DNA from: Promethearchaeota archaeon
Lineage (GTDB): Archaea; Asgardarchaeota; Lokiarchaeia; Sigyniarchaeales; SOKP01
Length of the DNA stretch: 22,189 bases
Reading direction: 5' to 3'
Assembly (NCBI GenBank): GCA_048938445.1
Contig: JBHLME010000073.1
Span: 1-22,189 of the forward strand
How positions within the stretch are numbered: the first letter of the stretch is position 1; every line of letters begins with the position of its first letter. Positions 1 through 22,189 of the stretch are shown in pieces. A program made the position numbers and the translations under genes. A model generated the notes under the pieces. That model was not told the origin of the DNA and did not search any database. It saw nothing but the letters and a program-made list of their open reading frames with translations.

Positions 1-124
1 ATAAAAATAAACATGTTACACGATTTAAAATTATCTTTAATAAAAAATAAAAAATTTTATTTTTTCACTAGCATTAGAAAATAACAATTAAATCTGTTTT
101 TATAATAAATAAGGTTAAGAAATA

Positions 125-502
125 ATGAATCCTAACGAGTTTGCCCAAAAACTGATAGAAGTTCAAGAATTAATGAAAGATGAGAATTATGAAGAAGCGA
201 TCATAATTCTTGAAAAATTAAAACTAATTGATCAAAAAGGAGATTTTGATTATAATTTAACTCATAAATTATATCAATTGATTTCAAACTCTCATTCTCT
301 GTATAACCAACAAGTAATAGTTAATGAAATAAATTCAATGATGATAAAAAAAAAGGTTATTACAATCAATGAGTTAAATCAACTTATCAGTGAGCGGACA
401 CATTTAAGTCTTGATGATAAAGAATTTAAGAAAGAAGTTGAACTTTTAATTTTAAGGGGATTATTAACGGGTTATATTGAAGGAGACCTATTAATTTTTT
501 AA
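125..502 (+). CDS. Small helical protein: TPR-like helical hairpin plus C-terminal winged helix resembling a PCI domain
   Basis: N-terminal ENYEEAIIILEKL is TPR-like. C-terminal ITINELNQL...EVELLILRGLLTGYIEGDLLIF matches the PCI winged-helix pattern (isl.ela...evE..l..lI..g.i.g.Id) by eye. Confidence 0.55.
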   Translation: MNPNEFAQKLIEVQELMKDENYEEAIIILEKLKLIDQKGDFDYNLTHKLYQLISNSHSLYNQQVIVNEINSMMIKKKVITINELNQLISERTHLSLDDKEFKKEVELLILRGLLTGYIEGDLLIF

Positions 503-605
503 TTCTATATCCAATTATAATTAATACTATATGAAATTAGAAAAATAAAATGGTTTTTTATACTTTTATCTTAAAAAATCATTAAATAGCGGATGACTTT
601 AATTT

Positions 606-1217
606 ATGATAATAAACTCATTTGACAAATCAGTCAGTATCAAAATCGTGTATTTTGGACCTGCCCTCTCGGGGAAAACCACTTCATTAAGATCTCTTTT
701 TACCTATCTTAATAAATCAGATGATATAATTAGTATTGAAAACACGTTAAACAGAACACTTTTCTTTGATTATGGTACACTTATTTTCCAGAATGAGAAA
801 TGGGATTTAAAAATTCATATATATAGCACAACAGGACAAGATTTTTACATCGTAACTCGTCCTACTACATTAAAAGGGATTGATGGACTAATATTTGTCG
901 CCGACTCTCAAATAGAAGCGTATGAAAGAAACCTTACCTCATGGCGTGAGTTAATTTCATATTTTGGAACTTCGATTGAGAACCTACCTATCATTATTAA
1001 TTTTAATAAGCAAGATCTTAAGGAAAAATTCAAATCAATGCGTTTTATGAATGAAATTAATTATAAAAGACTTAATAATCTTGGTGTTGAATATACTGCT
1101 GCTATAAATGGAAAAGGAATCATAGATAGTTTTGAACAAGTTCTTAAATTAATATTTCAAGACTTTACAAATAGCCAATTACTATCTAATGAAGGTTCTT
1201 ATTTTTTATATGTCTAA
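606..1217 (+). CDS. mglA: MglA-like small GTPase (Ras superfamily)
   Basis: KIVYFGPALSGKTT (G1), RTLFFDY (MglA switch I containing the intrinsic Arg), STTGQDFY (TxPGQ-type G3), LKGIDGLIFVADSQ and NKQD (G4) are all typical of MglA. Confidence 0.85.
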   Translation: MIINSFDKSVSIKIVYFGPALSGKTTSLRSLFTYLNKSDDIISIENTLNRTLFFDYGTLIFQNEKWDLKIHIYSTTGQDFYIVTRPTTLKGIDGLIFVADSQIEAYERNLTSWRELISYFGTSIENLPIIINFNKQDLKEKFKSMRFMNEINYKRLNNLGVEYTAAINGKGIIDSFEQVLKLIFQDFTNSQLLSNEGSYFLYV

Positions 1218-1339
1218 TTTATAATCATATTATTGGCTTATATTTTTAAAATACAAATTTTTATTTTTCTTTCTTAAATAATAAAAAAATGCTTAGTTTC
1301 AAAAAAAATATTCACAGATAAAATTATAATGAAAAATGA

Positions 1340-2134
1340 CTATTTTTTATTGATATAATTTAAAAAGGCTTTCACAATAATATGAAATCTTTCGTCTCTT
1401 ACAGCAGATAAATGGTCACATCCTTGAATTTGGAAATGGCATGCCCCTGGCATTGTTTCTGCAAAAATTGTTTTATTTTGAAGCAATATATCATCAGTAC
1501 CGGCTACAGATAATACGGGGATTTTAACTTTTTTAAATACTGATTTTACACTCTTAAGTGAGTCAAACAAAATATTTTCGTCCTTATTTACAAAATTTCC
1601 TTTCATGACTGTAGCTAACACTTTTGGATCTTCTCCAGTAGAATCAGCAAATTTTCGGAAATTTAGAGCAATGGGATTTTTTATATCATTAATGTTATCT
1701 ATTTTAAGTGCTTCGACGATAGGTCCGTAAAGTTGGTTTATAGACTCTGGTTTTAAAGCTATTGGCGTATATCCTCCTATAATTGCACTATTAACACGTT
1801 CTGGTTCTGATAACAAAATACTTAAGGCAATACTTCCTCCCATCGAGTACCCGAAGAAATTTGCCTTGGAAATTGATAGATGGTCCATTAATTTAATAAT
1901 ATCTTCTCTCATGTATGCTCCATATTGTTTAGGATCATCTGGCTTGTCGCTTTTACCGTGGCCACGACAATCTACCAAAATTAATCTATTGTCATCCTTT
2001 AGAGTGGATATCCAATTTGTTTCGCGCCAATTTATATCGATATTTGCAGCAAAACCATGAATCATTATTAAATCCGGTCCTTTGCCTTCAATTTCGTAAT
2101 GAATTTTAACTTGATTATTATTAAAATCCGGCAT
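1340..2134 (-). CDS. Alpha/beta-fold hydrolase
   Basis: HGF oxyanion motif, DCRGHGKS, GYSMG nucleophile elbow, GTDD acid residue and CDH catalytic His. Confidence 0.9.
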   Translation of the reverse strand: MPDFNNNQVKIHYEIEGKGPDLIMIHGFAANIDINWRETNWISTLKDDNRLILVDCRGHGKSDKPDDPKQYGAYMREDIIKLMDHLSISKANFFGYSMGGSIALSILLSEPERVNSAIIGGYTPIALKPESINQLYGPIVEALKIDNINDIKNPIALNFRKFADSTGEDPKVLATVMKGNFVNKDENILFDSLKSVKSVFKKVKIPVLSVAGTDDILLQNKTIFAETMPGACHFQIQGCDHLSAVRDERFHIIVKAFLNYINKK

Positions 2135-2271
2135 TTTAATTACCCAAAATAGGTATGATTAAAACAATATAATCGAATTAAATTAATAAACTTTATCCAA
2201 GATTAAAGTTGGTTTTAAGAAAATTATATTATAATTTTAGCAGATTTCATTAATATATTTTACCTATTACT

Positions 2272-2454
2272 CTAATCATGGTGTATTCGCTCATTTATTG
2301 TTGAGCGTAAAAGGGATATTTTTATTTTTTTCTTATTAAAACCTACCGTTTCAATAATTTTGATGATTTTTAGTCGTTTGGCTTTCCCTTTTAAGCCTTC
2401 TTCTTGCATAAATTCATTTGCGTAATTTTCAATATCTGATTTATCAACCATCAA
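2272..2454 (-). CDS. Small hypothetical protein (basic, helical)
   Basis: 60-aa ORF with a protein-like K/E-rich composition in an otherwise empty intergenic space; no recognised motif. Confidence 0.55.
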   Translation of the reverse strand: MMVDKSDIENYANEFMQEEGLKGKAKRLKIIKIIETVGFNKKKIKISLLRSTINERIHHD

Positions 2455-2660
2455 TAGACAAAATGAATCAATTAAAATAAAGTTGTATGAAATGGATCAC
2501 ATGAGTGTAAAATTTCAAAAAATAAATTATTAAAATTAAACAGAAAAAATAAATTAATTTGAATATTTCCTAATTCAAGGATTTTAGAATCATTTTAAAC
2601 ATATTTAAAAAAATTATTAATAAGAATAATGGTGAATCTATAAAAAAAGGTATTAGAATT

Positions 2661-4670
2661 ATGTCTGATAATAAACAGACCATTAGTGATATAAGAATCG
2701 GAGTTTATGTCTGTAGATGAGGGGTAAATATCGGAGCACACGTAGATTGCGATGCTGTCAGAGATTTTGTTGAACCATTGCCTAATGTTGTAATTGCTCG
2801 AACTAATGATTTTACTTGTAGCGATCCTGGTCAACAAACAATAAAAAATGATATTCTAGAATTAGATTTAAACAGAATCGTGGTTGCCGCTTGCACACCT
2901 AAAATTCATGAACCTACATATAGAGCAGTCTTAATGGAAGCAGGTTTGAGCCCTTATTATTTTGAAATGGTTAACATGCGGGAACATTGTTCCTTCGTGC
3001 ATCAAGATGATAAAGAAAAAGCGACTCAAAAAGCTATGAGACTCATATTAGCAGGGATAAATCGAGCTCGAGAACTTGAATCAATACCTAGAAAAGAAAT
3101 TTCTATTAAAAAAGCGGCTTTAGTTATTGGAGCAGGCATTGCAGGTATGAATGCTGCATTAGATTTAGCAAGCCAAGGAATACAGGTATACCTTGTGGAA
3201 AAGGAAGCTACAATAGGAGGCAAAATGGCACAATTAGACCGTATCTTTCCTACGGATGATTGTGGTATATGAGTTCTTGCTCCTATTATGGTTAATGCTT
3301 CAAAACATCCTAATATTGAATTATTAACATATAGCGACATAATTGAATTTAGAGGTATTACTGGAGATTATAAAGTGAAGATTCGAAAGAATCCAAGATT
3401 TGTTGATGAGTCAAAATGCACGGGTTGCGGATTATGCACGACTAAATGCCCAGTTAAGGTCCCTAATGAATTTGATAGGGGAATTGGAGAACGAAGAGCT
3501 GTATATATCCCTTTCCCACAAGCAGTACCGAAATATGCCATTATTGACAAATCGGCTTGCATAGATTGCAAAAATTGTGAGCGAATATGTCCTGCTGAAG
3601 CAATTCTTTTTGATCAAGAGCCAGAATTTTTAGATATTAATGTAGGTGCTGTAATTGTCGCAACAGGATGGGATGAATATCCAATAATCGAAAGTGGAGA
3701 ATATAAGTATGGTTTATATCCTGATGTAATTACTCAAATCGAACTTGAACGAATGTTAAGTCCAATTGGACCAACTGGAGGCCATGTATATAGAATTTCA
3801 GATGGTAAGACACCTCAAAAAGTTGCTATGATCCAGTGTGTTGGTTCAAGGACTTTACGAGGAAATCAATATTGTTCTGGAGTTTGCTGTAATGTTGCTT
3901 TAAAAAATGCTCAATTGCTCAAGCAAGAGTATCCCAACATAGAAATTATTCTCTTTTACATTGATATCAGAACGACAGATAAGAATAATGAAGAATATTA
4001 TCGTTCAATTAGAGCTCAAAAGATAACTTTCATCAAGGGAAAACCAGGAGATATCAAATTAAATGAAAACGGGACGATGAAATTATTTTATGATAATTCT
4101 TTATCGGGTGATGTATCATCATTGGATTTTGATCTTGTCGTCCTATCGACTGGAATTGTTCCTTCGAAAGGAACAAATGAAATGATTGAAACTATGGGTC
4201 TTGGAAAAGGACCTAATGGGTTTTTGACTGAAATTCATGGGTGTTTAAAGCCACAAGAAACTAAAACAATGGGAATTTATATATGTGGATGCGCTGCGGG
4301 TCCAAAGAACATTCCTTATTCCGTTTCAACAGCGCTTGCTGCTGCGAGTAAAGCTGCAACTTTACTCTCCAACGATACGATTAGACAAGAACTAATCATA
4401 GCTGAAATTAATGAAGATCTCTGTATGGGATGTCATAGATGTGAAAAGCTTTGTGAATATGAGGCAATTAAGGTAAATGCGGAGGGAATAGCGGAAGTTG
4501 ATGATCTTAAATGTAAGGGATGTGGAGTTTGTGTTACATCTTGTCCAGCTAAAGCAATAGATCTCAAATATTATCGTGAGAAACAATTTAAAGAAATAAT
4601 CAAGGGAATTGGCGCTGTTGGTATTGATTTGACTATTAAGAAAGAAGTACAAAAAGTAGGAGAGGAATAA
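2661..4670 (+). CDS. hdrA: Heterodisulfide reductase subunit A-like flavoprotein, selenoprotein (669 aa; Sec20 at TGA 2718-2720, Sec204 at TGA 3270-3272)
   Basis: One frame from ATG 2661 reads MSDNKQTISDIRIGVYVCR*GVNIG (HdrA RIGVYVCHCG motif), then VVAACTP, VIGAGIAG (FAD binding), FPTDDCGI*VLAPIM, ferredoxin motifs, QCVGSR, CSGVCC and C-terminal 2x[4Fe-4S]. ORFs 2778-3272 and 3288-4670 are in this same frame. Confidence 0.95.
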
Positions 4671-4691
4671 ACAAATTAGAAGTGATAAATT

Positions 4692-5123
4692 TTGAAACAA
4701 ATTGAAAAAGAAATACCAAGAAGAATAATTGGATTTGGTTGTGAGAAATGAGGATATTCAGCTGCCGATCTGACTGGTACGACCAGAAAATCATATTCAA
4801 CATCATTTCATCTCATTCGAGTTAGATGTACTGGAAGAATAGGAATTGATTTAATTATGGAAAGTTTTCTAAATGGCGCTGATGGTGTAGCAATAATCTC
4901 TTGAAAAAAAGGAGAATGTGAATTTGGAAGGGGAAATATGAATACTTATGACCACGTGCTCTTTTTAAAGAGACTTTTCAATCATTTAGGAATCTCAGGA
5001 GAAAGAATACAACAATATTTTTGTAGTGCTGCAGAAGTAGAAAACTTTGTATCATCAGTCAACGATATCACAAAAAAAATTGAAAGCTTACCCCCTTTAC
5101 CGAAAAATTTTAATCCGAAATGA
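4692..5123 (+). CDS. mvhD: MvhD/VhuD [2Fe-2S] hydrogenase delta subunit, selenoprotein (143 aa; Sec20 at TGA 4749-4751, Sec71 at TGA 4902-4904)
   Basis: From TTG 4692: MKQIEKEIPRRIIGFGCEK*GYSAADLTGTTRKSY...IRVRCTGRI...NGADGVAIIS*KKGECEFGRGN...LGISGERI...CSAAE. This matches the MvhD motifs CNWCSYxxAD, RVxCSGR and GADGVxxxGCxxGDC, with both TGAs at Cys positions. The start codon is inferred. Confidence 0.93.
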
Positions 5124-5183
5124 ATGATTCTTAAGAAAAAATTATAGTCTTGAGAAGACACGCCACTGCGAGGTTATTCGGAT
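5113..5183 (+). promoter_or_regulatory. SECIS element of eukaryote-like type (selenocysteine insertion RNA structure)
   Basis: ATGA at 5124-5127. Stem TTCTTAAGA (5128-5136) pairs with TCTTGAGAA (5148-5156). Apical loop starts AAAAA (5137-5141) and GA is at 5157-5158. Lower helix ATCCGAA (5113-5119) pairs with TTCGGAT (5177-5183). It lies directly 3' of two TGA-containing genes. Confidence 0.85.
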
Positions 5184-5223
5184 AATTTAAACAAATAAAT
5201 AAAAAAAGAATTTTAAACTGATA

Positions 5224-6720
5224 ATGAGTTCTGAGAGTAAAATTTCATGGAATTTTTTAAAAAATGTAAGTGATGTATTAAACTCATATAGGATTAGAGC
5301 GTTATTAGACGCAAAAAAGGACGTATTAGAATCGGGGATTTATAATGAATCTGAGTTCTATGATATCCTATTTAAAATGTTTGATGAGGAGCGATTGAAA
5401 TATGCATTTTTTGACTTTTTAAAATCAAAAAAAAGCCATGGTTTTGACTCCTTAGAACAATTTGCAAATGATAATTCTATTGAAATAACTAAAGCTTATT
5501 CTTTATTAGAATTACTAAGAAATGAAAACCTCGTTCACATTCAAGAATTAATTGATGTTATAGAAGATGGTGATGATAAGCCTCCTAAAAGAAACTTTAA
5601 AGGATTATCATTTTATATATCTAATAGTGATTTGTCCAAAATTAGATCTGTTTATGAACCTGTTAAGGTCATATTTGACTCGAAAATATGCTCTGGATGT
5701 GGTTTGTGTGCAGGAATATGTCCTGTAAATTGTATTGAAATTAATAATGGATTTGGAAAAATTGATGATGACAAATGTATAAGATGTGGTTTATGTTATT
5801 TCATTTGTCCTAGATCATTTTTACCCACTCGAGTCTTGAGAATGACTCAAGATAGTATCTCAGAAATTAAAGATTATGGGAATTTTGGACCATTTATTAA
5901 AGCATTTTGTGCTAGGACTAAGGTTAAAGAAATTGCAGAAGAATGTCAAGATGGTGGAATCTCAAGTACTTGCTTATATCATTTATTAGATTCAAAAAGA
6001 ATCGATTTTGCATTAGGTGCAACAATGAGTAAAGATCCTTGGAGACCTGAACCCATTTTAATAGAGGGAAAAGAGGATATTATTAAATCAGCAGGAACAA
6101 AGTATGTGAATAATCCAAATTTAATGTTATTAAATGATGAACGCGTTCATGGAAAAAATTTGGCTGTAGTGGGAGTTCCATGTCAAATGCAAGCATTATT
6201 AAAATCTCAAATTTATAACATTGGTTTCCCTTCATTGAATAAAATAAAATATCGAATAGGAATATTTTGTATGGAATCTTTTCCATATGCGGAGGGTTTC
6301 TTGAAAATATGTGAAAAACTTAATGTTAATGTAATTGATGTCAAAAAAACGGATATCAACAAAGGAAAATTCTTTATTTACACGAAGTCCGGTGAAGAAT
6401 TAAATATTCCCATAAAAGAAATAAGTGATTTAGCCAGAATTGACTGTGAATTTTGTCATGATTTAACCTCTGAATCTGCAGACATTTCTGTTGGTTCTAT
6501 TGGTGCTCCGGTAGGATGGAACACAGTTATTATCCGGACTGAAAAAGGCAAAGAACTATATGATGAGTTAATAGAACATGATCTGATTGAGTCAAAAGAT
6601 ATCAATGATGTTAAACCGGGATTGCCATTACTCTCTAAAATTGCTGGTAATAAACGAAAGAAATGTGAAAATCACGTTAATTCTAAAATAAATTCAAATC
6701 AAAGGTTTCCAAGATATTAA
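5224..6720 (+). CDS. FrhB/FdhB-family (F420-reactive beta subunit-like) protein with 2x[4Fe-4S] domain and ~140-aa N-terminal extension
   Basis: CSGCGLCAGICP and CIRCGLCYFICP, QDGG, SAGTKY, VGVPCQ, IGIFCMESF, CEFCHD and ADISVGSIG are FrhB hallmark motifs. Confidence 0.9.
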   Translation: MSSESKISWNFLKNVSDVLNSYRIRALLDAKKDVLESGIYNESEFYDILFKMFDEERLKYAFFDFLKSKKSHGFDSLEQFANDNSIEITKAYSLLELLRNENLVHIQELIDVIEDGDDKPPKRNFKGLSFYISNSDLSKIRSVYEPVKVIFDSKICSGCGLCAGICPVNCIEINNGFGKIDDDKCIRCGLCYFICPRSFLPTRVLRMTQDSISEIKDYGNFGPFIKAFCARTKVKEIAEECQDGGISSTCLYHLLDSKRIDFALGATMSKDPWRPEPILIEGKEDIIKSAGTKYVNNPNLMLLNDERVHGKNLAVVGVPCQMQALLKSQIYNIGFPSLNKIKYRIGIFCMESFPYAEGFLKICEKLNVNVIDVKKTDINKGKFFIYTKSGEELNIPIKEISDLARIDCEFCHDLTSESADISVGSIGAPVGWNTVIIRTEKGKELYDELIEHDLIESKDINDVKPGLPLLSKIAGNKRKKCENHVNSKINSNQRFPRY

Positions 6721-7922
6721 AAAAAGTCTGCCGATACAGGCGTTTGAATTCTTATCAAATTTTGATTATTATCCTCGAAAATAGATATAATCGCAGAGAT
6801 ATTCTGTTTGGTTTCATAGACTATTTCCTTTATTTCACCTTTCCCCCATTTATTAAATCCAGTTAAAGAAGGCGCTGTTTCAAACAAACCTTCTTGAAGA
6901 CCTGTTAGTTTTACCGTAACCCCTTTAAGATCCTGTTTTGAAATGTTTTCCATTCGAATAGTGTATTTTTCAATATCAGATTCTATTGATTTTACTTTAA
7001 TGATCTTTTGAAATTTTGATGAGATATCGCTAAATAACGATGGAGAACTACCACTATCTTTTGAAAATAGGGTAGTTTCTGCTTCTTTTTCACTTAAAGG
7101 CTGTGATACTATAGATATAGGAACATCAAATTTTATCACATCATGTCCAAATTCTGGTTTTTTCTTTCCTATGACCATGAGTGACCAATTTGAATAATCT
7201 CCGTATTTCAAACCCCAATATTCTTTTTCTGAAGGTTCCCATAAATAATTATGACTAGGTTCGGCAATCTCTGGAATTTTTAAGAGTACATACCCTTCAT
7301 CAGTATTTTTGGTCTTAACATCTCCAGCTATCGCAGGGGGTAATTCTTCAACTTTCCTGCAAGAATTGCCATATGCTTCACAATAACATACTAAATTTGC
7401 TTTTTGTAAGAGTCTTATTTCTATTTCTTTTAAATTCTCAGAATTATACAATATTTTAATGGTTTCTCCTGGCTTAAAGACATCTTTCGCAATATGTATG
7501 CTTAATCCTGAAATTGAGACTGTTACCGGATTTTGTTTGATAGTTTCGAGATTTGATTTATTGATTTTTAATTCAATTTCTCGAGTTCTCTTGATGATCA
7601 AGTCATCATCTTTATTAACAGGATTAACCATTCTAAGAAGCAATTCTACATAATATTCTAAATTCCTTTTCCTTATCGTTGGAATGACGTTATTTTTAAT
7701 GAGAATTGATTTTTCTCGGATATATTCCCCCGCCTCAAAATTGCCTGCGGAAAAAATTTCTTCTTTATTTATTTGGAGCTCTTTTATACAAGGGGTTTTC
7801 GTGATTAATTTGATACCGCTCCATAATAGTGAAGTATCTTCTTCAAAATCAAACCTTGTAGTAATGTTTAACTTGTCACCAATGACAACTGATTGATCAC
7901 TCGTATTGAGTCCCAAATTCAT
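6717..7922 (-). CDS. Arrestin-fold (alpha-arrestin/Vps26-like) protein with an extra C-terminal Ig-like domain
   Basis: FEAGEY..SILI...IPT...LEYYVEL (arrestin-N pattern); LSIHIAKDVFKPGETIKI, LLKIPEIAEPS and FDVPISI (arrestin-C pattern). The ATG at 7922 is preferred over 7976 because the upstream 18 codons look non-coding. Confidence 0.7.
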   Translation of the reverse strand: MNLGLNTSDQSVVIGDKLNITTRFDFEEDTSLLWSGIKLITKTPCIKELQINKEEIFSAGNFEAGEYIREKSILIKNNVIPTIRKRNLEYYVELLLRMVNPVNKDDDLIIKRTREIELKINKSNLETIKQNPVTVSISGLSIHIAKDVFKPGETIKILYNSENLKEIEIRLLQKANLVCYCEAYGNSCRKVEELPPAIAGDVKTKNTDEGYVLLKIPEIAEPSHNYLWEPSEKEYWGLKYGDYSNWSLMVIGKKKPEFGHDVIKFDVPISIVSQPLSEKEAETTLFSKDSGSSPSLFSDISSKFQKIIKVKSIESDIEKYTIRMENISKQDLKGVTVKLTGLQEGLFETAPSLTGFNKWGKGEIKEIVYETKQNISAIISIFEDNNQNLIRIQTPVSADFF

Positions 7923-8183
7923 GATATAATTAAATTTTACAGAATTAATGAAATTTATTGTTATGATAACAAGCATTGAATTTTATTAAAATTTTTTTAA
8001 ATAGCGATGATTTTTGAAATACTTGATTTTTCACCTTATTATTTCGAGATTTGATGAATTTATTTTGAATTAATGTAAAATTTAGTTAGAAAAAGTAAAG
8101 AAATTGTATAAAAATGAATAATATTGATAGTTTAAAATAAAAGGAATGTTATGAATATCAATATAATAATTATGGGATGAAAA

Positions 8184-8900
8184 GTGAATATTAAATTAGG
8201 AGATTCAATTAAGGCCATTCTTTTTGACCTTGATGGAACATTGATTGATTGTGATGTTAATTTGTTTACCAGAGATTACCTAAAGAGGTTGTCAACAGTT
8301 TTAGCTCCATTTATTCCGCCAAAAAAGACAATTTCTGCTTTATTAAGAGCATCTAGTGCAATTGATGAGAGTGACGGAAGCAAGATCAATATTGATGCTT
8401 TTCGAGAAATCTTTTTCTCAATAGTAAAACAACCTGAAGAAATAATCAATCCTATCATAGATAAATTCTATGAAACTGAATTTCCTAAATTACAAATACA
8501 CTTTACTACAAGACCAAATGCACGTCCTTTAATGAAGGAAATTTTTATTAAAAATTATAAAGTTGTAATAGCAACCACTCCACTTTTACCTGAAATCGCT
8601 ATACGTCAGAGATTAGACTGGGCTGGAGTAGGAGATTTCCCTTATCACCTTATTACAACGATAGAAAACAGTTATGTTTCAAAATCTTTGACAAATTTAT
8701 TATATTATAAAAATATAATAGATGAGATTGACCTTCCTGCTGAATTATGCTTAATGGTGGGGGATGAAGCAAAAGACATGATTGCAGCAAATCTGGGGTG
8801 TAAGACCTTCTTGGTTGATAGTCCCAATACAAACTTGGATGATTCAATTCCAGAGCCAACATATCACGGAACACTGGCTGACTTAAGGAATTTGATATAA
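8184..8900 (+). CDS. HAD-superfamily hydrolase
   Basis: ILFDLDGTL (motif I), IATT (motif II), SK (motif III) and MVGDEAKD (motif IV); GTG start. Confidence 0.9.
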   Translation: MNIKLGDSIKAILFDLDGTLIDCDVNLFTRDYLKRLSTVLAPFIPPKKTISALLRASSAIDESDGSKINIDAFREIFFSIVKQPEEIINPIIDKFYETEFPKLQIHFTTRPNARPLMKEIFIKNYKVVIATTPLLPEIAIRQRLDWAGVGDFPYHLITTIENSYVSKSLTNLLYYKNIIDEIDLPAELCLMVGDEAKDMIAANLGCKTFLVDSPNTNLDDSIPEPTYHGTLADLRNLI

Positions 8901-8949
8901 TTCATAAAAACTAAAAAAAAAAGAAAAAATAAAATAATTTGAATTCTCT

Positions 8950-9858
8950 CTAATCAGAATGAGCTGAGATTATTAAATCAGCAAATAATTTCATATCTTT
9001 TAAAAGAATGTTTATTTTATCTTGTGATTCCATCTCAATTTCTCCAGATTTCATGATGATAACAGAAATGATATATTTGAAGATATGTAGTTCTACTTCT
9101 TTACCATCATCATTTTGCCCTTTAAAAACCGCAGAATCCGACATGAATATATTTTCTCTTATGGTATTGCACGCATTAATATAATCTCTTAAATCGCCTC
9201 TTAGAGTCAAACCTGAACTTACACCTTGAACATTATGACTAATTACGTTTCCCGAGATATCAGTAATGATAATTTTTGCTTTGATCTCTTGAAGTTGTTT
9301 CTCAGCTTTTTCTACATGTGTTTTTAGTTCTTTGTAAGAAGAAATTAATATATCTCTAAATACCTTTGAGAGTTTATCTTGTTCATAAATACTAGTTAGC
9401 ATGTATGAAAAAGTATATTCTTTAAACATGTCTAAAAAGATTTCTTTTGCCCTTTTAACATTAGTATCTAATAACTCTTTTTGATAATTTTGGGTATCAT
9501 ATTTATGTAAAAATAATGTCACTCTAGGTTTTTCGTTATTTTGACGGTAAATTTCCAATAAATCCTTGAAATAATCTTTTGCTTCTTCAAATCTATCAGG
9601 ATCATGTAAATCTACGATAGGTATGAGTATGTCTGTACCTTTGAAAATTTCAGGTTTTTCTTTGTATTCCTTTCTATACTGTTCTTGACCTCCAAAATCA
9701 AATATACCTACTTGTAATCCCAAAAAAGGATGTCTTCTCGTTTCATAGAGTATCGTCGGGGATAATTTCTTCGTATCTTCTGGAGATTTTTCAGCAAATG
9801 CTACAGAATACAAGCTTGTCTTTCCACATCCTCCTAATCCTACTAAACTAATTTTCAT
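8950..9858 (-). CDS. Rag/Gtr1-like small GTPase with C-terminal roadblock/longin-like domain
   Basis: GLGGCGKTS (G1), LSPT (G2), FDFGGQ (G3), LHKYD (Rag-type His-containing G4), TSIY (G5). About 120 aa of C-terminal alpha/beta domain (KIIITDISGNVISH). Confidence 0.8.
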   Translation of the reverse strand: MKISLVGLGGCGKTSLYSVAFAEKSPEDTKKLSPTILYETRRHPFLGLQVGIFDFGGQEQYRKEYKEKPEIFKGTDILIPIVDLHDPDRFEEAKDYFKDLLEIYRQNNEKPRVTLFLHKYDTQNYQKELLDTNVKRAKEIFLDMFKEYTFSYMLTSIYEQDKLSKVFRDILISSYKELKTHVEKAEKQLQEIKAKIIITDISGNVISHNVQGVSSGLTLRGDLRDYINACNTIRENIFMSDSAVFKGQNDDGKEVELHIFKYIISVIIMKSGEIEMESQDKINILLKDMKLFADLIISAHSD

Positions 9859-9940
9859 CTTAATCTTCTCGTCTTTTTGATTGTTTTATAATTCTCTTTT
9901 ATATATATAATTATTTAAAAAATATTTTTCAATTTAAGGT

Positions 9941-11407
9941 TCATTTCTTTTCTGATGGCGCATATTTTACTGATCGGGAAAAAATTTTTCCATATTCTTC
10001 TGTTGATGCCTCAATTAAGACTGTTCCTTCCATACTTTCCACGGGATAATCTATTTCAACGCTTTCATAAGGAAATAATTCTTTTATTGAAGTAATCCAG
10101 GGATTCCTTTCAAAAACATCTTCGACTAATGTGGCTCTTGCTGTCAAGTTTTCCAACACGAAACCAACTGTGTTTGTAAGTGTTAAGTTTAAGATTTTCT
10201 TTTCCTCATCCAAATCTTTAGTTAAACTCAATGCTTTACGCGTTCCCATGAGTTCTTTAGCTTTTTCTGATATTGGACCAGATTCGATAGCTCGTTTTAC
10301 TTCGTCTGCTCCATTCTTTACTATGAATACTTTTCTTTTTTGAATATTATACTGCGCAACTTTCTTGAGTTTGGCCAAAAATAATACAGCGTTCAAATTT
10401 ATAGCATTGAAAGGTTCAATTTTTAAATAACCTTTTTTGGCAGCATCTTCAATGATTTCTGCTCCTAAACCTGATCTCGCAAAAACAGTATTCTTATTTG
10501 GGCCGCTTCCTACAGAACCAACTGATATATCTGCATTTTCTGCAGTCAAATCAACACAAAAATTACAGCTTGAGGATTTATATTTATGTAGTGAGGCAAT
10601 TGTATAAGATTTGACTGGTTCTCCGTTCAATTCTTCATACAAATGGAATTTTCCTTTATTTATATCCATCTTGATGATTTTATTCAAATCTAATCCATCC
10701 TTTCGAAATTTCGCATATAAAGTTTCAGGAGAAAAGCTATCCATGCAGAACAATCCAATTTTTAAAATATGAGCTCTCATGAAATATTTAAGCATTCCAT
10801 GAGGGCTGTTCATCATCTTGTCAACAGCATCGATATTACATGGCGTGCCTACAAAAGCTATTGATCTATAATCTGCGCGTATGGCGTCCATTAAAGCCTC
10901 AACTGTTTGACTATGAGTATAAATAGAACCAGCACTTTTTATCGCATCTTCTTTTGATGTTACTATCTGTGCTATTGGATACCATGGCTTATCAGGGTTT
11001 TTCATGGTTACTATCGCAGCATCAATCAGATGCTCATCAAATAAATAACATAAAAGACTTACTACTGTCCCTCCATCCTGACCTCCAATTACTTCAGGAA
11101 TTTGAGTATTTGCTACATATCCAGTTTTAAACTCTCCCATCAGTTCAATTGGGTCTGTGATAGTTCTAGGGCACTGATTATAGCAGATTCCGCATCCGGT
11201 GCACTTTCCAATCAATTTGGGTTGAGAAGTTAAATAATCCCATTCTAAGACCGGGCAAACAGCCGCACACGTCCCACACTCAGTGCAAATTCCTGTTCGA
11301 ATGATCTCTTTCATGAGCATTCCATAGGAGTCCTTCTTACCTTCGAGCTTTCTGGAAATATAATCGAAACTATAGTCATACTCAGCTTTAGATTCTTCTT
11401 CTGTCAT
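9941..11407 (-). CDS. Second FrhB-family protein with N-terminal 2x[4Fe-4S] and C-terminal Ig-like domain
   Basis: CTECGTCAAVCP and CTGCGICYNQCP, QDGG, SAGSIY, VGTPC, IGLFCMDSF, CNFCVD and ADISVGSVG. Residues ~391-488 form a beta-rich extension. Confidence 0.9.
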   Translation of the reverse strand: MTEEESKAEYDYSFDYISRKLEGKKDSYGMLMKEIIRTGICTECGTCAAVCPVLEWDYLTSQPKLIGKCTGCGICYNQCPRTITDPIELMGEFKTGYVANTQIPEVIGGQDGGTVVSLLCYLFDEHLIDAAIVTMKNPDKPWYPIAQIVTSKEDAIKSAGSIYTHSQTVEALMDAIRADYRSIAFVGTPCNIDAVDKMMNSPHGMLKYFMRAHILKIGLFCMDSFSPETLYAKFRKDGLDLNKIIKMDINKGKFHLYEELNGEPVKSYTIASLHKYKSSSCNFCVDLTAENADISVGSVGSGPNKNTVFARSGLGAEIIEDAAKKGYLKIEPFNAINLNAVLFLAKLKKVAQYNIQKRKVFIVKNGADEVKRAIESGPISEKAKELMGTRKALSLTKDLDEEKKILNLTLTNTVGFVLENLTARATLVEDVFERNPWITSIKELFPYESVEIDYPVESMEGTVLIEASTEEYGKIFSRSVKYAPSEKK

Positions 11408-11580
11408 GATTTATTCGTTAAAAATTGATTTTTTATATGAGTATTATTATGTTATGAAATTGATTGTAAAAAAAAAAGATTATCAAAATATTAGAAAGAA
11501 AATTTTACAGCATGAATTTAATTTGATAATGTTTTTAGTTAAATATTTAGCTCTCTCTATTAAATTAAATTTTAACAATT

Positions 11581-11640
11581 AAAAACACATCTCAAGTGTT
11601 TAAATCTAAGATAAGATTTATAATTTGAAGATTACTAATT
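11581..11640 (+). promoter_or_regulatory. Probable BRE/TATA promoter of MBL paralog 1
   Basis: AAGATTTATA at 11613-11622, 110 nt before the start. The same word sits 112 nt before paralog 2, at 14218-14227. Confidence 0.5.
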
Positions 11641-11722
11641 CTCTCAAGGTGAATTCATTTATTAATTAAAAAAAAAGTTCAATTTAATTATCAAGGAATA
11701 AATAAAGGAAAGGAGAAAAAGT

Positions 11723-12682
11723 TTGGAATTAAAAGAGATAAAAAAGGATGTATATGCCTGTTTGCAAAAAGATAAAGGATTTGGATGGAATAATGCCGGT
11801 TTCGTAAATCTTGGTGGGGGATTGGCAATCGATACATTTATCGATTTAAACCTTACAAGACAGATGATACAGCTCTATAAAACAGTAACGGATAAACCTA
11901 TACGTCGACTCGTGAATACTCATCATAATTGTGATCATGTATGGGGAAATCAACTCTTTAAAAATTCTGAGATCATTGCACATCAGCTCTGCGCTAAAGA
12001 AATGGAAAAGGAAAAGAGAATGAATATGCCTGCTGTATTTGAAAATTTTAAACAAATGCCCGATAAATTATCATCTCAAATAAACCAATTTGTTGAAAGT
12101 TTAAATGAGTTTGAATATTCTGATATTGAGATAACATTACCAAATCATTTACTTGAAGAAAGTCTTGAACTTGAGCTTGATGGATATCCTTGTCAGCTGA
12201 TTTATGTCGGTCCAGCACACACAGTCGGTGATTTAATAGTGTATCTACCTGAACATAAAGTTATTTTTGCCGGGGATATTGTTTTTTCGCATTGCACGCC
12301 AGTCGGTTGGGAAGGTACACATGCAAAATGGATTGAAGCATTAGATCTTTTGGTATCTTTAAATCCTGAAATTATAGTCCCGGGACATGGTCCTCTGTGT
12401 GATATTGATATGGTTAAAGAGCTGCGAACCTATTTTGAATATGTATATTCTGAAGCTAGAAGATTTTTCGATGATGGACTTGATCCTCTTGAAGCATCAA
12501 AAAAAATTGATATCAGTTCTTACATCAAATGGACAGGGCCAGAGAAATTATATTTTAGTGTTTATAGGGCTTATCGAGAGTTTAGGAATGATGTTTCATT
12601 GAACACCCCAATTAATGCATTGGCTCTTTTCCGTAAATGTAATGAGTTATGGATATATTGGAAAGAAAATGGTTTGATTTAA
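11723..12682 (+). CDS. Metallo-beta-lactamase-fold hydrolase (paralog 1)
   Basis: NAGF, IDT, THHNCDH, AHTVGD, FAGD and VPGHG. TTG start preceded by AAGGAG. Confidence 0.9.
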   Translation: MELKEIKKDVYACLQKDKGFGWNNAGFVNLGGGLAIDTFIDLNLTRQMIQLYKTVTDKPIRRLVNTHHNCDHVWGNQLFKNSEIIAHQLCAKEMEKEKRMNMPAVFENFKQMPDKLSSQINQFVESLNEFEYSDIEITLPNHLLEESLELELDGYPCQLIYVGPAHTVGDLIVYLPEHKVIFAGDIVFSHCTPVGWEGTHAKWIEALDLLVSLNPEIIVPGHGPLCDIDMVKELRTYFEYVYSEARRFFDDGLDPLEASKKIDISSYIKWTGPEKLYFSVYRAYREFRNDVSLNTPINALALFRKCNELWIYWKENGLI

Positions 12683-12919
12683 TGCAATCTCATAGATATA
12701 AAATATTAAAAAAACAAAATTTCGCAATAAAACAAAATTAATTATTAATATAACAAACGACAAATTAAATTAATGTAATAACACTTCAAAATCATTCCAA
12801 ATTATTTTATATTCATTTTTTGCTATTATAATATTTAAATGAAAGATTAACATTTTTTTAAGGTAAGATTTATAAATTCAATTTTATATTATTTGAATTT
12901 ATATAAATAGTGAATTCCT

Positions 12920-13978
12920 ATGACATTGTCTAATTATGGTTGGCTTAATGGGATAACGGCGTTGGCAATTTTTGCGTTTGGATGTGGTTTCGGGATATAT
13001 CTTGTCTTTAAGTCAATGAAAGTAGAAGCCAAGCTTTTAACATACCTAGGTGCTGCATTTTTTTGTTTAGGATGGGGTTATTCAAACATCGTTTTTGATT
13101 TCTTGAATGTCATTTTTTCAAACAAGAACATGAACCCCACCTCTTACTTAATTGTAAATGCTATAGCCTCTTTTACGCTGATTATTGGACTTGTTTTTTT
13201 TTTCTACATAGGATTGAAATTAATAACACCAGAAAAATGGAAGTATTTATTTATCCCTTTACTTATCTGGGCGGTGTCTGGCGAATTTTTTATAATATTC
13301 TATCATGAAAGTTCGATTTCTTTTGAATATCCTGCTATTATAGGAGAAGATATTATTTACAATGAAATTATTACATCATCTCCATTTTTTATTATTTCTC
13401 TGTTAGGTATATTACTTTCATTTATGGTTAATGTAGTTGGTTTTTTGTATAAAAGTATCAAATCAAAAGGGATTTTACGCAAAAAATATGCGATTTTATC
13501 TATAGGATTCTTTTTTTACCTATTTTTTGGTGCTCTTGAGATATATTCAATTATAGAATTAGCAAAATATTTATTTAGAATCGGCGTGATAACGGGATTG
13601 TTTCTCTTTTATTTGGGTTTAAGAGAAGAGTCCGAAAAAATTAAGAGAGAAAAGACCTTAAAGGATGTAGAGGTTGCGGAATCAATTTTTAGATTAACGA
13701 AAAGGCCTGACCATCTCACTGAAGAGGAAATTATTGTTGCAATTGAAAAGCGAATATGTTTAGTATGTAAGGGAAAACTTGAACGTAAAATCTATATTTG
13801 TCCTGACTGTGGTACATTTTATTGCATTAAATGTTCAGACGCTTTGAACGAATTAGAAAACATATGCTGGGTCTGCGAGACACCGTTCGATGAATCTAAA
13901 CCAGTGAGATTGACTGAGAAAAAGGAATATGATATATTTATTGAAGGTAAAGAACAAGCGGAACCTAAAAAGAAGTGA
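12920..13978 (+). CDS. Seven-transmembrane protein with C-terminal C4C4 (RING-like) zinc finger
   Basis: Seven hydrophobic segments by eye (aa ~8-234), a charged linker, then CLVC-x10-CPDC-x4-CIKC-x10-CWVC. Confidence 0.8.
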   Translation: MTLSNYGWLNGITALAIFAFGCGFGIYLVFKSMKVEAKLLTYLGAAFFCLGWGYSNIVFDFLNVIFSNKNMNPTSYLIVNAIASFTLIIGLVFFFYIGLKLITPEKWKYLFIPLLIWAVSGEFFIIFYHESSISFEYPAIIGEDIIYNEIITSSPFFIISLLGILLSFMVNVVGFLYKSIKSKGILRKKYAILSIGFFFYLFFGALEIYSIIELAKYLFRIGVITGLFLFYLGLREESEKIKREKTLKDVEVAESIFRLTKRPDHLTEEEIIVAIEKRICLVCKGKLERKIYICPDCGTFYCIKCSDALNELENICWVCETPFDESKPVRLTEKKEYDIFIEGKEQAEPKKK

Positions 13979-14185
13979 ATCTTTTTTATTTAAGATCATC
14001 GATTAAAATCAAAAACAAAAGAAAATCAAAAGAAAATAACTTTACATAATTTTTTGAATAAAACTTTGTTTTAATTCTTCAGCAAGAACTCCTAATTTGT
14101 TTGTTGTTTATTTTCTATCCTACACGCGGAGTTCCATTTTAATTTCTTTGTAATTTTTTTACTTTTTAACTAAAAAATAAAGATT

Positions 14186-14250
14186 AAAAACATTTTTCTA
14201 GAAATCAAGAGTAAGGAAAGATTTATATTTTGAATGATATTACTTCCTCT
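14186..14250 (+). promoter_or_regulatory. Probable BRE/TATA promoter of MBL paralog 2
   Basis: AAAGATTTATATTTTGAA, homologous to the region upstream of paralog 1. Confidence 0.5.
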
Positions 14251-14329
14251 GTCGAAATTTCTTAATTAAATTGTAAAAGAAAATCTAATTCAATTTTTAA
14301 TAATCAGATAAAAGATTTAAGAAAAAAAA

Positions 14330-15289
14330 ATGGAATTAAAGGAAATAAAAAAAGATATATATGCCTGTTTGCAAGCAGATAAAGGTTTTGGATGGAATAA
14401 CGCTGGTTTCGTTAATCTAGGTGGTGGATTAGCAATTGATACTTTTCATGATTTAAACCTTACAAGACAGATGATAGAGCTTTATAAAACAATAACAGAT
14501 AAACCCATACGACGTCTCGTGAATACCCATCATAATGGTGATCATACATGGGGTAATCAACTTTTTAAAGGTTCTGAGATTATTGCCCATCGTCTCTGTG
14601 CTGAGGAATTAAAAAAAGATAAGATAAGGGATTTACCTGATGTATTTGATGGTATGAAAAAATATCCTGAGTATTTATCATCTGGATTAAAACATTTTGC
14701 AGAACATTTAAGTGAGTTTGAATATTCTGATATTGAGATAAAACTTCCAAATCATTTAATTGATGATAAGCTTGAACTTGATCTAGAGGGATATCCCTGT
14801 CATCTTATATATGTTGGTCCGGCACATAGTCCAGGTGATCTAATTGTATATTTACCAGAAGATGATGTAATTTTTGCAGGTGATATTGTTTTTACTGATT
14901 GTCACCCTATCTGTTGGGAAGGCACGCATTCTAAATGGATTGAAGCATTAGATTTGATATTATCTTTTAATCCTGAGATTATTGTCCCAGGACATGGCCC
15001 TCTTTGCGATGTTGATAAAGTTAAAGACCTACGAGATTATTTTGAGTATATTTATTCTGAAGCAAAAAAATTTTTTGATGATGATCTAGATCCCCTTGAA
15101 GCGTCGAAAAAAATTGATATTGGTCCTTATTTAAAATACTCGGGCCCAGAAAGATTGTATTTTTTCGTTCACAGGGCATATCGAGAGTTTAAGAATGTTG
15201 AACTATGGAATGCACGCCTTAATTCAACGGAGCTTTTCAATAAATCTTATGAACTATGGCTTTACTGGAATGAAAATGGAATAATTTGA
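14330..15289 (+). CDS. Metallo-beta-lactamase-fold hydrolase (paralog 2)
   Basis: Same length (319 aa) and motifs (THHNGDH, AHSPGD, FAGD, VPGHG) as 11723-12682; 73 of the first 80 aa are identical. Confidence 0.9.
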   Translation: MELKEIKKDIYACLQADKGFGWNNAGFVNLGGGLAIDTFHDLNLTRQMIELYKTITDKPIRRLVNTHHNGDHTWGNQLFKGSEIIAHRLCAEELKKDKIRDLPDVFDGMKKYPEYLSSGLKHFAEHLSEFEYSDIEIKLPNHLIDDKLELDLEGYPCHLIYVGPAHSPGDLIVYLPEDDVIFAGDIVFTDCHPICWEGTHSKWIEALDLILSFNPEIIVPGHGPLCDVDKVKDLRDYFEYIYSEAKKFFDDDLDPLEASKKIDIGPYLKYSGPERLYFFVHRAYREFKNVELWNARLNSTELFNKSYELWLYWNENGII

Positions 15290-15362
15290 CCTAATATTTC
15301 AAATATAAGATATTGATACATTTAAAAAAAAAAGTAAAATTAAAAAAAAGTAAGTTATTTGT

Positions 15363-15791
15363 TTATTTTCTATCCTCCACTCTTAGTTCCATTGCAATGT
15401 GCCCAACTCCTCCACATTTTAATCCTACATCAAAACATCCTGCTTGTTTGAATAACATTTTATTAGGATCAATCCCTGCGAATGTTAATTCCATGGCAGA
15501 ATGAATTAATTTATCGAGTTCAGATAAAGCGTAAATACACATTCTTTTAGGAGCTAATTTTGTAAGTAGGTTACCAGTTCCATCAAAATAAAACTTATCC
15601 CCAACTTTATATTGACAAGTACATCCATGTGATTCAATAACTTCGACGATCATCGTTCTTTTCGCAATATGTACCCATCCTTCTTGTAATGCTTTAATAT
15701 TTCTAGGATTATCAATAAATAGTTGTATTTCCTCATCACTATAATCATAATATTCTTTAATTTGACGTTTTATATCTTCGCTAATTTGTAT
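15363..15791 (-). CDS. Cys-containing conserved-type protein (TIGR04076-like C-terminal part), probably 142 aa from an ATA start
   Basis: VEVIESHGC..YKVGDKFYF...CIYAL...GCFDVGLKCGG. The frame is open 46 codons upstream of the ATG at 15653, back to ATA 15791, which has GGTGA 6 nt upstream. Confidence 0.7.
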   Translation of the reverse strand: MQISEDIKRQIKEYYDYSDEEIQLFIDNPRNIKALQEGWVHIAKRTMIVEVIESHGCTCQYKVGDKFYFDGTGNLLTKLAPKRMCIYALSELDKLIHSAMELTFAGIDPNKMLFKQAGCFDVGLKCGGVGHIAMELRVEDRK

Positions 15792-15855
15792 AAAAATTCA
15801 CCTTGGATTACTATTTTTATTATATTAATAATGACTCATTTTTACTATTAATTAA

Positions 15856-16956
15856 CTATCCATTTCTCTGAGCTAATTCAGCTTTTTTATTCATTATTGC
15901 CGTATAGGTTGCTCTAGTATCTACTGGAGGGATAAGATTTATCTCCTTTTTAACTAAATAGATAGCATCATTTGGGCATGTAGGGATACAAACTCCACAT
16001 CCAATACATCTACTAAGATTTACATTGCTACATTCGTTCTCAATTGTTATTGCATCCATTTGACAACGTTCCTCACATATTCCGCAACCATTGCATTGAG
16101 AATCATCCACTTCAGCATTATAATTTGTCGCGAAATATTGTGATGGATTCTCCAATTTCTTTTGATTTTTCAATATCTCGCAACAACATCCGCAACAATT
16201 GCAGATAAAAGAAGGTTTTTGAGAGTTTGAGGGCTGTGGCACTAATCCTATATCTTCAAATTTCTTTACAAGCTCGAGGGCTTCTTCTTTTGTGACGAAT
16301 CTAGCAACACCTCTATTATGGTAAAACCAAGCTGCAGTTCCAAAGGTCATGCAAGTTTCTCTTACGTCGGTTTTTTTACATGGATTATCTAATAAATCAT
16401 GAGCGTTGCGACAAATACAATCCATTATACCAATCGTATTAGAAGTTTTCATTATGATTTCACGGATTTGGTCATATGTAGCTATGGGGGTATCAAATGA
16501 TACGGATTCTTCAATTGGAATGACTCTTACTTGCGGAATTCCTGTTTTGTTAAATTCTTCTACAAATGCTTCTTCGAAATATTGATCGATATTTTTGACC
16601 AAATCGGGTGTTAATCTTCCCAATTGATATTCATACATGCCTACGGCTAATGGAGCATTTGCATAAATGTTTTCTTCATTATCTTTACCGACGTTAATCG
16701 TGCCCTTTTCATGCATTTTTAATAGTTTTTCTTCCAATTCTTCAATAGATATATTGTCATTCTTTAACTTTCGATATATTTGTGTTAATTTTTTAGGCAT
16801 GAAATCTAATTTGGTAGCAATATATGCTTCTTCTGGAGTGAATAGATTTTTTAACAATCTTATTTCCACGCCCGATTCCGTTTCAGGATATCCAATAGGC
16901 ATCTGGTCCAAATGGACCTGCAATTCTCTAAATATATCTGATTTAATTTCTAACAT
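15856..16956 (-). CDS. Iron-sulfur protein: N-terminal helical/HTH-like region, Cys-rich core and C-terminal 2x[4Fe-4S] ferredoxin
   Basis: CICR, CNCCGCCC, CNGCGICEERC and CIGCGVCIPTCP. The ATG at 16956 has a GGTGA SD 7 nt upstream and is preferred over TTG 17016. Confidence 0.85.
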   Translation of the reverse strand: MLEIKSDIFRELQVHLDQMPIGYPETESGVEIRLLKNLFTPEEAYIATKLDFMPKKLTQIYRKLKNDNISIEELEEKLLKMHEKGTINVGKDNEENIYANAPLAVGMYEYQLGRLTPDLVKNIDQYFEEAFVEEFNKTGIPQVRVIPIEESVSFDTPIATYDQIREIIMKTSNTIGIMDCICRNAHDLLDNPCKKTDVRETCMTFGTAAWFYHNRGVARFVTKEEALELVKKFEDIGLVPQPSNSQKPSFICNCCGCCCEILKNQKKLENPSQYFATNYNAEVDDSQCNGCGICEERCQMDAITIENECSNVNLSRCIGCGVCIPTCPNDAIYLVKKEINLIPPVDTRATYTAIMNKKAELAQRNG

Positions 16957-17058
16957 TTTTAAATCACCATCCTCATGAAAAATAGATATTCGTGTTTTTA
17001 AAGCTTGATCGATCAAAAAAAACTAACTTTAAGTTGAAATTAATATATATGAATATTG

Positions 17059-17961
17059 ATGTCCAAAGATTTGATGGAAGATCTAAAAGAATTTCTCAAT
17101 GATGCTAATCTTTCAACATATGAAATAAATGCATTCACTACACTCTTAATTTCCTCTAAAACAAATCCTCCCACCGCTAGAGAATTATCCTCTGAATCAA
17201 ATGTGCCAAGTGGACGGATCTATGAAGTTTTGGAAGACTTGAAAACTAAAGGATTAATAGAAATTATCGATTCTCGGCCCAAAAAATATATAGCCACATC
17301 TTTAAATAAAGCATTAGAAAGATTAATTACATTTCAATCTGATCAAAACAAGCGTAAGATCGGGTATTTATATGATAGGGCTAAAATATTAGAATCAGAA
17401 TTGTATGATTCTGATGTATTGTTAAGAAAGGAGCCCTCTAGAATTTTTTGGTCAACTACATATGGTACAAAATCAATTCTTGCGTTATACGTAAAATATA
17501 TTGATGAAGCTAGAGAAGAGATCATCTTTAATCAATTCATAAATAAAAATACATTGAAAGTACTACCATTTGGCAAAATAATATATGATTCTTTAAAAAA
17601 AGCATTAGATCGAGGAGTGAAATTAAAAGATTTATGGAGTTTTGAATATGACGAGCGCCCACTTACTGAAGAAGAAAAGGAAGAAAATTATAAGATCTTT
17701 ACTCAAATTAGAGACTTTCAAGAAGATTACTTTGGTATATCATCTAATGTCTCAGGATGCGACATGAAATTCATATATAATAGAACACTTACGTATTATG
17801 ATATATTTGATAGAAAAAGAATTATATTTAAGCTGAGAAATCCACTTGAACCACATCAAATTTTTGCTTGCATGAATGTAGTAGATCCAAGCCTTGCTGA
17901 AAAAATGAGAGAAAAATTCCTCAGTATGTGGACATTTGAAGCGATTGAAGAAAAAGATTAA
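17059..17961 (+). CDS. TrmB-family transcriptional regulator
   Basis: LSTYE...TARELSSESNVPSGRIYEVLEDLKTKGLI...RPKKY is the TrmB winged HTH, followed by a C-terminal effector domain (AREEI, LDRGVKLK, IFD). Confidence 0.9.
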   Translation: MSKDLMEDLKEFLNDANLSTYEINAFTTLLISSKTNPPTARELSSESNVPSGRIYEVLEDLKTKGLIEIIDSRPKKYIATSLNKALERLITFQSDQNKRKIGYLYDRAKILESELYDSDVLLRKEPSRIFWSTTYGTKSILALYVKYIDEAREEIIFNQFINKNTLKVLPFGKIIYDSLKKALDRGVKLKDLWSFEYDERPLTEEEKEENYKIFTQIRDFQEDYFGISSNVSGCDMKFIYNRTLTYYDIFDRKRIIFKLRNPLEPHQIFACMNVVDPSLAEKMREKFLSMWTFEAIEEKD

Positions 17962-17997
17962 AGAAGATATCTAAATAACGAAAATTTATTTATAAAA

Positions 17998-19125
17998 TTA
18001 GACAACTTTTTTAGAAAAGTTTACCATGCATTCTTGAACTTTATAATTTGGGATTATTAATTCTGCGGCACCAGTTTCAGCAGCTATTTTTGGCATTCCG
18101 TATAAAATACATGTTTCCTTTGATTCTGTTATTGCTCTCCCTCCCATTTCTTTAATAGCTCTTAGTCCTTCTACACCATCGGACCCCATACCTGTTAAAA
18201 GTATACCCATGCATTGCTTTCCATAAATTTTTGCTGCTGAAAAAAACAAAACATCGACAGAAGGAATACAAAAATTAACAGGTTGTCCTTCAAATGTTCT
18301 AATTCCCGGCTTGTTATTTTTCATAATGATTTCCATGTGTTTGCCGCCAGGTGCCAAATAAATCGTATTCAGTTTGATTAATTCACCATTTTCTGGAATC
18401 TTGACTTTAACCTTGCATAAATTATTAAGACTATCACAAAATTGCTTCATAAAATGTTCATTCATGTGTTGAACGATAAATATTGGAATTGGAAAATCTT
18501 TCGGGATCGTAGCTAAAATTGTTTTTAAGGTTCTAGGCCCTCCAACACTAGCACCCATAACAATTATATTAGTATTTAACCTTAATATAGGGATCTCTTT
18601 TTTTTCTTTTGGTTTTGTTATTGACTTCTCAATTTTATCAATGTCAACTTTAATAACCTTTCCCATAATGTTCTTTTGTTCGACTAATGCATTCATGAAT
18701 GTTTCATGTCGCATCTTGTAGTTTTTATTTATTTTAGATGCAATAATTATCTTCTCAATTAATTGTTCCTTGCATTTTGGTAATTCTGTCTGCCATTCCC
18801 CTTTAGGTTTTTGAATGTAATCAACTGCTCCTAAGAGCAATGCTTGAACTGCATAATCAAGATTAGTAGGATCTAGTGCAGAAAAGATGATTGTTGGTAT
18901 TGGATAATGTTCTGATAAAAATTCAAAAGCTTCAAAACCATCCATTTCGGGCATGATGAGATCCAAGATCAGAACATCTGGATTATGCTTTCCAATCTTT
19001 TGAATTGCGTCTTTACCATTTCTAGCAATTCCTACAACTTCTATATCTTCTTCCTTATCTATCATGTTTTTAATTATTTTTCTCTGAAATGAAGAATCAT
19101 CTGCGATTAGTACTTTTATTGACAT
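17998..19125 (-). CDS. cheB: Chemotaxis response regulator protein-glutamate methylesterase
   Basis: REC domain (IADDS, LDLIMPEMDG, KP) plus methylesterase triad motifs GASVGGP, QHM and LTGMGSDG, and YGMP. Confidence 0.95.
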   Translation of the reverse strand: MSIKVLIADDSSFQRKIIKNMIDKEEDIEVVGIARNGKDAIQKIGKHNPDVLILDLIMPEMDGFEAFEFLSEHYPIPTIIFSALDPTNLDYAVQALLLGAVDYIQKPKGEWQTELPKCKEQLIEKIIIASKINKNYKMRHETFMNALVEQKNIMGKVIKVDIDKIEKSITKPKEKKEIPILRLNTNIIVMGASVGGPRTLKTILATIPKDFPIPIFIVQHMNEHFMKQFCDSLNNLCKVKVKIPENGELIKLNTIYLAPGGKHMEIIMKNNKPGIRTFEGQPVNFCIPSVDVLFFSAAKIYGKQCMGILLTGMGSDGVEGLRAIKEMGGRAITESKETCILYGMPKIAAETGAAELIIPNYKVQECMVNFSKKVV

Positions 19126-19243
19126 TGCTCTTAGCCTCTCATTTTTAATAATAGAAATTTCTTAAAAATTTATTCTTTTAAAAAAGCTAGTTTAAGAATG
19201 AAAATTATTAAAATGTTTCAATAGAACAGTGAGAATTTATAAT

Positions 19244-20641
19244 TTATTTTTCTTTAATATGAATTTGATTAAGGTAATATAAACTAATTATAAAGAAGAT
19301 TGCCATTGATGCAAAAACAATAATAATTATTGTTTCATTACTTCTATTTTCACCTGTAAAGACAAATGCTAAGATTATATTTGAAACAGCTGGACCAAAT
19401 GAAATAGTAAATGATAATAAGCCCATATAAGCTCCAGATATTTTTGAAACATTATTTTCTCTATCATTATTACCATTTTTCATTGCTGCTTCTGAAATTA
19501 AATTCGCAGCTATAGGAGTAGAGTATAACCTGAAAGCATAGATAGAACCCAATAAAAGTCCCACGGTAAGTATAAATATTAAAATCTTAATTTCAAATCC
19601 AATATTTTCAAATAAATAGAGCAAAATAATAATTGCTGCGAATATGCACAAAATAGTACATGCTTTGTAAGATTTTAAAATATTTTTTTTATCTTGGAGG
19701 TACCTCCAAATAAAAAACCATCCAATTTTATTTGATATTGATACAATGGGATAGATATAATAATTTATCCCCTCAAATAACATTACAAAATCAAGAAATG
19801 GTATAATGATAAATCCCATAATACCAAGAGCAACATTACTGTATAAATTTACAAATATGAATTTTCGATATTTTATGTCTTTAAGCGGTTCTATCATATT
19901 TTTAAAAGTGGTAGTTATTGAAATTCTATTTGATTTATTTATTTGATTGATTTCATGAAAGCTCTCATCGACAGATAAAAAGGTAATGATCAATCCTATT
20001 ACAGCAAAACAAGTAAAAAAAAGACCTACAATGGGGGTGAAAATCGTAATAATCCCTCCACTGAGAGTCCACCAAAATCTATCTTTCTGAGGAAGAAAAC
20101 TTCTTACTATTAAAGGGGGGATTAAACCTATTATTGAAGCAATTATAAGATAAAAAGTGGTTGTAGATGCAACTTTTTTCCTGTTTTGAAAAGTTTCTGA
20201 TTGCTCAGGTAGCATTGATGCGTGAGGGGATAATATGGATGCTGAAACAATAGAATTTAAAATTCCGATAGACCAAAAATATAATGCTGTGGGAAGATAA
20301 AAAGAATTTCCTTCGGGGCAAAGTGGCGGTATCCATATCAATAAGCTGCTAACTGCCCAAATGGGTAATCCATATAATAAAAATGGTCGTCTCTTACCAA
20401 ATTTACCAGGTGTCTTATTATCTGAAATCACACCGAATATTATTGAAAATATAGCATTTACTAACATTTGAACGGCAATTCCAAATAATACAATTATGGA
20501 ATCTAAATTAATAGTATAAATGTAATAATTCGCAACAAAAACATTAATGTAGATAGTATTTAGAAATACTGCAAAATAACCAATTATATACCCAATTAAT
20601 TTTTTTCCGTGTAATTCTCTTGGAACAAAAATATTTTCCAT
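19244..20641 (-). CDS. MFS transporter, GPH/MelB-like family
   Basis: About 12 hydrophobic segments and the signature loop GVISDNKTPGKFGKRRPFLL. Confidence 0.85.
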   Translation of the reverse strand: MENIFVPRELHGKKLIGYIIGYFAVFLNTIYINVFVANYYIYTINLDSIIVLFGIAVQMLVNAIFSIIFGVISDNKTPGKFGKRRPFLLYGLPIWAVSSLLIWIPPLCPEGNSFYLPTALYFWSIGILNSIVSASILSPHASMLPEQSETFQNRKKVASTTTFYLIIASIIGLIPPLIVRSFLPQKDRFWWTLSGGIITIFTPIVGLFFTCFAVIGLIITFLSVDESFHEINQINKSNRISITTTFKNMIEPLKDIKYRKFIFVNLYSNVALGIMGFIIIPFLDFVMLFEGINYYIYPIVSISNKIGWFFIWRYLQDKKNILKSYKACTILCIFAAIIILLYLFENIGFEIKILIFILTVGLLLGSIYAFRLYSTPIAANLISEAAMKNGNNDRENNVSKISGAYMGLLSFTISFGPAVSNIILAFVFTGENRSNETIIIIVFASMAIFFIISLYYLNQIHIKEK

Positions 20642-20745
20642 GGTATTAAGAAATTAAATAAAAAAAATAATTTTATGATTTTGAAGTTAAAATTTCTTAT
20701 AATTCAAATTAAAAATAGATCTTTTTTTTGTTGAAGTTATAATTA

Positions 20746-22189
20746 CTAATTTTCTTCTTTTAATCGCTTTTCAATATTTTTAATGGCTTTTGATGCGGTG
20801 ATTTTAACAATTCCATGGAAATCATTTACATATTTTAAGATTACCTTTATTGATGTTTTCTCTCCATAGGATTCTAAAAAATTAATTATACTTAGTCTTA
20901 CTTTATAATATTCATCAGAATGTTCATTAAGAAAATCTACTAGTCTTTCAATTCGCATCGTAAAAAACCTTCTTAGTTGACTTTCTTTATTTTTTAATAT
21001 TTTCTTGTTTTTATGAAAAATATTATTGATGGCATCAACGGACACTTTCTTGAGTAGCCAGTATACATCTTTATCATCTATAATATTTAGTAGTGGATCT
21101 ATCGCCTCTTTGCTACCAATTTTTCCTAATGCAATGATGGAATTCTTTTTTATTTCAAAATTTTCCTCAGTTATTAGTATCAATAATGGTTCCAAAAATT
21201 TAGGATCGGACAATTCCCCCATAATGATGGCAATACTAGCTTTAAGAATATCATTATCAAAATTTAAAGAGTAATATAAAGAATCATAAGTTGGATATGT
21301 AGTGTTCAAGTAAATTTTTTTAACAGATTCAATTATGTACCATTTCATGTCAAAATCTATGTACTCAAAATTACTTGCTTCAATATCGAGGATTATTAAT
21401 AGTTTGGGAATAATTGATATATCTCCGATTTCTCCTAAAGCTTGAATTGCAGCAATAGTTATTTCTTCATACATGCTATCAAGCTGATGGATTATTAAAT
21501 CAGCAGCATCTTTAATTTTTAGTTTACCAATTAAAATTATAGCATTCTTTTTAATAACTAGTTCTTCATGATTCAAGAAATTAATAAGTATTGGATAAAT
21601 TTCTTCACCTAATAATTCTAATATAATTGTAGCACTTTTATTAAGCTGATAATCATCCTCTTGAAAAACAGATATTAACAAATCAATTAGGAAATCCTTA
21701 CTCTCGAGCAGTATAGATATTATTTCAGGATGATTCATTTTTATTAAATCCGCTTCCTTATGAGATAGACTTATTTCTGAAAGTTCATAACCTATTAATT
21801 TAACGAGTGTAATTTCATATTTTTCTGATAAATTTTCTTTTTTTAAAGAATTTAATAATAAGTTCAGTAATTTTACTGGACCTAAATTAATCAATCTATT
21901 TTTAATGCAATTCTTGATTGCTTTATCTTTACAATTTCACTGTTTTATGAAGAGTTCTATTTCTGGGTCTTCAAAACGAATGCTAGCAATAGCTCTTAAT
22001 ATATGCATTTTTACCTCGTTATCAATTGAATCTTTTTCTAATATCCATTTTAAAGGTTTTAAACCCCTCTTATCATTTAGTCTACCAAGCGCTTTAGCAG
22101 CTTCGCATTTTATCTGTAAATTTTCATCAGAAATTAAAAGATTTTCAAAAATTTCAAAACAATTTAAATCTCGAAATAATCCTAAATAT
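20746..22189 (-). CDS. HEAT-repeat protein, 5'-truncated by the window edge, with an in-frame TGA at 21937-21939 (possible pseudogene or sequencing error)
   Basis: Repeats such as AAIQALGEIGD and SIIALGKIGSKEAIDPL. The same frame continues upstream past one TGA as ...LQIKCEAAKALGRLNDKRGLKPL...ELFIKQ*NCKDKAIKNC... Confidence 0.8.

Follow-up and report, generated by a model that had tools for sequence, protein, structure and literature searches.

An hdrA-vhuD selenoprotein pair from a lokiarchaeal genome, with four UGA codons probably recoded by a single downstream SECIS

How are four in-frame UGA codons, spread over two adjacent genes, read as selenocysteine (Sec) when only one SECIS-like hairpin stands out nearby? 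This question is raised by a locus of a Promethearchaeota archaeon (Lokiarchaeia; assembly GCA_048938445.1). The window, that is, the whole stretch of DNA analyzed, comprises 22,189 nucleotides of contig JBHLME010000073.1, and all the genes and RNA elements described below lie on its + strand. A first-pass annotation of the sequence had proposed that one SECIS, located behind vhuD, recodes the UGAs of both hdrA and vhuD across a cistron boundary. Our results indicate that the two genes probably form a selenoprotein pair of a kind already published, the hdrA-vhuD pair of Asgard archaea (Lokiarchaeia-type), in which a single 3' SECIS recodes all four UGAs in both cistrons.

Two adjacent genes and their UGA codons

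The first gene, hdrA (2661-4670), encodes a heterodisulfide-reductase subunit A homologue of 669 amino acids when TGA is read as Sec, and it ends with a TAA codon (4668-4670). Fer4 and FAD/NAD-binding families were matched in its product by the family search, and the product aligned over nearly the full length with two solved chains, 9sfi_A (E 2.3e-217) and 5odc_A (E 2.9e-210). The TGA at codon 20 (2718-2720; YVCR-U-GVNI) lies 2406 nt 5' of the SECIS core and pairs with Cys in both chains. The TGA at codon 204 (3270-3272; DDC-GI-U) occupies the CxxU motif that is the canonical HdrA Sec site, and pairs with X (Sec) in 9sfi_A and with Cys in 5odc_A. The product therefore has what defines an HdrA selenoprotein, namely the full-length architecture and Sec at the CxxU site near residue 200. 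Judging from the matching number and motif, the X of 9sfi_A presumably corresponds to Sec197 of Methanococcus maripaludis HdrA, a residue said to take part in a Cys-Sec bridge (PMC13518236).

The second gene, vhuD (also mvhD; FlpD family), extends from 4692 to 5123, starts with TTG, stops with TGA, and encodes 143 amino acids. Its product matched PF02662 (E 7e-37) and also aligned with the MvhD/VhuD chains 9sfi_K and 5odc_D. Both internal TGAs, at codon 20 (4749-4751; CEK-U) and codon 71 (4902-4904; IIS-U-KKGEC, 222 nt from the SECIS core), pair with X in 9sfi_K and with Cys in 5odc_D. The FlpD domain is accordingly accompanied by Sec at both methanococcal VhuD positions, U20 and U71 being the two X residues of 9sfi_K. 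All four TGAs were thus found where the first-pass annotation had placed them, on positions that hold Cys or Sec (X) in the solved HdrA and MvhD/VhuD chains. Their conservation among relatives was high: U20 and U204 of hdrA and U20 of vhuD were kept as U in all 30 orthologous loci, and the position of vhuD codon 71 held U in 27 of them and Cys in the other 3.

The two genes are separated by a spacer of 21 nt (4671-4691), the length given by the first-pass annotation. It contains a Shine-Dalgarno-like AAGUGAU (4680-4686), 5 nt before the TTG, and was without structure when folded, besides being too short to hold a SECIS. A spacer of the same length occurred in 20 of the 30 orthologous loci, most of which had an AGGUGA/GAGGU-like motif. 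The short gap and its motif suggest that hdrA and vhuD are most likely carried on one mRNA. In layout, the locus is a same-strand tandem in which hdrA immediately precedes vhuD, the spacer is very short, and the hdrA stop codon is not UGA. The first-pass annotation had also stated that standard gene calling breaks the two genes into three fragments. Three table 11 open reading frames (ORFs) of at least 50 amino acids were indeed present (2778-3272, 3288-4670, and 4938-5123), but the genes fall into five segments in all.

The element behind vhuD and the Sec machinery

The hairpin that had been noticed after vhuD, about 2.4 kb from the first UGA, proved to be a lokiSECIS. In its extended form it covers 5113-5183 and folds with -17.7 kcal/mol (z -2.45). 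A lower helix (5113-5119/5177-5183; CCGAA/UUCGG), partly within the coding end of vhuD, encloses the AUGA core (5124-5127), which begins 1 nt past the vhuD stop. Helix II (5128-5136/5148-5156; UUCUUAAGA/UCUUGAGAA) has nine of nine pairs formed and carries an apical loop of 11 nt (5137-5147; AAAAAUUAUAG) with AAAAA, and the GA (5157-5158) follows immediately 3' of this main stem. A weak extra hairpin lies within 5159-5176, on the 3' side of the internal loop. These features are those of the lokiSECIS, or Asgard eSECIS-like type I: AUGA 5' and GA or AA 3' of the stem, a stem of 9 bp, an 11-nt loop that opens with an A-rich run of five bases and closes with G preceded by A, and a covarying element close to where a UGA-containing reading frame ends.

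An SECIS of the vhuD type was found behind vhuD in all 30 orthologous loci, 26 by the strict pattern and 4 as variants recognized by eye. Among 40 distinct sequences, in an alignment fitted to the model, covariation was seen in all 21 SECIS pairs, including compensatory changes at nine of nine helix II pairs. This alignment was model-guided; RNAalifold on a raw MAFFT alignment gave only 6 helix II pairs, because gaps were misplaced. As a side observation, the lower helix and the extra 3' hairpin appear to be conserved beyond the published hairpin. Membership in the eukaryotic family Rfam SECIS_1 was considered and rejected, since its covariance model gave no match at E up to 10; the Rfam scan of 2000-6000 at this threshold returned no SECIS family, only chance-level SmY, CRISPR repeats, miRNA, and snoRNA. 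No methanogen-type GAA_A element was seen by eye in 5100-5225.

The stop codon of vhuD (5121-5123) is a fifth in-frame TGA, which directly adjoins the AUGA core and is read as a stop; the next in-frame stop beyond it is TAG at 5145-5147. The stop of vhuD was TAA in 13, TAG in 9, and TGA in 8 of the 30 orthologous loci, and wherever the script located the SECIS core correctly (29 loci), the distance from this stop to the core was at most 22 nt. VhuD stops next to the SECIS core, UGA included, were likewise reported by Mariotti et al. 2016 (PMC4989117). On the other side of the element, a gene for an frhB/fdhB-like iron-sulfur flavoprotein (5224-6720; PF04432, 2.6e-40; PF04422, 1.1e-18; Fer4) starts 41 nt past the lower helix, and such a gene follows the SECIS at 29 of the 30 orthologous loci.

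The genome was also searched for the Sec machinery, as the first-pass annotation had suggested. SepSecS (378.7 bits), SelD (181.3 bits), and EFSec (243.3 bits) all scored above the family cut-offs, and the SelD gene contains one TGA and itself encodes Sec. A PSTK-like gene reached 159 bits, below the curated cut-off of 290.5. The candidate tRNA-Sec scored 39.5 bits, below the Rfam gathering score of 47, in a search that gave matches in all 14 control genomes; the match beside SepSecS is probably tRNA-Sec, judged by eye from its UCA anticodon loop, 9-bp acceptor stem, and location. ARAGORN called 38 tRNAs in the genome, none of them SeC, and no tRNA in the window. We judged the Sec-decoding trait (tRNA-Sec, PSTK, SepSecS, SPS/SelD, and EFSec) to be present, with the PSTK-like gene and tRNA-Sec below their cut-offs. 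No SBP2 homologue was found, and the genome has only two L7Ae-family genes. Its own SelD SECIS, on contig C226, belongs to the 9-bp/11-nt type. Elsewhere in the genome, a conserved "GCUU" di-Sec protein family was observed.

Alternative readings of the UGA codons

The sharing proposed for the SECIS depends on the lack of a second one in or upstream of hdrA. We used a covariance model built from vhuD-type SECIS elements (R1), from which other kinds of element inside hdrA would escape. With filters off, R1 had one match in the window, the SECIS after vhuD (70.9 bits, E 6.5e-15), and the next best score was 15.0 bits. With default filters, it gave no match in the 30 orthologous loci, each taken from 1.5 kb before hdrA to the end of that gene (110,474 bases in all). 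The relaxed core pattern occurred at one site in 2300-5300 (0.22 in shuffles), and none was in or upstream of hdrA. Local folding, a weak detector, gave z values of +1.55 after UGA20 of hdrA, -1.60 after UGA204, and +0.64 for the 5' leader; synonymous sites, also a weak detector, had no excess conservation after either hdrA UGA, the identity there departing from the gene mean by no more than about 1 sd. The tandem thus has one SECIS, downstream of vhuD, with no other detected nearby. In the genome at large, all five UGA-containing hdrA loci had a SECIS, four of them being pairs with the element behind vhuD and one a solo hdrA with the element directly behind it, while none was detected at the other 11 hdrA-like loci (R1, filters off). 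These hdrA loci were searched directly with R1, filters off; the genome-wide R1 search covered the best 150 of 9771 candidates, among which the C117 SECIS was not included. Of the 16 places with an hdrA-like gene in this genome, none held a pair with UGA in hdrA only. The solo hdrA is not followed by vhuD and has a SECIS of its own just behind it, which speaks for a requirement of hdrA for a 3' SECIS in cis.

This last observation bears directly on the possibility that the hdrA UGAs are recoded otherwise, by an unrecognized element inside hdrA or 5' of it, by a SECIS in trans, or by SECIS-independent insertion. Archaeal SECIS elements can sit in the 5' UTR, as in Methanocaldococcus fdhA, R1 models the vhuD type alone, and the stretch after UGA71 of vhuD is somewhat more stably folded than its shuffled versions (z -2.08). 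Against these points stand the empty R1 and core-pattern searches, the folding and synonymous-site results, and the solo hdrA, and we regard recoding by such other means as unlikely. It is considerably less probable still that the hdrA UGAs are real stops, with hdrA a pseudogene or a source of short products and vhuD the sole selenoprotein served. Although the hdrA frame is broken under table 11, both TGAs fall exactly on Cys/Sec positions kept throughout the orthologous loci of other genomes, the frame after them remains open and conserved (75-93% identity), and the hdrA stop in these loci is TAA (25) or TAG (5), never TGA.

Finally, we give hardly any credence to a genome-wide reassignment of TGA to an ordinary amino acid or to assembly errors, for which nothing speaks beyond the open frames themselves. 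TGA is an ordinary stop in the window, where it ends 3 of the 16 other ORFs, and in-frame TGAs occur at Cys/Sec columns only; because TGA is otherwise an ordinary stop and the positions are kept in relatives, chance is excluded for the in-frame TGAs. The same TGAs are found in orthologues of 29 other genomes. Moreover, among the contigs listed, 4548-5032 is covered by one from a second study, and 2600-3171 and 3142-4837 by others that come from the likely source study's runs, all with 0 differences; this comparison drew on four DNA runs holding many related organisms, and it concerns contigs identical to the window rather than variants at the TGAs. The computable observations named beforehand as speaking against sharing (lack of Sec machinery, TGAs off the conserved Cys positions, and another SECIS inside hdrA or 5' of it) were thus not made, and for this reason the use of one SECIS for four UGAs is supported computationally.

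Proposed mechanism and relation to known systems

In the mechanism that we propose for a shared SECIS, hdrA and vhuD would be transcribed together as one mRNA, and vhuD translation would start at its own Shine-Dalgarno-led TTG, 21 nt past the hdrA stop. The kink-turn, eukaryote-like SECIS just 3' of vhuD would recruit the Sec-specific elongation factor with Sec-tRNA(UCA), directly or via a putative adaptor. By looping back along the mRNA, and so presumably acting across the cistron boundary, it would allow the four UGAs, 222 to 2406 nt upstream in both cistrons, to be read as selenocysteine. The fifth UGA, adjoining the SECIS core, would terminate vhuD: with this codon in the ribosomal A site, the lower helix and core would already be unwound, and a distance rule of this sort may spare it from recoding.

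The novelty attached to the shared SECIS did not hold. According to Mariotti et al. 2016 (PMC4989117), all Loki HdrA-VhuD tandems have a single lokiSECIS downstream of VhuD, one that is used by as many as six UGAs spread over some 2 kb, an arrangement implying a polycistronic mRNA. The same was described, as hdrA-frhD, across Asgard archaea at large by Huang et al. 2024 (PMC11227280). The present locus agrees with these tandems in gene order, strand, and very short spacer, in an HdrA with more than one Sec, the canonical site around residue 200 among them, in two Sec residues in VhuD, in a sole element after vhuD (AUGA, 9-bp stem, 11-nt A-rich loop, and GA), and in an hdrA stop that is UAA/UAG and a vhuD stop that may be UGA beside the core. 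Nothing essential differs here, and the locus is another genome's copy. The parts of PMC4989117 and PMC11227280 considered here do not describe the conserved lower helix and extra 3' hairpin, either of which the supplement of PMC4989117 may show, nor the conserved frhB-like gene about 40 nt after the element. The SelD SECIS of this genome, of the 9-bp/11-nt type, is not of the separate SPS type reported for Loki.

The element shares with the eukaryotic SECIS (3'-UTR kink-turn) the AUGA...GA core, the A-rich apical loop, and a position 3' of the coding region; as in SelP (PMC4989117), it would act on several UGAs from afar. It differs in that its stem is shorter, without a match in Rfam and without an SBP2 homologue found in the genome, and in that it partly overlaps the coding end on what is probably a polycistronic mRNA. 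The VhuD SECIS of Methanococcales/Methanopyrus (GAA_A archaeal type, AUGA motif) is likewise 3' of vhuD, with two UGAs about 50 codons apart and the same hdrA-vhuD synteny. In those organisms, however, hdrA contains just one Sec and is equipped with a SECIS of its own (PMC4989117), whereas here one element, not of the GAA_A type by eye, stands for both genes. A lokiarchaeal SECIS was reported not to be functional in M. maripaludis (PMC11881835).

Putting these features together, we can only tentatively suggest that the element serving both cistrons is a three-helix unit larger than the published hairpin, in which the lower helix and the kink-turn hairpin are accompanied by a second hairpin of 5 bp whose GC-containing loop is conserved. 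Such a unit would be kept in this genome's model-matching SECIS elements and would lie not in a terminal 3' UTR but between cistrons of a conserved hdrA-vhuD-frhB-like cluster, and the extra hairpin could dock a putative archaeal SECIS-binding factor permitting long-range recoding across cistrons; we consider this reading rather doubtful.

The shared-SECIS arrangement has been in print since 2016, and the locus therefore adds only one more instance of it, a very clean one. Standard annotation will miscall both of its genes as fragments, and read-through is needed to recover them. Together with its 30 orthologues, the locus forms a good comparative set. That one eukaryote-like RNA signal in an archaeon would reprogram stop codons up to 2.4 kb away, in two reading frames, is remarkable biology.

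Selenocysteine codons and their decoding machinery

The first-pass annotation had read four in-frame TGA codons as selenocysteine (Sec, U) in hdrA and in the gene behind it, mvhD (here vhuD; named frhD in Huang et al. 2024). With TGA read as U, hdrA covered 2661-4670 of the forward strand, encoded 669 aa and ended in TAA, and its TGAs were found as claimed, at codons 20 (2718-2720) and 204 (3270-3272). A spacer of 21 nt, the length originally proposed, separated hdrA from vhuD, which started with TTG and covered 4692-5123 of the same strand; vhuD had TGA as codon 20 (4749-4751), as codon 71 (4902-4904) and once more as its stop (5121-5123). TGA was an ordinary stop elsewhere in the window, terminating 3 of the 16 other ORFs. 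According to Pfam, the hdrA product contains HdrA-type ferredoxin and FAD-binding domains, and the vhuD product is FlpD (PF02662, E 7e-37). The placement of the TGAs at Cys sites of the two families was borne out when the readthrough translations were aligned with solved structures (9sfi_A, E 2.3e-217, and 5odc_A, E 2.9e-210, for HdrA): 4/4 fell on Sec/Cys columns. The U20 column of HdrA is Cys in both structures, and U204, which ends a C-G-I-U motif, faces X (deposited selenocysteine) in 9sfi_A and Cys in 5odc_A; U20 and U71 of VhuD correspond to both X residues of 9sfi_K and to Cys in 5odc_D. Judging from number and motif, the X of 9sfi_A is probably Sec197 of M. maripaludis HdrA, a residue described as bridging to Cys close to the FAD (PMC13518236).

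For comparison, 151 genomes in the same class supplied the 30 best vhuD loci. TGA was conserved at hdrA codons 20 and 204 in all 30 orthologous loci (29 other genomes), as it was at vhuD codon 20, and at vhuD codon 71 in 27, the remaining three having Cys. The spacer was 21 nt long in 20 loci and 5-20 nt in the rest, two cases having no assigned length. Most spacers carried an AGGUGA/GAGGU-like motif ahead of the vhuD start, which we take to fit the 3' end of 16S rRNA. The hdrA stops were TAA (25) or TAG (5) and never TGA. Those of vhuD were TAA (13), TAG (9) and TGA (8), and the TGA stops adjoined the AUGA core of the downstream SECIS or formed part of it. Mariotti et al. drew on the same regularities in arguing for a shared SECIS and a minimal distance rule (PMC4989117).

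Sec machinery was present in the genome of the window (4.63 Mb, 256 contigs, 29.6% G+C), in agreement with the proposed recoding. SepSecS (C157:291-1448, 378.7 bits), SelD (contig C226, 181.3 bits, with one TGA and its own SECIS) and EFSec (C108, 243.3 bits, just over 242.25) exceeded their cut-offs; a PSTK-like gene (C208, 159 bits, E 2.5e-46; cut-off 290.5) and a probable tRNA-Sec at the end of C108 and the start of C157 (L001, L002; 39.5 bits; gathering score 47) scored under theirs. Every one of the 14 control genomes also gave a hit in the tRNA-Sec search, and the ARAGORN calls for this genome included no tRNA-Sec gene. The candidate has the anticodon loop CUUCAAA and, by eye, a 9-bp acceptor stem, one strand of which comes from about 45 nt upstream of the Rfam hit. 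SepSecS is adjacent to the candidate, and EFSec, on the opposite strand, is some 4.6 kb away, a layout much like that of Loki (PMC4989117). The candidate's 5' acceptor strand and 5' D-stem half were seen by eye about 35-45 nt upstream of the remainder, so that its D-arm region may contain an insert; in the tRNA-Sec published for Loki, a 31-nt intron interrupts the T loop (PMC4989117). Only two L7Ae-family genes were found in the genome, which agrees with the reported absence of SBP2.

One conserved SECIS behind vhuD

The SECIS core AUGA (5124-5127) begins at the base after the vhuD stop. It is followed on the forward strand by a perfect 9-bp stem (5128-5136 with 5148-5156) with an 11-nt apical loop, AAAAAUUAUAG, between its strands, and by GA (5157-5158) 3' of the stem; a lower helix, AUCCGAA/UUCGGAU (5113-5119 with 5177-5183), encloses the hairpin. 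The fold including this helix has -17.7 kcal/mol (z -2.45). The element agrees feature for feature with the eukaryote-like lokiSECIS as described in Mariotti et al. 2016 (PMC4989117), and no Rfam model matched it. Elements of this type occurred behind vhuD in 30/30 loci, 26 by strict pattern and 4 variants by eye.

We built a covariance model from these elements and searched for a second SECIS that might serve hdrA separately. Over the whole window (both strands, filters off) the model gave one match, behind vhuD (5107-5201, 70.9 bits, E 6.5e-15); the next score was 15.0 bits (E 0.51) and lacked the core. Across the 30 orthologous loci, it gave no match at E up to 10 (default filters) in 110,474 bases comprising 1.5 kb upstream of hdrA, the whole of hdrA and the vhuD start. 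A relaxed core pattern, applied to both strands of 2300-5300, hit 1 site, compared with 0.22 sites on average over 200 mononucleotide shuffles. Folding was no better than in shuffles for the 70 nt after the hdrA UGAs (z +1.55 and -1.60) and after vhuD codon 20 (z +0.93), and neither the hdrA 5' leader (z +0.64) nor the spacer (z +0.82) gave a signal; the 70 nt after vhuD codon 71 folded mildly better (z -2.08). Synonymous-site identity among 30 hdrA orthologues had a flat profile behind the two UGAs (within about one sd) and peaked only at codons 1-6, where coverage was low. The top windows of vhuD included the end of the gene, where the codons overlap the SECIS lower helix; this served as positive control. 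None of these scans revealed a second SECIS in or upstream of hdrA, which upholds the claim of a single one after vhuD.

A model-guided alignment was made of 40 distinct sequences, from 30 vhuD orthologues and from behind the other selenoprotein genes of the genome (elements of the first genome search only, leaving out the pair on contig C117). Its three conspicuous helices are the lower helix, helix II and, between helix II and the second strand of the lower helix, an extra hairpin of 5 bp whose loop contains GC (window 5113-5183 and 40 related elements). Paired cells amounted to 89.1%, compared with 29-56% for slid partners, and 0/500 shuffles reached the observed values. Covariation backed all three helices, with at least one compensatory change in all 21 pairs; all of these values come from an alignment that was fitted to the structure. 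The extra hairpin is weak in the window's own element (about 3 bp). The 9-bp hairpin is described in PMC4989117 and PMC11227280, and the lower stem in Huang et al. (PMC11227280); the extra hairpin was not found in the consulted text of either article, supplements aside, and may go beyond their published descriptions.

Proposed sharing of the SECIS between cistrons

The Sec codons and single SECIS of the first-pass annotation were confirmed, and its interpretation, that one SECIS on one mRNA recodes the UGAs of both cistrons, is supported computationally and in our view likely. We infer co-transcription, action across the cistron boundary and a distance rule. Translation of vhuD would start at its own ribosome-binding site on the common mRNA, and the 3' kink-turn SECIS would deliver EFSec with Sec-tRNA to paused ribosomes, acting on any upstream UGA far enough away on the same RNA, in either cistron. 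The UGA touching the core would end vhuD because the ribosome would already have unfolded the SECIS.

This arrangement is not new. Mariotti et al. reported only one lokiSECIS for HdrA-VhuD, downstream of VhuD, an HdrA stop that is always UAA/UAG, and a single lokiSECIS that may serve up to six UGAs across about 2 kb (PMC4989117). In Asgard archaea hdrA and frhD were always neighbours, almost all with a common eSECIS-like structure (Huang et al. 2024, PMC11227280). A 2025 study (PMC11881835) notes that a SECIS of lokiarchaeal origin did not function in M. maripaludis, and the parts of the literature consulted contained no experimental test of sharing.

An frhB/fdhB-like Fe-S flavoprotein gene (5224-6720) starts 41 nt after the lower helix, and such a gene follows in 29/30 orthologous loci. 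The SECIS may therefore be intercistronic, within a possible single unit of hdrA, vhuD and the frhB-like gene. The minus strand carries another frhB-like gene (9941-11407). Small GTPase genes of the Arf/Ras family and the Gtr1/RagA family occur at 606-1217 and 8950-9858; such eukaryote-like signature genes are typical of Asgard archaea and consistent with the lineage suggested by the SECIS type.

Other selenoprotein genes and hdrA copies in the genome

Three tandem TGA-containing genes, each followed by its own lokiSECIS, were found at C53:11336-12858 (L061, L063, L094). Sec residues stand side by side (GC-U-U and U-G-U-U) in two of them, paralogues of about 156-173 aa; the third has 4 TGAs and encodes 74 aa with CxxC pairs. 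None of the three (0/3) had a Pfam match above cut-off. Members of the GCUU family, nearly all with 2 TGAs, occurred in 85/101 genomes of the class, and the motif was intact in 12/12 loci checked. The published Prx-like family is defined by a CxxC-type redox box, which is missing from the GCUU family. Since the GCUU family is absent from the Asgard selenoprotein families named in the portions of the literature consulted, it may be an undescribed family. A predicted membrane protein of 48 aa (C24:4199-4463) that ends in CP-U-S, has no Pfam match and is followed by a lokiSECIS (54.2 bits) is a candidate small selenoprotein.

Among 16 hdrA-like places in the genome, 5 had in-frame TGA at Cys columns. 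Four belonged to hdrA-vhuD pairs (TGA counts 2+2, 2+2, 2+2 and 4+2), each with one SECIS, behind vhuD. The fifth, a solo hdrA (C214:60733-62793) with no vhuD behind, had 5 in-frame TGAs, which correspond to positions 20, 78, 204, 306 and 393 of the window HdrA, and a SECIS directly behind it with the core AGGA instead of AUGA. The copy on C4 used positions 20, 53, 78 and 204, so that, with these two copies, the genome uses six different Sec positions in HdrA. Ten of the other 11 places had no in-frame TGA; in the last, on C37, a TGA and another stop occurred only at the far alignment end, taken here to be where the gene ends. With filters off, the covariance model matched none of the 11 at E up to 1 (positive control of the same run, 33.3 bits). 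Because the pairs have one SECIS, the solo hdrA its own and the C53 genes one each, one SECIS for two genes is, within this genome, specific to hdrA-vhuD, and hdrA has its own SECIS where vhuD is absent.

Follow-up and report, generated by a model that had tools for sequence, protein, structure and literature searches.

As far as the accessible text of three surveys goes, Asgard archaea encode Rag-like GTPases fused to longin or roadblock domains, NPRL2-like longins, and GAP-type longins whose client GTPases are not known, and most such genes lie outside conserved neighbourhoods, with the genome layout not revealing the partners (PMC10933270; bioRxiv 10.1101/2020.10.19.343400; PMC12290439). 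The same portions of these papers mention neither FrhB, arrestin and CBS nor any C-terminal domain common to several proteins. In contrast to these surveys, the cluster described here is conserved and links a single Rag orthologue with a single family of longins, named X, which may appear under an asCOG number in the supplements of those papers. The window, that is, the whole stretch of 22,189 nucleotides that was analysed, belongs to a 4.6 Mb metagenome bin with an estimated contamination of 8.17% and holds genes for an FrhB/FdhB-family Fe-S flavoprotein (FrhB2), a Rag/Gtr1-type small GTPase and an arrestin-like protein (ARR). Our literature search found no description of such a cluster, in which FrhB2 and ARR, encoded around a Rag GTPase, share a C-terminal tail.

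The locus and its gene products

All three genes lie on the minus strand. The gene for FrhB2 (9941..11407, 488 amino acids, assigned by Pfam) is followed 82 nt downstream by that for the GTPase (8950..9858, 302 amino acids with a C-terminal extension at residues ~180-302, also assigned by Pfam), and a single gene separates the GTPase from ARR (6717..7922, in an ORF extending to 7976, with a sub-cut-off Pfam match), encoding a HAD-family hydrolase on the plus strand (8184..8900, Pfam Hydrolase 1.3e-10), an arrangement that the initial annotation had described correctly. The start of ARR is probably the second ATG, giving a protein of 401 amino acids, because homologues are 398-410 amino acids long (423 homologues were found, and in another count the 120 listed span 395-410).

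As for the identities assigned earlier to these genes, those of the FrhB-type Fe-S protein and the Gtr1/RagA-type GTPase lie above the Pfam cut-offs, and that of the arrestin lies below. FrhB2 matches FrhB_FdhB_C (1.4e-39) and FrhB_FdhB_N (7.3e-19), both above cut-off; its domains run from an N-terminal 2x[4Fe-4S] ferredoxin part through FrhB_N, FrhB_C and a linker to the C-terminal tail, and all 30 homologues compared retain the 12 cysteine ligand columns without change. The GTPase matches Gtr1_RagA at 2.2e-25, its 89.9 bits lying above the cut-off of 22, carries the motifs GLGGCGKTS (7), DFGGQ (54) and HKYD (118), and has its nearest solved relatives in Gtr1 and RagA chains (5.7e-20 to 1e-13). 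For ARR, the Arrestin_C match (2.9e-4, 21.6 bits) falls below the cut-off of 27.7; among the 16 family members scanned, five had sub-threshold Arrestin_C matches in the same region and none reached the Pfam arrestin cut-off. The nearest atlas neighbours of ARR in language-model features are Arrestin_N/C and Vps26 clusters (0.88-0.90). These matches and neighbours suggest a likeness to the Arrestin/Vps26/Spo0M clan, the backing coming only from the language-model features since the Pfam score is sub-cut-off. ARR differs from the clan in having a third, C-terminal Ig-like domain, the tail, after two N-terminal beta-rich domains, and in that no family member exceeds the Pfam cut-off.

The window also encodes a second FrhB-family protein, FrhB1 (5224..6720, plus strand, 498 amino acids, assigned by Pfam and NCBIfam), which has no tail and is 33% identical to the FrhB2 core; against NCBIfam PRK09325 (cut-off 269) FrhB1 scores 274 and FrhB2 207.7. 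FrhB1 is convergent on ARR, with overlapping stop codons, and is the final gene of an array consisting of an HdrA-like gene, a small ORF and FrhB1. The HdrA-like Fe-S flavoprotein (2661..4670, plus strand; NCBIfam HdrA2 2.7e-156 over 3288-4670) forms a single frame of 669 amino acids only when two TGA codons within it are translated, and this frame stays open with TGA read as U; its homologues adjoin FrhB1 in L084, L086, L104, L110 and L112. The array (2661-6720) resembles Lokiarchaeal HdrA-MvhD/VhuD-FrhB F420-linked modules, and here it abuts ARR. FrhB2 is unlike the FrhB of such HdrA-linked modules, being a distinct paralogue with an extra tail and with a GTPase partner gene instead of HdrA. 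The use of F420 is plausible because the genome encodes CofG and CofD above cut-off.

A shared C-terminal Ig-like domain

FrhB2 and ARR both end in a copy, ~90 residues long, of one Asgard-specific Ig-like beta-sandwich domain. The two tail domains (9962..10231 in FrhB2 and 6738..7001 in ARR, both on the minus strand) were modelled by AlphaFold2 as seven-strand Ig-like beta-sandwiches, with a mean pLDDT of 89.1 for the FrhB2 tail (residues 17-106 of the 112-aa piece 9944-10279) and 86.4 for the ARR tail (residues 9-96 of the 102-aa piece 6720-7025). The strands come in the same order in both models, with a constant offset of 8-9 residues, which is the register of the alignment in the initial annotation. 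That alignment of 14 identities in 50 positions is genuine, as both strings are exact substrings of the proteins and the identities and the single gap were counted correctly. By itself, the pair of tails does not exceed chance, because BLASTP in the same register gave E=3.6, the Smith-Waterman score of 42 (shuffles, 30.6 +/- 5.5) was reached by 4.15% of 2000 shuffles, and profiles of Loki-type tails only gave P=0.009 or, in another comparison, P=0.001 at 21% probability. For the aligned 50-mers, which were hand-picked post hoc, 0.18% of 5000 shuffles reached the score.

The homology proposed for the tails was borne out by the family profiles, together with the matching folds. When distant orthologues were added, hhalign related ARR tails to FrhB2 tails at 98.2% (P=5.9e-14, 83 columns), ARR tails to X tails at 97.8% and FrhB2 tails to X tails at 99.7%. 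The X-family profile, run against the whole genome of the window, matched at E<=1 only its own two members (X1 and X2), the FrhB2 tail (8.2e-8) and the ARR tail (7.5e-5), the last two with the same profile region. Three broadened tail HMMs recovered the same set from 8657 frames, the only non-self matches of the ARR-tail HMM being FrhB2 of the window (8.1e-5) and X2 (4e-4). In six-frame searches genome by genome, the FrhB2-tail HMM found ARR orthologues in four genomes of family f10 (6.6e-7 to 3.7e-5). A joint alignment kept the original register (N27/N36, F48-E49/F56-E57, Y70/Y78), five residues or motifs (N, F-E, E, W, Y) were retained over three host classes, and the mean column identity was 68-69% within both the FrhB2 and the ARR tail families.

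The initial annotation had considered that the tails might be generic Ig-like matches found in many unrelated proteins, and this was the case for the fold and not for the sequence. The predicted fold is a generic Ig-like sandwich, among the commonest, with 845-887 PDB chains similar at Z>=5 and a best Z of only 9.5-10.0, and the VIA lists of the two tails share 29 of their 50 best PDB entries; because such sandwiches are so common, the fold gives no information on a partner. By sequence, the tail is a narrow Asgard family: a Pfam search of the tails returned no family at E<=10, and a search of 1.84 billion representatives gave only 40 matches at E<=0.001, 10 of which were long proteins with 3-14 short matched stretches and are probably compositional.

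Besides FrhB2 and ARR, the tail is carried C-terminally by at least three other types of protein, namely X, an NfnB/GltD-like reductase and a protein with four CBS domains. To judge from its N-terminal model, X is a folliculin/NPRL2-like longin protein (TM 0.54 to Folliculin and 0.49-0.55 to NPR2/NPRL2). It differs from GAP longins in showing G-H or G-Q at the position of the G-P motif, which GAP longins carry according to the accessible part of one report (PMC12290439). The tails group by host protein, with 5 changes of label where shuffling gave 37.9 on average, and the fusions are therefore likely to be old.

Gene neighbourhoods in Asgard genomes

These types of tail host are all encoded around one orthologous Rag/Gtr-type GTPase. 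Conservation of the neighbourhood, which the initial annotation had proposed as a test, was found in two forms. In Loki-type loci, the GTPase gene follows FrhB2 at 81-129 nt in all 27 testable cases; in f1 genomes with a strong FrhB2-tail match, it lies no more than 130 nt downstream in 49 of 54 (counted by eye). This pair is kept in the Loki-type lineage, with ARR pushed 0.1-6 kb off by HAD and other inserts and X located elsewhere. Of 51 Loki-type loci, 31 have the GTPase no more than 8 kb from ARR and the other 20 do not, and HAD is divergent beside ARR in 47 of the 51. HAD accompanies ARR only in Loki-type genomes; the compact clusters seen in several other Asgard lineages lack it and have the same-strand order CBS, X, C25 peptidase or CBS, FrhB2, Rag GTPase, ARR. 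Outside family f1, 30 loci were picked for holding a tail match, so that counts for them are conditional on the tail: the Rag orthologue adjoins tail-bearing FrhB2 in 21 of 23, X lies one gene ahead of FrhB2 in 20 of 23, and ARR comes directly after Rag in all 14 loci with an ARR orthologue.

A survey of 301 Asgard genomes found the orthologous GTPase in 90 of them, the tail of FrhB2 in 85 and that of ARR in 74. GTPase and tails alike were confined to families f1, f3, f4, f10, f20, f21 and f24; the other 22 or 23 families had neither, except for a marginal FrhB2-tail match in f2 (E=0.009). The clustering spans lineages labelled Promethearchaeota and Heimdall/Hodarchaeota, and homologues of X were found under the label Frey/Jordarchaeia.

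A putative GTPase-centred assembly and related systems

The best overall explanation, to which we give a probability of about 0.5, is that the shared tail domain serves docking in a putative redox-linked Rag assembly. The tail would be a common docking module holding its host proteins in one GTPase-centred assembly, through binding to the GTPase (or to its C-terminal dimerisation domain) or through contacts between tails, and whether it is such a module could go either way. On a more doubtful footing, X would serve the GTPase as a GAP or GEF, adenylate and reducing-power status (F420H2, NAD(P)H, ferredoxin) would be signalled by the CBS protein together with the Fe-S flavoenzyme, and ARR would be the output adaptor within the putative assembly. 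The whole could correspond, in archaea, to nutrient sensing by Rag-GATOR1/folliculin, with a link to redox metabolism.

Several observations speak against docking around the GTPase, namely the generic fold, the position of X1 and X2 away from this GTPase in the genome of the window, and the 20 of 51 Loki-type loci in which the GTPase is not within 8 kb of ARR. The best explanation is further weakened by the sub-cut-off arrestin scores (0 of 16), the missing G-P in X and the bin contamination of 8.17%.

Since X1 and X2 are not near this GTPase, the tail might dock instead on electron-bifurcating redox complexes (HdrA/Mvh or Nfn/Hyd type), as a cap that assembles subunits of Fe-S flavoenzymes or regulates these enzymes, to which the GTPase, the longin and ARR would be recruited. 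X1 adjoins GNAT and thiolase genes, and X2 is the last gene of a NiFe-hydrogenase/HdrA operon (HdrA-MvhD / MvhG / MvhA). Such docking would agree with the tail on FrhB2 and on the NfnB/GltD-like subunit at the end of a NuoF-like / NuoG-like / NfnA-like array, and with the HdrA-like/FrhB1 array whose convergent layout with ARR recurs in L001, L003 and five loci of family f10. We regard it as rather unlikely, because ARR, X and the CBS protein keep the tail without a redox domain, the GTPase is the only always-present component without a tail and matches the tails in family distribution, and the cluster of family f21 has V4R and glycine-cleavage P genes instead of Hdr or hydrogenase neighbours. 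The strict adjacency of FrhB2 and GTPase (27/27, 21/23 and 49/54) could also mean that FrhB2 is matured or assembled with the help of the GTPase, by cofactor or Fe-S insertion as with the G3E GTPases of metalloenzymes, with the tail a merely stabilising structural domain and the ARR and longin genes co-regulated bystanders. However, the GTPase is of the Rag/Gtr/Arf type and not G3E, it stays with X and CBS where the tail-bearing NfnB/GltD-like protein replaces FrhB2 (L115-L117), and ARR follows it in 14/14 non-f1 loci with an ARR orthologue, all of which makes a maturation role distinctly improbable.

Foldseek matched both tails to RhoGDI, and the FrhB2 tail to UNC119, PDE-delta, NPC2 and MD-1 (TM 0.44-0.61), as would be expected if the tail were a membrane- or lipid-binding sandwich (RhoGDI, PDE-delta, UNC119, ML/NPC2 or C2-like) bringing each protein separately to the membrane without protein-protein pairing. 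This is slightly less likely still, since Ig-like domains of glycosidases and transglutaminases match equally well and the positions conserved between host classes carry polar or aromatic residues, which presumably do not line a hydrophobic cavity. The least likely of the explanations considered is that an old mobile Ig-like domain was fused by chance and has no shared function, the clustering reflecting only metabolic co-regulation. The generic fold, the long branches of the Loki-type tails (1.95 and 2.3) and the chance-level similarity of the pair in the window would fit with it, but not the residues kept across host classes, the strong conservation within tail families, or the persistence of the clustering across the lineages named above.

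Regarding known systems, the cluster recalls the RhoGDI/PDE-delta/UNC119 chaperones in that a ~100-residue Ig-like sandwich is encoded beside a small GTPase, although the TM values are low, there is no sequence relation, and the matches do not stand out from those to hundreds of other Ig-like domains. Asgard small GTPases are described as lacking prenylation cysteines in the accessible text of PMC10933270. Compared with the eukaryotic Rag machinery (RagA-D/Gtr1-2, GATOR1 NPRL2/3, folliculin-FNIP, Ragulator), the Asgard cluster has a single GTPase gene with no partner GTPase beside it, unlike the Rag heterodimer, no TOR kinase or Ragulator gene was seen in it, and its partners are Fe-S flavoenzymes, an arrestin-like protein and C25 peptidase. 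To our knowledge, the Ig-like tail of the non-GTPase partners does not occur in eukaryotic Rag-pathway proteins. The likeness lies in the Gtr1/RagA-type GTPase, the folliculin/NPRL2-like longin and an adenylate-type sensor domain (CBS), and the recurrence of this gene set in several Asgard lineages may point to a forerunner of eukaryotic nutrient sensing in archaea.

Gene layout and family assignments

Three of the genes considered here lie on the minus strand: that for FrhB2, the tail-bearing member of the FrhB/FdhB family (9941-11407, 488 aa), that for a Gtr1/RagA-type GTPase (8950-9858, 302 aa), and that for ARR, an arrestin-like protein, whose open reading frame spans 6717-7976. The start of ARR is most likely the second ATG, which gives 6717-7922 and 401 aa, because the ARR homologues among the matches listed are 395-410 aa long. 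The initial annotation had described this run of genes as interrupted only by a HAD gene, and this was borne out, as a HAD hydrolase gene (8184-8900, plus strand) is the sole gene separating those for the GTPase and ARR. The gene for FrhB1, a tail-less paralogue of FrhB2 (5224-6720, plus strand), is convergent on that for ARR and has an HdrA-like gene upstream. The genome is a metagenome bin with an estimated contamination of 8.17%, and the whole finding is located on one 22 kb contig.

Two other regions of the window were noted. The HdrA-like gene in the 2661-5147 region (plus strand) forms a single frame of 669 aa only when two in-frame TGA codons, in the contexts ...VCR*GVN... and ...DDCGI*VLAP..., are decoded, and the small open reading frame that follows it (4692-5147, plus strand) requires three TGA read-throughs. 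Followed by FrhB1, these two resemble the HdrA-VhuD pair of selenoproteins that is already known from lokiarchaea. On the other side, 1.5 kb from FrhB2 and past a gene for a metallo-beta-lactamase-fold protein, a gene at 12920-13978 (plus strand) encodes a multi-pass membrane protein with a C-terminal Cys-rich, RING-like finger, for which Pfam gave weak hints only (Prok-RING_1, E=0.0098).

FrhB2 contains two ferredoxin-type cluster motifs, and both of its family domains, FrhB_FdhB_N (PF04422, 68.1 bits with a cut-off of 22) and FrhB_FdhB_C (PF04432, 135.8 bits with a cut-off of 23.3), pass the Pfam gathering score. Its scores are under the NCBIfam cut-offs for the F420-reducing hydrogenase beta subunit (207.7 against 269 for PRK09325 and 165.7 against 331.5 for TIGR03289), and FrhB1 is over the cut-off (274 against 269). 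By these scores FrhB2 is a member of the FrhB/FdhB family and not a bona fide FrhB subunit. All 30 homologues compared keep twelve Cys columns of FrhB2 as conserved ligands for its predicted Fe-S clusters. F420 is a plausible substrate, since CofG and CofD are encoded above cut-off in the same genome.

The GTPase has a Gtr1_RagA domain (PF04670) above the gathering score (89.9 bits, cut-off 22), and its top PDB matches include Gtr1 and RagA. The motifs GLGGCGKTS (G1), DFGGQ (G3), and HKYD (G4) were kept in all 33 aligned orthologues; HKxD in G4 marks Rag GTPases. In Rag/Gtr GTPases, a C-terminal roadblock domain dimerises with a second Rag. The present protein carries a C-terminal extension of 120 residues, and no second orthologue adjoins it in the compared loci. 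For ARR, none of the 16 family members scanned was above the cut-off for Pfam Arrestin_N or Arrestin_C, the best score being 21.6 bits against 27.7, and sub-threshold arrestin matches were obtained for five of the 16. A precomputed PF02752 match was present in four of 120 ARR homologues among those listed, the best match of the ARR profile to PDB sequences was an arrestin-domain protein (E=0.044), and language-model feature neighbours scored 0.88-0.90, with the ten best named matches all in the arrestin/Vps26 clan. The assignment of ARR to this clan is thus a sub-threshold one, and the clan's two-lobed beta-sandwich fold is putative for ARR. Structure models were made for the two tails, and the main folds of ARR and of protein X, a putative folliculin/NPRL2-like longin protein considered below, are assigned from indirect evidence.

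Homology and fold of the tails

The initial annotation had proposed that FrhB2 and ARR share a C-terminal Ig-like domain, here called the tail, and the alignment on which it relied does exist, with 14 identities in 50 columns and one gap. Taken alone, however, this pair of sequences is not convincing. BLASTP of tail against tail gave a non-significant E of 3.6, and the whole proteins FrhB2 and ARR were likewise without a significant BLASTP match. The local score of the two tails was reached by 4.15% of shuffles (n=2000), and that of the 50-mers, which had been chosen after looking, by 0.18% (n=5000). When profiles were restricted to close, Loki-type homologues, comparison of whole FrhB2 and ARR gave P=0.009 with a sole match, tail to tail, comparison of the tails gave P=0.001 with 21% probability, and each tail HMM matched only itself in its own genome at E<=10. 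This weak pairwise signal can be attributed to the long branches on which the FrhB2 and ARR tails of Loki-type genomes lie (1.95 and 2.3 changes per column, respectively).

Cross-detection of the two tails required distant orthologues in the profiles. With these included, ARR tails matched FrhB2 tails with 98.2% probability (P=5.9e-14, 83 columns), ARR tails matched those of X with 97.8%, and FrhB2 tails matched those of X with 99.7%. A search with tail HMMs, which had been suggested as a check, was run over the genome of the window and over 301 sampled Asgard genomes. Outside the window's family, the FrhB2-tail profile found the domain in two or three neighbouring genes, and in the loci that were fetched the FrhB2-tail HMM matched ARR orthologues, the ARR-tail HMM matched FrhB2 orthologues, and both matched X, a third protein of approximately 350 aa. 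An X-family profile, which is independent of the FrhB2 and ARR profiles, was searched against the 4.6 Mb genome of the window and gave four places at E<=1. The FrhB2 tail (8.2e-8) and the ARR tail (7.5e-5) account for two of these, and a pair of X genes located on other contigs accounts for the remainder; the same part of the profile was used in every case. A six-frame scan (8657 frames) with the three broadened tail HMMs recovered these four genes, plus a single further match that was marginal (E=2.8). A joint alignment of the three host classes shows an N that is invariant, a conserved F-E pair followed by another conserved E, and conserved aromatic positions. In the FrhB2 tail piece, the residues kept across the classes are N36, F56-E57, W61, E72, and Y78.

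The AlphaFold2 models of the tails had mean pLDDT values of 86.4 (ARR) and 89.1 (FrhB2), and each contains seven strands in the same order and of similar lengths, at a constant offset of 8-9 residues, which is the register of the original alignment. From these models, the profile comparisons with distant members, and the genome search with the X profile, we conclude that the FrhB2 and ARR tails are homologous.

The fold as modelled is a generic Ig-like sandwich. VIA searches with the two tails gave best Z scores of 10.0 and 9.5, 29 of the top 50 entries were common to both, and matches by Foldseek and VIA-align included Ig-like domains of glycosidases, transglutaminase barrels, DUF3244, archaeal pilins, and RhoGDI-type proteins. 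A specific kinship to RhoGDI, UNC119, or PDE-delta was considered and dropped, as generic Ig-like domains matched at least as well. By sequence, in contrast, the family is narrow. At a maximum E of 10, no Pfam family was assigned to the FrhB2 tail, and the ARR piece matched only FlaC_arch (E=0.064). The ARR-tail profile gave 40 matches at E<=0.001 among 1.84 billion representatives, consisting of ARR relatives or their fragments and 10 long proteins whose matches, over 3-14 short stretches, are probably compositional; FrhB2 tails were not reached at that library size. Every match listed for the FrhB2 tail region (at least 120) was an FrhB-family protein. The concern that the tails might be only generic Ig-like matches found in many unrelated proteins therefore applies to the fold, for which 845-887 chains were found at Z>=5, and does not apply to the sequence family.

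Conserved neighbourhood and protein X

Conservation of gene order had also been named as a check, and the order proved to be conserved. The comparison covered 80 loci that encode ARR relatives, nearly all of them from records with Promethearchaeota or a similar name in the title. In this set, the GTPase gene follows FrhB2 by 81-129 nt in all 27 loci with room to tell. Of the 51 loci with 8 kb of flank, 31 have it within that distance upstream of ARR, and a divergent HAD gene adjoins ARR in 47 of 51. Inspection by eye of the 54 genomes in the window's family that gave a strong tail match showed the GTPase directly after the FrhB2 tail in 49. The spacing between the GTPase and ARR ranged from 107 nt (L070, which has no HAD gene) through approximately 950 nt, with HAD only as in the window, up to 6 kb, and FrhB2, the GTPase, and ARR were contiguous in four further Promethearchaeota loci. 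In two genomes of the window's family (G276:C4:62333-63272 and G156:C159:864-1800), the GTPase orthologue was matched in two pieces, one with an internal TGA, which could reflect a frameshift, a pseudogene, or an assembly error.

The 30 loci fetched from outside the window's family were selected for holding a tail match, and the counts given here are therefore conditional on the tail. The Rag orthologue adjoins the tail-bearing FrhB2 in 21 of 23 loci (the exceptions being L092 and L113), X is one gene away upstream on the same strand in 20 of 23, and ARR is directly after the GTPase on the same strand in all 14 loci with an ARR orthologue. A full array of CBS, X, C25-type peptidase, FrhB2, GTPase, and ARR genes was found in two genome families, f10 and f21. 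In f10 it is met by an array of HdrA-like and FrhB1 genes, as in the window, whereas in f21 two to four genes for V4R-domain proteins of approximately 425 aa come after ARR. The peptidase, of the gingipain/PorU-like C25 type (672-871 aa) with a carboxypeptidase-regulatory-like domain, is encoded between X and FrhB2 in every compact f21 or f10 cluster (L083, L088, L099-L102 and L084, L086, L104, L110, L112).

Where relatives of the GTPase occur in records with Heimdallarchaeota or Hodarchaeota in the title, the genes are ordered X', X, CBS, and FrhB2, convergent on the GTPase. X' is a second X-like gene before X, encoding 309-322 aa (L089, L105-L109, L111, and L119-L125, some titled Heimdall- or Hodarchaeota), and one or two more paralogous Gtr1/RagA-type GTPases are encoded within 8 kb in these loci. 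In a variant of this group, a tail-bearing NfnB/GltD-like reductase ends an array of NuoF-like, NuoG-like, and NfnA-like genes that starts at the GTPase, and in L114 a four-CBS protein ends in the tail.

Among the 301 genomes, the GTPase orthologue was found in 90 (E<=1e-50), the FrhB2 tail in 85, and the ARR tail in 74. All three share the same seven families and are absent from the others, save for one marginal match in family f2; this co-distribution is a pattern and not a statistical test, as related genomes are not independent. The record of Lokiarchaeum ossiferum and one bin of Promethearchaeum sp. gave only paralogous Rag-like matches (best 2.6e-25 and 5.9e-29, respectively), with no X or tail, and no cultured host of the system was found.

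X had no sequence match in Pfam, NCBIfam, or PDB (the X profile gave nothing below 0.17 against PDB) and is labelled hypothetical in its sources, whose names include Freyarchaeota/Jordarchaeia, Helarchaeota, and Lokiarchaeia. In an Atlas model of X2, one of the two X proteins of the window's genome (pTM 0.54), the N-terminal 230 residues aligned to Folliculin clusters with TM 0.54, to NPR2/NPRL2 clusters with TM 0.49-0.55, and to the longin parts of Asgard Arf-like GTPases. GAP longins of the FLCN/NPRL2/SMCR8 kind are described as carrying an arginine finger and, ahead of strand 2, a G-P motif (PMC12290439). All nine aligned X sequences have H or Q, and never P, after an invariant G, and R105 and R109 are invariant, which makes these two residues candidates for an arginine finger and X a candidate regulator of the GTPase.

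In the window's genome, X2 (336 aa) closes an HdrA-MvhD/MvhG/MvhA hydrogenase operon. It is the last gene of a one-strand, operon-like array with small gaps or overlaps (C214:48349-54002; L098:8350-14003), following genes for an HdrA-like/MvhD fusion (848 aa) and the small (253 aa) and large (433 aa) subunits of a NiFe-hydrogenase. X1 (345 aa; C163:20027-23173, L097) is beside a GNAT acetyltransferase and a thiolase and OB-fold pair, and in L085, from another genome of the same genome family, the X gene is beside GNAT and a paralogous Gtr1/RagA-type GTPase.

A possible docking role for the tail

One domain family marks proteins that are encoded and co-distributed with one Rag-type GTPase. We suggest that the tail would be a docking module by which this set of proteins is assembled. 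The GTPase is the first candidate for the partner of the tail, since it is the constant member without one, and tail-to-tail pairing would be the second candidate contact. On a further level of conjecture, X would regulate the GTPase switch, the CBS protein and the flavoenzyme would supply energy and redox information, and ARR would act as an adaptor. Such a complex might be found in several Asgard lineages, some of them titled Heimdall- or Hodarchaeota, in which an Ig-like docking domain would plug an F420- or NAD(P)H-linked Fe-S flavoenzyme, a CBS adenylate sensor, a folliculin/NPRL2-like longin, and an arrestin-like output adaptor into Rag-centred sensing. The logic of Rag, longin, and GAP would then be pre-eukaryotic and would first have read reducing power and energy charge and not amino acids. 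We consider this reading tentative, with a probability of roughly one in four.

Four main rivals have to be weighed against it. That the proteins bearing the tail have no common function is argued against by the interchangeability of the hosts, which include FrhB- and NfnB-type enzymes and CBS, longin, and arrestin-like proteins, and by the old, host-specific lineages of the tail, both of which favour a common partner over private roles; on the other hand, 20 of the 51 Loki-type loci do not have ARR near the GTPase, which weakens the case for docking. Similarly weakening is the location of the X genes of the window's genome in redox operons away from the GTPase, and it is another main rival that the tail docks on bifurcating redox complexes. 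Alternatively, the GTPase, so regularly encoded beside FrhB2, might have a maturation role for that protein, or the tail might bind the membrane. The sub-threshold arrestin assignment of ARR also counts against docking of a Rag-centred set through the tail.

Literature linking a Rag GTPase, longin, or arrestin with FrhB, or describing the tail, was not found, and X or the cluster may stand in supplements or subscription papers. The parts belong to known families; there appears to be no earlier description of the tail family, of its occurrence on five host proteins, or of the conserved cluster. Asgard archaea are reported to encode Rag-like GTPases fused to roadblock or longin domains, as well as longins of the NPRL2-like and GAP types (PMC10933270; bioRxiv 10.1101/2020.10.19.343400; PMC12290439), and arrestin-domain genes are mentioned for Asgard genomes (bioRxiv 10.1101/2021.04.02.438162; 10.1101/2025.11.06.686947). 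According to this literature, such genes are mostly without conserved neighbourhoods and gene order does not allow their partners to be matched, and the client GTPases of GAP-like longins are posed as a question (PMC10933270; PMC12290439). Asgard genomes are rich in Rag-like GTPases, longins, and arrestin-like proteins, and the present locus provides a concrete, testable answer on partners: by conserved gene order, co-occurrence in genome families, and a shared domain, it ties one Rag orthologue to one longin family, an arrestin-like protein, CBS proteins, and redox enzymes. The role of an Asgard Rag GTPase thereby becomes testable on four or five soluble proteins by pull-down and GTPase assay, and a redox-enzyme link, provided that it is functional, would have a bearing on the origin of nutrient sensing in eukaryotes.
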